Source: Bacteroidia bacterium
GTDB lineage: Bacteria > Bacteroidota > Bacteroidia > AKYH767-A > OLB10
Direction of reading: 5' to 3'
DNA: 64,000 bases
NCBI GenBank assembly: GCA_016788165.1
Contig: JAEUTH010000021.1
Coordinates: 153,046 to 217,045, forward strand
The notes under the pieces are model-generated. The model was given only the letters and a program-made list of their open reading frames with translations. It was not told the origin of the DNA and made no database searches. Shown in pieces: positions 1 through 64,000 of the stretch. Made by a program: the position numbers and the translations under genes. Position 1 is the first letter of the stretch. Every line of letters starts with the position of its first letter.

Positions 1-73
1 AAGTAGCTTTCGATCAAAACAATTGGCTCCCCAATTACTAAAACTGCATAGCTGCAAGCTTTGAGTTTATATT

Positions 74-532
74 TTATTTTTTCTTGTATTTACTTTCATA
101 TATATTTATCCAATTGGCAACGGTCATTTTTTTCATCAACTCACCAATTAGTGTAAAGGGTATTTCGTCAAACTTTTTAAAGCGGATACAACTTTTGCCC
201 ATATCTAATTTTTGCTTGCAATGTTTTGGATATTCAGCAACAAACCAATTTAATAATTCAGCATCGGCATAAATGCCCATGTGGTAAAAATTGATGGTGT
301 TTTTTTGTGATGCAATGCCAGCAAAAGGTAATGGTTCAACCGGTTTGCAATGATAACCATCAGGATAAATTTTATGGGGCACTACGTAACCTAAGCCGCC
401 ATAACTAATTGCAGGTTCAAATCCTTTAGGCAAATTTTTTACAATGGTTTTATGCAATTTATTAAACGCTTCCATTCTGTCTTCGGGCACATTGGCTAAA
501 ATTTCTTTTACTGTATTTCCTGTTGCTTTCAT
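74..532 (-). CDS. DUF1801 (YdhG/YjbR-like) domain protein
   Basis: 152-aa ORF; length and composition typical of the DUF1801 family; immediately followed by a second member of the same family. Confidence 0.55.
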   Translation of the reverse strand: MKATGNTVKEILANVPEDRMEAFNKLHKTIVKNLPKGFEPAISYGGLGYVVPHKIYPDGYHCKPVEPLPFAGIASQKNTINFYHMGIYADAELLNWFVAEYPKHCKQKLDMGKSCIRFKKFDEIPFTLIGELMKKMTVANWINIYESKYKKK

Positions 533-574
533 GTGTTAAGTATTGAGATTATTTTTTACTACTGAAAATTAAAT

Positions 575-955
575 TTATTTTTTGGTTTCAACTGACAAAC
601 ATTCGGCTTTTCTGAATCGGATTATGTTTTGAATAAGTGCAACCGGCAAAGGTTTGTTATTTGGAAATTGAATGGCCGATTTAGAAACTTTTAAGGCGCT
701 TAATTCGGTTTCAAAATGTTTTAACAATGCTGTACTCCAAGGACTTGAAATAGTGATATGATTTTTGAAAGCTGCATAATATATTAAGTAATGTTTGGCG
801 CCTAATTTATATGCCGGTATCTGGTAACTAATTACGGCTACGGTATCGGGTGCAACTTGATTTATGATTGATTTAATTATTTCCAAGCGGCTTAATGTTT
901 CGCCCGAAAATGATTGATGATATTCTTCAACATTTTGATAATCGGTCTTTGGCAT
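575..955 (-). CDS. DUF1801 domain protein (tandem paralog)
   Basis: 126-aa ORF, same family and orientation as the 74-532 gene. Confidence 0.5.
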   Translation of the reverse strand: MPKTDYQNVEEYHQSFSGETLSRLEIIKSIINQVAPDTVAVISYQIPAYKLGAKHYLIYYAAFKNHITISSPWSTALLKHFETELSALKVSKSAIQFPNNKPLPVALIQNIIRFRKAECLSVETKK

Positions 956-1068
956 CGTATAATTTATTGATTGCTTAAAAGTAACAATCGTTTCCGTTTA
1001 AAATTAGAATCTAATATTTAATAGCCCTCATCTGTTTACAAAATATATTTAATAGTGTGTAAATAAAA

Positions 1069-1097
1069 AAGCCATAAGTATTGATAGCTTATGGCTT
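1069..1097 (-). terminator. rho-independent terminator downstream of lon
   Basis: Inverted repeat aagccataag/cttatggctt with a 9-nt loop. A-run aaataaaaaa at 1061-1070 on the + strand gives a U-tract after the stem on the - strand. Lies 50 nt beyond the lon stop. Confidence 0.5.
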
Positions 1098-1148
1098 TGC
1101 TTTAAAAATAAAGCATAGAGTACAACTTTGCTTAATGCTTACTGCACT

Positions 1149-3629
1149 TTAATTTAACGCTTTTGTTATTTCTGTTTTGATACTAAAATTTAAAGCGGGT
1201 TTTACTTTTTCTTTCATCAATGCAATTTCCACAACTTCGGCCATGGTTTTTACATAATGAAAACGCAGGTCTTTTAAGTAAGTGGGTTTTATTTCTTCAA
1301 TATCTTTTAAGTTATCGGCACTTAAAATTATATCCTTAATGCCTGCTCTTTTTGCTGCCAATATTTTTTCTTTAATACCGCCAACCGGTAATACTTTACC
1401 ACGCAGGGTAATTTCGCCCGTCATGGCTAAATTCTTTTTAACCTTTCGTTGTGTAAATGCCGATGCCAAACTGGTAAGCATGGTTATACCTGCACTGGGG
1501 CCATCTTTAGGTGTGGCACCTTCGGGCACGTGTATGTGTATGTCCCAGTTGTCAAACACATCATAATTTATTTTTAAATTTTCGGCATGTGCTTTTAAAT
1601 AGGCTAGTGCAAGGTGTGCACTTTCTTTCATAACCTCGCCCAAATTGCCTGTTAATGTTAGCCTGCCCTTGCCTTTGCTTAGGCTTGTTTCGATAAAAAG
1701 AATTTGACCACCCACACTGGTCCAGGCCAAGCCGGTAACTACTCCGGCCACATCATTGGTTTGGTAACGGTCGCGTAAGAAGCGTGGTGCACCTAATATT
1801 TTATATACTTCTTCAGTATTAATTTGTGTGTCATACTTTTCATCCATTGCCACGCGCTTTGCTATTTGGCGGGCAATTGAAGCTATTTGCTTTTCGATAT
1901 TACGCACACCGCTTTCGCTGGTATATTCTTCAATTATTGATTCGATAACTGAGGGTGCTATACTCAGTTGTTTTTTATTAATACCATGTGCTTCTAATTG
2001 CTTGGGTATCAGATATTGTGAAGCTATTTGTACTTTTTCTTCTACCGTGTAACCCGATATGTCAATAATTTCCATACGGTCGAGTAGGGCAGGTTGTATG
2101 GAAGATAATGAGTTAGCTGTTGCAATAAAAAGTACCTGGCTTAAATCGTAGCCTAACTCTAAATAATTATCATAGAAAGCTGCATTTTGTTCGGGGTCCA
2201 ATGCTTCGAGTAATGCCGATGATGGGTCGCCATGAAAGGTATTGCTTAGTTTATCAATTTCGTCTAATACAAAAACAGGGTTCGATGTTTTGGCTTTTTT
2301 TATACTTTGTATCACACGTCCAGGCATAGCGCCAATATAGGTTTTGCGGTGGCCGCGTATTTCGGCTTCATCATGAACGCCACCTAAACTCATGCGCACG
2401 TATTGGCGATTTAAAGCTTTGGCAATACTTTTACCTAACGATGTTTTACCAACTCCGGGTGGGCCGTACAAACAAATAATGGGCGATTTCATATTGCGTT
2501 TAAGTTTTAGTACAGCCAGATATTCCATTATGCGTTGCTTCACTTTTTCTAAGCCGTAATGGTCGCTGTCTAAAATTTTTTGTGCTCTTTTTAAATCAAA
2601 ATTATCTTCACTGTACTCATTCCAGGGCAGGCTAAGCAAGGTATCCAGGTAACTCATGGTTACACTGTATTCAGCAGCAGCTGGGTTTAGCCTTTGTAAC
2701 CTTTCTATTTCTTTATTAAAATGTTCTTCTATTTCTTTACTCCAACTTTTTTTGCGGCCCTTTTCGCGCATTTCGGCAATTTCCTGGTCGGGTGTATTGC
2801 CACCTAATTCTTCTTGTATTTGTTTAAGTTGTTGATTTAAAAAATAATCACGCTGTTGTTTATCTAAATCAACTTTAACTTTTGATTGTATTTGATTTTT
2901 TAATTCAAGCATTTGTAACTCTTTGGTTAAATGCTCTAACACCTTTATGGCACGTTCTTTTAAATTTACAAGCTCTAAAATCTCCTGTTTATTAGCCGAC
3001 TCCACATTCATATTTGATGATATAAAATGAATGAGGAATGATGGGCTGTCAATATTTTTTATAGCCAAAGCAGCCTCGGCCGGTATTTGCTGGTTAAGTT
3101 GAATGATTTGCAGCGATATATCTTTTAGCGAATCAACGGTTGCCTTAAATTCTTTGTCGTTTTTGGCCGGCTTTACATCGTGCAATGGTTTTACCGATGC
3201 CTTAATGTATGGTTCTTCTTGTTGCAGGTCTTGAAGCTCGATTCGTTTTTTCCCCTGTATAATTACGGTGGTGTTGCCATCGGGCATTTGCAGCATCTTT
3301 AAAACATGTGCTACGGTGCCAATTTTGTTTAAGTCATCAAACCGTGGATCTTCAGTGCTTACATCTTTTTGTGAAACAACGCCTATTGTTTTATCAGCTT
3401 TGTAAGCATCGCGAATAAGTTTGATTGACTTATCGCGTCCAACTGTAATTGGAATAACCACACCCGGAAACAATACGGTGTTACGTAATGGCAATATCGG
3501 TAATATTTCAGGTATTTTTTCATCACTCATTCTGTCCTCATCTTCTTGGGTAAGCAATGGAATCATTTCTGACTCGTCATCGGCCAAAGCGGCCATTTTT
3601 ATCTTTATGTTGTCGTTATCGAAGTTCAT
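1149..3629 (-). CDS. lon: ATP-dependent protease La (Lon)
   Basis: 826 aa. N-terminal LON substrate-binding region, AAA+ Walker A GPPGVGKTS, C-terminal proteolytic domain with the catalytic-Ser motif PKDGPSAG. Confidence 0.95.
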   Translation of the reverse strand: MNFDNDNIKIKMAALADDESEMIPLLTQEDEDRMSDEKIPEILPILPLRNTVLFPGVVIPITVGRDKSIKLIRDAYKADKTIGVVSQKDVSTEDPRFDDLNKIGTVAHVLKMLQMPDGNTTVIIQGKKRIELQDLQQEEPYIKASVKPLHDVKPAKNDKEFKATVDSLKDISLQIIQLNQQIPAEAALAIKNIDSPSFLIHFISSNMNVESANKQEILELVNLKERAIKVLEHLTKELQMLELKNQIQSKVKVDLDKQQRDYFLNQQLKQIQEELGGNTPDQEIAEMREKGRKKSWSKEIEEHFNKEIERLQRLNPAAAEYSVTMSYLDTLLSLPWNEYSEDNFDLKRAQKILDSDHYGLEKVKQRIMEYLAVLKLKRNMKSPIICLYGPPGVGKTSLGKSIAKALNRQYVRMSLGGVHDEAEIRGHRKTYIGAMPGRVIQSIKKAKTSNPVFVLDEIDKLSNTFHGDPSSALLEALDPEQNAAFYDNYLELGYDLSQVLFIATANSLSSIQPALLDRMEIIDISGYTVEEKVQIASQYLIPKQLEAHGINKKQLSIAPSVIESIIEEYTSESGVRNIEKQIASIARQIAKRVAMDEKYDTQINTEEVYKILGAPRFLRDRYQTNDVAGVVTGLAWTSVGGQILFIETSLSKGKGRLTLTGNLGEVMKESAHLALAYLKAHAENLKINYDVFDNWDIHIHVPEGATPKDGPSAGITMLTSLASAFTQRKVKKNLAMTGEITLRGKVLPVGGIKEKILAAKRAGIKDIILSADNLKDIEEIKPTYLKDLRFHYVKTMAEVVEIALMKEKVKPALNFSIKTEITKALN

Positions 3630-3769
3630 ATTATTTAATATTCGGTCAATTTGTCAAGTACAGTATTGTTTTGGCTGTTTAGAAACGTAAATTTTAATAA
3701 ACGGCCTTTAGTCTAACATTATGCCAAGGCGAAGCATTACTTTTTTAATATTGCTTAAAACTTTTAACC

Positions 3770-4150
3770 ATGCAAAATCCATTTATTCGTTTTATACTAA
3801 CGACTATTAAGGGTGGTGTTTTTTTACTGCTTCCTGTATTTGCAATAATTTATGGAGTTTTAAAAGTAGCAGATACGATAAGGCCAATAACCGAACCCAT
3901 AATTTTATATTTTGGTTTTGAGCTAACATTTGGTCCGTTTACACAACAAATTTTTGCCTTACTGATATTGTTTCTCTTATGTTTTATTGCCGGGTTGTTG
4001 CTGCATTTAAAGTTTTTCAAAACATTAAACATTAAAATAGACAGCTTCATAAACCAGCTCATCCCATCATATGGCGCTATGAAAAGCAAGGTTGATAATG
4101 AGCTAAAGCGTTTTAATAGCGATGATAATAAAAACGCAAACCAAACTTAA
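3770..4150 (+). CDS. small polytopic membrane protein (DUF502-like N-terminus, short)
   Basis: 126 aa with two or three hydrophobic helices. The 3' end overlaps the convergent 4147-5370 gene by 4 nt. Family assignment is weak. Confidence 0.3.
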   Translation: MQNPFIRFILTTIKGGVFLLLPVFAIIYGVLKVADTIRPITEPIILYFGFELTFGPFTQQIFALLILFLLCFIAGLLLHLKFFKTLNIKIDSFINQLIPSYGAMKSKVDNELKRFNSDDNKNANQT

Positions 4151-5370
4151 TCACAATTGGTTAGGCTAAAAACGTGTTTCAAGATAGCGGCTTCATCAGT
4201 ATCAAAATTTAATCCCCTACGTTGATACACACGTTGTGCAAGTTCAACTGCATCTTCGATACGAAATACTTCGCCATTACCGGGCTGGCCCCATGTAAAG
4301 CTGGGTATGTGTTTGGGCGGAAACCCCTGTGTAAAAATGTTGGCGGCTACGCCTACTACAGTACCTGTATTAAACTGTGTGTTAATAGCACATTTACTGT
4401 GATCGCCCATGGTTAATCCACAAAATTGCAAACCGGTATCAATGTAATTTTGTTCGAGGTAATCAAACACCTTAATGTTGCTATAATTATTTTTTAAATT
4501 GCTGCAATTGGTATCAGCACCCAAATTGCACCATTGTCCAATAACAGCATTGCCTATATATCCATCATGTGCCTTATTACTATTTGCCATAAAAATGCTG
4601 TTGTTTACTTCGCCACCCACTTTGCAATAATTGCCAACCGTAGTTGCGCCATAAATTTTGGTTCCCATTTTAAGTTGTGCATTATCGCCTAAAGCAAATG
4701 GACCTCTAATCATACATCCTTCCATTACCAAAGCATTTTTGCCAATATAAATGGGGCCGGTACTGCCATTTAAGGTTGATACCAATACTTGGGCATCTTC
4801 TTCAATAAAAATATTTTCAAGACCAATTAACTTATTGGGGGCATATATAGGTTGCGATTTTCTGCCTGCAGTAAGCAAAGCAAAATCAGCTTTAATAGCC
4901 CAATCGTTATAAGTAAAAAAATGCCAACACCTTTCTAAAACAGTTGCTTCCTGCACTTGTAATTGTTCCTTTTTGTTCAATAAAAACCGGTAATCAACAA
5001 TCTCATCCCGGCTGGCACCGGTAGCCAATACAACATCGTTATAAACCAATTGCTGATTAACGCTTAACGAGGCAATGGCATCACATAAAAATGGTGTTGG
5101 TAGTAAAGCCGCATTTATAACAACATTATCCGATTCGGTATGCAATGGATATTTGTTTTCTAAGTATTGTGGCGTTAAATAACTCATGTTTGCCGCCAAC
5201 ATATGTTCCCATTTTTCTTTAAGGGTAAGTATGCCAATTCGTAAATCGGATACAGGTCGCATAAAGGTTAACGGTTTTAATTGCTCATGGTAAATACCAT
5301 CATAGAGTATAAAGTTCACTTTTTTTTGCTGCCAATGTAATATATAGCTTTTAATACAACCTTCGAGCAA
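4147..5370 (-). CDS. putative sugar-nucleotidyltransferase with C-terminal left-handed beta-helix (GlmU-like)
   Basis: 407 aa. The C-terminal half is rich in hexapeptide-like repeats (IGNAVIGQWCNLGADTNCSNLKNN...). The N-terminal half is nucleotidyltransferase-like. Confidence 0.5.
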   Translation of the reverse strand: MLEGCIKSYILHWQQKKVNFILYDGIYHEQLKPLTFMRPVSDLRIGILTLKEKWEHMLAANMSYLTPQYLENKYPLHTESDNVVINAALLPTPFLCDAIASLSVNQQLVYNDVVLATGASRDEIVDYRFLLNKKEQLQVQEATVLERCWHFFTYNDWAIKADFALLTAGRKSQPIYAPNKLIGLENIFIEEDAQVLVSTLNGSTGPIYIGKNALVMEGCMIRGPFALGDNAQLKMGTKIYGATTVGNYCKVGGEVNNSIFMANSNKAHDGYIGNAVIGQWCNLGADTNCSNLKNNYSNIKVFDYLEQNYIDTGLQFCGLTMGDHSKCAINTQFNTGTVVGVAANIFTQGFPPKHIPSFTWGQPGNGEVFRIEDAVELAQRVYQRRGLNFDTDEAAILKHVFSLTNCD

Positions 5371-5434
5371 TTAAAAACACATCGAAATGTTGTTTCGTAA
5401 TTAAAGCATGAATGCAAGAAATATTTTTTAGTAC

Positions 5435-5463
5435 TTGTTTTTAGAGGCTAAAAAATACTTTTG
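5435..5463 (+). promoter_or_regulatory. candidate Bacteroidota sigma-A promoter for the acyl-CoA dehydrogenase gene
   Basis: TTG at 5435-5437 and TACTTTTG (TAnnTTTG -7 box) at 5456-5463, 19 nt apart, about 47 nt upstream of the ATG at 5510. Overlapped by the perfect palindrome tgttgcaaca at 5462-5471. Confidence 0.3.
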
Positions 5464-5509
5464 TTGCAACAGCTATTTAAACTGAAATATTAATTATTGT
5501 GATATTGTT

Positions 5510-7285
5510 ATGGATAATAAACTCATAAAAGGCGGTGCGTTTTTAATATCTGCCACTGATTACAAAAGTGTTTTCATACGTGAAGAGTTAACGGAGGAAC
5601 ACCGTATGATGGCCGATATGGCTACAGATTTTTTAAAACAAAACGTTGATAATCAACATGAAAGATTAGATGCGCAAGAAGCAGGCTTAATGCCATCCAT
5701 AATCGAAAAAGCGGGCGAGCTCGGCTTGTTAGGCATATCCGTACCCGAAACATACGGAGGCAGTGGAAAAGATTTTATTTCATCTATTTTAATTACCGAA
5801 GTTTTAGGTGGTGGCCATTCGTTTTCAGTGGCATGTGCAGCACATACAGGCATTGGTACATTGCCCATTTTATATTTTGGTACCGAAGCACAAAAGCAAA
5901 AATATTTGCCGCACTTGGTATCAGGTAATTGGAAAGGTTCTTATTGCTTAACCGAACCCGGCAGTGGCAGCGATGCCTTGGCAGCCAAAACAAAAGCTGT
6001 GCTTACCGATGATGGTAAACATTATGTGTTGAATGGCCAAAAAATGTGGATTACCAATGCAGGCTTCGCAAATGTGTTTACCGTGTTTGCACAGGTTGAT
6101 GGAAATAAGTTTACAGCTTTTATAGTTGAGTCGGGTACAGCCGGATTATCTTTAGGCGATGAAGAACATAAAATGGGTATTAAAGGCAGCTCTACCCGCC
6201 AGGTGTTTTTTGCCGATTGCAAAGTGCCTGTCGAAAACGTTTTAGGCGAAGTAGGCAAAGGACATTTAATTGCTTTTAATATTCTAAACATCGGTCGAAT
6301 TAAATTAGCCATTGCAGCATTAGGTGGCGCAAAGCGGGTTTCTACCATGAGTGTGCAATATGCTGCAACGCGCGAACAGTTTAAATTGCCAATTGCAAAG
6401 TTTGGTGCTATCAGATACAAATTAGCCGAACAAGCCATAAGACTGTTTGCTTGCGAGTCGAGCATCTACCGTGTAGCCGATTTAATTGATGAAAAAGAAC
6501 GTGCCCTGCTAGCCGAAGGTAAAAATTATGCCGATGCTTTGTTAGGCGCTGCCGAAGAATATGCCGTTGAGTGTGCCATGCTTAAAGTTAGTGGTAGCGA
6601 AGTTTTAGATTATATAGTTGACGAAGGCGTACAAATTTATGGAGGATATGGATACAGTGCCGATTTTCCGATGGACCGCGCATACCGCGACTCGCGCATT
6701 AACCGCATTTTTGAAGGTACCAATGAAATTAACAGGTTGCTTACTGTTGATATGCTGTTAAAGCGCGCCATGAAAGGCGAGTTGGATTTAATGACACCTG
6801 CAATGGCTGTGCAAAAAGAATTGCTCGAAATACCTGATTTTACGGAAGATGAAACACCTTTTGCAGCATACTATAAGCTTATAGCCAACTTTAAAAAAGC
6901 AATATTGATGGTAGCGGGTACAGCCGTTCAAAAATACATGATGCAATTGGCTAAGGAGCAGGAAATACTTATAAATATAGCCGATATGGCCATAGACGCC
7001 TATAATGCCGAATCGTTATTAATGCGCGTGCAAAAAATAACCGATATGAAGGGTGATGAAGCGGCAGCAACCTATAATGCCATGTTACAGGTTTACTTAT
7101 TCGATATGGCCGATAAAATTCATAATTCAGGTAAAAATGCAATTGCATCAATAGCCGAAGGTGATGAGTTGCGTTTATTACTCTTAGGCCTCAAACGTTT
7201 TACTAAAACAGCACCGGTAAACAGCCGCGATTTACGCAGGCAAATTGCCAAAGCATTAATTGATGCGAATGAATATTGTTTTTAG
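5510..7285 (+). CDS. acyl-CoA dehydrogenase family protein (long-chain, FadE-like)
   Basis: 591 aa with ACAD N-terminal, middle and C-terminal domain signatures (YCLTEPGSGSD, GQKMWITNA, IFEGTNEI). Confidence 0.9.
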   Translation: MDNKLIKGGAFLISATDYKSVFIREELTEEHRMMADMATDFLKQNVDNQHERLDAQEAGLMPSIIEKAGELGLLGISVPETYGGSGKDFISSILITEVLGGGHSFSVACAAHTGIGTLPILYFGTEAQKQKYLPHLVSGNWKGSYCLTEPGSGSDALAAKTKAVLTDDGKHYVLNGQKMWITNAGFANVFTVFAQVDGNKFTAFIVESGTAGLSLGDEEHKMGIKGSSTRQVFFADCKVPVENVLGEVGKGHLIAFNILNIGRIKLAIAALGGAKRVSTMSVQYAATREQFKLPIAKFGAIRYKLAEQAIRLFACESSIYRVADLIDEKERALLAEGKNYADALLGAAEEYAVECAMLKVSGSEVLDYIVDEGVQIYGGYGYSADFPMDRAYRDSRINRIFEGTNEINRLLTVDMLLKRAMKGELDLMTPAMAVQKELLEIPDFTEDETPFAAYYKLIANFKKAILMVAGTAVQKYMMQLAKEQEILINIADMAIDAYNAESLLMRVQKITDMKGDEAAATYNAMLQVYLFDMADKIHNSGKNAIASIAEGDELRLLLLGLKRFTKTAPVNSRDLRRQIAKALIDANEYCF

Positions 7286-7335
7286 TATCACTGATTTAAA
7301 ACTTTAATGTAACACCAAATTGCAAAAACTTAGTT

Positions 7336-7890
7336 ATGTATATTGCTATTATTAGTGCCAGCATACGCGTAAATAACAACACGCAAAGAGTTGCTGCTTT
7401 AATTAATCAATATGTGCAAAGTAACACCGGCTATAAAACCAAACTGCTCGACTTAAACACATATCAGTTTCCGCTTTTTACCGAAAGGTTAAGCCATCAG
7501 CCACATCCGCAGCCTAATGTAATTGAGTTTGCCAATGCCATAAAAAACAGCCAGGGTGTTATTATAGTTGTTCCCGAGTATAATGGTGGCTATCCGGCCG
7601 CTTTAAAAAATGTTGTTGATTTGCTTTATAGTGAGTGGTATCATAAACCGGTAGCCATAAGCACGGTTTCCGATGGCTCATTTGGAGGCTCGCAGGTAAT
7701 TACCAGTTTGCAATTTGTGTTATGGAAAATGAAGGCCATAACCGTACCGGCCATGTTTCCAAATCCCAACGTGAAAAACGAGCTAAACGAACAAGGTCAG
7801 GCACTGCCCGATAGTCCTGTTTACAAGCGTTTAAGCGCTTTTATTGCCGAGCTGATATGGTGCATTGAGGCTGTTAACAAAATGAAATGA
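7336..7890 (+). CDS. NAD(P)H-dependent FMN reductase
   Basis: 184 aa flavodoxin-like fold with a PEYNGGYPAALKN motif typical of FMN reductases. Confidence 0.7.
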   Translation: MYIAIISASIRVNNNTQRVAALINQYVQSNTGYKTKLLDLNTYQFPLFTERLSHQPHPQPNVIEFANAIKNSQGVIIVVPEYNGGYPAALKNVVDLLYSEWYHKPVAISTVSDGSFGGSQVITSLQFVLWKMKAITVPAMFPNPNVKNELNEQGQALPDSPVYKRLSAFIAELIWCIEAVNKMK

Positions 7891-7983
7891 TACATAACTT
7901 TTATGCATAGGTAATTGCCTTATATTTGTGGGCTTTTTTATACGGCATTTCAAAGTTTTATCAATCATTTATAAAAATATAAA

Positions 7984-9375
7984 GTGACTTTAATTAAATC
8001 AATCTCTGGTATCAGAGGTACCATTGGCGGGCAACCCGGTAACTCGCTAACACCGGTTGATGTTGTAAAATATACAGCTGCTTTTGCAACCATCCTTAAA
8101 AATAAACATAACCAAACTTGCAAGGTAGTTTTGGGCCGCGATGCCCGTATCAGTGGGCTGATGTTAGAAAATTTAATTGGTGCCACACTTATTAGCATGG
8201 GGATTGATGTAATAAATTTAGGATTAACCACTACGCCCACTACAGAAATGGCTGTAGTGCATCACAAGGCACAAGGTGGTATTATACTTACAGCCAGCCA
8301 TAACCCCAAACAATGGAATGCCTTAAAACTTCTGAACGAAAAAGGTGAATTTATTTCTGCAGCCGATGGTGAATGGCTTCTTAACATTGCCGAAAAAGGC
8401 AAGTTTGATTTTACAGATGTAAATAGCTTAGGTAAAATTCAAAAAGATAACGATGCTTTGCAACGCCACATTACAGCCATAATTAACTTACCTATGGTTG
8501 ATGCAGCATTAATTGGATCGAAAAAGTTTAAAGTTGTGGTTGATGCAATAAACTCATCAGGCGCTATTGCAGTACCGCAGCTCTTAAGTGCATTAGGCGT
8601 AGAGGCATTGGTAATTAATGGCGAAACAAATGGCCATTTTGCACACAACCCCGAACCATTGCCTGAACATTTGCATGAAATAGCGCAAAAAGTTGTAAAA
8701 GAAAGTGCCCATGCCGGTATTGTAGTTGACCCTGATGTGGACCGTTTGGCATTTGTTTGTGAAAATGGCGAAATGTTTGGCGAAGAATATACACTTGTTG
8801 CCGTTGCCAATCACATGTTACAATATGAAGTAGGCAATACGGTAAGCAACTTATCAAGTACACGCGCACTTAGAGACGTTACCGAAAAAGCGGGAGGTAA
8901 ATACTTTGCCGCTGCAGTTGGCGAAGTTAATGTGGTAAGTATGATGAAAGCACAAAATGCAATTATTGGAGGCGAGGGTAATGGTGGTATTATTGTGCCT
9001 CAATTACACTACGGACGTGATGCAATGGTAGGTATAGCCTTATTCCTAACACATTTGGCAAAAACAGGCAAAAGTTGCAGCATGTTGCGCTCAGCATTTC
9101 CCGATTACCATATATCGAAAAATAAAATTGAATTAACCGAAGATATTGATGTAGATGCCGTGCTAACATACATAGCCGACCGTTACAGCCAATATCAGGT
9201 TAACCAGATTGATGGCGTTAAAATTGACTTTGAAAAAGAATGGATTCATTTGCGCAAATCCAATACCGAACCCATTATACGCATTTATGCTGAAAGCAGC
9301 AGTATGACTACAGCCAACAATTTGGCACAAAAAATTATTACAGACATAAAAGAGTTTATTCAGCAAACTGCCTGA
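7984..9375 (+). CDS. glmM: phosphoglucosamine mutase / phosphohexomutase
   Basis: 463 aa with GTIGG and the active-site Ser loop TASHNP, four-domain phosphohexomutase layout. GTG start. Confidence 0.85.
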   Translation: MTLIKSISGIRGTIGGQPGNSLTPVDVVKYTAAFATILKNKHNQTCKVVLGRDARISGLMLENLIGATLISMGIDVINLGLTTTPTTEMAVVHHKAQGGIILTASHNPKQWNALKLLNEKGEFISAADGEWLLNIAEKGKFDFTDVNSLGKIQKDNDALQRHITAIINLPMVDAALIGSKKFKVVVDAINSSGAIAVPQLLSALGVEALVINGETNGHFAHNPEPLPEHLHEIAQKVVKESAHAGIVVDPDVDRLAFVCENGEMFGEEYTLVAVANHMLQYEVGNTVSNLSSTRALRDVTEKAGGKYFAAAVGEVNVVSMMKAQNAIIGGEGNGGIIVPQLHYGRDAMVGIALFLTHLAKTGKSCSMLRSAFPDYHISKNKIELTEDIDVDAVLTYIADRYSQYQVNQIDGVKIDFEKEWIHLRKSNTEPIIRIYAESSSMTTANNLAQKIITDIKEFIQQTA

Positions 9376-9400
9376 ACGAATTATAAATCATCACATCAAT

Positions 9401-10543
9401 ATGAAAGTATATTTAGATAATGCTGCCACTACACCTGTGCATCCGGATGTAGTGGCAACCATGGTTCCATTATTACAAAATGGATTTGGCAATCCATCAT
9501 CTATACATGCCTTTGGGCGCGAAATACGCTCCACCATTGAACAGGCGCGTAAAAAAATTGCGCAGTTAATTAACTGCAGTCCGGGCGAATTGTTTTTTAC
9601 TTCAGGCGGTACCGAAGCTAATAATATGGCAATCAGGTGTTCCATCGAACAGTTGCATATTAAGCATGCAATTACATCGCCAACCGAACATCATGCTGTA
9701 TTGCATACGCTCGAAGATTTAGCACATCAGGGCAAAATAAAACTGAGTTTGGTAAAAGTGGATGCTCAGGGCAATGTGGATTTGAATCATTTAGACGAAC
9801 TGTTACAAAATAACGAACGCAGTTTGGTATCGCTAATGCATGCAAACAATGAACTGGGTGTAGTGTTACCAATTGAAGCGGTAGGCCAAATTTGTAAGAG
9901 GTATGATGCATTATTTCATAGTGATACGGTGCAAACCATGGGGCATTATCCTTTTGATATGAAACAGTTGCAGGTTCATTTTATTAATTGTGCAGCACAT
10001 AAATTTCACGGCCCAAAAGGCGTAGGTTTTATATACATTAACAGTGCAATTAAAATTGCACCATTTATTACCGGAGGCTCGCAGGAACGAAATATGCGAG
10101 GCGGTACCGAAAATGTGTATGGCATAGCCGGATTGGCTAAAGCTTTAGAGTTGGCCTTCGCTGATATGGAATCAGACACTACCTATATACGTAGTTTAAA
10201 AGATTATATGCAAAGTAAATTAGTAGAAACCATACCTGGTATTAAATTTAATGGCGATATAAGTGCCAATAGTTTATATACGGTTCTTAATGTTTCGTTT
10301 CCCCCGGCCGACTTTGCCGAAATGATGTTATTTAATCTCGATATCAAAGGCATAGCAGCATCGGGTGGAAGCGCCTGTTCATCGGGTAGTAATGTAGGAT
10401 CGCATGTATTAGGTGCAATTGGAGTTGACCCTTCACGTCCTTGTGTTCGCTTTTCATTCAGTAAATTAAATACCAAAGCAGAAATTGACTATACCATCGA
10501 AGTTTTAAAAGGACTTTATAAGAATCAATCGGCAACTGCCTGA
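9401..10543 (+). CDS. cysteine desulfurase (class V aminotransferase, NifS/IscS-like)
   Basis: 380 aa with a PLP-binding region (SAHKFHGPKGVG) and active-site Cys loop (ASGGSACSSG). Confidence 0.85.
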   Translation: MKVYLDNAATTPVHPDVVATMVPLLQNGFGNPSSIHAFGREIRSTIEQARKKIAQLINCSPGELFFTSGGTEANNMAIRCSIEQLHIKHAITSPTEHHAVLHTLEDLAHQGKIKLSLVKVDAQGNVDLNHLDELLQNNERSLVSLMHANNELGVVLPIEAVGQICKRYDALFHSDTVQTMGHYPFDMKQLQVHFINCAAHKFHGPKGVGFIYINSAIKIAPFITGGSQERNMRGGTENVYGIAGLAKALELAFADMESDTTYIRSLKDYMQSKLVETIPGIKFNGDISANSLYTVLNVSFPPADFAEMMLFNLDIKGIAASGGSACSSGSNVGSHVLGAIGVDPSRPCVRFSFSKLNTKAEIDYTIEVLKGLYKNQSATA

Positions 10544-10564
10544 TTAAAAAATCCTGAAAACTGT

Positions 10565-11194
10565 ATGCTTTTAGAAGTTAATCCTTTAAACCCCGATAGT
10601 CGCCAAATTAATAAGATAGTGGCTTGTTTAAAGGACGATGGTATTATTGTTATCCCAACTGATACAGTATATGCAATGGGCTGTAGCATGCATAGCAGTA
10701 AAGCATTTGAAAAAATATGCAAACTGAAAAACATACGACCCGAAAAAGCAAATTTTTCATTTATCATGAATAGCTTGTCTGATATTTCTGCTTATACAAA
10801 ACCATTCGATCGTTCTGTTTTTAAACTATTAAATAAATCGCTTCCGGGGCCGTTTACATTTATTCTGGAAGCCAGCAATAACATCCCATCATTTTTTAGA
10901 AATAAAAAGAAAACAGTGGGAATTCGCATACCAAATCATAAAGTACCTATTGAAATTGCCAACCAATTAAGCAATCCATTATTGGTAACATCATTGCACC
11001 TGACACCTGAAAGTAATAGCTATCTGGATTACCCGCTTAATCCATTAGAAATATTTGAGCAATACAGTAGTTTGGTTGATATAATTATTGATGGTGGCTG
11101 GGGGCATACCATACCAAGTACAGTTGTTGATTGTACTAATGATAATATTCGTATTATCCGACAAGGTGCCGGTTTCATACAATTAAATAGTTAA
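10565..11194 (+). CDS. tsaC: L-threonylcarbamoyladenylate synthase (TsaC/YrdC family)
   Basis: 209 aa YrdC/Sua5 domain (IIVIPTDTVYAMGC ... KKTVGIRIP). Confidence 0.8.
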   Translation: MLLEVNPLNPDSRQINKIVACLKDDGIIVIPTDTVYAMGCSMHSSKAFEKICKLKNIRPEKANFSFIMNSLSDISAYTKPFDRSVFKLLNKSLPGPFTFILEASNNIPSFFRNKKKTVGIRIPNHKVPIEIANQLSNPLLVTSLHLTPESNSYLDYPLNPLEIFEQYSSLVDIIIDGGWGHTIPSTVVDCTNDNIRIIRQGAGFIQLNS

Positions 11195-11203
11195 CCGGAT
11201 GTT

Positions 11204-11983
11204 ATGGCAGTAAGGTATCTCTTAAAAAAATTGTTTTGTTTATTACTGCTCTTGTTTACGGGTGAGTTTTTGCTGGCACAATACCGTCCGTTTAATGCTT
11301 TAGACTATGATACCGATTTTTATAAAGTAAAATCGCAAAATATTTCGTTTAAAAATGTAACTGTAAAATTGATAAAAGTAAACACCAAGGCATCTGTCGA
11401 AAGCGATTTTTATTGCAGAGCCTGGTTGGTCGTATTGGTAAACGATTCTTTGTGTGATAGTTTGTATTTTGATAATATGGTAGGTAAAGCCGGCTGTTCG
11501 GGTATATGCTTTGAAACCGAACAGCCTCTTGTTGATAATTTAATACTCGTAAAATATGGCGATTATGATGGTAGAACGATTGTAGTTGACAGCCAAGGCA
11601 AAGTACATAATTTGCAAGGTGGGCGTTATTTCCTTACACGCGATAAACGCTTTTTATTTTCTGTGTATGAGTCAGATTTAAATGGACTTACGGTTTATGA
11701 TTTTAAATTTAAAAAAGTGGCTTATTCCAACGATTCATTAAACAGTAAGTTAAACGAATGGTATTTTCAGGAAGGACGCTATTTTTCATTAGATCAGGAA
11801 GCTGAAGAGGAAGATGTCGAATCAGAAAATATAAACGAATTGCCAAGTTTTAATATCAAACAATTTGATTTTATAAAACGACAACTTAAAGCCGAAAAAT
11901 TACCATTCGAAAATTTAAGGCAGGAAAATGCAATAACCTTAAAACCTAAGTTTAAAAATAAACCCGATTGCATTTGCAAATAG
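11204..11983 (+). CDS. hypothetical secreted protein
   Basis: 259 aa with an N-terminal signal peptide and an acidic stretch near the C-terminus. No recognisable domain. Confidence 0.4.
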   Translation: MAVRYLLKKLFCLLLLLFTGEFLLAQYRPFNALDYDTDFYKVKSQNISFKNVTVKLIKVNTKASVESDFYCRAWLVVLVNDSLCDSLYFDNMVGKAGCSGICFETEQPLVDNLILVKYGDYDGRTIVVDSQGKVHNLQGGRYFLTRDKRFLFSVYESDLNGLTVYDFKFKKVAYSNDSLNSKLNEWYFQEGRYFSLDQEAEEEDVESENINELPSFNIKQFDFIKRQLKAEKLPFENLRQENAITLKPKFKNKPDCICK

Positions 11984-12883
11984 TTACTTGGATCGCGGGT
12001 GAAACTGCATAATAGTTTCGCGTAAAAATGTGCGATTTAAGTGTGTATATATTTCGGTGGTGGTAATGCTTTCATGCCCTAACATTTCCTGTACAGCGCG
12101 TAAATCGGCACCACCTTCAACCAAATGCGTTGCAAACGAATGCCGGAATGTATGTGGCGAAATTTTTTTTGTAATACCTGTTTTTATTGCCAGTGCTTTT
12201 ATAATATTAAATATCATGATGCGGCTTATTTTTTTGCCCCCTCTGTTAAGAAACAGATAGTCAGAATGGCTTGTAGCAATTGTTTGATGATTGCGTGTTT
12301 TTTCAAAATAATTTTTTAATTGTCTGATAGCAATTTGTCCGATAGGTACCAGCCGTTCTTTATTGCCCTTGCCTATAACTTTAATAAATCCAATTTCGAA
12401 ATAAATGTCGGATATTTTAAGTGAAACCAGTTCGCTAACCCGCAAGCCGCAACTATATAAGGTTTCTATAATAGCCTTATTACGTTCGCCATCAGGTTTG
12501 CTCAGGTCAATTACAGCCAATATTGTTTCTATTTCATCTACCGATAATACATCAGGCAATTTACGGCCAAGCTTGGGCGATTGTAATAAGCGCGTAGGGT
12601 TTTTTTGGATGATATTTTCTACCATCAAATATTTATAAAAAGCTTTGATGCCGGAAATAATACGTGCTTGCGAATGTGCACTCATGCCTAAGCTATGTAT
12701 CCAAGCAATAAAATCCTGTAAATGAGAAAGGGTTATCTGCTCGGGCGGGATATTAATTTCTTTAAAATTTAAAAATTGTAACAACTTATTTAAATCATCG
12801 GCATAGGCCTCTAATGTATTTTTCGAAAGCGACCTTTCTAATAACAAGTAGGACTCGAAACCTTTTATATATGACTGCCACAT
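11984..12883 (-). CDS. xerD: site-specific tyrosine recombinase XerD
   Basis: 299 aa. Phage-integrase N-terminal SAM-like domain plus a catalytic domain with the R...HxxR...Y pattern (HTFRHSFATHL ... EIYTH). Confidence 0.85.
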   Translation of the reverse strand: MWQSYIKGFESYLLLERSLSKNTLEAYADDLNKLLQFLNFKEINIPPEQITLSHLQDFIAWIHSLGMSAHSQARIISGIKAFYKYLMVENIIQKNPTRLLQSPKLGRKLPDVLSVDEIETILAVIDLSKPDGERNKAIIETLYSCGLRVSELVSLKISDIYFEIGFIKVIGKGNKERLVPIGQIAIRQLKNYFEKTRNHQTIATSHSDYLFLNRGGKKISRIMIFNIIKALAIKTGITKKISPHTFRHSFATHLVEGGADLRAVQEMLGHESITTTEIYTHLNRTFLRETIMQFHPRSK

Positions 12884-13072
12884 GAAGCCGAAAAGTTACC
12901 GGTTGTTACATAAAAAAACCACTTGGCAAATGCCTAAGTGGTTTGTTGATTAAAGGGGTAATAATCAATGTGCACAATAATAGAAACATTATTTTACTGT
13001 AAAAGAAATTCAGAAAATATTTTTGTTAATTATCAAATATATTTGGCCAATGTATTTAATAGCCCATTTAAA

Positions 13073-13507
13073 ATGAACCTTCATATTATAAACGGCCCTA
13101 ACTTAAATTTATTAGGCATCAGGCAGCCGGAATTGTACGGCAGTCGAACTTTCGAAAGCTATTTTTTACAATTGCAAAATCAATTTAAAAACCATTCCAT
13201 ATATTATTTTCAAAGTAATGTTGAAGGCATCCTTATTGACAAGTTGCATGAAATTGGATTTAACTCTGATGGTATTATTATAAATGCTGGCGGATATACA
13301 CATACGAGTGTTGCCATTGGCGATGCATTGGCATCTATTACAGCACCAGTTATTGAAGTACATATTTCGAACATTTATGCACGCGAACCGTTTAGACATC
13401 AATCTTATTTAAGCCGGCATTGTAAAGCAGTAATCGCAGGTGCGGGTTTATCAGGATATAGTTTTGCACTGCAACTTTTAACGCAACAAAATGATTTTAG
13501 CAAATAA
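13073..13507 (+). CDS. aroQ: 3-dehydroquinate dehydratase, type II
   Basis: MNLHIINGPNLNLLGIRQPELYG is the canonical type II DHQase N-terminus. Preferred start is 13073, not the upstream start at 12968 in the ORF track. Confidence 0.85.
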   Translation: MNLHIINGPNLNLLGIRQPELYGSRTFESYFLQLQNQFKNHSIYYFQSNVEGILIDKLHEIGFNSDGIIINAGGYTHTSVAIGDALASITAPVIEVHISNIYAREPFRHQSYLSRHCKAVIAGAGLSGYSFALQLLTQQNDFSK

Positions 13508-14602
13508 CTATTTTGCTTTTTGAATTGCTGATTGGCCTGCTTTAAATGCAAAGTAAAAAAACACGGATAGCAGTATAATAAAATAACCACCAAACAATAA
13601 GGTAAACTCCCAACTCCAGGTTATAATATAACGTTTAATGTAGGTAATCAGAAAAATACTGTTTGCACTTATGCCTGCAAAAATATAAGCAACCTGGCGG
13701 TCGGATAAACCTAAGTAAGCCAGGCTATGTGTTGTATGATCGCGGCCACCAACAAAAGGTGATTGCCCACGCGACACGCGATTAACTACAACTACAGTTG
13801 TATCAATTATAGGAACAATGAAAGCAATTAATGGAATTATAAATTGTTTGCTTAAAACAACAGCAGCATTAGGGGCATAATAATCGTTCCAAAAATACAT
13901 TATACCCATTGACGACAAAAACACACCTAGGAACTGGCTGCCTGTATCGCCCATATACATTTTTGAAGGATGCCAGTTAAAAAATAAAAATCCGGTTAAC
14001 GAAGCAAGTACACCCACTAAAACTATGAGGTGAATATTATTGTAATCATGTTCCATAAACACCATTACGATAATAATTAATAAAATAAACAGCGATACCA
14101 TGGTTGTAATACCATCCATATTATCTAACATATTAATGCTATTCATAATACCCACAACCCATAACACAGTTAAAAAATAATTTAGCCAATTGCTTTCAAA
14201 AACATGGATATAAATGCCACTATAAATAAGCACAATTGCGCATAAAAACTGAACCGAAAATTTTAATAAAGGTCTTGTATTGTAAGCATCATCGGCTAAG
14301 CCTACTAAAAAGCCTAAGGCCATACTTAACAATAACCCCACAAATTTTACATTATAATTTGAACCGGTTTCTTCAGGCGTAAAAAAAACGGCATAGCTGG
14401 CTACCGAAGCCAAAAATAAAATGTAAAATGAAATACCACCAATGGCAGGTTTTGATGTGCTGCTCCATCTGATAATTTCACCACCACTGTTTTTAGTACC
14501 TAAGGTGCTCGAAAATTTTAAAAACAAACGATTTATCAGGAACGAAAACAACGTACAAAAAACAAAGTACGTTCCATACAAAATAATGTAATGACTATTC
14601 AA
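13508..14602 (-). CDS. undecaprenyl-phosphate sugar-1-phosphate transferase (GT4 MraY/WecA family)
   Basis: 364 aa polytopic protein with the NMxDNMDGIT motif of the MraY/WecA polyprenyl-phosphate N-acetylhexosamine-1-P transferases. Confidence 0.8.
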   Translation of the reverse strand: MNSHYIILYGTYFVFCTLFSFLINRLFLKFSSTLGTKNSGGEIIRWSSTSKPAIGGISFYILFLASVASYAVFFTPEETGSNYNVKFVGLLLSMALGFLVGLADDAYNTRPLLKFSVQFLCAIVLIYSGIYIHVFESNWLNYFLTVLWVVGIMNSINMLDNMDGITTMVSLFILLIIIVMVFMEHDYNNIHLIVLVGVLASLTGFLFFNWHPSKMYMGDTGSQFLGVFLSSMGIMYFWNDYYAPNAAVVLSKQFIIPLIAFIVPIIDTTVVVVNRVSRGQSPFVGGRDHTTHSLAYLGLSDRQVAYIFAGISANSIFLITYIKRYIITWSWEFTLLFGGYFIILLSVFFYFAFKAGQSAIQKAK

Positions 14603-14619
14603 AGCAATTGCAATAAATA

Positions 14620-15186
14620 TTATTTAAATAAATTAACGGTGTTTAATATACACGGCAATATTAAATCCTTTTCCGATACAATGGGCTTTGCTACAGGCCA
14701 TTGTATATTCAATTTCGAGTCGGCATAATTAATACCACTCTCGGCTTCTTTATGCCAGTAATTACTGCATTTATATTGAAACACGGTATCATCAGTCAGC
14801 GATAAGAAACCATGCGCAAAACCTTGAGGGATATAAAGCATCAATTTATTAGCAGCATTTAACTCAATGGCAAAATGCTTACCATAAGTAGCCGAACTTT
14901 TTCTGATATCAACAACAACATCTAAAACAGCACCATTTACAACTCTAATTAATTTAGCCTGGCCAAATGGTGGGTTTTGAAAATGCAAACCTCTGATAAC
15001 ATGTTTTGAACTTACAGATTCATTGTCTTGCACAAACACTTCATCTACACCATCCAACGCTGCTTCTTTCGCATTAAAACTTTCGAAAAAATGGCCCCGG
15101 CTATCAGTAAATATTTTAGGGGTTATTAATAGTAATCCTGCCAAAGGCAGTTTTTTAAATTGGGCCATAACTAAATTTGTATGCAT
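14620..15186 (-). CDS. rfbC: dTDP-4-dehydrorhamnose 3,5-epimerase
   Basis: 188 aa cupin with the RmlC signature (VIRGLHFQ, QGFAHGF). Confidence 0.85.
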   Translation of the reverse strand: MHTNLVMAQFKKLPLAGLLLITPKIFTDSRGHFFESFNAKEAALDGVDEVFVQDNESVSSKHVIRGLHFQNPPFGQAKLIRVVNGAVLDVVVDIRKSSATYGKHFAIELNAANKLMLYIPQGFAHGFLSLTDDTVFQYKCSNYWHKEAESGINYADSKLNIQWPVAKPIVSEKDLILPCILNTVNLFK

Positions 15187-15252
15187 GCAAATAAAATTAA
15201 TTAATTACGCATTGTTGTACATTCTAAAACAATGCAATAATTTGTAATTGAA

Positions 15253-15690
15253 TTGCTTTTTTACATTAGCGGCATGGAACAGCATCAATTTGAAATGCCA
15301 CACTTAATTAAATTTAATAAATGGGGCGAAAGTGCAATTGGTTACATCTCTGTTACCCAAAACAATGAATTGCCATTTATTGTAAAGCGTGTATTTTGGA
15401 CTTATTACACACCTGAAAGCATTGTAAGAGGCCGTCACGCACATTTTAAAACCGAACAAATTTTAATTGCTGTAAGCGGCCGGATAATTGTGAATACAGA
15501 AAATGCCTCAGGCAAAATAAATCAATTTGTATTAGAAAGCCCCGATGTGGGTGTTTATCTGCCACCCAATGTGTGGCATACCATGCAATACTCACATGCT
15601 GCCGTTCAAATGGTTTTGGCCAGTACCGATTTTAATGAAAATGATTATATCAGAAATCATAATGAGTTTAAAAAAATATGGGGCAGCTAG
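15253..15690 (+). CDS. FdtA/WxcM-like sugar 3,4-ketoisomerase (cupin)
   Basis: 145 aa with a WxcM-like C-terminal domain pattern (RGRHAH.K.EQ..I...G). Overlaps the next gene by 13 nt. Confidence 0.7.
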   Translation: MLFYISGMEQHQFEMPHLIKFNKWGESAIGYISVTQNNELPFIVKRVFWTYYTPESIVRGRHAHFKTEQILIAVSGRIIVNTENASGKINQFVLESPDVGVYLPPNVWHTMQYSHAAVQMVLASTDFNENDYIRNHNEFKKIWGS

Positions 15691-16271
15691 CATCTTATTT
15701 TAAACACCCACATGCTTTGGTAGAAACCGAAAGTATTGGCGAAGGTACCAGAATATGGGCCTTTGTTCATATTTTAAATGGCGTTAACATTGGTGAAAAT
15801 TGTAACATTTGCGACCATTGTTTTATCGAGTCGCAAGTAAGCATCGGAAATAATGTTACCATAAAAAGTGGTATTTATATTTGGGCCGGTACTACTATTG
15901 AGGATGATGTGTTTTTAGGTCCAAACGTAGTTTTTACCAACGATATAAGGCCACGCAGTAAACAGTTTTTGCAAAACCCTGTTCCAACACTCGTACAAAA
16001 AGGAGCTTCAATTGGTGCAAACTCAACCATATTAGCAGGCATTACAATAGGTAAGTATGCCATGTGTGGTATTGGTAGTGTAGTTACACGCGATGTTAAG
16101 AATTATGCTTTAGTATTTGGTAACCCTGCCAGGCAACAAGGTTGGGTAAACGAACGTGGCGAAAAATTACAACAACGTACGGCATCGTTATGGGAAAGTA
16201 CTAATGGTGACATTTATAAGGAAACTTCAGAAGGTTTAAAACCACATAAAAAACAAAAAAATAAATTTTGA
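15678..16271 (+). CDS. FdtC-like hexapeptide-repeat N-acetyltransferase
   Basis: 197 aa left-handed beta-helix acyltransferase with multiple [LIV]GxxxxI hexapeptides. Overlaps the next gene by 4 nt. Confidence 0.7.
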   Translation: MGQLASYFKHPHALVETESIGEGTRIWAFVHILNGVNIGENCNICDHCFIESQVSIGNNVTIKSGIYIWAGTTIEDDVFLGPNVVFTNDIRPRSKQFLQNPVPTLVQKGASIGANSTILAGITIGKYAMCGIGSVVTRDVKNYALVFGNPARQQGWVNERGEKLQQRTASLWESTNGDIYKETSEGLKPHKKQKNKF

Positions 16272-17197
16272 CCACGCTTTCAGTTATTGTACCATTTTAT
16301 TTTAATCAGGCTAATGTGCAGGTTACTACGGATACATTGTTCGAGAACGAAAAACTATTTGAGCCCGATTTAAAGTTTCAATATATTTTTATTGATGATG
16401 GAAGCAAAGATGATACGCTTCAACTCTTAAAACAAGTGAAGCAAAATAGTAGCCGGCAAATAGTAATTATAAAACTTGCAGGCAACTTTGGTTCGTATAA
16501 TGCCATACTTGCCGGGATGCAATATGCAACCGGTGATTGTAACGTGGTTATTACTTCCGACCTGCAGGACCCGCCACCATTAATTTTAAAAATGTATAAC
16601 TACTGGCAACAAGGGTTTAAATTGGTTTTGGCTAACCGTAACAAACGAAACGATTCATTTATTACCAATTTTTTTGCTAACACTTATCATAAGCTCATTA
16701 AAAAATTTGCTTCAATTAATTTGCCAGATGGTGGATTTGATTTTTGCTTATTTGATAAACAACTACGTCAACAAGTAGTTGATATGGATGAGAAAAACAC
16801 CAACTCATTGTATTTATTAGTTTGGCTTAAATACGATTACATAAGCATTGCCTACACAAGGCAAGAGCGTAAGCTGGGCAAAAGCCGCTGGACGTTAAAT
16901 AAAAAAATTAAGCTTTTTATTGATTCGTTTGTGTCGTTCAGTTATTTGCCCTTGCGACTTATTACTGTTGGTGGTTTAATTATGGGCATATGTGCATTTA
17001 TGTATGCTTGCTATGTGCTGTTTGCAAAACTTACGGGCATGGTACATGTTGAAGGATGGAGTGCATTAATGGTAGTTTTTTTATTGGTATCCTCCTTTCA
17101 ATCAATTGCACTGGGCATTATTGGCGAATATTTATGGCGCAACCTGGAGCACAGTCGAAACAGACCTGCTTACGTAGTTGATGAGGTATATAAATAA
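16268..17197 (+). CDS. GT2 polyprenyl-phosphate glycosyltransferase (ArnC/GtrB/DPM1-like)
   Basis: 309 aa. GT-A N-terminal domain (VIVPFY..., DDGSKDDT, DxD-like DLQD) plus two C-terminal TM helices as in GtrB/ArnC. TTG start. Confidence 0.75.
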   Translation: MTTLSVIVPFYFNQANVQVTTDTLFENEKLFEPDLKFQYIFIDDGSKDDTLQLLKQVKQNSSRQIVIIKLAGNFGSYNAILAGMQYATGDCNVVITSDLQDPPPLILKMYNYWQQGFKLVLANRNKRNDSFITNFFANTYHKLIKKFASINLPDGGFDFCLFDKQLRQQVVDMDEKNTNSLYLLVWLKYDYISIAYTRQERKLGKSRWTLNKKIKLFIDSFVSFSYLPLRLITVGGLIMGICAFMYACYVLFAKLTGMVHVEGWSALMVVFLLVSSFQSIALGIIGEYLWRNLEHSRNRPAYVVDEVYK

Positions 17198-19055
17198 GAT
17201 GGATGCATTACATAATCAAATTGGCTGGGTATTTCTGATTTTGATTATAAGCATTTTTGTTTTGCTTGTAATAGGTCATGTGGTAAAAGCTTTATTAGGT
17301 TTAGCCTCTGCTGATAAAACCGGCTATTATGCATTACTAACAGGCACTGTTTTTTTTGTCCTTTTTTCAGCAACTATTTTAAGTTGTTCTAAAACCATAA
17401 TGTTAGGCTTCGTATTGATTTTTGTTTTTCTTAATAATAAACCTTATAAAATAAAATGGCCCTCAATAAATAATGTTTTGCATGTTGTAATTATTGCATC
17501 TGCTTTTTTTACTATTCAATATCTAACAATTTTTAACGGCAATGAGTTGCCGCTGTTGCCCGAAGGTGATGCATTGTATTATGCACGATTGGCAAGCAAA
17601 ATGGCCGAAACCGGAATTGAAAACACCAACCTGTATGGCAATGAAGGCAGGGAGCCCTATCATTATTTTGATTTGTGGATAACGGCTACGCTTATAAAAT
17701 TTACAAAGTTCAATCCTTACCTGATATTAAAGCTAATTGTATATCCTATTTTGCTTACAATTTTATATGCAGGTTATTTTTTATGGGCATGCAGTAAAAA
17801 TTTAAGTAAATTAAACTCGGCATTGTTGGCTTTGCTGCTGTGTTTCTTTTCAGGATTTTATCTGCTGGCTTTCGATAAAATTAATTATGTAAACGATAGC
17901 GTATTGTTTTTTTATAGCGCAATAACGTACCCCAAATTATTGGTTATATATATTTTTATTCAAGCTGCTTTTATAAGTTACATCAGTAAAAATAATTTCA
18001 ATGCCATAACCTGGTTAGCATGCTTGCCACTTTGTTTTATTACAGTTGTACCGGTTTATTCAGCTTTGTTGTGCATTTTAATATTGCTAATTGCATTAAA
18101 ACTTACCAGTGTTAAATGGCAACAAGTTTTACCTGCAGTTTTTATTGTTGTTTTTATATTGATATTTTATTTACTGCAACCGGTTTCTACTACTATAAAT
18201 GGTGATAAGATTAATTCAGTTGATTCTTTTTTCTCGCTGAAATATTTTGTAACAGCTTTCAATATTTTTTTAGTTACGGTTGCTCAGTTCGTTATTGCGT
18301 ACAGCATTTGGATTGTTATTGCTTTATGGCTTTTATATAAATGTGCAGATTCAGCGTTTAAACAAGCTACATTAATGTATTGTACGGGCTTTGCTTTTGC
18401 ATTGTTTATTTGGGCTGTGCTGCATCAGATTATGGATAGCGTGCAGTTGTTTTTTAATTTTATAATACCCGCAACTGCCATTTTTTGTTTTTATATTCTT
18501 TTACAAGTAATTGAGTATAAGAAAAAAGTATTTTTTGCAGTAGCTCTTTTGTTGTTAGGTTTTCGAGTGCTGCAGTTTTTTCATTTTAATGGCATAAAAA
18601 CAAATCCATACAGCAAAACCTATACAGATTACGTGAGCCGTCAAATTGATGGTAAAAACATGGTTGCTGCATCAATAATAAATGGAGTAAGTTACGACCG
18701 CATTTTTGCAAAAAACACACAGTTTAGGGTTAACGATGCATACCTTTATTATATCAATCCAACATATAAATGTCATGCTATATCGGTTATGGATGGTTAT
18801 AATGCTAAAGGAAATAAAGCGTTGGAGAAATTGTTTGTAGAGCAATCTGTATTTTATCAGTTTGTGCAACATCAAAAAGCAACGGGTGTTTTTCAGGATA
18901 TAGCACAAAGTCAGATTGATTTTATAAAAGAGAAAAAAATAAAACTTGTATTTGTAAACAAAGGCAGCTATGTAGCCGATTCAATTATTGCCTTAGCTGA
19001 TACTACTTTAACCGATACAGGGACAGGCGAAACTTTATTAATGTTATCCTATTAG
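17178..19055 (+). CDS. polytopic membrane protein, GT-C-like (ArnT/PMT-type) glycosyltransferase candidate
   Basis: 625 aa with at least 12 predicted TM helices followed by a roughly 150-aa soluble C-terminal domain. Start overlaps the GT2 stop; ATG at 17181 or 17199 is more likely than the TTG at 17178. Confidence 0.45.
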   Translation: MMRYINKMDALHNQIGWVFLILIISIFVLLVIGHVVKALLGLASADKTGYYALLTGTVFFVLFSATILSCSKTIMLGFVLIFVFLNNKPYKIKWPSINNVLHVVIIASAFFTIQYLTIFNGNELPLLPEGDALYYARLASKMAETGIENTNLYGNEGREPYHYFDLWITATLIKFTKFNPYLILKLIVYPILLTILYAGYFLWACSKNLSKLNSALLALLLCFFSGFYLLAFDKINYVNDSVLFFYSAITYPKLLVIYIFIQAAFISYISKNNFNAITWLACLPLCFITVVPVYSALLCILILLIALKLTSVKWQQVLPAVFIVVFILIFYLLQPVSTTINGDKINSVDSFFSLKYFVTAFNIFLVTVAQFVIAYSIWIVIALWLLYKCADSAFKQATLMYCTGFAFALFIWAVLHQIMDSVQLFFNFIIPATAIFCFYILLQVIEYKKKVFFAVALLLLGFRVLQFFHFNGIKTNPYSKTYTDYVSRQIDGKNMVAASIINGVSYDRIFAKNTQFRVNDAYLYYINPTYKCHAISVMDGYNAKGNKALEKLFVEQSVFYQFVQHQKATGVFQDIAQSQIDFIKEKKIKLVFVNKGSYVADSIIALADTTLTDTGTGETLLMLSY

Positions 19056-19057
19056 TT

Positions 19058-20125
19058 TTATGCAAATCGTTTACGAATAAAAATATTTAGCGGCTCCTCA
19101 ATCAGTTTAAAGCATATAATAGAAAGTACAGTTATCAAAACAAAACAGAGCCAAACGGGTAAACCCATTTTTAAAATAGCACTCATAAAAACGCCCATGT
19201 GCAGTAAATAAAAAGCATACGAGCTTTTGCCGAGTAATTGCACAAAAGGTACCGACAAAAATTTTTGTAAAAGTGTTTTTTCGAATATTAGTCCGTAAAA
19301 AAGCGGCACAATAGCAAACACCGGTAAAATCAAATTATTAATCAGAACACCTGCAGGATGATGTATTCCGGCAACATGATTGCCCTTAAAAATCGATATT
19401 AAATAAATACAAACTAAAAAGTTAAGTACACCAAGCAAACTGTAGTTAATTTTGAAACGAAATTTTATTTTTAAGTGAAGCATATAGGCTAATGCTATGC
19501 CGGCAAAAAATTCGAAACAACGACCCATAAAAGTATATATGGCCATAAAACCATAGCTACTCATAAAACTTTTACATCCGATGCTTTGCGAAGTTTTAAC
19601 GATGAGGCATCCCAGTATAAAAATTATAACAGGCAATACGACCATTGCAATTTTATTTTTTCGAATTGCTAAAAACCAAAGCGGTGCGGTTAAGTAAAAA
19701 ATTTCTTCAACCGTTAGTGACCATCCTTGCGCAATGCCTGTAAACTTTATATCGGCAAACAAACCCTTCAGAAAGGTAATGTTATAGAAGTATAAGTTTA
19801 AAAGCATTTTTGATGAAGGGCTTTGTATTCCAATCCATAAAAAGGTAATTGTAGTAAGAATAAAAAATAACGGATATATACGTGCGAACCGTCTAAAGAA
19901 GTATTTCTTAAAAGCTGTATTTGAATCGAACAAATATTTATGTGCAATTAAAAATCCACTTAGCACAAAAAACAACGTAACACCTGTATGAAATTCGTTT
20001 ACAATGCCCCACAATATTTCGCAACCTGCAATATCTTTAAATGGGTTGTAATGATGCAAAAACACCATGTATGCTGCTATGGCTCTTATACCGGTTAAAG
20101 CCTTAAAGAAATCCGGTTGTGCCAT
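19058..20125 (-). CDS. acyltransferase family 3 (OafA-like) membrane O-acyltransferase
   Basis: 355 aa with 10 TMs and an N-terminal AIAAYMVFLHH motif typical of acyltransferase-3. Confidence 0.75.
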   Translation of the reverse strand: MAQPDFFKALTGIRAIAAYMVFLHHYNPFKDIAGCEILWGIVNEFHTGVTLFFVLSGFLIAHKYLFDSNTAFKKYFFRRFARIYPLFFILTTITFLWIGIQSPSSKMLLNLYFYNITFLKGLFADIKFTGIAQGWSLTVEEIFYLTAPLWFLAIRKNKIAMVVLPVIIFILGCLIVKTSQSIGCKSFMSSYGFMAIYTFMGRCFEFFAGIALAYMLHLKIKFRFKINYSLLGVLNFLVCIYLISIFKGNHVAGIHHPAGVLINNLILPVFAIVPLFYGLIFEKTLLQKFLSVPFVQLLGKSSYAFYLLHMGVFMSAILKMGLPVWLCFVLITVLSIICFKLIEEPLNIFIRKRFA

Positions 20126-20171
20126 TATTAAAATTTAAACAGGTTGGAGTTACAAAAGCACCTATTAGGTT

Positions 20172-22610
20172 TTATAAGCCGATTGTTTTTAAAATCCGTT
20201 GAAAGATGTTGGGTTTATCATCTTCATCGTAATAACCATAACCATAGCCATATCCGTAGCCGTAGCCATATCCGTAACCATAGCCATAACCATAACTGCT
20301 TCCATATCCGTAACCGTATCCATAGCCATTTTTGCTGGTATCAACACCGTTAAGTATAACTGATAAGTGTTTTACTTTACTTTCGTCAAGTAGTTTATTT
20401 ATATTATGTATAAACATTTTTTTACTGTAACGGCTACGCAAAATATAAATAGGCAAATCAACTTTTTGAATTAAAGGAATACCATCGCTAACGATACCAA
20501 TAGGTGGTGTGTCAATTATTACAACATCATACGAAAGTTTTAATTCCTGAATTAAATCTTCCATACGCTGTGATATAATTAATTCGGCAGGGTTAGGGGG
20601 GATAGGGCCTGCTGTGATAAAATCCAAACCGGGTAAGGAGCTTTTTTGAATACAGTTTTTAACCGAGTCTTTGCCAATTAATATGGTACTCATGCCATGC
20701 AAATTTTCGACATTAAACCCTAAGTGGATTTTGGGTTTGCGCATGTCTAAATCTAATATAGCCACACGTTTACCGCTAAATGCAATTACGCCAGCCAGGT
20801 TAATTGCATTAAATGTTTTTCCTTCGCCTGAAATGGTACTTGTAACAGCAAATACTTTTGCTGTTTCATCATTTATTATAAACTGTAAATTAGTTCGTAC
20901 GCTTCTGAAAGCTTCAGATATTATAGATTTCGGGTTTTTGTCAACCAGCAATTGCGATACAGGTATCTCGCGTTTATATTTAGGTATCATACCCAACAAG
21001 GCAGCATCGGTATATAGACTAACTTCTTCTAACGAAGTTATTTCGTTATACATCAGATATCTGAAAATTATTAAACCTAAGCTTAAAAAAAAGCCCAATG
21101 TAATGCAGCCACTTAGTATAAGGGGCTTGTTAGGTGATATAGGCACAAAGCGTGGTATGGCCGGCTCAAGTATAATATTGTCAGAGTCGTAGCCTGCTTT
21201 AGTAATTGCAAACTCAGCTTTCTTTTCTAATAAGAGTGAGTAAAATTTTTCGTTTATTTTATTAATTCGGATAAGGCGTGCATACTCTGTTTGACGCGAT
21301 GGCAAAACAACCATGGTGCTATTATATTGCCCAAGTTGTTTATCAATTTGAGCCATGCGAAGGCGCAAACTTGATTCTTCATTTTTTATATGTGCATTTA
21401 AAATTTGCACCTGATTGGCAATAGCAGCTTCTATAAAACTATAATTAGGTGCGCTGGTAGTTACTTCGTTCAGTAGTTGTTCTTTGTCTTTTAATAGTTT
21501 TAGAAGCTCTGTAGTTGCTTCATTAATATTACCTTCTTTATAAACGCCACTAAGACTTATAAGCATGGTTGTTATATCACGCTTGGCTTTCATTTCTGAT
21601 TTTAATTTATCAATCAATGCCAGTTTGTATTCCAGGTCAAAGCGTAAGTCGTCAAACCTGCGCATTTCGCTGTTAAGCATATTACCATAATCATCCGGAT
21701 CGAAAAATTTATTTCTTCGTTTAAATTCTTCAATCGAATCTTCTGATAAAATCAAAGCATGTTGAATATTGCTAACGGTTGTATCAATAAAATTTAATAT
21801 CTTATTGGTAACTTCTGTATTCTTTTTTAAATCGTAGCCTATAAACTCAGTGGTTATAGCATTTACAATGTCTGCAGCTTTTGTAGGACTGTTGTCTTTT
21901 AACCGTACGTATAATGTTTTTGCATCAGAGTTTACAATACCAACCAATAGTGCTGATGCGTATTTGGCTGCTTCAACATCTAAATTATTTATCGTAAAGT
22001 AGTAGGCATCGTTTTTAAATGTTTTCTGCTGATCGAGAATGGTATTGTAACTGTTTAAAGTTATTTTTAAACGCAATTCGGGCAATTCAATCCACTTGTT
22101 TATGTTGTAATCGGCTGTTACTTTATTGCCGTTGAATGTATAACTTAAATTAAACTGGTCTTGCTTAATCCATTCAATGTAAAATGGCAACCCAAATATT
22201 GCTGAGTCTTTAATGTAGTATTGTACATTATAGGGTGCCGAGCGATAAAGTTCCTGATCGAGTACAGTACCTTTGGCATAATAGCTAATATCAACCGGTA
22301 GCCTAACCAAGGCTTGTTTGGCTAATATGCGACTACGGATAAGTTCCATATCGCCTGCCATTTGGTTGCGGCTTTCTTCGGCAAAGTAATTTTTATTGAT
22401 ATCAAATACACTGTTCGCTTTATTTTGATTGGCGAGCTTTATAATGGAGTTTGATTCGAAAACGGGTTGTGTATATCGTAAGTATATGAGTGCCGTTAGA
22501 GCCGACACAAACATAAACAGTATTACCCAAATGAAATTACCCCGGGCAATAGAAACAAAGAGTTTTAAATCGAAATCTTCGTTAAGACTGGTAATTTTTT
22601 TTTTGGGCAT
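20172..22610 (-). CDS. polysaccharide co-polymerase / tyrosine autokinase (Wzc-like BY-kinase)
   Basis: 812 aa. N-terminal Wzz-like periplasmic domain between two TMs, C-terminal CpsD-like P-loop ATPase (Walker A TSTISGEGKT, Walker B VIIDTPP). Ends in a Tyr cluster expanded to (GY)n. Confidence 0.85.
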   Translation of the reverse strand: MPKKKITSLNEDFDLKLFVSIARGNFIWVILFMFVSALTALIYLRYTQPVFESNSIIKLANQNKANSVFDINKNYFAEESRNQMAGDMELIRSRILAKQALVRLPVDISYYAKGTVLDQELYRSAPYNVQYYIKDSAIFGLPFYIEWIKQDQFNLSYTFNGNKVTADYNINKWIELPELRLKITLNSYNTILDQQKTFKNDAYYFTINNLDVEAAKYASALLVGIVNSDAKTLYVRLKDNSPTKAADIVNAITTEFIGYDLKKNTEVTNKILNFIDTTVSNIQHALILSEDSIEEFKRRNKFFDPDDYGNMLNSEMRRFDDLRFDLEYKLALIDKLKSEMKAKRDITTMLISLSGVYKEGNINEATTELLKLLKDKEQLLNEVTTSAPNYSFIEAAIANQVQILNAHIKNEESSLRLRMAQIDKQLGQYNSTMVVLPSRQTEYARLIRINKINEKFYSLLLEKKAEFAITKAGYDSDNIILEPAIPRFVPISPNKPLILSGCITLGFFLSLGLIIFRYLMYNEITSLEEVSLYTDAALLGMIPKYKREIPVSQLLVDKNPKSIISEAFRSVRTNLQFIINDETAKVFAVTSTISGEGKTFNAINLAGVIAFSGKRVAILDLDMRKPKIHLGFNVENLHGMSTILIGKDSVKNCIQKSSLPGLDFITAGPIPPNPAELIISQRMEDLIQELKLSYDVVIIDTPPIGIVSDGIPLIQKVDLPIYILRSRYSKKMFIHNINKLLDESKVKHLSVILNGVDTSKNGYGYGYGYGSSYGYGYGYGYGYGYGYGYGYGYYDEDDKPNIFQRILKTIGL
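20229..20327 (-). repeat. coding (GY)n dipeptide repeat, an imperfect hexanucleotide (GGNTAY)n tract
   Basis: + strand reads ...accataaccatagccatatccgtagccgtagccatatccgtaaccatagcc... Antisense translation is NGYGYGYGYGSSYGYGYGYGYGYGYGYGYGYGYY. Confidence 0.9.
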
Positions 22611-22612
22611 TC

Positions 22613-23380
22613 TTACAAGGTGCGTATAAATACAGCAACAACCACTACACTACTAATAATGGCCATAATAGGGGCCAGTTCTTTAAGTATGCCTTGCGAT
22701 ATTTGTGGTGTAGGTTCTACGTATATAATATCGTTAGCTTGTAATAGCAGGTTAGATTGTTTAAGTCCTTCAACCGTACTTAAATCAATTAGCATAATTT
22801 GCGGATTACGTGTATCGCCTCTAACCAATTTAATTTTATAAGCTTTACCTGTTTCGGTAACACCACCTGCCGCAGCTAAGGCTTCAATTAAGGTTGTGTT
22901 TTCGTTTTTTAAATTAACAACGGTACCTCTGCCACCTGTACCGGTAAATACCATAACGCGTCTGTTAATTACAGTTATTATACTAAATGGATTTTTATAA
23001 TAGATGGCATATTTTTCTTCTACTAATTTTTCAGCCTCCTGTTTGGTTAAGTCTTTAATTTTCACTTTTCCAATTTGTGGCAACCTAACATAACCTTCCA
23101 CATCAACTGTAAAGTTTATGGCATCGTTAACGGCATCGTTGGGTATGCGGGCTGCCGAAGTGGTAGTGGTAGTTGCCATCATGGGTTCTATTAATTTATA
23201 ACCATCATTGTTATAAATGCTGAATTCGATTATATCATTCGGGGCTATACGATATTCCAGATTACCTATGGTTTGATCAATAGAGTAGGGGTAATTTTTA
23301 GGGGTTTTAAACATTACACTGCTATTGATGTAACATCCACTACAAGATAGCATGGCAATAATAACAATTAACTTACGCAT
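22613..23380 (-). CDS. polysaccharide export outer-membrane protein (Wza/BexD family)
   Basis: 255 aa with a lipoprotein-type signal (LSCSGC), Poly_export and SLBB domains. Sits 2 nt upstream of wzc. Confidence 0.8.
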   Translation of the reverse strand: MRKLIVIIAMLSCSGCYINSSVMFKTPKNYPYSIDQTIGNLEYRIAPNDIIEFSIYNNDGYKLIEPMMATTTTTSAARIPNDAVNDAINFTVDVEGYVRLPQIGKVKIKDLTKQEAEKLVEEKYAIYYKNPFSIITVINRRVMVFTGTGGRGTVVNLKNENTTLIEALAAAGGVTETGKAYKIKLVRGDTRNPQIMLIDLSTVEGLKQSNLLLQANDIIYVEPTPQISQGILKELAPIMAIISSVVVVAVFIRTL

Positions 23381-23525
23381 ATAGTTTTACTAATAGAGGG
23401 GGTAAATGTATAAGAATTATATAAATGGTTCAGCAACAGATATAGATACAGATTGTAATAGCTAAAAAAAATATTTACTTTTTGTACTTCAATTTTTTAG
23501 TTGAAAATTAATATTGGTTAAAGCA

Positions 23526-24710
23526 TTATATGCCTAAAAGTTTGTCATACAATTGCGTCATATCGCTAACAAGCCTTGTATAATTAAATTGTGAATTAAC
23601 ATGGTTTAGGCCCCAATTGCTCATTTGATCCCGCAGCATATCGTCATTTACAAGCGTAATTAAATTTTGTGCAAAGGCATTTACATCGTTCGATGTCGAT
23701 AGTAGCGCTGATTTACCCGGTATAACCACATTTTCGATGCCACCCACCTGGGTTGATACGATTGCTTTTGAAGCTGCCTGTGCTTCGATTAAACTTACCG
23801 GTGTACCTTCATTTAATGAAGTTAATGCAACAATATCTAAACCCGCTAAGGCAATATCCACATCCTGAATCCAGGATGTAAAAGTTAAGTTTGCCTGGTT
23901 ATTGTATTGTGTGGGTGTATTAAAAACAAGGCCTTGGTTTTTACACATTTCTTCAATTTGCTGGCGCAATTCGCCATCGCCAATTATAAATGCATGAACA
24001 GGTTTTGTTACACTTTTTAAAAGGATGTGAAATGCTTTGATAAACAATTGATGGTTTTTTACCGGCACCAAACGACCAATTATGCCAATTGCTATTGTAT
24101 TGTTAAGTTTATGTTGTAGCCTGAATTGTTTTCGTTTTTCAGACATGTTATGTGTAAACCTGCTAAGGTCGAAACCTAATGGTATTATATATGTGTTTTG
24201 AGGTTTGCATACTTTATATGTTTCAGACAATTCTTTTTTCTGGACTTCGCTTAAAACCACAATACCATTTGTTTTAGCAGCTAAGTAACGTTCGATTTGT
24301 AAAAATAACTTAGTTGTAGTACTGCTAAAATACGAGTGAAAATAATGGCCATGAAATGTGTGTAGTATAACAGGTACTTTACAGTGCAAAGCTGCCAAAC
24401 GTCCAACGGTACCCGGTTTTGCCATGTGTGTATGCACAATGTCGGGTTTAAATTCTTTTATAATTTTTTTTATTTTTTGATAGGCCAGGTAATCGTCTTT
24501 GGGATTTATTGCCCTTTTCATTTCGGAGACATATACAGGTTTAAGATTGTATTTGTCTAAAATGAAATTTGAACTGGCCTCAGTATCGTCTATGGCTCCT
24601 GAAACTAATTGGGTTTCATAACGCGCATCCATAAATTTGGTTAAAAAAGCAACGTTGTATGTAGGCCCTCCTAAATTTAAACGGTTTATTATTCGAAGAA
24701 TGCGTGGCAT
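23526..24710 (-). CDS. glycosyltransferase family 4 (GT-B)
   Basis: 394 aa with a Glyco_trans_4 N-terminal domain and a Glycos_transf_1 C-terminal domain with the E...E pattern (TSLNEGTPVSLIEAQA). Confidence 0.8.
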   Translation of the reverse strand: MPRILRIINRLNLGGPTYNVAFLTKFMDARYETQLVSGAIDDTEASSNFILDKYNLKPVYVSEMKRAINPKDDYLAYQKIKKIIKEFKPDIVHTHMAKPGTVGRLAALHCKVPVILHTFHGHYFHSYFSSTTTKLFLQIERYLAAKTNGIVVLSEVQKKELSETYKVCKPQNTYIIPLGFDLSRFTHNMSEKRKQFRLQHKLNNTIAIGIIGRLVPVKNHQLFIKAFHILLKSVTKPVHAFIIGDGELRQQIEEMCKNQGLVFNTPTQYNNQANLTFTSWIQDVDIALAGLDIVALTSLNEGTPVSLIEAQAASKAIVSTQVGGIENVVIPGKSALLSTSNDVNAFAQNLITLVNDDMLRDQMSNWGLNHVNSQFNYTRLVSDMTQLYDKLLGI

Positions 24711-24764
24711 TAACTCAATATGTTTTTCGTAACGGGTATTATACGTAGTTTCTTATTGGTGTTA

Positions 24765-25841
24765 TTACAGTTGCGCGCGTTTTACCATTATAAGGGCAAT
24801 AACCGAATAAATTATATTGGGTATCCAAACCGCAAATTGTGCCGGTACATTGCTATTGGTTGCCATTGTGGTAGATACTTTCATAAACATGATGTAACTA
24901 AAGCTTAATAAAATACCGGCAACTATTTGCAGCCCAATGCCACCTCTTACTTTTCGGTAAGCAATTGCTACACCTATAATTGTAAGCACAAACATTGCGT
25001 ATGGAAATGAAAATCGTTGATTGTACTCAACTTCGGCAAAATGTATATCGTCAGCCCCGCGTTGACGTTCGCGGTTAATGTGAGCTTTAAGTTCGAAACT
25101 ATCCATGCCTTCAATAAAATTAGGTCTGCGGCCAAAATCATTTGCCACAAACGAAAATGTTGTATCCAGGTTGTTGCCTTTTTTAAACTTTTCGTGTAAT
25201 GGTTCTATGTTTCTTATTAAATAATTTTCAAGTCTCCATTGATTTGCTGTACTATCCCATTTTATTTTTTGGGCTGTTAGTTTATACGCCAGCTTTTTAT
25301 CTTTAAAAATTTCATAAGTAAAATGGTATCCTTCTTTATCAATGTTATTGTAACTTTCGAAGTAAATAAACTCACCGGGTTTTATTTGCCTGTGTAAATT
25401 TTTGGTGCTGAAACGGTATTGGTTTTTTATGTATTTATTTTCGAAAGCCAGTTGTTTTTCTTTAGCATGTGGTATAACGTAGCTGCCTAAAACAAAGGAA
25501 AGTAATGCCAATACTGCCGATGCTATCATGTATGGTTTAAGCAAGCGTGTAAAACTTACCCCTGCATTTAGTATGGCAATAATTTCGGTACGGTTTGCCA
25601 TTTGTGCCGTAAAAAAAATAACCGATATAAATAGAAATAGTGGGCTAAACAGGTTTACAAAAAATGGAATAAAGTTTATGTAATAATCAAAAATAATTGC
25701 GTGAAGCGGGGCTTTCTTTTCTAAAAAATCATCCAGTTTTTCGCTTATGTCGAATACAATAGTAATTAACACTATTAACCCAATACAGTAAAAAAATGTA
25801 GTTAGGTATTTGCCAATAATATATTTATCGAGTTTGCGCAA
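24765..25841 (-). CDS. LptF/LptG family permease (YjgP/YjgQ)
   Basis: 358 aa. TMs 1-3, a periplasmic beta-jellyroll insert, then TMs 4-6. Confidence 0.75.
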   Translation of the reverse strand: MRKLDKYIIGKYLTTFFYCIGLIVLITIVFDISEKLDDFLEKKAPLHAIIFDYYINFIPFFVNLFSPLFLFISVIFFTAQMANRTEIIAILNAGVSFTRLLKPYMIASAVLALLSFVLGSYVIPHAKEKQLAFENKYIKNQYRFSTKNLHRQIKPGEFIYFESYNNIDKEGYHFTYEIFKDKKLAYKLTAQKIKWDSTANQWRLENYLIRNIEPLHEKFKKGNNLDTTFSFVANDFGRRPNFIEGMDSFELKAHINRERQRGADDIHFAEVEYNQRFSFPYAMFVLTIIGVAIAYRKVRGGIGLQIVAGILLSFSYIMFMKVSTTMATNSNVPAQFAVWIPNIIYSVIALIMVKRAQL

Positions 25842-25860
25842 GCGTAGCGTTTTATTAATG

Positions 25861-26991
25861 TTATAACCTACGGCTTAGTTTGGGTATCATTTCGTTTTTC
25901 CATTTTACAAAACTACCGTTTAAAATGTGTTGGCGTGCTTGTTTTACCAAGTCTAAATAAAATGCAAGGTTGTGTAAAGTAGCTATCTGCGCGCCCAGTA
26001 TTTCTTTACTTATAACCAAATGCCTTAAATAAGCTTTACTGTAGCATGTATCAACCACTGAATTAGCATTATTATCAATTGCTGAAAAATCGTTTTTCCA
26101 TTTTTCATTTCTGATATTGATTATTCCTTCAGATGTAAATAACATACCATTGCGTGCATTGCGTGTTGGCATTACACAATCAAACATATCAATTCCTAAA
26201 CCAATACATTCTAATATATTAACGGGTGTACCTACGCCCATCAGGTAGCGTGGTTTGCTTTTTGGCAATATATCGGTAACACAATCTGTTATTTCATACA
26301 TATTGGCTGCAGGTTCGCCAACGCTCAAACCGCCAATGGCATTACCATGGGCATTAATGCCGCTCACAAACTCGGCCGATTGTTTACGTAGGTCAGCATA
26401 GGTGCTTCCTTGCACAATAGGAAACAAGGTTTGGTTATGCCCGTAAATTGGTTTATGTGCATTAAAATGATTTACACAACGTTGCAACCATCGGTGCGTA
26501 AGTTCCATGCTGCGTTTGGCAGCTTTATGTTCGCAAGGGTAGGGCGTGCACTCATCAAATGCCATTACGATATCGGCACCTATTTGACGTTGAATATCTA
26601 TTGCATGTTCAGGTGTAAAAAACAAAGTGGCTCCATCAATATGCGATTGAAATTTTACACCTTCTTCTTTTATTTTTCGTGTGCCAGCTAATGAATAAAC
26701 CTGGTAGCCGCCACTATCAGTAAGTATGGGTTTGTGCCAGTTCATAAACTTATGCAGCCCACCGGCTTGTTGCATTACATCCATACCCGGCCTGATACTT
26801 AGGTGGTATGTATTGCCCAAAATTATTTGTGCTTTTATATCGTGTTGCAATTCGTTTTGATGTACACCTTTTACTGTTGCAGCGGTACCCACAGGCATAA
26901 AAATGGGTGTTTCGATAATACCATGATCAGTAAAAATTTTACCGGCACGTGCTTTACTAAGGGTATCGGTAATTTGTAAGTCGAATTGCAT
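25861..26991 (-). CDS. tgt: queuine tRNA-ribosyltransferase
   Basis: 376 aa TIM barrel with a Zn site (CxCxxC...H region near the C-terminus); DSGG and LMGVGTP motifs. Confidence 0.9.
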   Translation of the reverse strand: MQFDLQITDTLSKARAGKIFTDHGIIETPIFMPVGTAATVKGVHQNELQHDIKAQIILGNTYHLSIRPGMDVMQQAGGLHKFMNWHKPILTDSGGYQVYSLAGTRKIKEEGVKFQSHIDGATLFFTPEHAIDIQRQIGADIVMAFDECTPYPCEHKAAKRSMELTHRWLQRCVNHFNAHKPIYGHNQTLFPIVQGSTYADLRKQSAEFVSGINAHGNAIGGLSVGEPAANMYEITDCVTDILPKSKPRYLMGVGTPVNILECIGLGIDMFDCVMPTRNARNGMLFTSEGIINIRNEKWKNDFSAIDNNANSVVDTCYSKAYLRHLVISKEILGAQIATLHNLAFYLDLVKQARQHILNGSFVKWKNEMIPKLSRRL

Positions 26992-27093
26992 AAATTAAAT
27001 ATGGCGGCCAAATTAATAAATGCTTTACATGGCCAAAAACTTATGTTACCGAAAAGCAATATGGATTGGTTGCTAGTGATTCACTAAAAAAAA

Positions 27094-28557
27094 TTACCGA
27101 GGTACATCAAACGACTCTTGACTTTGGTTGCCTATATATTGCCTGCGTTTTTCTACATCATAATCTAACGACTGCGAATTGCGTTTGTGTAAATCCATAC
27201 TCCAGTTGTTATTCATCACTTCGCCATTCATATCGGAATGCAGTAAACGATAATCGTTACCTGCTAAGTTTGGATTGTAGAATACGAATTTGCGATTGGT
27301 TTGGTTTTTTATTTTGTAGTACTGCCATATTTCGTAAGGGTAGGCATCGGGTTCGTGGTCGCGTTTGGTAACAGAGTTTGGTGCACCATATTGTAAGTAA
27401 ACACGGCCGCGTTCAGTAGTGTATCCTTTTGTAAATCTATCGCCATAAATTTGATGTACCAAGGCAACCTGTGCTTTGTAATCTAACCAAGCTTTTTCCG
27501 GTGCTGTTGGATTTTTCTTAAACCAGAAATCATAAAAAAATTGTTGCATCATACGTAAATCAGCCAGTTTCAGCTGGTTGTCTTGCCATACGGTTTGTGT
27601 TGGGTTGCATATAGGTCGCAGGCATGCAACAAACTCCTTTAATGTATCGGCATCGGTTATTGCATTTACAAAAGTTTGTGCAACATCAATATTACTAATT
27701 GCTATGTCGCTATTTGCAGGTGCAATAAAATTACTTCTTTGTATGTATCGTTCTGTAAAACCAATAAGCTCATTGTTTTTATTTCTCAATTCAATAATCA
27801 GATTATAATTACCGGAAGCTAATTTTTCGATATTAATTTCACTCATTAATATGGTGGTTGGCTTGGCAATTTCGCGTTTGGTTACTTTGTACTCGTCTAA
27901 AATTATTTTGCTTTCGTCATTAATTAGGTAGTATGATAATACATATCCATTATTGCTGCCTAATACCTTGTCAGCATTATAAATTTCGGCATAAAATATT
28001 AAGCTATTCATGCTTTTTGGATAAAAATTATCGGTATAGGGCATCATGTCATAACCATTTTTAGTGATGGCAGTTTCTGTTGTAGCCGGCTTATAGCTTT
28101 CTAACAGGGTTATATCAGATGTTGATATTCTATCAGAAAGCCAGCTTAAGTTTATGGATGAGGTGGAAGCAAACGATTGCCCATTGCCATTTTTATCGGC
28201 CAGAGTAAATACCATCTGATACTTACCCGGGTTTAGTTTAATGCGTTGCTGATCTATAAAATTAAAATTGATTTGTGTTGTATCATTAACAACAGGGCTG
28301 TTTAAGTTGTAGGTGTCGGTAAAAACCTGTTGGCCTGTACTGTCTTTAATTACAATGTTGATATTGATTACTGCCATATAACCATTGGCTTCGGGTTTAA
28401 AAACTACAGAGTTGCCATCAACAGTTAAATAGGTTTCGATATATGCACCGTTTGTAGTACTATTGAAACGACTGAACGAAAACAAAGCTTTCACGTTTTT
28501 TGCATCTGCCAAATGCATGCATATACACAATAAAATTACTGATATGAATGTTTTCAT
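27094..28557 (-). CDS. GWxTD-like domain secreted protein
   Basis: 487 aa with a signal peptide. The C-terminal region KGYTTERGRVYLQYGAPNSV resembles the GWxTD motif. Confidence 0.45.
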   Translation of the reverse strand: MKTFISVILLCICMHLADAKNVKALFSFSRFNSTTNGAYIETYLTVDGNSVVFKPEANGYMAVININIVIKDSTGQQVFTDTYNLNSPVVNDTTQINFNFIDQQRIKLNPGKYQMVFTLADKNGNGQSFASTSSINLSWLSDRISTSDITLLESYKPATTETAITKNGYDMMPYTDNFYPKSMNSLIFYAEIYNADKVLGSNNGYVLSYYLINDESKIILDEYKVTKREIAKPTTILMSEINIEKLASGNYNLIIELRNKNNELIGFTERYIQRSNFIAPANSDIAISNIDVAQTFVNAITDADTLKEFVACLRPICNPTQTVWQDNQLKLADLRMMQQFFYDFWFKKNPTAPEKAWLDYKAQVALVHQIYGDRFTKGYTTERGRVYLQYGAPNSVTKRDHEPDAYPYEIWQYYKIKNQTNRKFVFYNPNLAGNDYRLLHSDMNGEVMNNNWSMDLHKRNSQSLDYDVEKRRQYIGNQSQESFDVPR

Positions 28558-28795
28558 GACTTAAGTTATTTGCAACAAACTTAATCAATAAGCATTTAGC
28601 TTATAATATTTACCATAACGGTTTAACTAAATTATTACGCAGTAATTACGTTTTTTTTATGCGTTTAAATTATTGTAAGTAATACAAAGTTTGGGAATCA
28701 TGTTATGAAAACGCCCGCCACTGTTGACAATGAGGCCTATTAAAATTATTTAAAAAAAATTTTGCCTCTTAACATTTAGATGTATTTTCGCGGCC

Positions 28796-28882
28796 GGAGA
28801 GTTGGCAGAGTGGTCGATTGCGGCAGTCTTGAAAACTGTTGAGGTGTAACAGCCTCCTGGGGTTCGAATCCCTAACTCTCCG
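28796..28882 (+). tRNA. tRNA-Ser (anticodon TGA)
   Basis: Cloverleaf readable by eye. Acceptor GGAGAGT/ACTCTCC, D-arm GGCAGAGTGG, anticodon loop cuUGAaa, long variable arm (class II), T-loop GGTTCGAATCC. CCA not encoded. Confidence 0.85.
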
Positions 28883-28892
28883 CTTAGTTATA

Positions 28893-28930
28893 AAGGTGTC
28901 GTGTTTCAGTGCAAGGCACCTTTTTTATTT
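28893..28930 (+). terminator. putative terminator after tRNA-Ser
   Basis: Hairpin aaggtg...cacctt followed by TTTTTTATTT. The loop is long, so the structure is only moderate. Confidence 0.35.
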
Positions 28931-28948
28931 ACGAGTACTTTAATATTT

Positions 28949-29671
28949 ATGTCTACAACATTATTTTTTATCCGGAAAACCAAAGCACTTTTTATTCGTT
29001 TTCAATTGCATCGTTTGGTAGAGCCTTTTAGTGGTTTTCTTTTAAATTTAGCCTATCTATCTAAGATTAGTAAATGGGCGCATGAAAACCGAAAAATTTC
29101 TTTCAACGACTTTTATAGTAATAAATGGGATTATGAGAAACGATTTGGCTTATATAAACACTTAAACAATTTGCAAGGTGCTGATAAACAAATTACTTAT
29201 TTAGAGTTTGGTGTTTCGCAAGGTCATTCGTTTAAATGGTGGGTTGCCAATAATAAAAACGAGCATTCGGTTTTTTGTGGTTTCGATACTTTTGAAGGGC
29301 TGCCCGAAGATTGGGGCATGTTTAAAGCCGGTGCAATGAGTACACATAATGCAATACCCCAAATTGATGGTAACCGACATAAATTTATTAAGGGTTTGTT
29401 TCAGCAAACTTTGCCGGATTTTATTAAAGCGCATGATTTGAGTGGTCCATTAGTGTTGCACTTGGATGCCGATTTATATTCATCCACTTTATATGTGCTT
29501 ACTTCATTAGCCCCACATTTAAAATCGGGCGATATTTTAATTTTTGATGAGTTTTCAGTACCCAAACATGAGTTTTTAGCTTACACCAATTTTATACAAA
29601 GCTATTACCTGCAGTTTGAGCTGATTGCAGCAGCAAACAATTACTTTTTTACTGCGTTTAGAATGAAGTAG
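28949..29671 (+). CDS. TylF/MycF-family class I SAM-dependent O-methyltransferase
   Basis: Macrocin-O-methyltransferase-like signature (LHLDADLYSSTLYVL ... GDILIFDEF). Start moved to Met at 28949 because the upstream start at 28901 in the ORF track lies inside the tRNA terminator. Confidence 0.7.
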   Translation: MSTTLFFIRKTKALFIRFQLHRLVEPFSGFLLNLAYLSKISKWAHENRKISFNDFYSNKWDYEKRFGLYKHLNNLQGADKQITYLEFGVSQGHSFKWWVANNKNEHSVFCGFDTFEGLPEDWGMFKAGAMSTHNAIPQIDGNRHKFIKGLFQQTLPDFIKAHDLSGPLVLHLDADLYSSTLYVLTSLAPHLKSGDILIFDEFSVPKHEFLAYTNFIQSYYLQFELIAAANNYFFTAFRMK

Positions 29672-29686
29672 TACAAACTTTTTGGG

Positions 29687-30355
29687 TTAAAAACTAAATG
29701 CATACGAAATAATATTGGCGCCCATTTTTAAAGCAGCTTGCCTTTTTTCTTCAGGGTCGTTATGTACTTCGGCATTTTCCCAACCATCGCCCAGGTCGCA
29801 TTCGAAATCATAAAAACAAATTATGCGGCCTTTAAAAACCAATGCAAACCCTTTAGGGTTTGAGCCATCGTGTTCATGTATTTTAGGTAGGCCATTATCG
29901 AAGTTAAATTTCTGATGATAGATGGCGTGATTAAATGGCACTTCAACAAAATCTAATTCCGGAAATACTTTTTTCATTTCGCGTCTGATATAAGGGTCGA
30001 TACCATAACTATCGGAAATGTGCAAAAAGCCTCCGCCCATTAAATAGTTTCGTAAATTCTGAACTTCTTGTGCGTTAAAAATCACATTGCCATGCCCTGT
30101 CATATGTACAAATGGATAGTTGAAAATCTCGGGGTTGCCCACTTCAACAACAGCTTGCTCATTGCTGATATTGGTATTTAAATTTTTGTTACAAAAGTTA
30201 ATCAGGTTTTTAAGTGATGTTTCTAAATTGGCATACCAATCGCCTCCGCCATTGTATTTTAGTAAGCCAATTTTATAAGCCGGTTCGGCAGCAAAAGTTA
30301 TTTGAATACATAAACATGCAGCAAATATAAAGGCACATTTAATTTTATATTTCAT
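29687..30355 (-). CDS. secreted DUF4159-like protein
   Basis: Signal peptide MKYKIKCAFIFAACLCIQITFA. Start codon overlaps the stop of the upstream EEP gene, indicating translational coupling. Family call is from memory of DUF4159 features. Confidence 0.4.
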   Translation of the reverse strand: MKYKIKCAFIFAACLCIQITFAAEPAYKIGLLKYNGGGDWYANLETSLKNLINFCNKNLNTNISNEQAVVEVGNPEIFNYPFVHMTGHGNVIFNAQEVQNLRNYLMGGGFLHISDSYGIDPYIRREMKKVFPELDFVEVPFNHAIYHQKFNFDNGLPKIHEHDGSNPKGFALVFKGRIICFYDFECDLGDGWENAEVHNDPEEKRQAALKMGANIISYAFSF

Positions 30356-31395
30356 GGTTTTAAGTGTATAGTGGCTGTTAGCGGGCAATGATCGCTTAAT
30401 TTTATTTTATGCGTTGTAAATTGACTAACTGCTATATGTGGCGAATATAATATGTAATCAATTCGAAATGCCGGAAATACGCCATTATAGGTAGTTCCAA
30501 AACCAGCGTTACCATCTTTAAAGGCATCTTTTAAAGTACCGGCAATTTGTTTATAGGTATAGGATGCAGGTGTGTCATTAAAGTCGCCACAAAAAATAAG
30601 TGGCAGTTTGCAATTTGCCTTGTGTTGTTTAATTATTTCGGTTTCGGTTGCTCTTTTTATAAATGCAGTTTTTAATCGTTTTAAAATAGGTAATATGCCA
30701 CTGTAATTATTTTGCTCTACATTTTTACGTATGTCATCAACGTAGGTGTAATCTTGTTTTTTAAAACGGATGCTTTCTAAATGTGCATTATAAACCCGAA
30801 GTGTATCGTTATCAATTAAAACATCAGCATACATACATGCATTACTGGTAGTAACACCTATATCAACCCAACCGCTATTTACAATGGGGTATTTACTAAA
30901 AATAGCCATGCCCCAATGGCGCGTATTATTCATGGTATGTGTGGTGTAATAGGTATGACAAAATGGGGTTTGCATTTCTTTTTTTATGAGCTGCGTATTA
31001 TTAAATGTACCCTTGTTTTCAGTATAGTATTCCTGAAAGCAAAGTATATCGGCCTTTTGCGATTTAATAAATTTAAAAATTTCGGTACGTGTTTCTAAAT
31101 TATTCGACCAGTTGTACAAATCAAATAAGCGCACATTAAAACTTAAAACTTTAAAGGGAGGTGTTGTATAAGTATTACGGCTGTCGGTAATATTATAATG
31201 CAATAAAAACGTAGAAAGGCCAAGTAGCAAACTTACTGTTGGCCATAAAATATTTTTTTGTTTGCTGATTGCATAATAAAACAGCCAAATTATATTTAAA
31301 GGGTACACAATAATAAAAGCCAAGCCCATAAACGAAACAGGCCAGCATAATTTGGGGCTTACATAACTTGCGCTTATTGCTACCATGGTTAGCAA
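30352..31395 (-). CDS. endonuclease/exonuclease/phosphatase (EEP) family membrane protein
   Basis: 347 aa. Three N-terminal TM helices then an EEP fold (LSFNVRLF ... DHCPL). Confidence 0.7.
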   Translation of the reverse strand: MLTMVAISASYVSPKLCWPVSFMGLAFIIVYPLNIIWLFYYAISKQKNILWPTVSLLLGLSTFLLHYNITDSRNTYTTPPFKVLSFNVRLFDLYNWSNNLETRTEIFKFIKSQKADILCFQEYYTENKGTFNNTQLIKKEMQTPFCHTYYTTHTMNNTRHWGMAIFSKYPIVNSGWVDIGVTTSNACMYADVLIDNDTLRVYNAHLESIRFKKQDYTYVDDIRKNVEQNNYSGILPILKRLKTAFIKRATETEIIKQHKANCKLPLIFCGDFNDTPASYTYKQIAGTLKDAFKDGNAGFGTTYNGVFPAFRIDYILYSPHIAVSQFTTHKIKLSDHCPLTATIHLKP

Positions 31396-31476
31396 ACTGG
31401 TTGCAATTGCAACTATGTTGATTAATGATTTGATGGTAACAGATTTTAGTAATATAAAATAAACATGCCGGCAGCC

Positions 31477-32370
31477 TTATTTCTTTTTATCGCTGGCATT
31501 AAACAAAATATCTTTTTCAGTTTGCGATAAACTGCTATATCCCGATTGGCTTATCTTATCTAATATGGCATCAATGGTTTTTTCGTCATAGTGCATATTT
31601 GATTTGGGTTCTTTGCTTTTATGTGCAAGTTTCATTTTGCTTTTTGGTTTTAATCGCCACCTGCTTAATTTATTAAACCATGCACCCACATCGCGCCCTT
31701 GTTGCAATTGTTTGGTATATAAATAGCCAAATAAAGCGCCCCCTAAATGTGCTATTTCGCCACCTGCATTACCGTTGGGAATACTAATTGCTGACAGCAG
31801 AATTACTACCAATGCTACATACTTTAAGCGTACAGGGCCAATTAAAAATAAATACAAAGTATAGTTAGGAATAAGCGTTGCAATAGCAACCAAACATGCG
31901 TTAATACTACCTGATGCTCCTAAAGCATAAGCATGTGGTGTAATTAAAAATTGATTGCGTCCTGATATGGTTCCGGCAAATTGTAGGATGTATAAAGAAA
32001 CCCACATAAATATTATCGCGCATAAGCCTCCTAAAAAATATATAGCCCATAGTTTTTTTTCTCCCATGTACTCTAATATCAATTGGCCTACCCAATACAA
32101 TACAATTAAGTTCCAAAAAATATGACTCAAACTTTCATGTGTAAACATGTAGGTTATTATTGACCAGGGCTGTGTAATTAATACGGGTAAGTACTCGGCA
32201 AAAGAAAGCTTGTGTACAATCACATCCATCCATTGCCCATCAAATAAGCCAAACCACGCTATTAGTTTGCCAAAATTAATAAGTAAAAACACAGCAATGT
32301 TTACCAGTATGAGACGTGTAAGCACATCGCCATTTTGAAATCGGTTTTTTATGTCAACAATCAATTGCAT
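31477..32370 (-). CDS. rhomboid family intramembrane serine protease
   Basis: 297 aa polytopic protein with a GASG catalytic-Ser motif (ALGASGSINA) and a downstream His in TM6. Confidence 0.8.
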   Translation of the reverse strand: MQLIVDIKNRFQNGDVLTRLILVNIAVFLLINFGKLIAWFGLFDGQWMDVIVHKLSFAEYLPVLITQPWSIITYMFTHESLSHIFWNLIVLYWVGQLILEYMGEKKLWAIYFLGGLCAIIFMWVSLYILQFAGTISGRNQFLITPHAYALGASGSINACLVAIATLIPNYTLYLFLIGPVRLKYVALVVILLSAISIPNGNAGGEIAHLGGALFGYLYTKQLQQGRDVGAWFNKLSRWRLKPKSKMKLAHKSKEPKSNMHYDEKTIDAILDKISQSGYSSLSQTEKDILFNASDKKK

Positions 32371-32408
32371 AACTAAGGAAGCTTGTTTTTAAAATGCATT
32401 TGATGCTA

Positions 32409-33248
32409 TTAATAATTAAAGTTGTTATCCTTTTTACGCCACATCATAATCATTATAAAACCAAATATCATCCCACCTAAATGCGCCAAATGTGCAACGT
32501 TATCGCCCGGATTGTTTTGCATACTTGTATATAATTCAAGTAAGCCATACCCAATAACAAAGTACTTAGCTTTAACAGGAATAAGAAAATACAGATAGAT
32601 TAACATGTTAGGAAACATCATTCCGAAGGCTAGTAAAATTCCGTAAACACCACCCGAAGCGCCTACCAGTGGTGTGCTTGCCTGATAGGGAATTAAATTT
32701 TGTGCAAACATAATAGCATTGTCAATTACTTCGGGGTTATGTGGTTGTGTTTCGTATGTTGATGCAAGTTGCGCACCGAAACTTCTGAACTCAGCACCCA
32801 TGCCATCCATGTTTTGTTCGAATAAAACCCTAAAGTCCATTGGGTCAGGGTTATTAATAAATGCAGAAACATGTTTGCTTAAAGCACTTATTTCAAAGTG
32901 TTGCGATATCATTTGTGTAACACCGGCACCAACAACTGTAAAAATAAAGTAGATAAAAAAACGTTTACTGCCCCAATAGTTTTCGAGCATAGCCCCAAAC
33001 ATCCATAAAGCAAACATGTTAAAAAATATATGACCCAAGCCACCATGCAAGAAGCCATAAGTAACAAACTGATGTGGCTGAAAAAGTTCTGAACCATAGT
33101 AGTGCAGTGCAAACAGATTAAACAATTGTTGGTGAAACCCAAAATATTCAGACGCCATTGTGATTAAATACATAATCACATTTAAAACTATAATGCCTTT
33201 GATAACCGGTGGCATTACTGTGTTCGAAGGTTGATAATAATTACTCAT
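32409..33248 (-). CDS. rhomboid family intramembrane serine protease (tandem paralog)
   Basis: 279 aa with GASGGVYG and AHLAHLGG motifs. Confidence 0.8.
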   Translation of the reverse strand: MSNYYQPSNTVMPPVIKGIIVLNVIMYLITMASEYFGFHQQLFNLFALHYYGSELFQPHQFVTYGFLHGGLGHIFFNMFALWMFGAMLENYWGSKRFFIYFIFTVVGAGVTQMISQHFEISALSKHVSAFINNPDPMDFRVLFEQNMDGMGAEFRSFGAQLASTYETQPHNPEVIDNAIMFAQNLIPYQASTPLVGASGGVYGILLAFGMMFPNMLIYLYFLIPVKAKYFVIGYGLLELYTSMQNNPGDNVAHLAHLGGMIFGFIMIMMWRKKDNNFNY

Positions 33249-33402
33249 AATTGGGTGTAAATGCGTGAAAGCGTGCTTATGTTAATTGTTTTGCAATAGT
33301 ATGTTTTTAGTGCAAGGCGAAATAGTTTGTCAAATATTTTTAACCAAACGTAAATGCAATGCAAATGTTTACAGTTAATTGTAAATAAAATATGTTTGCC
33401 GG

Positions 33403-34278
33403 ATGCAAATAATAAGTTATGTGATTTATTATGGCTTTGTAAAGCCATTGTCAATGCTACCCATGTTTATTTTGTATGGCATTTCTGACGTGTTGTACAT
33501 TATTTTGTGGTTTGTAATTCCTTACCGTAAAAAAGTGGTTTTACAAAATTTGCAGAGGTCGTTTCCGGAAAAATCAAATGCCGAATGTTTGAAAATTGCC
33601 AAGCAATTTTATCGGCATTTTACGGATGTTATGGTTGAAACCTTAAAAGGTTTTTCGGCTTCGAAGCAGTGGCTTAACACCAAGGTTATTGGGCATAACA
33701 CCGACTTATTAGAAAAATACTTTTTACAAAATAAAAGCATTATTGCCATAACGGGGCACTATGGCAATTGGGAGTGGGGGGCGCTAACTTTTAGCGAGCA
33801 TACAAAACACAAACCCTACGGTATTTATGCACCGTTAAATAACCGGTTTTGGAATAATGTACTTATCAATTCACGAAAAAAATTTGGAACCACTTTAATT
33901 GCTGTAAAAGAAGTAGGGCAGGTATTTACAGCCAATCTAAATGAACTTGGTATTTATGGATTTATTGCCGACCAGGCTCCCAGCAATGTAAAGAGATGTC
34001 ATTGGATGCAGTTTTTAAATCAGGATACACCTGTGTTTTTTGGGCCTGAGAAATATGCCGTTCAGTTTGATTATGTAGTAGTTTACGCACATATTGATAA
34101 AGTAAAAAGAGGACATTATACGGTTACTTACAGTTTAATTACGGATAAGCCACAGCAGGAAATGCCAACTTTTATTACAGAGCAGCACACTAAGTTTTTA
34201 GAAAAAATAATTATTGTTAAACCACATTTATGGCTTTGGACTCATAAGCGTTGGAAGCGCAGCCGACCAATAGATTAG
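33403..34278 (+). CDS. lysophospholipid/lipid A acyltransferase (LpxL/LpxM/HtrB family)
   Basis: 291 aa with an N-terminal TM and an HX4D-like motif region (TGHYGNWEWG). Confidence 0.7.
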   Translation: MQIISYVIYYGFVKPLSMLPMFILYGISDVLYIILWFVIPYRKKVVLQNLQRSFPEKSNAECLKIAKQFYRHFTDVMVETLKGFSASKQWLNTKVIGHNTDLLEKYFLQNKSIIAITGHYGNWEWGALTFSEHTKHKPYGIYAPLNNRFWNNVLINSRKKFGTTLIAVKEVGQVFTANLNELGIYGFIADQAPSNVKRCHWMQFLNQDTPVFFGPEKYAVQFDYVVVYAHIDKVKRGHYTVTYSLITDKPQQEMPTFITEQHTKFLEKIIIVKPHLWLWTHKRWKRSRPID

Positions 34279-35379
34279 TTATTTAGAGTTTCCGCCTGTA
34301 ATATCTAACCAAACAGCCGTTACTAGAATTAAACCTTTAATTATATCCTGGGTAAAATCTTCAATATTTAATAAGCTCATACCATTATCCAGCGAGGCCA
34401 TTATTAGCGCACCTAAAAGCGCACCGGGTATAGTGCCTTTACCTCCTAACAGGCTTGTGCCGCCTATTACGCAAGCTGCAATGGCATCTAACTCTAAATT
34501 ACGGCCTGCATTGGCAGTTGCATTACCTAATTGTGCCGTGTATAAAATACCGGCTACTGCTGCAAGTATCCCCATTATTATGTAAACAAATAACAAGTTG
34601 GATTTTATATTGATGCCTGAATAGAATGCAGCTTCGGCATTGCCACCGGCAGCATAAACATAGCGCCCAAAGGGTGTTTGCATTGCAATAAATGCAATGG
34701 TTGCTGCAACCATTAACAAAACCAAAACCGGAATGGGCAAACCTTTATATGAGTTTATGTAGGTAAAAAATAAAACGGTTAGCAGGCTTAGGCTTAGCGT
34801 AATCAAACCAGCCGTGGCTATGCTTTTATTGTTTTTACGAAGCGTGAAAAAGTATTTTATAAATGATGCTAATGAAACAGCAATTAAAATATAACTAAGC
34901 CATAAAGGCAGATAACCACTACCGGTGTACTGCATGGCATCGCTTAAAGGTCCTACGGTTTCGCCTTTGGTTAAGCCTTTTACTATACCTCTGTAAATAA
35001 GCATGCCTCCTAATGTTACTATAAAAGCAGGTATTTTTTGATAGGCAATAAGGTAGCCGTTTATAATACCCAAAACTATACCTGTTAAGACGGCCAAAAC
35101 AATTGCAAGTGGTGTTGTTAAACCCCACCATACATTGGCTATTGCAGTAATACCGCCTGTAAGCGCAACCATCGAACCAATGCTTAAATCAATATGACCG
35201 GCTACAATTATGAGCACCATGCCCGAAGCCAAAATGCCTACAATAGCGGTTTGGCGCATAAGGTTTGTAAAGTTGCGGCTATTTAAAAATACTCCGTCAG
35301 TTACAATAGAAAATAATAACCAAATGCCGATTAATGCAAAAAGCATGATGTACGGTCTGATATTAATAGCTTTTATCAT
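34279..35379 (-). CDS. sugar ABC transporter permease (XylH/AraH-type)
   Basis: 366 aa BPD_transp_2-type permease with about 10 TMs. Confidence 0.8.
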   Translation of the reverse strand: MIKAINIRPYIMLFALIGIWLLFSIVTDGVFLNSRNFTNLMRQTAIVGILASGMVLIIVAGHIDLSIGSMVALTGGITAIANVWWGLTTPLAIVLAVLTGIVLGIINGYLIAYQKIPAFIVTLGGMLIYRGIVKGLTKGETVGPLSDAMQYTGSGYLPLWLSYILIAVSLASFIKYFFTLRKNNKSIATAGLITLSLSLLTVLFFTYINSYKGLPIPVLVLLMVAATIAFIAMQTPFGRYVYAAGGNAEAAFYSGINIKSNLLFVYIIMGILAAVAGILYTAQLGNATANAGRNLELDAIAACVIGGTSLLGGKGTIPGALLGALIMASLDNGMSLLNIEDFTQDIIKGLILVTAVWLDITGGNSK

Positions 35380-35397
35380 ATAGAATCAAAATAAAAA

Positions 35398-36903
35398 TCA
35401 ATGTTGTGCTGTGGCGTAATGCATAATACTTTCGGCTGAATAGGGTGTTTCGAAACTTCCGTTTATGGTTCCATTATTCATAACATAAATTGTGTCGCAT
35501 AAGCCCATTAGCTCGGGTAGTTCGGAACTTACCATAAGTATGCCTACACCTGTGGCTGCTAAATTTTGAATGATGGTGTAAATTTCGGCTTTGGCACCAA
35601 TATCAATACCTCTGGTAGGTTCGTCTAAAATCAATAAAGACGGTTTGGTTAATAACCATTTTGCTAAAACTACTTTTTGCTGATTGCCTCCACTTAAGTG
35701 CGCAACCGGTTGCTTCGCATTATGAATTTTAATTTTTAATTGTGCAACACTTTGTGTGGTTGCCTGTTGAATGGCTTTGTTTTGAATTAAAAAGTTTTTA
35801 GAAAAAGTTTTTAATGCAGCTAAAGTTGTATTGGCTGAAATGCTTTGTTGCAATATGAGTCCGAAACGTTTTCTGTCCTCGCTTACCAATGCCAATCCAT
35901 TTTTTATTGCCTGACGCGGATTTTTAGGAAAGTGTTTTAATTCATTCAGCGTTATTTGGCCATCACATTTACCCGCCCATGCACCAAAAATTGTTTCAAC
36001 TAACTCGGTTCGACCTGCACCCATTAAACCGGCAATGCCCACAATTTGATTACTGTGTACGGTTAACGATACATTTTTAATAATCGGTTTATTGGTTTTG
36101 GGATGCCAGGTATGGAGGTTGCTTATCTGTAAAATTTGCTTGCCGGGCTTACGTAATTGTTTATTATACAAATCGGATAGTTGACGCCCAACCATGCTTT
36201 TTATAAGTGCCTCTTCGTCAATACTACTTGCGTTGTATGTACCAACCGATTCGCCATCGCGCAGTACGGTAATGCTTTGGGCAACGTGAAGTACTTCATT
36301 TAGTTTGTGTGATATAATAATAGCCGTAAGGCCTTGCACACGTAATTTTTTTAAAATCTGTAACAGGTTTTCTGATTCGGTTTCGGTAAGGGCTGCAGTG
36401 GGTTCATCTAAAATAAGCAACTTAGCTTTTTTTGATAAGGCTTTAGCAATTTCAACCATTTGTTGTATGCCCACTCCGCAATCCTTTATCTTGGTTTGTA
36501 CATTTAAGCTTACACTTAACGATTGCATTAATGCAGTTGCCGCTGCAATTGTTTTATCCCATTGTATGATTCCTTTGTTGCAAATTTCGCGGCCTAAAAA
36601 AATATTTTCGGCTATGGTCATTTCAGGTACTAAAGCAAGTTCCTGTGCTATGATGGCAATGCCAGCATGCTCTGATTGACTAAGGTTTTTAAATCGAACT
36701 TCTTGTCCGTTCCAAATAATATTGCCGCCATAAGAACCGTACGGATATACACCCGATAAAATTTTCATCAGTGTTGATTTGCCGGCACCGTTTTCGCCAC
36801 AAAGGGCATGTATCTCGGCCGGAGCAACACTAAAGCTGATATTTTTTAATGCCTGAACATTGCCAAAACTTTTGGTAATGTTTTGCATTTGTAATGCATA
36901 CAT
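35398..36903 (-). CDS. sugar ABC transporter ATP-binding protein (duplicated NBD, XylG/MglA-type)
   Basis: 501 aa with two nucleotide-binding domains (GENGAGKST; LSGGNQQK; LILDEPT appears twice). Confidence 0.85.
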   Translation of the reverse strand: MYALQMQNITKSFGNVQALKNISFSVAPAEIHALCGENGAGKSTLMKILSGVYPYGSYGGNIIWNGQEVRFKNLSQSEHAGIAIIAQELALVPEMTIAENIFLGREICNKGIIQWDKTIAAATALMQSLSVSLNVQTKIKDCGVGIQQMVEIAKALSKKAKLLILDEPTAALTETESENLLQILKKLRVQGLTAIIISHKLNEVLHVAQSITVLRDGESVGTYNASSIDEEALIKSMVGRQLSDLYNKQLRKPGKQILQISNLHTWHPKTNKPIIKNVSLTVHSNQIVGIAGLMGAGRTELVETIFGAWAGKCDGQITLNELKHFPKNPRQAIKNGLALVSEDRKRFGLILQQSISANTTLAALKTFSKNFLIQNKAIQQATTQSVAQLKIKIHNAKQPVAHLSGGNQQKVVLAKWLLTKPSLLILDEPTRGIDIGAKAEIYTIIQNLAATGVGILMVSSELPELMGLCDTIYVMNNGTINGSFETPYSAESIMHYATAQH

Positions 36904-36913
36904 AATTGTAGGG

Positions 36914-37918
36914 TTATTGCATTTTTAATTCAGTTGCTTTAATGTAACCATCGGCAATAACCGTTTGCTTCACATTGTTTTTATCTACTGCTACCGGTGC
37001 AAGTAGTAGTGCACTAACTTCTTTTTTACCATTGTTAATGGTGCGTGTTGTGGCTGCTGTTGGTTTATTTTCGGCTAAAGCTATTGCTGCTTCGGCACCG
37101 GCATAGGCTAATTGTTTTATAGGTTTGTAAACCGTCATACTTTGAACACCATCAATAACTCTTTGTACGGCAGCAAGCTCGGCATCTTGTCCGCTAACGG
37201 GAATTTTTCCGGCCAATTGTTGTTCTGTTAATGCTTGTATGCAGCCTCCGGCTAACCCATCGTTGGCAACTAAAATGGCAGCAATGTTATTGTTGTTTTT
37301 GGTCAATGCATTTTGGGTTTGTTTATAAGCTTCAATAGGCAACCAATCTTTGCAATATTGCTCCATCACAATGGTTATGTGTCCACTATCAATTAAAGGT
37401 TTAAGTATTTGCATGTGGCCTTTATTATATAAAAAAGCATTTTCATCAGTTGCCGAACCTTCTACCAACATATAATTGCCTTTAGGGGCTAAGCCAACCA
37501 AAGTTTGTGCTTGTAAAACACCCACTTGTTCATTGTCGAATGAAACGTATAAATCCAAATCACAATCTTTAATCATCCTATCGTATGCAATTACTTTTAT
37601 ACCTGCTTCTTTTGCGCTGTTTACAGCTTTTGCAGCGGTTTTACTATTGTGCGGCACTATTACTAAAACATCAACTCCTTGTGTAATTAAATTTTCAACT
37701 TGTTCGTTTTGTAATTGTTCATTACCGTTACAAACTTGCCTTATTACGGTAGCACCTAACTGAGCGGCACGCTCTTCAAAAAACTGCCCGTCTTTTTTCC
37801 AACGTTCTTCGGTGTAGGTATCCATAGCTAAACCTATGGTAAGTTTTTTGGTTTTTGAACTATTACAATTGTATGTAACTATAAGTAGGAGGGCATAAAA
37901 AAGCCATTTGTTTTTCAT
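36914..37918 (-). CDS. periplasmic monosaccharide-binding protein (XylF/ChvE family)
   Basis: 334 aa with a signal peptide and a Peripla_BP_4-like two-lobe sequence. Confidence 0.75.
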   Translation of the reverse strand: MKNKWLFYALLLIVTYNCNSSKTKKLTIGLAMDTYTEERWKKDGQFFEERAAQLGATVIRQVCNGNEQLQNEQVENLITQGVDVLVIVPHNSKTAAKAVNSAKEAGIKVIAYDRMIKDCDLDLYVSFDNEQVGVLQAQTLVGLAPKGNYMLVEGSATDENAFLYNKGHMQILKPLIDSGHITIVMEQYCKDWLPIEAYKQTQNALTKNNNNIAAILVANDGLAGGCIQALTEQQLAGKIPVSGQDAELAAVQRVIDGVQSMTVYKPIKQLAYAGAEAAIALAENKPTAATTRTINNGKKEVSALLLAPVAVDKNNVKQTVIADGYIKATELKMQ

Positions 37919-37943
37919 ATATAATATTGCAGTTTTATATAAA

Positions 37944-39500
37944 TTAAGGCCAAGCTATCATGCTTGCATAGGGGGCTAAAGTAAAAGTATTGTGGTTTGA
38001 TTTCGAACTAAAATTTGAACTAAAAATTACATTATTAAAATGCTGTGGCAGGCTGCTTTTTTCGATGGTAATGTTTTTGCTCGAAAGATTGTGCATTATA
38101 AGTAGTGGGTTATTTTCGAAACTGCGTATATAAATTAATATAGATTGGTTTTGTGTTTGTACCGGAATTATGTTGCCAAATGCCAAGGCAGCATTATGAT
38201 TTCTTAAGTTGATTAGTGCTTTGTAATGTTGTAAAGTGCTGTTTATTGTTTGTTGTTGAATACTAACCGGTGCTACCTGTAATGGTTTATTATATTTATG
38301 TTTTAGCCACTTACATTGATTGCTATCTTTTTCATGACTCCATAACATAGGTTCGCGCAAATATTCATCTGGCTTTTTACCTAACATACCCAACTCTTCG
38401 CCATAGTAAATAAACGGACTACCGGGTAGCGTTAACAGGATGGAAGCAGCTAGCTTAATTTTTTTTGCATCGCCATTTAATGTACTTGCAATACGGTTTT
38501 GGTCGTGATTTGAAAGAAAGGTAGCTTCAATAAAATTAGGGTTCGCTTTTTCGTACACATCTATCATTTGCTTTACTTTAAAAGGCAAATGCATGTTTCT
38601 TTCATTAATTAATACATCAATAATATGTTGTGCTAAATCGAAATTAAAAACGGCATCAATTCCATTTGCTAAGTAGGGCGCAGCATACATGTGTGCTTCG
38701 GTAACTTCGGCTAAAAGAAATACATCGGGTTTAACGGTTCTTAATGCATTACTATACTCATGCCACCATTGTAATGTTTTATTTGTATCGGTTTTTGGAT
38801 AAATCCACATTGCAGCATCTAATCTAAAACCATCTAAGGCAGTATGCGTAAGCCAGTATTTTCCAACATCAATCATGGCTTGCCTTACTTGTTGGTTGTC
38901 GTAATTAAAATCGGGCATACCATCCCAAAAAAATGCATAGTATGCTGCTGTACCATCATCAAATTTATGAGGCTTAAAGGGCTTAACGCCTCTTAGTTTT
39001 GGTATGTACCAATGATTGATTTCTGTTTCAATATTTTCGACAGCCGACCACACAAAGAAATCGCGATATGGGCTGGTTAAGCTATCGCGCGCACTTAAAA
39101 AATACGGATGCTTATCGCTGCAATGATTTATAACCATATCCATAATTACTGCTATACCACGGTTATGTGCTTGTTCGATTAAGTTATTTAAATCGGCTAA
39201 GGTGCCGTATTGCGAGTCAATACGATAGTAGTCAATTACATCGTATTTGTGATAGGAGTATGATGCTAAAATGGGTGTAAGCCAAATACCGCGTATGCCT
39301 AAATCTTTTATGTAATCAAGTTTTTGTGCGATACCGTTTAAATCGCCAATGCCATCATTATTGCTATCGGCAAAACTGTGTACAAAAATCTGATAGTAAA
39401 CCACATTTGGAAACTGATTTGTTTCGGGCGCTTGGTTATTGTGTTGTGCACCTGTTTTATTAATCATGAGCAGAAGAATGAAAAGAAATTTTTTCATCAA
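37944..39500 (-). CDS. secreted GH13 alpha-amylase-family glycoside hydrolase (alpha-glucosidase/oligo-1,6-glucosidase-like)
   Basis: 518 aa with a signal peptide and GH13 conserved regions (GIWLTPI, GFRLDAA, EVT..., FLSNHD). Confidence 0.85.
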   Translation of the reverse strand: MMKKFLFILLLMINKTGAQHNNQAPETNQFPNVVYYQIFVHSFADSNNDGIGDLNGIAQKLDYIKDLGIRGIWLTPILASYSYHKYDVIDYYRIDSQYGTLADLNNLIEQAHNRGIAVIMDMVINHCSDKHPYFLSARDSLTSPYRDFFVWSAVENIETEINHWYIPKLRGVKPFKPHKFDDGTAAYYAFFWDGMPDFNYDNQQVRQAMIDVGKYWLTHTALDGFRLDAAMWIYPKTDTNKTLQWWHEYSNALRTVKPDVFLLAEVTEAHMYAAPYLANGIDAVFNFDLAQHIIDVLINERNMHLPFKVKQMIDVYEKANPNFIEATFLSNHDQNRIASTLNGDAKKIKLAASILLTLPGSPFIYYGEELGMLGKKPDEYLREPMLWSHEKDSNQCKWLKHKYNKPLQVAPVSIQQQTINSTLQHYKALINLRNHNAALAFGNIIPVQTQNQSILIYIRSFENNPLLIMHNLSSKNITIEKSSLPQHFNNVIFSSNFSSKSNHNTFTLAPYASMIAWP

Positions 39501-39682
39501 ATTTTATAGAATGATTTCAAAAAACTTTGCTTGCAAATAAACAATGCTACTTGGTATTTGTTATCAAAAAATATTTTTGTTTCAGCACAAACTTTTAAAA
39601 TATGCACCAACATATAAGTGAAAAAAAGAAAAGGGCGGTTAACTATGTAACTGCCCTTTAATTAAAAATGAAAAAGGATTAT

Positions 39683-41263
39683 TTAATAACCGGGATTTTG
39701 AACCAGGTTTTTGTTCACTGCTAAATCGGCTGCAGGTATGGGATATAAATTTAAATGACCGGATGTAGCATTACCGGCAACACTACCTCCTTTGTATGGC
39801 CATAAATAATTGCCACCGGTAAATAAGCCGTAACGAATTAAATCGGTTCTGCGGGTACATTCCCAATATAATTCGCGTGCGCGTTCTTTTAGTAAAAATG
39901 GTAAATCAACGGTAGTAACCTGGCCAGATGTATTACCAAAGGCACGATCGCGTAGCGCATTAATGTAAGCAGTAGCTTGTGCCATATTGCCGCCTCCGCC
40001 TCTAACAGTAGCTTCGGCATACATGAGGTAAACATCTGCTAATCTGAACAATGGGAAATCGGTATCCACAAAATTACCGGCAGGGTCGCTGCCTTTTATG
40101 CCATTACGATCAACGTTACGCCATTTATTAACAGCATAACCATCTTCAAAAGTTTTTAGTTCGGCTATGTCATAATTTTGACCATCAATATGGAACATAT
40201 ACCTTTTGTCAACTGCCGAGTCGTTATCAAACGAGCTTACCAAACCTTTGGTGGTACGTAAACCAAACCATCCACCGTTAACACCAAAATCATCATCGTT
40301 CATAGTGCCGCCAATTGCTGCATGAATAATAAAGGTTGTACCACCATAAGTTTGTGTGCGTAAACCATCGGATGTGATAGGAAATATTACTTCTGTTGAT
40401 TTGTGATTATCGGCCAAAAACAACCAATTATAATTAGCATCCAATGTATAGCCTCCTGCAATTACTTTATTACAATAAGTAATACAATCATTATATCGTG
40501 CTGTACCAGTATATACTTCGGCATTAAGGTATAAACGTGCAAGTAATGAAGCGGCAGCAGCTTGGTCGGCACGGCCATATTCATTTTGGCGCGGTGCAAT
40601 CATCAGCCCTTCTATGGCTTTTAATTCCGATTCTACATAATTGAAAAGTTCTGTTCGGCTTGCTTCGCGTGGGTCGTAAGAGCCAACGCCATCGCTTTCA
40701 GTAACAAATGGGCCTTTACCATATAAATCAAGCTGATAGTAATAGGCAAGGGCACGTATAAAGCGGGCTTCGTTTCTAAACTGCTTAATTTCGTTAACCT
40801 GCGAGTCGGTAAACCCACGTCCATTTAACTTGCCATCTTCTGTTTCGCGTATAAATTCATTACACATGGCAATTTCGAAATAAATGCGTTGGTACATACT
40901 GGTAACAAAACTGTTATCATTACTCCAGGTTTGTTGATTTAAATCAGGAATACCAGGGTCAGTCCAGCCGCATACTGCTTCATCGGTAGGTAATTCTTGT
41001 AAATTCCATAAGGCACGGATAAAACTCGAAAAACCTTCATCACCTGTTCCAAAATCGGGCGAACCTGCCGGGCCTCTGTTACCGGTAAGTATCAGTCCAC
41101 CATATATTTTTGCCAAAACGCTTCGGTAGTTTTCGGCTTTGCTATAAACCGATTCGGCATTTAAACCGTATTTAGGGGTCATGTCCAAATCCTTGTAACA
41201 TGATGTAAACATCAATGTTAAACAGGCTATGGCTATTGCTTTAGATTTGAAATTCGTATTCAT
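39683..41263 (-). CDS. SusD/RagB family nutrient-binding outer-membrane lipoprotein
   Basis: 526 aa with a lipoprotein signal (FTSCYKD). SusD-like TPR-rich fold; directly downstream of SusC. Confidence 0.8.
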   Translation of the reverse strand: MNTNFKSKAIAIACLTLMFTSCYKDLDMTPKYGLNAESVYSKAENYRSVLAKIYGGLILTGNRGPAGSPDFGTGDEGFSSFIRALWNLQELPTDEAVCGWTDPGIPDLNQQTWSNDNSFVTSMYQRIYFEIAMCNEFIRETEDGKLNGRGFTDSQVNEIKQFRNEARFIRALAYYYQLDLYGKGPFVTESDGVGSYDPREASRTELFNYVESELKAIEGLMIAPRQNEYGRADQAAAASLLARLYLNAEVYTGTARYNDCITYCNKVIAGGYTLDANYNWLFLADNHKSTEVIFPITSDGLRTQTYGGTTFIIHAAIGGTMNDDDFGVNGGWFGLRTTKGLVSSFDNDSAVDKRYMFHIDGQNYDIAELKTFEDGYAVNKWRNVDRNGIKGSDPAGNFVDTDFPLFRLADVYLMYAEATVRGGGGNMAQATAYINALRDRAFGNTSGQVTTVDLPFLLKERARELYWECTRRTDLIRYGLFTGGNYLWPYKGGSVAGNATSGHLNLYPIPAADLAVNKNLVQNPGY

Positions 41264-41274
41264 TTTTATAGCTA

Positions 41275-44235
41275 TTAAAATTGAAAGTTTAAATTGATTG
41301 AGTAAATACGTGGGCGTGGGTATATGTTTTGATCAATACCGCCACCAACTTCTGGGTCGAGGCCGGCATAATCAGAAATGATAAATACATTTTGAACATT
41401 AAACGAAGCAACCATATTGTATTTATCTTTAATTAAGTTTTTAAAGTTGTAGGCTAAACTTACATAGTCCAGTTTAATAAAATCGGCTGAGCGTAAGTAG
41501 TAATCAGAAAAATATTGCTCTTTTTTAAATCCGGTATTTAAGTAATCGGTTGATAGATTGCTAAGTGCTTTAACCGAGCCACCCATGCCTGCCAAATTTC
41601 CTCTGATAGAAGCAACGTTGTAATAAATATAGTGACCAAACTCGCCACGTAAACTTGCGCCCAACGACCAGTTTTTGTAGGTAACATTGGTATTTAAACC
41701 AACTAAATATTTGGCATCGGGGCGGTGCTTACGCACCAAATCATTTTCATTAATTTTTCCATCGTTGTTTTGGTCAATGTATTGACCTTCTTTAGGCTTT
41801 CCGTTTGCATCGTAAATTTGCTCATAAACATAAAATGTATTGGGTGCGTAGCCTACCGTATGTACTTGAATGGTATTGTTTATACCGCCTTGTATGCCGC
41901 CCACTTTAATGCCAACTTCGCTTTCGGAACTTGCTCCGGTAATCTTAGTTATTTTACCATTGTTGGTGCTAAAGTTTGTTCCAATTTCCCATGTAATTTT
42001 ATCTGTGGCAACCGGTATAAAGTTAAGGGTAACTTCTAAACCTTCATTCTCCAAACTACCTACATTGGTAAGTACACTGTTACCAAAATTGGTACCTGCA
42101 GCAGGTGCAGCATTCACAATTAAATCTTTGGTTTCTTTTCTATAAACATCAACAGCACCGTTTATCCGACCATTAAAAAAGCCGAAATCTATACCTGCAT
42201 TGGTAGTAGTAGTTTCTTCCCACTTTATAAATTTATCATAAGCATCGGGTCGTAACACATAGTAATACTGGCTACCAAACTGGTATTGAGCCGTATTGTT
42301 TCCTTGGCTGTAGTTTGCTATGTATGGGTAGTCGTTATTGATGTCTTGCTGTCCGGTAACACCATACCCTAAACGAAGTTTTAAGATTGATAACCAGCTA
42401 ACATCTTGCAAAAATGTTTCATCGCTTATACGCCATGCAAATGCGGCCGATGGAAATAAGCCATGGCGCAAATCTTTATCAAAGCGTGATGATGCATCAT
42501 CACGTAAAGTAGCCGTAAACAAAAATCGTTTAAACAATGTGTAATTAATCCTGCCATAAACAGAGATTAATGCATTTTCGGTAAATGATGGCACCGGTAT
42601 GCCGGGTAACGTATCGCCTGCAGCATTGCGGCTGTAAAATGCCGGACTTTCAGAACTCCAATATTGATAGGAGTATCCTGCTGTTAAATCCAATCGGTTA
42701 TTGGGATTAAACTCTTTATTGTAATTCAAATAGAAGTCAAACAGTTTATTGTCTTTGCTTTGCTCATATTGTGTTTGGCTACCCTTAGTTGTATAGGCCG
42801 ATGCGGCCGCGGCCGATGTAAAGGTACTACCGTGACTGCGGCTAATATCACCACCCACATTAACATGAGCGCGTAAGCCTGGTAAAAATTTGAATTTGTA
42901 GTCAAGCCCGGCATTACCAATAAAACGATTTACAAATCCTTTATCATCACGTAAGTTTAATAGCCCCATTGGGTTTCGGGCTGCTACAACAATGGGTTTT
43001 TTAGAATTATCCAACCATTCAAAATAGCCGCCATAAGCAGTTGTATCACTGTAAATATTTTGAGTAGGATCAAAACCTACTGCCGATCCAATTGCGCCTT
43101 GGTCGGGAAAGAAATTATAAGTGGTACTGTATTTTGCATTCACTTCTAATGTTAAACTATTATCGAAAAATGAAGGGTTTAAATTTATGCCCACCGATTT
43201 ACGATCCATTTGCGAGTACTGCAGGGTGCCGGCATTGCTTAATAAGCCAAACGATAAGCGATATGGTAATCCTTTTATGCCTCCGGTAAAACTGATATTA
43301 TTATCGCTGGTTAGCGCGTTACGGTAAATTTCGCTTTGCCAGTTGGTTACCGATTTGCCTAAAAGCCCTTTTTGCGTATTGGTACCATTTGCCATCACCA
43401 CATTTCTAAACTCATCAGCACTAAGCACATCGGTATAATCGGCAACGGTTGAAATGGCAAAATTGGTGTTAAAGTCAACATGGAACGATGAAGCGGAACC
43501 TTTTTTAGTAGTTATGATAATCACACCATTAGCTGCTCTTGCCCCATAAATAGCCGCAGCTGACGCGTCTTTTAACACAGTCATATTTTCAATGTCGTTA
43601 GGGTTAATTAAACTTAAACCATTAGGCGCACCACTAATGCCATTGTTATCCAATGGTACACCATCAACAACAATTAAAGGATCATTGCTTGCATTTAATG
43701 ATGTACCACCTCGAATACGAATGCGGCTTCCCGAACCAGGAGCACCACCATTGGTAGTAATTTTTACACCGGCAGTTTTACCTTGTATTAATTGCTCAGG
43801 TGTGGCAATAATACCTTTATTAAACTCTTTAGCATTTACACTGGCTACTGAACCTGTTAAATCTTTTTTCTCAGTTGTTCCATATCCAATTGCTACTGCC
43901 TGGTTCAGGAGTATAACATCTTCCTTTAAAGTGAAATTAAGTTTGGTTTGTTTACCTTCACTAATACTTACCTGTTGGGTAACTGATGTATAGCCAATAA
44001 AACTGGCAACAACGTTGTATGTGCCCGGCTTTACTTGTTTAATTAAATAGTTGCCATCCATATCTGCCACACTGCCTTGCGTAGTGCTGCTAATCGAAAT
44101 TGAAACAAATGGAATGGGTTGATTGGAGGCATCAGTTACAGTACCGCCAATACTGCCGGATTGGCCATAGCTTAGTGTAAATGATACACCAAGTAAAATA
44201 AGCCATAAAAATTGGCGTAAGTAGTTTTTTTGCAT
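41275..44235 (-). CDS. SusC/RagA family TonB-dependent outer-membrane transporter
   Basis: Carboxypeptidase-regulatory-like N-terminal domain, TonB box/plug, a 22-strand barrel, and a C-terminal aromatic (NLNFQF). Preferred start is ATG 44233-44235 (MQKNYLRQ...) rather than the TTG at 44295. Confidence 0.85.
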   Translation of the reverse strand: MQKNYLRQFLWLILLGVSFTLSYGQSGSIGGTVTDASNQPIPFVSISISSTTQGSVADMDGNYLIKQVKPGTYNVVASFIGYTSVTQQVSISEGKQTKLNFTLKEDVILLNQAVAIGYGTTEKKDLTGSVASVNAKEFNKGIIATPEQLIQGKTAGVKITTNGGAPGSGSRIRIRGGTSLNASNDPLIVVDGVPLDNNGISGAPNGLSLINPNDIENMTVLKDASAAAIYGARAANGVIIITTKKGSASSFHVDFNTNFAISTVADYTDVLSADEFRNVVMANGTNTQKGLLGKSVTNWQSEIYRNALTSDNNISFTGGIKGLPYRLSFGLLSNAGTLQYSQMDRKSVGINLNPSFFDNSLTLEVNAKYSTTYNFFPDQGAIGSAVGFDPTQNIYSDTTAYGGYFEWLDNSKKPIVVAARNPMGLLNLRDDKGFVNRFIGNAGLDYKFKFLPGLRAHVNVGGDISRSHGSTFTSAAAASAYTTKGSQTQYEQSKDNKLFDFYLNYNKEFNPNNRLDLTAGYSYQYWSSESPAFYSRNAAGDTLPGIPVPSFTENALISVYGRINYTLFKRFLFTATLRDDASSRFDKDLRHGLFPSAAFAWRISDETFLQDVSWLSILKLRLGYGVTGQQDINNDYPYIANYSQGNNTAQYQFGSQYYYVLRPDAYDKFIKWEETTTTNAGIDFGFFNGRINGAVDVYRKETKDLIVNAAPAAGTNFGNSVLTNVGSLENEGLEVTLNFIPVATDKITWEIGTNFSTNNGKITKITGASSESEVGIKVGGIQGGINNTIQVHTVGYAPNTFYVYEQIYDANGKPKEGQYIDQNNDGKINENDLVRKHRPDAKYLVGLNTNVTYKNWSLGASLRGEFGHYIYYNVASIRGNLAGMGGSVKALSNLSTDYLNTGFKKEQYFSDYYLRSADFIKLDYVSLAYNFKNLIKDKYNMVASFNVQNVFIISDYAGLDPEVGGGIDQNIYPRPRIYSINLNFQF

Positions 44236-44290
44236 AATACTTCGTTTGGTTTTAATTAAAATTTTAAACGTATTAGGGGGATTCGAACCT

Positions 44291-44313
44291 GACAATAAAA
44301 AAAGTATTATTGT
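44291..44313. promoter_or_regulatory. perfect 8-bp inverted repeat gacaataa-N7-ttattgtc upstream of susC
   Basis: Seen directly in the sequence, about 56 nt upstream of the susC ATG. Candidate operator or 5' hairpin. Confidence 0.25.
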
Positions 44314-44644
44314 CTATGGCAAAGTAATTGATTGGCTTTTAAAAAAACAATAACTATTGATAATGTTTTATAAATTAAATGGCTCTGCATTATACTAACG
44401 AGATATTTTGATACCAGAAAGCAACCTTGAAATTTTTGCTGCATTTCAATTGTTTACAAATAAGTTGGTCTGTTAAAAACCGCTTACAATATCATTACAT
44501 GAATTATATTTAAAAATATATTTTTGGCGGCCTCATTTTAAAATTTCTGAAGCCTATAAAGTATTAACGCCTTTCTAACAAAAGTCATTTAGTATTTTAT
44601 TGTTTTAACCACTATTAATTAACTAAGAAATTAAATATCAATAT

Positions 44645-47600
44645 ATGAAAAAAGGTTATACGAATTTGTTTACGGTTCTGTTTATGTTTTTGTGTTTGGT
44701 AACGCAAGCGCAATTAAAAGATGCACATACTAAAATTAACGCAACTGATGCACAACAAGAAGTTGCCGACATTAATGCAGCACTTAAAAATGGATCAAAT
44801 GCTTTAATGGCTTTAGATAGCATACCTCAGTGTAGTGCTGTTTGGACTTATGGTGGTGGTACAGGTGTTGTCCCCGATAACAACAGCAACGGCTTAACCA
44901 TGAATTTTAATATTAATGATATAGCCGGAACTAACTTAGGTACGGATGTTAATTTAGTTGGCGTATCAATTACCTTACAACATTTTAGAATTGGCGATAT
45001 AAGTATCGAGTTAATTGCTCCAAATGGTGTTAAAATTCCTTTGGTTGATCGTATGGGGTATCCGGCAACTTTACCTTATGGCTGTACCGGTAAAAATATT
45101 AATGCCACATTTTTAAGAGGTACCGGTGCCGAGGCCGAAAACGTTTGTGCTACACCACCCCCGGCTTTGAAAGGTGTTTACTCAGCCGATTTTGGTTTTA
45201 ATTTAGACAGTATAAACTTAGCCGGTGGTTCACCTAATGGCCAGTGGAAATTAAAAGTATATGATGCACAGGCAGGTGAAATTGGTTATGTTTTGAATTG
45301 GAAAATGTATTTCGACCAACAACCACCCAATGCCGTATTTACAACCAATGCTATTGGCTTATTTGTAAGCCTTAATGCACAAAACACATTAAATGGAAAT
45401 GCAACCTATATATGGGAGTTTGGTGATGGCGATAGTGCGGTTGGCCAATCTGTTACACATCAATATCCGGTCCGTGGCCAGTACACCATTAAACTATTGG
45501 TAATTGATGCTTGTGGAATTGATTCGGCCAAAGCTACCTACAGCTTAGAACCTCCACCATGTTTTGCCGAATTTCCTTCAACAACAACACCTACACCTAT
45601 TACCGATAATAACCCTGCCGGTGATACTTTAGTTATTAATACCAACCAGGTAATTGGTTCAAAATTGGGCAAAGATGTGCAACTTCGTAAAGTTTGTATT
45701 CAGGGTACACATCCAAGGGTTGGCGATTTAAAAATGAAATTGATTTCGCCCGGAGGTGTCGAAATTTTATTTATTGACCGAACTTATTATCCATTTCAGC
45801 AGCCTTACGGTTGTTTAAATTCTGATTTTAACTACTGCATTATTCATGGCGATTCATTAGATGGAGAATTTAAATGTGATGCAACCGGTGCCGCAATTAA
45901 AGGCGAATTTACAGCCATGACGCCTCAGGATTTGCGTCAGGTAAACGATTTAGTTACCAACCCAAATGGTGCTTGGAAATTAGTAGTTTATGATATGGCA
46001 GCCGGGCAAACCGGTGTTGTAACTAATTGGAGCCTTTTGTTTGACCAACAAGACCCTGATGCAGATTATACTTATACATTTAGTGGCTTAACGGTTGATA
46101 TTACTTCTAAAAATTTGCCTGCCGTTAACTACCGTTGGGATTTTGGAGATGGTACACCAATTGACACCAACAAAAGCCCTTCGCATACATATGCTACACC
46201 CGGCACTAAAACAATAACCGTATATACTGATAATGTTTGTAGCCGCGATACTTTGGTACGTAACATAACCCTTTATGCTTGCGAAGAACAATTTGTATAT
46301 CCATCGGTACCGGTTGCCATTCCAGATATTGATTCAACCGGAATACTTATACCTTTTAATATTACAGGTGTTGATGGCGTTAATCTGGGAGTTGATGCAT
46401 TTATAACCCGTGTTTGTATTACCAGCGACCATATATGGCCGGGCGATTTAAAAATACAACTAATAGCTCCTAATGGTAAAGTAGTGCCTATTATTAATCA
46501 ACCTACGCGCGCATTAACTTTAGCAGGTTGCGGTGCACCGGGAATTGATATGTGTATTGTGCAGGGAAGCGGAAACGATACACGCTTCGTTTGCGACTAC
46601 GTAAATGCACCTCCGGCAATAAAAGGGTTTTATACTGCCAATGCCGGCTACCCTCTCGAATCAATAAATTTGGCAGGAGGTAACCCCAATGGCACCTGGT
46701 ACTTAAATGTATTTGATTATGCATTATTTAAAACGGGAAATATTACCAGTTGGAGTTTATATTTTGGTAAACTAAAGCCAAACGTAGATTTTACATATAC
46801 AGCGAACGATTCAGGGCTTGCATCATTCACTATACCAAATGCATCAACCAATTATTTATGGGTTTTTGATAATGGTGATACAAGTACCAGCCTAACACCT
46901 ACACATCAATATCCAGCTAATGGCATATATCAGGTAAAATTAATTGCAATCGATTCGCTTTGTTTAAGCGATTCGATTGTTAAGGATGTTTACATCACCT
47001 CTTTTAACAGAGGTTGTGTTTCACCATTTGTATATCAGGGTACAGCAGTTCCAATTGCCGATGCCGATTCGGTAAACGGATCCGTTTTAAACTTTAATGT
47101 AAGTGGTGTTTTAGGAGATACCTTAGGCACCAACGTAAACCTTTATCGCGTTGCCGTTAAAGGTAAACATGGCAGGGTAGGCGATTTAAAATTCAAACTA
47201 ATTGCACCCAATGGCTTAAGCACAATTTTAGTTGATAGGCCCGGTTACCCAACAACAAACGAAGGTTGCTTACAACGTGATTTTCAATTTATTTTAAGTA
47301 ATGGGCAAGGAGCCAACTTAGAAACTATGTGTAATGAAACCGGATTGGCATTGTTTGGTAATGTGTTATCAGATAAAGCTAACGATTTAGGTACTATCAA
47401 TTTTGGTGGTGGAAACCCAAATGGCATTTGGCAATTAGTTGTTTATGATTATAAAACCGATTGGATAGGTCAAATTGATGGATTGTCTCTTTACTTCGAT
47501 GGGCAGCCTACACATGCCGACTTTATTTACAACATTAAAAAAGATACCGTTGTTTTCAGACATGCAGCGCCATTAAATGCAACAACCAAATGGAGTTTTG

Positions 47601-50600
47601 GTGATGGTACTTTTAGCAATAACCGATTCCCTACTAAAATTTATGCTGATACAGGTATGTATCAGGTGCAGTTGATTGTTACAGATACTTGTGGCATGGA
47701 TTCAATTACCCAAATTGTTCATATAACAGAAGTAAGACCCAAGTGCGTAGATGTAAGAAGATATGTTGGCCCTAAAAACATTCCGAATAATAATCCGGCA
47801 GGTGTTTATATCAACCTGAACTTAAATAATGTGATAGGAAACACATTAGGTAAGGATGTAAGTTTAGTGCGTGTGCGACTAAAAGGTAGAATTACCAAAG
47901 TAGGCGACTTAACGGCTAAGCTTATTGCACCAAATGGAAAGGCTGTTGATTTGTTTCACCGTGTTGGACATCCCGCCAAACCATTAGGCTGCGAACGCGA
48001 TAACTTTGATATAAATTTTGTTAGAGGCTTTGGCCCGGGTGCTGAGCTAATATGTAATACCGTTGGTACTGCATTAGCAGGTACGGTAACAGCAATGGCA
48101 GGCCAAAACTTAGACTCTATTAATATTATGGGCGGTAGCCCCAACGGTAATTGGCAATTGTTTATGAGTGATTTGTCAGCCAATGCTTTTGGCGAACTGG
48201 ATACTTTTGAACTGTATTTTGACGCCCAGGGTTTTGTAAATGCTGATTACAACTACAGTCAATCTTTAACTACCTATACATTTAATTCGGCAAACATTGC
48301 AGGTGTACAGTACCAATGGAATTTTGGTGATGGCACAAGTGCTGCCGGTAGTACAGTTGCACATCAATTTGCTGCTTCAGGCACTTATAATGTTACGTGT
48401 TATGCAAAAGATTCATGCCGCACCGATAGTATCACCAAAATTTTTGTAGTAAATAACTATGATGAACCGGCTACATGTAAAACCACATTAACCGCTACCA
48501 ACTTACCATTATCAATTCCTAATAATGTAACATCAGGAATTGATGTAACTATAAATGCAACTAATTTATCAGGCGCCACATTAGGTGTTGATGTAAATTT
48601 GTATAAGGTTAAAGTAATTGGAACTCATGATAGAGTAGGCGATTTAATAATAACACTAACCGCTCCAAACGGCCGAAAGGTTACGCTAATGGATCGTCCT
48701 GGTTATCCTAATACAATAAATGGTTGTGGTGGCGATAATTTTGATTTTAACGTAATCAGAGGTGTGAATGCATCTGTAGAAAATGCATGTGTGCCTGCAT
48801 CAATTCCATCTATAGCCGGTACATTTAGTGCCGAAGCCGATAATTTAGATTCGATAAATATTTTAGGTGGCAATCCAAATGGCCTTTGGACTTTAAACAT
48901 CAGCGATAACAATGCAACCGTTGGTGGTGGTACCATAACCGGATTCGAATTACTGTTCGATAAACAATCTACTGCTTTAGCAACATTTAATACATCCGTT
49001 TTTGCTAATGAACTAACAGCAACAATACCGGTTGAAACTGGCGTTACCTATACTTGGAATTTTGGCGATGGCAATACTGCGACCGGAGATAGTGTTTGGC
49101 ATGCTTATGCTATGCCGGGCGTTTATACCGTAACATTGCAAGCTGCCGATTCTTGTGGTTTCAATCAAACTACACAACAAATTACAGCAGGTAATTATCC
49201 GATAGAAGCTTGTACCAAAACCTACCTTGCCGATTCGCTACCTAAAGCCATTCCTGATAATGATACTACAGGCGTATATGCCTATTTCCAATTAAATAAT
49301 GTAATTGGTAATACACTTGGCAGTGATGTAAAACTTACCGGAGTTTGTATTAAAGGCAATCACACAAAAGTTGGCGATTTAAAAATTACACTCATTGCAC
49401 CTAATGGCAAATCGGTATTATTGATGGACAGACCCGGTTTTCCGGCTGTGGGAGGTTGTTCCGGAAACGATTTTAATTATTGTGTAGTAAGAGGTATTGG
49501 TAACAGCGTTGAAAATGTTTGTAATGCAAGTGTTCCTACAATTAGCGGAACCTATACCGCTATGCAAGGTTTTAACCTTGACTCGATTAACGTAGCCGGA
49601 GGTTCGCCAAATGGTTTATGGACTCTTTTTGTACAAGATGTAGCACCTGCTAATTCAGGTGGAAATTTAACTGGATTTAATTTAACCTTCGATAATCAGC
49701 AAGGGGTTAATGCAGCATTTACTTACAATGTTGCCGGAAATGGTATGCAGTTTAATTCCCCCAATCAGCCCAATGCAATTTACAATTGGAGTTTTGGCGA
49801 TGGACAAACATCAACATCGGCTACGCCAATAAATTATTATGCACAAAGTGGCACATATACAGTTGTTTTGGTTGCTACCGATAGTTGTGGTACCGACTCA
49901 ACTACACAAGTAGTTAATGTATTTGTTTATCCCGAACCTACCTGTACACGTACGTTTACATTAAACAGTGCACCTGTACCCATGCCCGATAATATTGCAC
50001 CGGGAGCAATTATTGGTGCAACCTTAGCCGGCATTGATGGTACCAATTTAGGTTCTGACGTAAACCTTACCGGAGTTTGTGTTTCGGGCAAGCACACTAA
50101 CGTGGGCGATATACGATTGGTTTTAGTTGCACCAAATGGCGCTACTATAAATTTAATGAATCAGCCGGGCGCACCTGCTTTGCCTAAAGGATGTAGTGGC
50201 GATGATTTTGATGTTTGCTTTATAAGAAATACCGGATTTTATTTGGAAGATACATGCCGCAGTACGATTCCTGCAATTGAAGGCACATTTACTGCTTCCA
50301 ATGGTTTCGACTTACAAACCGTAAATACAACAGGAGGCAATCCAAATGGCTTATGGCGCTTGTTTGCTGCTGATTTAGCACCTTTAGATACCGGTGAAAT
50401 TACTTCAGTAACGCTCACATTTGATAATCAGATTTTAACCAATGCTGCTTTTACTTATAGTTTAAATAATAATGAGTTGCAGTGCACCAGTACACCTTCA
50501 CCTAATGCTACATATCAGTGGACCTTTGGCGATGGCAGCACCAGCACCGATGCAAACCCAATTTATACTTACAATACAAATGGTTTCTTCAATATAACAC

Positions 50601-53104
50601 TTACAGTAACTGATACTTGTGGCATAAAAACAACATCACAACCTGTAACCGTATTTTACTATCCTGAGCCTACTTGTGTTACATCTATTCCTTTTACAGG
50701 CCTGCCCGTTGCAATACCAAATTTTGACACAACAGGTGTAACAGTTACACTAAATGTTAATGGTATTGATGGTACAAACTTAGGTACAGATGTTAATATA
50801 GTTGGTGTTTGTATTAATGGAACGCACCCCAAAGTTGGTGATTTGCGTGCTGTGCTGGTTTCACCGGCAGGTGTTGCCGTTGATTTGATGAACCGTCCGG
50901 GTTTTCCGGGTGTAGCATGTTCGGGCGATGATTTTGATTTTTGCGTAATCAGAGGTATTAATAATTCGAATGAAAATGTTTGTGATATAGTATCGCCTGC
51001 AATTAGCGGTAATTATACTGCCATGGAAGGTTTTAACCTGGATACCATCAACATGGTAGGTGGTAACCCTAACGGGCAATGGCAATTAATTTTGTATGAT
51101 TTAGCCAATGGTAATTTAGGCGATCTGGTATCGGCAAGTTTGCAGTTTGATAAGCAAAACAATGTAAATGCTGTATTTGCAATTTCTCAAAATGGCAATA
51201 CGGTTCAATGTAATTCAGCAAATGCAACCAACACCAATTACAACTGGACATTTAGCGATGGGTTTACGAGTACCGATGCCAACCCTTCGCATAATTTTGC
51301 ATTAACCGGTAGCTATACAATTACCTTAGTTGCAACCGATAGTTGCGGTACAGACTCTACATCACAACAAGTTAGTATTGTAACATACGCTCCTGCTACT
51401 TGCGCTAAGTCGTTCGATTTTACTACTGTAGCAACACCAATAACAGATAATGATGTAACGGGTATAACATTGCCATTAAACATAAATAATGTAGTTGGTC
51501 AGTTAGGTACCGATGTTAGTTTGGTAAGTATTTGTATTAATGGTACACATACCAATGTAGGCGATTTAAAAATGGAGCTTATTGCCCCTAATGGCAAAGT
51601 GGTTCAACTTATTGATCAGCCGGGCTATCCAGCCGGTACAACTGGTTGTACGAGTGATGATTTTAATTTCTGTATCGAACGTGGCATAGGTGCCGATGCC
51701 GAAAATGCATGTAATGCAACAGCACCTGCTATTTCAGGTCCTTATACAGCTATGAACGGTTACAACCTCGATTCGATAAACATTGCAGGTGGTGCCGCCA
51801 ATGGTTTATGGCAACTGGTTGTATATGATTTATTGCCGGGCGAAACTGGTGAGGTCTTAAACGCACAACTTGTATTTGATAATCAACCTCAGGCTAATGC
51901 CAATTTTGCTTCATCCATTAATGCATATACAGTAACATTAACAGCAGCTAACATACCTAATACAACTTATACATGGAGTTTAGGCGATGGTAATACCGCT
52001 TCAGGTAGTAGTGTAATTCATAATTATATTAGTAATGGTGCTTATGTAATAACGCTTACTGCAACCGATTCCTGCGGAAGCGTAAGTACTATTCAAGGTG
52101 TAATAATAAACGAACCTATTACCTGCGAACGTACTTATACCTATGCACCGGTACCTCAAAGCATACCTGATAACGATTCGAACGGTGTTGTATTAAGCTA
52201 TAATTTAAATGGTGTTTCAGGAAATAATTTAGGAGTTGATGTCCGTTTAACAGGTGTTTGTGTTAGTGGTACACACAGTAGGGTAGGCGATGTGGCAATA
52301 AATCTTACGGCACCTAATTTGAAATCAGTTTCGTTAATGGATAGACCCGGTTACCCTGCAACTACTATGGGTTGCGCTACTCCAAACTTTGATTTTTGTA
52401 TTTTAGGTGGCATTGGTTTAGACAATGAAGCAGCTTGTAATGCAACAGCACCGGGCATCAGCGGCAATTTTGTTGCCTTAAATGATAATTTGGATTCGAT
52501 AAATTATTTTGGTGGCAATCCTAATGGAACCTGGTTGTTAAAAGTAACCGATACCAATATAGGCGAAACCGGAAGCATTGATGCATTTACATTGTTATTC
52601 AATGGTCAGCCACCCGTTGCAGATTTTACTTATGTAATTAATGGCTATGACGTAACGTTTACAGGACCAACATTAGCCAATGCAACCTACTCGTGGAACT
52701 TTGGCGATTTGGGTACTTCGAACCTCCAAAATCCTACACACACATATGCAAGTAATGGTTCTTATCAGGTGGTACTTACTGTAACCGATTCGTGCGGTAC
52801 CACATTAAGCATTGCTGTATTGCCAATTACTGTTGGAATTAATGAATTGCAAAGTAATTTGTTGCATGTAGTGCCAAACCCTGCTCACACATTTATTGAT
52901 GTATTGGTTAAAAATTCAAATGCTGAGAATATGGATATAACCATTTCGAATAGTATCGGCCAAGTAGTGTTTGCACAACATATTGACGAAAATAAAAATC
53001 AGTTTACACAACGCATTAATTGTAGCGAGTGGGCTAAAGGTATTTACTACATAAAACTTTTTACGCCTACTGGCATAAAGCAACATAAATTGGTTATTCA
53101 ATAA
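44645..53104 (+). CDS. giant T9SS-secreted repeat protein with 11 tandem [proprotein-convertase P-domain + PKD] modules
   Basis: 2,819 aa with a signal peptide. The P-domain signature recurs 11 times (IGDISIELIAPNG ... VGDVAINLTAPNL). Each is followed by ..INxxGGNPNGxWxLxVxD.. and then a PKD-like WNFGDG..YTVTL.ATDSCG segment. C-terminal T9SS type-A sorting domain. Confidence 0.85.
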   Translation: MKKGYTNLFTVLFMFLCLVTQAQLKDAHTKINATDAQQEVADINAALKNGSNALMALDSIPQCSAVWTYGGGTGVVPDNNSNGLTMNFNINDIAGTNLGTDVNLVGVSITLQHFRIGDISIELIAPNGVKIPLVDRMGYPATLPYGCTGKNINATFLRGTGAEAENVCATPPPALKGVYSADFGFNLDSINLAGGSPNGQWKLKVYDAQAGEIGYVLNWKMYFDQQPPNAVFTTNAIGLFVSLNAQNTLNGNATYIWEFGDGDSAVGQSVTHQYPVRGQYTIKLLVIDACGIDSAKATYSLEPPPCFAEFPSTTTPTPITDNNPAGDTLVINTNQVIGSKLGKDVQLRKVCIQGTHPRVGDLKMKLISPGGVEILFIDRTYYPFQQPYGCLNSDFNYCIIHGDSLDGEFKCDATGAAIKGEFTAMTPQDLRQVNDLVTNPNGAWKLVVYDMAAGQTGVVTNWSLLFDQQDPDADYTYTFSGLTVDITSKNLPAVNYRWDFGDGTPIDTNKSPSHTYATPGTKTITVYTDNVCSRDTLVRNITLYACEEQFVYPSVPVAIPDIDSTGILIPFNITGVDGVNLGVDAFITRVCITSDHIWPGDLKIQLIAPNGKVVPIINQPTRALTLAGCGAPGIDMCIVQGSGNDTRFVCDYVNAPPAIKGFYTANAGYPLESINLAGGNPNGTWYLNVFDYALFKTGNITSWSLYFGKLKPNVDFTYTANDSGLASFTIPNASTNYLWVFDNGDTSTSLTPTHQYPANGIYQVKLIAIDSLCLSDSIVKDVYITSFNRGCVSPFVYQGTAVPIADADSVNGSVLNFNVSGVLGDTLGTNVNLYRVAVKGKHGRVGDLKFKLIAPNGLSTILVDRPGYPTTNEGCLQRDFQFILSNGQGANLETMCNETGLALFGNVLSDKANDLGTINFGGGNPNGIWQLVVYDYKTDWIGQIDGLSLYFDGQPTHADFIYNIKKDTVVFRHAAPLNATTKWSFGDGTFSNNRFPTKIYADTGMYQVQLIVTDTCGMDSITQIVHITEVRPKCVDVRRYVGPKNIPNNNPAGVYINLNLNNVIGNTLGKDVSLVRVRLKGRITKVGDLTAKLIAPNGKAVDLFHRVGHPAKPLGCERDNFDINFVRGFGPGAELICNTVGTALAGTVTAMAGQNLDSINIMGGSPNGNWQLFMSDLSANAFGELDTFELYFDAQGFVNADYNYSQSLTTYTFNSANIAGVQYQWNFGDGTSAAGSTVAHQFAASGTYNVTCYAKDSCRTDSITKIFVVNNYDEPATCKTTLTATNLPLSIPNNVTSGIDVTINATNLSGATLGVDVNLYKVKVIGTHDRVGDLIITLTAPNGRKVTLMDRPGYPNTINGCGGDNFDFNVIRGVNASVENACVPASIPSIAGTFSAEADNLDSINILGGNPNGLWTLNISDNNATVGGGTITGFELLFDKQSTALATFNTSVFANELTATIPVETGVTYTWNFGDGNTATGDSVWHAYAMPGVYTVTLQAADSCGFNQTTQQITAGNYPIEACTKTYLADSLPKAIPDNDTTGVYAYFQLNNVIGNTLGSDVKLTGVCIKGNHTKVGDLKITLIAPNGKSVLLMDRPGFPAVGGCSGNDFNYCVVRGIGNSVENVCNASVPTISGTYTAMQGFNLDSINVAGGSPNGLWTLFVQDVAPANSGGNLTGFNLTFDNQQGVNAAFTYNVAGNGMQFNSPNQPNAIYNWSFGDGQTSTSATPINYYAQSGTYTVVLVATDSCGTDSTTQVVNVFVYPEPTCTRTFTLNSAPVPMPDNIAPGAIIGATLAGIDGTNLGSDVNLTGVCVSGKHTNVGDIRLVLVAPNGATINLMNQPGAPALPKGCSGDDFDVCFIRNTGFYLEDTCRSTIPAIEGTFTASNGFDLQTVNTTGGNPNGLWRLFAADLAPLDTGEITSVTLTFDNQILTNAAFTYSLNNNELQCTSTPSPNATYQWTFGDGSTSTDANPIYTYNTNGFFNITLTVTDTCGIKTTSQPVTVFYYPEPTCVTSIPFTGLPVAIPNFDTTGVTVTLNVNGIDGTNLGTDVNIVGVCINGTHPKVGDLRAVLVSPAGVAVDLMNRPGFPGVACSGDDFDFCVIRGINNSNENVCDIVSPAISGNYTAMEGFNLDTINMVGGNPNGQWQLILYDLANGNLGDLVSASLQFDKQNNVNAVFAISQNGNTVQCNSANATNTNYNWTFSDGFTSTDANPSHNFALTGSYTITLVATDSCGTDSTSQQVSIVTYAPATCAKSFDFTTVATPITDNDVTGITLPLNINNVVGQLGTDVSLVSICINGTHTNVGDLKMELIAPNGKVVQLIDQPGYPAGTTGCTSDDFNFCIERGIGADAENACNATAPAISGPYTAMNGYNLDSINIAGGAANGLWQLVVYDLLPGETGEVLNAQLVFDNQPQANANFASSINAYTVTLTAANIPNTTYTWSLGDGNTASGSSVIHNYISNGAYVITLTATDSCGSVSTIQGVIINEPITCERTYTYAPVPQSIPDNDSNGVVLSYNLNGVSGNNLGVDVRLTGVCVSGTHSRVGDVAINLTAPNLKSVSLMDRPGYPATTMGCATPNFDFCILGGIGLDNEAACNATAPGISGNFVALNDNLDSINYFGGNPNGTWLLKVTDTNIGETGSIDAFTLLFNGQPPVADFTYVINGYDVTFTGPTLANATYSWNFGDLGTSNLQNPTHTYASNGSYQVVLTVTDSCGTTLSIAVLPITVGINELQSNLLHVVPNPAHTFIDVLVKNSNAENMDITISNSIGQVVFAQHIDENKNQFTQRINCSEWAKGIYYIKLFTPTGIKQHKLVIQ

Positions 53105-53110
53105 AAAATA

Positions 53111-53141
53111 AAAGCCCGGGCATACCCCGGGTTTTTATTTT
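53111..53141. terminator. bidirectional rho-independent terminator
   Basis: aaaaataaaaGCCCGGGcatacCCCGGGtttttatttt. GC stem flanked by an A-run and a T-run, sitting between convergent genes. Confidence 0.7.
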
Positions 53142-53168
53142 TAAGCTTGATTAAAAAAGCAACTCCGG

Positions 53169-53798
53169 TTAGTTAGTTTGGGTTGTGTTTTTTGGAGTAG
53201 CTTGCTCTAAATCAAAAAGCACTTTTACATGATAACCAGTAGGTTTATAATAGTTTTGAATAATGCGCGTAATTTGTGCTTCGGCTGCACCTATGTGTTT
53301 TTTATTATTGCTAAGCTGACTGCGCGATTGCTCATATAATTTCTTTTCCATTCGTCTGTAATCGTCAACTTCATGGCTAACAAACAATCCATTTTGATTC
53401 ATTGTTTGTACCTGATTTACTTTTAACTCTAAACTCAGTAATTTGGCAGGTGTAAGGTGTACTGTAAGCATCGTATCAGCCATTTGTGTTATTACACGTG
53501 CATTTTGCATATCAACACCATATTTTGCAACATAAGGAATGCGCACAAATGCAGTTTTTTCAAACAGATATTTATTTAAACTGCCGCTAAATGTATTATC
53601 AAACTGTACTTCAGTTTTAAATTCGCTTCGGCCATTAACCTCCAATGCAGCAAGTTCAGCAATGTTTCTTATAAAATCATAGTTCTCGGTAAATGATTGA
53701 TTTACCTTTTGAGATCCCATTCTTTTTCCAATAAAAAAAGCTGCAATAACCAGTACTAATAGTAAGATGAAAGTTATATACCGAAGATAAGTTTGCAT
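53169..53798 (-). CDS. DUF4230-like membrane-anchored protein
   Basis: 209 aa with a single N-terminal TM. Layout typical of the family, but the assignment is from memory. Confidence 0.35.
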   Translation of the reverse strand: MQTYLRYITFILLLVLVIAAFFIGKRMGSQKVNQSFTENYDFIRNIAELAALEVNGRSEFKTEVQFDNTFSGSLNKYLFEKTAFVRIPYVAKYGVDMQNARVITQMADTMLTVHLTPAKLLSLELKVNQVQTMNQNGLFVSHEVDDYRRMEKKLYEQSRSQLSNNKKHIGAAEAQITRIIQNYYKPTGYHVKVLFDLEQATPKNTTQTN

Positions 53799-54086
53799 AA
53801 TAAGTATTGTTGAGAGATTAAATTCAGACGTTAATAGAAATTTATAAGTGTTTTAGCGCTATTAAATATAATTTTGCCACAATTATAAAAGGATCCGATT
53901 TTAAAAGAAAAATACTGCTTTTCAATATTCAAAATCAGCATATTAATGGGCTCAAACAATCATGTATTAGATTACAAAGTTAGTTCGATAGATTCAGATT
54001 AAATTTTAATCAACTAATTATAAAAGTTACATAATTAAACCTCATAGTTTAAAAATCCAATCGAAAATAATAGCACAATCCAAACC

Positions 54087-54638
54087 ATGACGAATTCAAA
54101 CAATAACCAAATGGAGCTGGCATATCCTATAGGTAAACATCAAATGCATAGCCATTATGAAAGCAAATGGGTTTTACAAGCAATAGAAGATGTAAGTAAG
54201 TTACCATATGATTTACTAATCGCAACCAAAGATTTAAGCCAAAGCCAATTAAGCACAAGCTATAGACCGGGTGGTTGGACACTGCGACAAGTAATACACC
54301 ACCTGGCCGATTCGCACATGAATGCATACTGCCGATTTAAACTGGGTTTAACAGAAACAATCCCATCCATTAAACCATACAATGAAGCGCTATGGGCTAC
54401 TTTACCCGAAAATGAAACCACACCGGTTTTAGTGTCAATACAATTGTTAGAAGCCTTACATTTGCGTTGGGTAAACACATTGTCGGCCATGCATGAAACT
54501 GATTTTAGCCGAAACGTTATTCATCCACAATACATGAAATCTTTTACGCTTTGGCAATTACTTAGTTTGTATCAATGGCATGGCAAGCACCATGTAGCAC
54601 ACATAACACAAACAATAAAAATTAACGGATGGAATTAA
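54087..54638 (+). CDS. DinB/YfiT-family putative metal-dependent hydrolase or thiol transferase
   Basis: 183 aa four-helix-bundle DinB_2 pattern with conserved His residues (HHLADSHMNAY ... HGKHHVAH). Confidence 0.65.
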   Translation: MTNSNNNQMELAYPIGKHQMHSHYESKWVLQAIEDVSKLPYDLLIATKDLSQSQLSTSYRPGGWTLRQVIHHLADSHMNAYCRFKLGLTETIPSIKPYNEALWATLPENETTPVLVSIQLLEALHLRWVNTLSAMHETDFSRNVIHPQYMKSFTLWQLLSLYQWHGKHHVAHITQTIKINGWN

Positions 54639-54656
54639 ATTTTATAAAATCTAAAA

Positions 54657-54854
54657 ATGGAAAAAAGACTAACACGCAAAAATAAAATGCTAATGGGCGT
54701 TTGCGGTGGCATAGCCGATTATTTTAATATGGATGTAGTGGTAGTAAGGCTTATTGCAGTAGGCCTTTTATTACTTGGTGTTGGAAGCCCGGTTATAATT
54801 TACATTATAATGGCCATAGTGGTACCTGACGAAAACCATATAATAAATAATTAA
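54657..54854 (+). CDS. PspC-domain membrane protein
   Basis: 65 aa. LMGVCGGIADYF is the PspC-domain signature and is followed by a TM helix. Confidence 0.7.
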   Translation: MEKRLTRKNKMLMGVCGGIADYFNMDVVVVRLIAVGLLLLGVGSPVIIYIIMAIVVPDENHIINN

Positions 54855-54904
54855 GTTTGATTGAATGAAGGGGGCAGCAAGCGTATTAAATTAATTTTGA
54901 TGAA

Positions 54905-56038
54905 ATGAGTAAGCACGGAAAAATTTTAGTAGCAATGAGTGGGGGCATTGATAGTTCGGTAACGGCCATGTTATTACACGATGCAGGTTATGAAGTTATA
55001 GGTATAACCATGAAAACCTGGGATTATGCCTCATCAGGAACTACCGGTAAAAAAGAAACAGGTTGTTGTAGTTTAGATTCGATAAATGATGCAAGAAGTA
55101 TTGCTGTTGATAAAGGTTTCCCGCATTATATTTTAGACATCAGAAATGAATTTGGCGATTTTGTAATTGATAACTTTGTTTCAGAATACTTAGGTGGTCG
55201 CACGCCAAATCCATGCGTATTATGTAACACACATATTAAATGGGAGGCATTGATTAAAAGAGCCGATATGTTAGATTGTGAATTTATTGCCACCGGGCAT
55301 TATGCGCAAACCAGACAAGAAAACAACAGATACATTGTTAGCAAAGGAGTTGATACTGCCAAAGATCAGAGTTATGTGCTATGGGGCTTGACACAAGAAA
55401 GTTTAGCCCGCACTAAATTCCCTATCGGAGGTTTTAAGAAAACCGAAATCAGGCAAATGGCATTAGATATGGGATTTGAAGAGTTATCGAAAAAAAGTGA
55501 GAGTTATGAAATTTGCTTTGTGCCTGATAACGATTATCGTGCTTTTTTAAAGCACAGAGTGCCCGGTATAGAAACCAAACTGGGTAATGGTAATTTTATT
55601 GATATGGATGGTAAAGTTATGGGTAAGCATAATGGGTATCCGTTTTATACTGTGGGGCAACGCAAAGGGCTTGAAATAGCCTTTGGCCAACCCATGTATG
55701 TTATTAAAATAAATCCAAACGACAACACGGTAGTTTTGGGCCCATACGAAGCTTTGCAAAAACAAACCATGCTGGTACGTGATGTTAATTTAATAAAATT
55801 CGAGTCACTTATTGAACCAGTTGAAGCACTAACAAAAATCAGATATAAAGATCCGGGCACACATGCAACATTAATTCAGCAAGACAACCTGATGCGTGTT
55901 GATTTTCATAAACCTGTAAATGCAGTTGCACCCGGTCAAAGTGCTGTGTTTTATGATGATATGGATGTTATTGGTGGTGGATTTATTGCCCGCGATAATG
56001 CTGTTGAAAAAATTAAACATGCAACTAATCATGCGTAG
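54905..56038 (+). CDS. mnmA: tRNA 2-thiouridine(34) synthase
   Basis: 377 aa with PP-loop SGGIDSS and catalytic Cys residues; MnmA family layout. Confidence 0.9.
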   Translation: MSKHGKILVAMSGGIDSSVTAMLLHDAGYEVIGITMKTWDYASSGTTGKKETGCCSLDSINDARSIAVDKGFPHYILDIRNEFGDFVIDNFVSEYLGGRTPNPCVLCNTHIKWEALIKRADMLDCEFIATGHYAQTRQENNRYIVSKGVDTAKDQSYVLWGLTQESLARTKFPIGGFKKTEIRQMALDMGFEELSKKSESYEICFVPDNDYRAFLKHRVPGIETKLGNGNFIDMDGKVMGKHNGYPFYTVGQRKGLEIAFGQPMYVIKINPNDNTVVLGPYEALQKQTMLVRDVNLIKFESLIEPVEALTKIRYKDPGTHATLIQQDNLMRVDFHKPVNAVAPGQSAVFYDDMDVIGGGFIARDNAVEKIKHATNHA

Positions 56039-56735
56039 TTTTAATAAGCTGCTATTATGTTTAGCAACTATTGCTGCTTTTTTCAATTTTCAGGGTTGTA
56101 CTAAAAGCAATATACCTGCAATTGATTTTGGTTACAACTACTTTCCGGTTAACATTAATCATTACATTATTTACGATGTTGACTCGGTAAACAAAGATGC
56201 GTTTACTGGTTTAGTTACCCACAGTAGTTATCAGATTAAAGAAGTAATTGCAGGTGTTTACAATGATAATGAAGGCAGACCAACGCTTCGCATTGAGCGT
56301 TTTAGAAAAGATACTTCGACTTATATTGATTGGACCATTTTTCAGGTTTGGACAGCAAACCTAACCACAACTACAGCACAACGTTTCGAAGATAATAAGC
56401 GCTATGTTAAGTTGACTTTTCCGGTAAAAGAAAACCGTGTTTGGAATGGAAACAGTATGAATACAGAAGATGCAGAAGACTACACATATCAAAATGTAAA
56501 TCAACCTGAATACTTTAATCAACTTGTTTTTGATAGTGTACTAACTGTTTTACAAGCAGATGATTTATCCAATATAATTTCGCCTAAATACAAGCTCGAA
56601 AAATATGCCAGTGGTGTAGGTTTGGTTTATCGAAAGAAGTTTGAAGTTACCATGCACACCAATCCCATTACAGGCAATCTTGATACGAGTGCATTCGTTG
56701 ATTATACCGAATCCATTTTAAGTTTTGGGAATTAA
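56031..56735 (+). CDS. hypothetical lipoprotein
   Basis: Signal plus lipobox (FNFQGCTKS). Start chosen at Met 56031, overlapping the mnmA stop by 8 nt; the upstream part of the listed ORF is out of frame with respect to mnmA. Confidence 0.45.
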   Translation: MRSFNKLLLCLATIAAFFNFQGCTKSNIPAIDFGYNYFPVNINHYIIYDVDSVNKDAFTGLVTHSSYQIKEVIAGVYNDNEGRPTLRIERFRKDTSTYIDWTIFQVWTANLTTTTAQRFEDNKRYVKLTFPVKENRVWNGNSMNTEDAEDYTYQNVNQPEYFNQLVFDSVLTVLQADDLSNIISPKYKLEKYASGVGLVYRKKFEVTMHTNPITGNLDTSAFVDYTESILSFGN

Positions 56736-58807
56736 TATGCACCTGCATATTTTCTTACAAACCACTCAGTACTAAGCAACGTAATAAGTAAAACAAAAAC
56801 CCATTTTTCATTAACAAGGTCTTTAAGCTCTTTATGCAAGTAACTGGTACTGGTTATTTCGGGCCTGCTTTCAATTAATTTGCTTATCGCGTCTAATGAT
56901 TGCGGATAAACCATAACACCGCCACTGCGTTGCGCAACATTAAGTAACATATTATGGTTGGCAATACTTGAAGTTAACTCTGCTTGTAACGGTGCAACGG
57001 TTAACGAACCATGATATGTGTATTGTTTGGTGCCAATTGAGGCAGTTGATTTTAGTTTATAAGTACCTACCGGAAACAAGCCGGCTTGCAACGTATAAGC
57101 CAAATTGGTTTTACTAAAAGTATAATTATATGTTTTTCCATTACCCGAAATTTCAAGCATTACGTCATTACTGTTTATTAATTCACCAGCTTCATTAACA
57201 AGTTCAGCATCTATAATAATTGCTTCATTATCGTAAACATAATTTTTATGCTTTACTCTGAATGGCGATTTGTTTTCGGCTGTTGCTAAATACTGCACGG
57301 TTTTAAGAATAAATTCATCTGCTAATGTTTTCGAGTTGTTTACTGCAAAGTCTTTTAAACTCCAGCGCCATAAGCCTTCGCCACATAGTATTGCATTTTT
57401 TTTATTTAAGTTACTCAACAATAAAAGAGGCTGATTACTTACCACATTACCTATACGCTGGTTTAATGCAATAACACATTCCGATGTTGGCCTGTAAACG
57501 CCAAAAGGTATGGTTAAGGGTGGCCAGTTTTCAATAGATTCTTGCAAGGCCACACTCCATGTAAAGAGGCCAAAATTTTTATCCATACTGGCTTGTACTG
57601 AATTTGTTTTACCGTTGGAAGCATTAATATTTATACCTGCCTGCACTCCATTTAAGGCAGTTATATCGGTTTGCATGCCAATAATAGTCCACTGTGGTAC
57701 ATCGCTTTTATAAATTTGATCAATCAAATTTTTATGTTTCGCATCAGGCAACTGATGTAATATTATTAAATTGTAACTGGTTACATTTCCTTTAAAATCA
57801 TCAATATAATTTACGCTTACATCATAATTCTGACTACTGCTTAATGCATCTTTAATTGTACGTATATCTGGGTGTGGTGATAGCGCAAGTATCAAAACCT
57901 GTAATTTGCGTTCGAGTACATCAACAAATACATCGGTTTTATTATTTGCTTCGCTAAGTTCGGCAGCAATGCTGCTTAGCTTAATCTTTAAATGCTGTAT
58001 GCCTTTTTCTTTGGCATCAATATAAACAGGTACGTTCAGGTTGAAATTATTGCTATTAATATTTACGTCTTTTGTAAATATCACGTTACTATCCAGCAAA
58101 ACTTCTAAGGTTGTATTTTGTCCGGCACACTGCTTGGCTTCAATCAAAATTTCAATGGGGTAGGTGTTGCCTAAAAATGCTGTTTTATTGTGTTTAACCT
58201 TTGCAAGTATCAAATCTTTTTTTGCTGTGGTATCGCCCATTGCAATGGTATAAAACGGCACTTTTAACTTTTCGCTTGCATATAGCAAGCTGCTTCCCGC
58301 ATTGTAAATACCATCAGTAGCAATAATAACAGCGCCCAGGTTTCTGTTGTCGAAACGGGCTGAAAGGTTTTCGAATAATATACTGTAATCTGTTTGTTTT
58401 TGAGGATAAGAAAAATCAAAACCTGGTTTGGTTTCGCTTCCAAAGTTTAAAGCACGCACATCATAGTTGGAAGAAAGATGTTTTTGAAGATTATTAAGTT
58501 TTTCTGCAAACTCGGTTTTATAAAAGCCTGAGTCTTTACCTAAGGTGATTGATTGCGATGCATCTTGTGCAATAATGATTAGTGGTTTTTCTACGGTGCG
58601 TGTTATGCTCTTTAGCAGTGGCGAGAGTAGTAAAAATGCAAGTATGCTTACAACCATAAACCTTAAAGCCATTAAACTTCTTTTAATGGAGGTTGATAAT
58701 GCGGTTAAATTATCTTTATGATAAAGTAAAAGTGCATATGCTGCACCTAGTAACAAACAAAAAACAATAAACCAAAGTGGCTTTTCGGTAATCAGTTCAA
58801 AATTCAA
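56732..58807 (-). CDS. vWA-domain membrane protein (BatA-like N-terminus, C-terminal TM anchor)
   Basis: 691 aa. Two N-terminal TMs, then a MIDAS-like DASQS motif (IIIAQDASQSITLG), a long middle region, and a final TM (WVFVLLITLLSTEWF). Confidence 0.5.
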   Translation of the reverse strand: MNFELITEKPLWFIVFCLLLGAAYALLLYHKDNLTALSTSIKRSLMALRFMVVSILAFLLLSPLLKSITRTVEKPLIIIAQDASQSITLGKDSGFYKTEFAEKLNNLQKHLSSNYDVRALNFGSETKPGFDFSYPQKQTDYSILFENLSARFDNRNLGAVIIATDGIYNAGSSLLYASEKLKVPFYTIAMGDTTAKKDLILAKVKHNKTAFLGNTYPIEILIEAKQCAGQNTTLEVLLDSNVIFTKDVNINSNNFNLNVPVYIDAKEKGIQHLKIKLSSIAAELSEANNKTDVFVDVLERKLQVLILALSPHPDIRTIKDALSSSQNYDVSVNYIDDFKGNVTSYNLIILHQLPDAKHKNLIDQIYKSDVPQWTIIGMQTDITALNGVQAGININASNGKTNSVQASMDKNFGLFTWSVALQESIENWPPLTIPFGVYRPTSECVIALNQRIGNVVSNQPLLLLSNLNKKNAILCGEGLWRWSLKDFAVNNSKTLADEFILKTVQYLATAENKSPFRVKHKNYVYDNEAIIIDAELVNEAGELINSNDVMLEISGNGKTYNYTFSKTNLAYTLQAGLFPVGTYKLKSTASIGTKQYTYHGSLTVAPLQAELTSSIANHNMLLNVAQRSGGVMVYPQSLDAISKLIESRPEITSTSYLHKELKDLVNEKWVFVLLITLLSTEWFVRKYAGAY

Positions 58808-58848
58808 TTCGCTATGATTTAATGTTACAATCTATTTTCTGATATCGG

Positions 58849-59439
58849 TTACTTTACATTTGCCCAGCATAACCCACGTGCTATACGTGAAATTTGCATT
58901 TCGCTTACTCCAAAGTTTTCGGCAATTTTAAATTGCAAGTTGCCGGCTTTTAATTGTTTTTTAATTTTTGAAACCTGTTCGCGGTTAAGTTTGGCGGATA
59001 CTGTACCCATACGTGCAGCATATTGTTTATTTCTTTCAGCGGTGCGGTTAACAACGGTTGCAGGCAGGCTCCATTCTAAATTGCTTGCTTTGTTATCTAA
59101 TTTATTCCAATTGTTGTGTATCACAATACTTGCTTTTGGGCTTTTGCGTTTTACAAAATGTTCGGCAACTAAGGTGTGTACATAACGCATTTTTCGTTCA
59201 TTATTAAATACAATATCTACAGCCAAATAACCATTAACTGTTTTGCCTTTTACCAGTTTGCCATTTTCTTTATCGAAGTAAAAACCTATTAAACGCCCCA
59301 TATTGCTAATTAAGTATTTGCGATCGCTGTTTTTTAAAGGTTTCCATACTTCGTTTTTTAAAGAAGTAACCGGTTTCGATTTTGCCTTGTTATTTGTTAA
59401 GACAGGCTTTACAGCTTTACTTACTTTTTTTGTTGCCAT
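58849..59439 (-). CDS. NUMOD4 / HNH_3 homing-endonuclease-like protein
   Basis: 196 aa. EVWKPL...SNMGRL...NGYL...HTLVAEHF...HNNWNKLDNKASNLEW matches the NUMOD4 + HNH_3 pattern of phage free-standing HNH endonucleases. C-terminal HTH-like segment. Confidence 0.7.
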   Translation of the reverse strand: MATKKVSKAVKPVLTNNKAKSKPVTSLKNEVWKPLKNSDRKYLISNMGRLIGFYFDKENGKLVKGKTVNGYLAVDIVFNNERKMRYVHTLVAEHFVKRKSPKASIVIHNNWNKLDNKASNLEWSLPATVVNRTAERNKQYAARMGTVSAKLNREQVSKIKKQLKAGNLQFKIAENFGVSEMQISRIARGLCWANVK

Positions 59440-59507
59440 ATATGCTAAAATTTAGGTTGTAACGTATGTTGTAAACGTAGTAATTAATAATTTATCTGCA
59501 ACATCAG

Positions 59508-60836
59508 TTATCTTTTTACCGGCATATTGCGCATCATGTTTTTCATATTACTGCCGCTCATCATCTTCATCATCTTGCGCATATCTTCAAATTGTTTAAT
59601 TAATTTATTTACCTCTTGTATATTAGTACCACTGCCATCGGCAATGCGTTTTCTTCGGCTGCCGTTTAATAACGATGGGTCTATACGTTCGGCAGGAGTC
59701 ATAGATTTTATTATGGCCTCTATACCATCAAACGATTTATTGTTAATGTCAATATCTTTTACAGCCTTACCAATGCCGGGTATCATGCCAATTAAATCTT
59801 TCATATTTCCCATTTTTTTAATTTGCTGCAACTGACTTAAAAAGTCGTTGAAGTTAAACTGGTTCTTTTGGATTTTACGTTGCAGTTCGGCTGCTTCTTT
59901 TTCGTCAAACTGCTCTTGTGCCCGTTCTACTAATGAAACGATATCGCCCATACCCAATATCCTGTCGGCCATACGGTTTGGGTAAAAAACATCCAAAGCG
60001 TCTAATTTTTCGCCTGTACCTACAAATTTAATAGGCTTGTCAACTACAGCTTTAATACTTATAGCTGCGCCTCCGCGTGTATCGCCATCCAATTTTGTAA
60101 GTACTACACCATCAAAGTTTAGTTTGTCGTTAAATGCTTTGGCAGTATTAACAGCATCCTGCCCGGTCATGGCATCTACTACAAATAATATTTCATGTGG
60201 GTTTATTGCATTTTTTATTGCCGCAATTTCATCCATCATTTCATCGTCAATTGCTAAACGACCTGCTGTATCAATAATTACAACTTGTTTGTTTAATTCT
60301 TTGGCTTTGGCTATGGCACGCTGCGCAATTTGAACCGGATTTTTATTTTCAACTTCGGCATAAACATCCACGCCAATTTGATTTCCTAAAACCGTAAGCT
60401 GGTCAATAGCAGCGGGGCGGTAAACATCACAAGCAGCCAGTAATACTTGCTTTTGTTTTTTGGTTTTTAGGTAGTTGGCCAATTTACCCGATAGTGTGGT
60501 TTTGCCCGAACCTTGCAAACCCGACATAAGTATAATGGTTGGGTTATTTTTAAGGTTTAGTTCGGTATGCGTACCACCCATAAGTTCGGTTAACTCATCG
60601 TGTACAATTTTTACCATCAGTTGCGATGGCGACACTGCCAACATCACATTTTTACCAATTGCTTTTTCTTTAACCTTATCGGTAAAGTTTTTGGCTACTT
60701 TGTAATTAACATCAGCATCTAAAAGTGCTTTACGAACTTCCTTAACGGTTTCGGCAACATTAATTTCAGTTATTTTTCCACTGCCTTTTAAAACTTTAAA
60801 AGCCCGGTCGAGTTTGTCGGATAAATTTTCAAACAT
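59508..60836 (-). CDS. ffh: signal recognition particle protein Ffh
   Basis: 442 aa with an N domain, a G domain (GLQGSGKTT, DTAGR, TKLDG) and a Met-rich M domain. Confidence 0.95.
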   Translation of the reverse strand: MFENLSDKLDRAFKVLKGSGKITEINVAETVKEVRKALLDADVNYKVAKNFTDKVKEKAIGKNVMLAVSPSQLMVKIVHDELTELMGGTHTELNLKNNPTIILMSGLQGSGKTTLSGKLANYLKTKKQKQVLLAACDVYRPAAIDQLTVLGNQIGVDVYAEVENKNPVQIAQRAIAKAKELNKQVVIIDTAGRLAIDDEMMDEIAAIKNAINPHEILFVVDAMTGQDAVNTAKAFNDKLNFDGVVLTKLDGDTRGGAAISIKAVVDKPIKFVGTGEKLDALDVFYPNRMADRILGMGDIVSLVERAQEQFDEKEAAELQRKIQKNQFNFNDFLSQLQQIKKMGNMKDLIGMIPGIGKAVKDIDINNKSFDGIEAIIKSMTPAERIDPSLLNGSRRKRIADGSGTNIQEVNKLIKQFEDMRKMMKMMSGSNMKNMMRNMPVKR

Positions 60837-61353
60837 TTCTTTAGTAATCTGTTATAATGCATTAAAGTATGCATGTTTTTTTAAGGGCGGTAAAAGTAAA
60901 TTTATTTTAATAGGGAGGCTGCTGCTACTTGGTTTCGCTTTTAAAATTTGTTTGTTAGTCACAAATTGTGTTGTTAAAAGGTGTGAAATTTGGGTAATGC
61001 TATCACATCTATAACACCTCGGAGCTCGCAGCACAAAATTTTACCTATTCCTATTTTGGCGATGAGCCGTTCCGCGTTCGTAATTTCGAAGGATTTGCAC
61101 CATCTTTTGTTGTGGCTAATAACTGCTATGCAGGAATTACTTTTTGTATTCCGTTTTTAAATTACATTTTCAAAGTCATTCCATTTTCGCATGAGGTAAC
61201 TTATGGCCAACATACTTTTTGCAAAGCCATGAATAAAATTGCGCTGCAATTAAACCATATATAAAACGACAATTTACTATTTACAATAAACTGCTTGAAG
61301 TGTATATTGTAAGCTTAAGCATTACATAAATACATAATGCCAAAATCAATTGT

Positions 61354-62190
61354 TTATCTACTTAGCACAAAATATTTTGCGGTTACCAAATTTTTTGTTT
61401 TTACAGTACATACAAAGGTGCCTGAAGCCAAATCATTAAGGCTAAGGGTAAGCTGGTTAACACCTGAATTTACCTGCATGTTTTTTTCAAGAATTAAAAT
61501 ACCGGCTGTATTGTAGATAGCAATTGAACTTGTGCCTGCCGTTAAAGCTGTGTATGTAATGTTTAATTTATCAGTTACAATATTGGGATTTATATCGAGA
61601 CTATAGCTACTTTTTACATCGTTTATACCAGGGGTTATCAAAAGTTCAACATCGTCAATGTTGGCATTTGAGCCAATGGTTGTTGATCCAAGCGGATTGG
61701 TAATTAAAAAAGTTAAAGCTATCGAATCGGCAGTGGTAATGCCTCCAATATTAGTTATGGGTAACAATGCCTGCGTATATGCACCGGCTGAGTTGAGCGA
61801 AACACTACCAACACCTATAATGGATCCGCCTCCACCATAAACATAAGCAGCAGCAACAAGCTGATCGCCTGTGTTCAGACTTGCTTTATACCAAAAACCA
61901 ACACTTGCCGGTATATATGAAATGGGTACTGCAAAGCTATTGCCGTTACCCGTTAGTAACGATGTAGGTATGGGGTTGCCACCTAAGTTGGCTACATTTA
62001 ATTTGGCACTATAATTACCTGTATGCGCATCGCTGCTTTGCTCAAGCAAAACATAGCCGGGTATAAGCGATGAGTACCAGCCGTTAGGTAAACCGGCTGT
62101 CCAGGTTTCGAAACTATTATTGGGTAGCTGGGCAAATGCATTTGTCGAACTAAACAAAGCAGTAAATAAAATGAGTAGGTTTTTTTTCAT
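61354..62190 (-). CDS. secreted protein with T9SS C-terminal sorting domain
   Basis: 278 aa with signal peptide MKKNLLILFTALFSSTNAFAQ, a Gly/Ser/Thr-rich beta region, and a C-terminal Por_Secre_tail-like roughly 70 aa. Confidence 0.6.
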   Translation of the reverse strand: MKKNLLILFTALFSSTNAFAQLPNNSFETWTAGLPNGWYSSLIPGYVLLEQSSDAHTGNYSAKLNVANLGGNPIPTSLLTGNGNSFAVPISYIPASVGFWYKASLNTGDQLVAAAYVYGGGGSIIGVGSVSLNSAGAYTQALLPITNIGGITTADSIALTFLITNPLGSTTIGSNANIDDVELLITPGINDVKSSYSLDINPNIVTDKLNITYTALTAGTSSIAIYNTAGILILEKNMQVNSGVNQLTLSLNDLASGTFVCTVKTKNLVTAKYFVLSR

Positions 62191-62607
62191 GATTAAGGTT
62201 TTTAAAGTTTAAAAAGTTGTTATCCTAAAAGTAGAAATAAATATCCATTTTAAAATGCAAGTAGTGCAAACTTTACATTGAATTTTATTTGTATGTGATG
62301 TATTTAATTAAAAATGGGAGTTATACTACCAAAGTAGTATTATTTAAAGTTGCATGTATGTTGAGTTTTGCATGATTCAAACTTAAATAACCATTACGTG
62401 TAATTGTAAAATATAATCCTTTTACGGCAAATTAAAAAGATGTTTTTGCTTAATAAATTGAAGTATCACAATGATTTATAATTCTGCATTGCATTTGCAA
62501 ATTGAATAATTAGTAATATTAAAATTTGTAGATAATAAAATTGGAATTACCCGCACTCATTTTACCGAAAGCAGTTCGGGTTGAACTTTAAAAGCAAAGT
62601 CCTTTGT

Positions 62608-64000
62608 ATGATTAAAAATAAGTGCAACTTCATTTTTGGTTTGTTCTTCATGCTTCAATTAAATTTGAATGCAAAGCCAAATCATCTCAATGATTCTATA
62701 AAATCAATTAGCAAAAACATAAGCGACTCAACTTATATTACTTTATCTGATAAAATAACATCTGACTTTTTAAATAATAATCAACCGGAACAAGCACTCC
62801 GCTTTATCGAAGATCAGCTTAAGCAATTTAACCATACATCTAAACGATGCCATCAACTTTTAAAGTTGCAAGCCAAAGTTAATTATCGAATTAAAAATTA
62901 TACGATGGCAAATGCACTGGCCGATAGCTTGCTAAAATTAAAGCCTGATACATTTCAAATTATTGATGCATACAGGATTAAAGGCCAAGTTTGTTTCAGG
63001 GTTGATGACTATTTAAATGCAATCGAAAATTTTTTAAAAGCACGCAACCTTATTTTAAAAAGCAGCAATAAAAACGGTTTAGATGATGTGTTGGGTAATC
63101 TGGCAAGTTGCTATCAAACCATTGGTTTGTTACCCACAGCCTTAACATTTGCACAAGAAGCACTTGCAATTTCGCGGCAGGCTAACGATACAGCAAGCAT
63201 GTGTAATGCCTATTTGAATTTGGGAAATATTAATAAGGATATTGTTGAATGGGATGAGGCGGAAATAAATTATTTGGCCGGTTTAGCATTAGCAAAACAA
63301 TTTACTGATAAACAAGTGCTCGTATATTTATATTCAGCATTGGGAACCATCGAGCGTACAAAAGGTAACACCACTACAGCTTTGCAATATCAATTAAATG
63401 CATTAAGCGAGGCACAATTTATTAGCAACAACCATCTTATTGCAGGCGTATTAAACAATATAGCCAACACATTATTAGATGCCGGCAAAACAGCCGAAGC
63501 CAAAGCTTATTTTGTTAAAGCAAATAGCTTAGCAAAAGAAACAGCCGACAACAGAAACTTGGCTCTTACCAATATCAGTTTGGGTTTTTTGGCTACTGAA
63601 GAAAAGCATTTTGAGTTATCAAACAATTACCTGTTAGATGCATTGACCTATAGTAAACAAATTAATAATTTGGAATACATAAGTCAGGCAATGATTGGTA
63701 TGTACGACAATTATAAAGCAATGAACAAGCCTGCACAAGCTTTGTACTATTACGAAATGTATAATGTTTATCACGACAGTATTTTAAATGAACAGAATAA
63801 AAACAAGATTAATAAGCTTAAAATAAAATTTGAAGTAGCAGAAAAAGAAAAAGAATTTTTGCAAAAAAGTGCCAGTCAAAAAGTCAAGGCCGATACTGAA
63901 ATAGAGCGACAAAAAATAATACGAAACTTTTCAGTGGTTATAGGAATGTTATTACTGTTTATTACCATTTTTATTTGGATGCGATACCTTGAACGAACCA
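62608..64000 (+). CDS. TPR-repeat sensor protein, 5' portion (probable sensor kinase or transcriptional regulator)
   Basis: Translated by hand. Signal peptide MIKNKCNFIFGLFF, at least 6 TPR-like repeats, a coiled-coil, then a TM helix (VVIGMLLLFITIFIW) at the window edge. No stop within the window, so it is absent from the ORF track. Confidence 0.5.
   Translation, partial: MIKNKCNFIFGLFFMLQLNLNAKPNHLNDSIKSISKNISDSTYITLSDKITSDFLNNNQPEQALRFIEDQLKQFNHTSKRCHQLLKLQAKVNYRIKNYTMANALADSLLKLKPDTFQIIDAYRIKGQVCFRVDDYLNAIENFLKARNLILKSSNKNGLDDVLGNLASCYQTIGLLPTALTFAQEALAISRQANDTASMCNAYLNLGNINKDIVEWDEAEINYLAGLALAKQFTDKQVLVYLYSALGTIERTKGNTTTALQYQLNALSEAQFISNNHLIAGVLNNIANTLLDAGKTAEAKAYFVKANSLAKETADNRNLALTNISLGFLATEEKHFELSNNYLLDALTYSKQINNLEYISQAMIGMYDNYKAMNKPAQALYYYEMYNVYHDSILNEQNKNKINKLKIKFEVAEKEKEFLQKSASQKVKADTEIERQKIIRNFSVVIGMLLLFITIFIWMRYLERT

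Follow-up and report, generated by a model that had tools for sequence, protein, structure and literature searches.

An HNH endonuclease-like gene beside a membrane-protein gene in Bacteroidia may encode an exapted homing-endonuclease scaffold

On bacterial chromosomes, homing-endonuclease genes usually carry the label 'HNH endonuclease' and are written off as selfish passengers. One gene of this kind lies next to ffh in the 64-kb stretch of Bacteroidia DNA analysed here (the window), and a preliminary description, made from the sequence alone, proposed that it is a selfish endonuclease that homed into a site beside ffh or, failing that, a domesticated nuclease such as an anti-phage or competence-related factor. 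We asked whether the gene behaves as a mobile passenger or as a gene of its host, and what has become of its active site.

Results

A solitary gene with I-HmuI architecture

The open reading frame (58849..59439, minus strand) starts with ATG and encodes an intact protein of 196 amino acids, which is deposited at NCBI as HQV00288.1 and MBL7926618.1 under the name 'HNH endonuclease [Bacteroidia bacterium]'. All of the motifs that had been quoted for it were found in the translation (EVWKPL at residues 30-35, SNMGRL at 45-50, NGYL at 69-72, HTLVAEHF at 88-95 and HNNWNKLDNKASNLEW at 108-123). The two spacers were also as described: exactly 68 nt lie between the ffh stop (59508) and the start of the gene (59439), and exactly 41 nt between its own stop (58849) and the TTG start (58807) of the next gene, which encodes a membrane protein referred to here as MEM. 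The gene is likewise free of phage genes nearby, the neighbours called being ffh, a T9SS-tailed protein, a two-component system, mnmA, PspC and DinB. No second copy was found within the 64-kb window, and searches for introns, riboswitches and other Rfam families returned chance-level matches only, both at the locus and across the window, whose sole tRNA lies 30 kb from the gene. Base composition is host-like and fully ameliorated (GC 35.4% and GC3 29.9%, compared with 35.2% and 29.3% for MEM). An 11-nt imperfect inverted repeat surrounds the gene in the window, and a similar short one was seen by eye in lineage L007; because it is absent as a conserved feature in lineage L009, this repeat is probably due to chance.

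The family named in the preliminary description, that of free-standing NUMOD4/HNH_3 endonucleases of the phage I-HmuI type with a C-terminal helix-turn-helix (HTH), was borne out by Pfam, PHROG and fold matches. Pfam NUMOD4 matched residues 30-76 with 28.2 bits (gathering cut-off 23.4) and scored above the gathering level in the other clade members tested (P0015, L123, L126 and L127). Pfam HNH_3 reached 24.6 bits, just below its cut-off of 24.8, over profile positions 1-38 of 46 only; this match ends at W123, ahead of the last motif residue, and HNH_3 scores across clade members ranged from 18.8 to 27.3 bits. PHROG 59 and 959, both 'HNH endonuclease', matched with E-values of 4e-26 and 1e-21, and the top PDB sequence match was I-HmuI (1u3e, E 3e-6). 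These domain matches are far above chance. In a Foldseek search with an AlphaFold2 model of the protein (pLDDT 83.4), I-HmuI 1u3e was the sole PDB fold match at E <= 1e-3 (E 2.6e-7, 176 aligned columns), and 331 viral HNH-endonuclease models from BFVD matched at the same threshold. The HTH is real, with helices at 153-164, 169-176 and 180-187 and matches to PHROG HTH profiles. Together these results show the complete I-HmuI architecture, in which a NUMOD4 beta-sheet at the N terminus and an HTH at the C terminus flank a beta-beta-alpha core.

Comparison with phage HNH endonucleases, which had been suggested earlier, gave 256 phage records matched over at least 80% of the protein, with identities of about 30-35% and at most 35% among the matches listed. 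When we searched IMG/VR with the family alignment for a phage source of the clade, two matches only were found, 25-29% identical and located on contigs of 640-680 kb. Because of these distant matches and the limit of 35% identity to phage homologs, the gene is judged not to be phage-borne. We also considered a role in anti-phage defence. PADLOC matched the protein to its generic 'HEase' model (PDLC03687, 4e-14), no partners of a defence system were found near the gene, MEM had no PADLOC match and the neighbours are housekeeping genes. The defence reading was rejected, because PADLOC had returned a generic homing-endonuclease model only.

The gene is fixed and linked to the gene downstream of it

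The order ffh, HNH-like gene, MEM was found in all 24 contigs that encode the identical HNH-like protein and in 21 of 21 contigs that encode the identical Ffh; the contigs were fetched by exact protein match, hence the sample is biased, and within-species synonymous variation was left out of the analysis. Within the species, the gene is fixed; beyond it, the gene adjoins MEM in seven lineages (the window, L007, L008/L009, L011, L123, L126 and L127), across which MEM identity falls to 48%. Four alternative genes lie upstream of it in these lineages (ffh, surE, SUI1 and ompA), and the genes 3' of MEM vary between lineages too. The preliminary description had treated ffh (SRP54; 59508..60836, minus strand) as the relevant neighbour; ffh is found upstream in the window, L007, L008/L009 and L123 only and lies outside the conserved unit, the constant partner being MEM. 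Outside the clade, the arrangement is fabG-MEM or ABC-MEM and the HNH-like gene is missing, and the gene is absent from L125, where MEM is of comparable divergence.

In a neighbour-joining tree of MEM, the lineages carrying the HNH-like gene cluster together. As bootstrap values are low at the base of this cluster, we say only that the tree is consistent with a single gain of the gene. Pairwise identities of the HNH-like protein and MEM correlate (r = 0.77, p = 4e-5), dN of the one tracks dN of the other, and among clade members there was no pair in which the HNH-like proteins were much more alike than MEM compared over its whole 690 amino acids. Every open reading frame in the clade is intact, and dN/dS is 0.18 against L007 and about 0.1-0.2 in the folded part, values that are approximate because dS is saturated. 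These comparisons indicate that the gene is under purifying selection. The presence or absence of the gene at the locus in related genomes had been proposed earlier as a check on homing, with universal, syntenic presence as the outcome that speaks against it, and we found the gene present and syntenic throughout the clade. With the gene fixed and its metal ligands replaced (see below), the idea of a selfish gene that homed beside ffh is not supported. The fallback of a domesticated nuclease fared better: it describes the data better than homing does, but its anti-phage and competence roles gain nothing from a generic HEase match and a locus with no defence neighbours.

Constraint differs between the modules of the protein

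The protein begins with a disordered, Lys-rich tail (aa 1-29; 59353..59439, minus strand) that has eight Lys and no acidic residues and a pLDDT of 50-55 over aa 1-20 in the AlphaFold2 model. This tail is Lys/Ala/Pro-rich in seven of seven clade members, varies from 23 to 62 aa in length and evolves fast (dN/dS about 0.9). In L123 it gave a weak, compositional match to Pfam HC2 (histone-H1-like; E 0.009), and the clade proteins as a whole are strongly basic, with a pI of 10.3-10.5 and a net charge of +27 to +44. Three folded modules follow on the same strand: the NUMOD4 beta-sheet DNA-binding module (aa 30-86; 59182..59352), which belongs to the most tightly constrained parts (dN/dS 0.09 in comparison with L007), the HNH core of a helix and beta-beta-alpha element (aa 87-145; 59005..59181), which is the least constrained folded module (0.22), and the three-helix HTH (aa 146-196 plus the stop codon; 58849..59004; 0.07), each figure being approximate and resting on 28-59 codons. 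A stretch in the putative recognition helix of the HTH, SEMQISRIARG, is identical in all six sequences of alignment A3, and its counterparts are SEMQISRIANG in L123 and SLMTISR[IV]A[LT]G in L126 and L127. The beta-beta-alpha core has diverged fastest on the branch of the window and L007, with 37-47% identity to L123/L126 versus 70% between L011 and L123.

Metal-ligand positions are replaced and the general base is retained

In I-HmuI, H75 is the general base and D74 and N96 are the metal ligands (PMC12724721, PMC3384342). H108 of the window protein corresponds to H75 and is found without exception in the clade and in 58 of 58 close relatives. The structural Asn pair, N116 and N120, is also invariant in the clade; among the 58 close relatives, N120 is found in all and N116 in 55. 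The positions of the metal ligands are hydrophobic in the window protein, with I107 for D74 and V129 for N96, and clade-wide they hold I, M, V or A and V, A, L or S, respectively. Five phage homologs and I-HmuI fit the pattern [D/N]-H...N(+21)..[H/N](+24), at which the window protein has I107-H108 and V129. Of the 58 closest single-module relatives, six have Asn at 107, and five of these also have Asn at 129. The preliminary description had named substitutions at the catalytic His or Asn as a sign of inactivation, and the outcome is divided: the metal-binding Asp and Asn positions have been replaced, and the catalytic His and structural Asn residues have been kept.

Three further positions, N110, T128 and R132 in the window protein, are mostly Asp, Glu and His in relatives. 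The acidic residue at 110 is kept in four of seven clade members (Asn in the other three) and in 41 of 58 relatives, and that at 128 in five of seven (Thr or Ala in the window and L007) and in 39 of 58. Where they are kept in the clade, D110 and E128 could form an alternative metal site; the branch of the window and L007 is without these alternative acidic residues too. Every clade member has Arg at 132, a position that is His in about half of the relatives. This Arg is not proof of inactivation, because it also occurs in 14 of the 58 relatives, of uncharacterised activity. A site devoid of all activity would not be expected to keep H108, N116 and N120 invariant, except if the His-Asn pair has a structural role. 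Overall, the loss of catalytic residues appears to be partial, the metal ligands having gone and the general-base His having stayed, with NUMOD4 and HTH apparently more constrained than HNH.

MEM and a conserved upstream element

MEM (56732..58807, minus strand; TTG start) is a 691-aa multi-domain membrane protein encoded directly downstream of the HNH-like gene in the seven lineages. It has two N-terminal transmembrane helices, an alpha/beta domain with DxSxS, CARDB-like beta-sandwiches, a GATase-like domain and a C-terminal transmembrane helix. Sequence searches for its identity gave no match in Pfam, NCBIfam or PDB, and fold searches gave generic Ig-like/CARDB and alpha/beta domain matches only. 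Its homologs number more than 1,600 at E < 1e-50. A single MEM protein used as the query of genome contigs matched nothing, and the MEM alignment was used as the query instead.

A conserved non-coding 19-nt element, ACGTTTACAACATACGTTA (59460..59478, minus strand), lies 21-39 nt 5' of the ATG of the HNH-like gene. It is nearly unchanged in L007, L009 and L123 and recognisable in L011, and thus present in five of the seven lineages with the window included; L126 and L127 have a different version in common. The element persists although synonymous sites are saturated, and it occurs as a single copy in the 64-kb window. It is a candidate promoter or operator. A motif shared upstream of 17 non-redundant subfamily members was also sought; CGTTA-like words recur there, but they were unconvincing and were dropped. 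A sigma-70 model, which is unsuited to Bacteroidota, predicted fewer promoters than in shuffled sequence and none in either spacer, and no convincing -33 and -7 boxes could be assigned by eye. No terminator was found in the window's 41-nt spacer to MEM. Clear terminators lie 3' of the HNH-like gene in L011 and L126, and because they intervene there, a simple HNH-MEM operon is not general.

Discussion

We suggest, with a probability of roughly 0.55, that in this protein a homing-endonuclease scaffold has been exapted for DNA binding or regulation, by analogy with WhiA. An I-HmuI-type homing endonuclease would have been acquired long ago and would now be host-resident. The gene was probably gained once, immediately 5' of MEM, in the ancestor of a single clade of uncultured Bacteroidia, where it probably replaced the ancestral fabG-MEM arrangement. 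Since then it has descended vertically together with MEM and under purifying selection, as the flanking genes were reshuffled. Homing activity was probably lost and the protein retained for sequence-directed DNA binding, with its three modules perhaps contacting an extended site and its tail adding non-specific affinity, as might be expected of a regulator or a nucleoid-type protein. The best candidate binding site would be the 19-nt element 5' of its own start codon, which would imply autoregulation. Control of MEM, or the supply of a promoter to it, would explain the invariant adjacency of the two genes.

Vertical inheritance and selection would fit equally well a nuclease or nickase that is host-resident, still active and site-specific, has a remodelled metal site and serves a host function for which DNA must be cut, for example by making a programmed nick, by taking part in repair or recombination at a defined site, or by excluding foreign DNA. 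The invariance of H108, N116 and N120 in the clade favours such activity, as do D110 and E128, which are present in most clade members and common in relatives, and N110 could still bind metal; moreover, relatives of I-HmuI act as nickases whose metal requirements are relaxed (PMC3428280). In the window protein, however, I107, T128, V129 and R132 are non-coordinating, which leaves N110 as the sole candidate ligand. HNH is also the least constrained of the folded modules, its core diverges fastest on the branch of the window and L007, and no defence or repair partners are nearby. We regard continued cleavage as unlikely, though credible.

Free-standing homing-endonuclease genes of phages adjoin the gene that they cut, as do the seg and mob genes of T4. 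The selfish reading of the preliminary description could accordingly be re-anchored from ffh to MEM, with a target in or beside MEM and the gene kept by repeated homing from genome to genome and tied to MEM by co-conversion. The one constant neighbour amid varying outer flanks is what this would predict; a second subfamily upstream of lpd shows the same pattern, and L125, with comparable MEM divergence, is without the gene. Against it, the 21 of 21 contigs of the species show no presence/absence polymorphism, no pair of lineages has HNH-like proteins much more similar than their MEM proteins, and the carriers group on the MEM tree, albeit with weak basal support. Amelioration of GC and GC3 is complete, the viral contigs of IMG/VR hold no member of the clade and the canonical metal ligands are missing. 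Nor is a clade-specific histone-like tail a feature known from homing endonucleases. An active selfish gene is thus improbable here. As for a decaying, functionless remnant, whose presence is tolerated since it provides for MEM expression or leaves it undisturbed, the sub-threshold HNH_3 match, the eroded motif residues, the short 41-nt spacer to MEM and the lack of a terminator in the window could be read in that way. Full-length open reading frames in seven lineages past synonymous saturation, a dN/dS of about 0.1-0.2 in the folded part and the conserved 11-residue stretch of the putative recognition helix already largely refute decay, and the terminators 3' of the gene in L011 and L126 also argue against it, making it very improbable indeed.

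The HNH-like gene behaves as an ordinary host gene would, being old, fixed, selected, linked to a partner and altered at the residues of metal-dependent cleavage. We judge the significance of this to be moderate, as it comes from comparative inference in uncultured organisms. If the protein is a DNA-binding factor as we suggest, it would be a bacterial case of the HNH/I-HmuI scaffold recycled into a regulator, and a sizeable set of similar Bacteroidota genes would be mis-annotated. The gene also offers a testable handle on MEM, a widespread uncharacterised envelope protein of Bacteroidia.

Comparison with known systems

The closest known system is I-HmuI, the intron-encoded nicking enzyme of phage SPO1 (PDB 1u3e), together with its free-standing phage relatives. 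The protein has the same three-module fold, and the general-base His and two structural Asn are in common with I-HmuI. Unlike I-HmuI and the phage NUMOD4/HNH_3 enzymes, the gene lies outside any phage, intron or mobile context and is fixed and inherited vertically beside one host gene. Its product differs from I-HmuI in being hydrophobic at the D74 and N96 equivalents, in having Arg at the +24 His/Asn position and in carrying an extra Lys/Ala-rich disordered tail.

Outside the clade, the closest proteins are encoded by solitary NUMOD4/HNH_3/HTH genes of Bacteroidota (P0006, P0008 and P0013), which have the same architecture at 29-40% identity; one example is a 194-aa protein encoded upstream of lpd in Flavobacterium-like soil contigs. 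Like the window protein, they are hydrophobic at the D74 position and have a SEMQI-type motif in the putative recognition helix, and their genes occur singly between housekeeping genes, with each linked to one specific gene downstream. Unlike it, they mostly keep D110, E128 and H132, have no Lys-rich tail and have other partners. Tentatively, and with the odds leaning against it, all of these may form an unrecognised class of chromosomal DNA-binding proteins of Bacteroidota, regulators or nucleoid factors derived from I-HmuI-type HNH enzymes, with each lineage locked to its own downstream gene (MEM or lpd). Were such a class real, the window clade would be its most advanced branch, having lost both the canonical ligands and the alternative acidic residues and carrying a histone-H1-like tail, and the class would parallel, on a beta-beta-alpha-Me scaffold, bacterial WhiA and the eukaryotic SMAD MH1 domain.

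In WhiA, a transcription factor of Gram-positive bacteria, an HTH is joined to a LAGLIDADG homing-endonuclease scaffold that has degenerated (PMC3240954, PMC3384342). The likeness is one of concept only, a homing-endonuclease fold minus catalytic residues, with an HTH and vertical inheritance, the role as a regulator being inferred for the protein described here. The superfamilies differ (LAGLIDADG versus beta-beta-alpha-Me) and the distribution of our gene is far narrower, so WhiA is an analogue and not a fellow member. The SMAD MH1 domain uses a beta-beta-alpha-metal scaffold of the I-HmuI/I-PpoI type without catalysis and keeps its DNA-binding surface (PMC3384342). It is eukaryotic and its catalytic region has fully devolved, whereas the His is retained in the Bacteroidia protein; the two are likened by scaffold, not by sequence.

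A phage-type HNH protein among housekeeping genes

The gene (HNH) lies on the minus strand at 58849-59439, starts with ATG and encodes 196 aa. A 68-nt spacer separates it from ffh and a 41-nt spacer from the next gene, MEM, which encodes a 691-aa membrane protein (56732-58807, minus strand). The preliminary description had the position and spacers exactly right, and every peptide motif that it quoted was found. Its reading of a solitary phage-type NUMOD4/HNH endonuclease with a helix-turn-helix (HTH) was also borne out. The gene stands alone amid housekeeping genes, and the protein matches Pfam NUMOD4 (28.2 bits; cut-off 23.4), HNH_3 (24.6 bits against a cut-off of 24.8, over profile positions 1-38 of 46 only) and PHROG HNH-endonuclease families (E down to 4e-26); NCBI already labels it 'HNH endonuclease'. 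Its top PDB sequence match (E 3e-6) is I-HmuI (1u3e), the HNH nicking homing endonuclease of phage SPO1. An AlphaFold2 model from 14 homologs (pLDDT 83.4) comprises a disordered N terminus (aa 1-29), a β-sheet module (aa 32-86), a ββα unit whose strands span 105-108 and 121-124 and whose helix spans 126-144, and, at the C terminus, a three-helix HTH (aa 153-187). I-HmuI is its sole significant PDB fold match (176 columns), and the predicted fold matches 331 viral HNH-endonuclease models. Comparison with phage HNH endonucleases, as had been suggested, gave 256 phage records matching over at least 80% of the protein, with identities of ~30-35% among those listed.

HNH is inherited with MEM

The order ffh-HNH-MEM was present in 24 of 24 contigs read with an identical HNH protein and in 21 of 21 with an identical Ffh. 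These contigs stem from many independent samples, and the gene is fixed within the species. The same order occurs in the related loci L007 (Ffh 95%, HNH 64-69% and MEM 68% identical to the window; HNH ranges span local BLAST to global MAFFT values), L008/L009 (89%, 54-56% and 61%) and L123 (87%, 47% and 55%). HNH-MEM is instead preceded by a divergent surE in L011 (HNH 49-51%, MEM 48%), by SUI1 in L126 (49%, 48%) and by ompA in L127 (46%, 50%), and the genes downstream of MEM also vary. Because the flanks vary on both sides whereas the HNH-MEM order is constant, the conserved unit is HNH-MEM, not ffh-HNH. Outside this seven-lineage clade (MEM identity 38-50%), the gene 5' of MEM is fabG-like, the ancestral upstream partner, except in L125, where it encodes an ABC ATPase, and no HNH relative was found beside MEM in the retrieved flanks of up to 5 kb on each side. 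A neighbour-joining tree of MEM clusters the six HNH-carrying lineages with L125 as sister; given its weak basal support, the tree does no more than fit a single gain of HNH beside MEM.

Pairwise HNH and MEM identities correlate (r = 0.77, p = 4e-5), and in no pair of clade members does HNH identity clearly exceed MEM identity, an excess that recent transfer would be expected to leave. Synonymous sites are saturated in every comparison, HNH dN (0.27-0.50) tracks MEM dN (0.23-0.49), and the only pair with measurable dS gives an HNH dN/dS of ~0.18. All ORFs compared are intact, the GC and GC3 of HNH equal those of its neighbours, the clade is absent from the viral contigs of IMG/VR, and no intron or other RNA family was found at the locus. 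Fixation, HNH-MEM synteny, co-divergence, saturated dS, host-like GC and absence from IMG/VR speak against a recent insertion beside ffh of the selfish endonuclease that had been proposed; throughout the clade the gene is present, syntenic and conserved in sequence.

MEM is widespread in Bacteroidia (1,647 homologs at E < 1e-50) and has no sequence match in Pfam, NCBIfam or PDB. In its model (pLDDT 79.6), two TM helices at the N terminus and one at the C terminus enclose an α/β domain with a MIDAS-like DxSxS motif (aa 82-86), CARDB-like β-sandwiches and a GATase-like domain; its start codon is TTG in every clade member examined. Beside it, a mechanical list places a 271-aa ORF at 55920-56735 (plus strand), overlapping the 3' end of mnmA (54905-56038, plus strand) by ~120 nt. 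Public gene calls have there a 238-aa gene on the mnmA strand, convergent with MEM and overlapping its stop region by 4 nt. In L123, the 198-nt HNH-MEM spacer (3803-4000) carries repeated hairpin-forming GTCTGACA(C/T)C / GATGTCAGAC units resembling a REP-like intergenic repeat.

Beyond the clade, the nearest relatives share 29-40% identity and are likewise encoded by solitary genes in the chromosome, on Bacteroidota-like contigs. One of them, a NUMOD4/HNH_3/HTH protein of 194 aa, shares 31-32% identity with the window protein, is highly conserved and lacks D74/N96 equivalents. Its gene occurs on over 40 Flavobacterium-like contigs from soil metagenomes (L043-L114; for example L053 and L063, both at 3932-4516), always directly upstream of lpd (dihydrolipoyl dehydrogenase), a pairing that echoes HNH-MEM. 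Its upstream context is truA-ABC transporter or SusC-SusD-LytTR, a ~125-nt block 5' of the gene (…GTTAAATTAGCGTTATA…) is kept in both, and the small genes after lpd vary. Other family members (P0016-P0019 and others) have 460-840 aa and 3-6 tandem NUMOD4+HNH_3 modules (six of each in P0018), which is unusual among homing endonucleases.

Substituted metal ligands

In I-HmuI, D74 and N96 are metal ligands and H75 is the general base (PMC12724721). A HMMER alignment without gaps across the motif, with which MAFFT alignments concur, pairs I-HmuI D74, H75, D77, N83, N87, N96 and N99 with I107, H108, N110, N116, N120, V129 and R132 of the window protein. Of the HNH catalytic His/Asn named in the preliminary description, the His (H108) is kept, as are N116 and N120; both metal-ligand positions are substituted. 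Five extracted phage homologs read [N]-H...N(+21)..H(+24), and I-HmuI itself D-H...N..N. Across the clade (window, L007, L009, L011, L123, L126, L127), the residues are I/I/I/M/I/V/A at 107, N/N/N/D/D/D/D at 110, T/A/E/E/E/E/E at 128 and V/V/A/A/A/L/S at 129, with R at 132 in 7/7. A library of 1.8 billion proteins supplied the 58 closest single-module relatives. All of these have H108 and N120, and most are hydrophobic at position 107; N at 107 occurs in six, of which five also carry N at 129. D110, E128 and H132 are found in 41, 39 and 32, respectively.

The entire chromosomal subfamily is without the canonical I-HmuI metal ligands; D110, E128 and H132 might serve as an alternative metal site, and the window/L007 branch has lost these candidates too. 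Because both sets are gone, the window protein is probably catalytically inactive, the chief argument against this being the invariant His108. By module, small-sample dN/dS estimates are 0.22 for HNH, 0.09 for NUMOD4 and 0.07 for HTH, and the ββα core diverges fastest on the window/L007 branch (also a small-sample estimate). On these figures no folded part is less constrained than the HNH module, which fits with catalysis being under relaxed constraint.

DNA-binding and regulatory features

All seven clade proteins carry a fast-evolving, disordered, Lys/Ala/Pro-rich N-terminal tail of 23-62 residues with at most two acidic residues; most proteins of the wider family have no such tail. The full-length clade proteins have a pI of 10.3-10.5 and a net charge of +27 to +44. 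The L123 tail weakly matches the chlamydial histone-H1-like HC2 family, a compositional match. The putative recognition-helix stretch SEMQISRIARG is invariant in a six-sequence alignment (A3). A 19-nt element 5' of the start codon (ACGTTTACAACATACGTTA, 59460-59478) is near-identical in L007, L009 and L123 and can still be recognised in L011 although synonymous sites are saturated, L126 and L127 sharing their own version; it is the best candidate promoter or operator. Terminators follow HNH in L011 and L126, where it is therefore its own transcription unit; a terminator scan found none in the window's 41-nt spacer. The ORF is flanked by an imperfect inverted repeat of 11 nt (GTTACAAcCTA / TAGaTTGTAAC, gene strand), one arm lying in each spacer (59453-59463 and 58824-58834); inspection by eye shows a similar pair of 8 nt in L007 and none in L009. 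The repeat is probably due to chance or part of promoter/operator sequences.

Discussion

We favour, at a probability of roughly 0.55, the reading that HNH is an exapted homing-endonuclease scaffold, domesticated as a DNA-binding protein that probably does not cleave, and tied to MEM; all that we say of its function we infer. An I-HmuI-type gene would have inserted 5' of MEM in the clade ancestor, at the same time as the fabG-MEM pair was broken up, and then become fixed. The protein may now be retained because it binds DNA: NUMOD4, the ββα surface and the HTH would make the contacts, and the histone-like tail would add affinity. The protein may regulate itself through the 19-nt element and control MEM, or the gene may supply the MEM promoter, which would explain the unbroken adjacency.

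A host-resident nickase, still active through a remodelled metal site, would accommodate His108 but seems unlikely. We doubt somewhat more that HNH is a truly selfish homing-endonuclease gene that homes beside MEM: it is fixed, co-diverges with MEM, has ameliorated base composition and has lost the I-HmuI metal ligands. Selection on the gene and the integrity of its ORF leave very little room for a neutral remnant of an insertion. In the literature on NUMOD4 and domesticated HNH homing endonucleases we found no co-opted NUMOD4/HNH protein in Bacteroidota. Its nearest precedents in concept are WhiA, which joins a LAGLIDADG scaffold to an HTH (PMC3240954, PMC3384342), and the SMAD MH1 domain, with its devolved ββα-metal core (PMC3384342).
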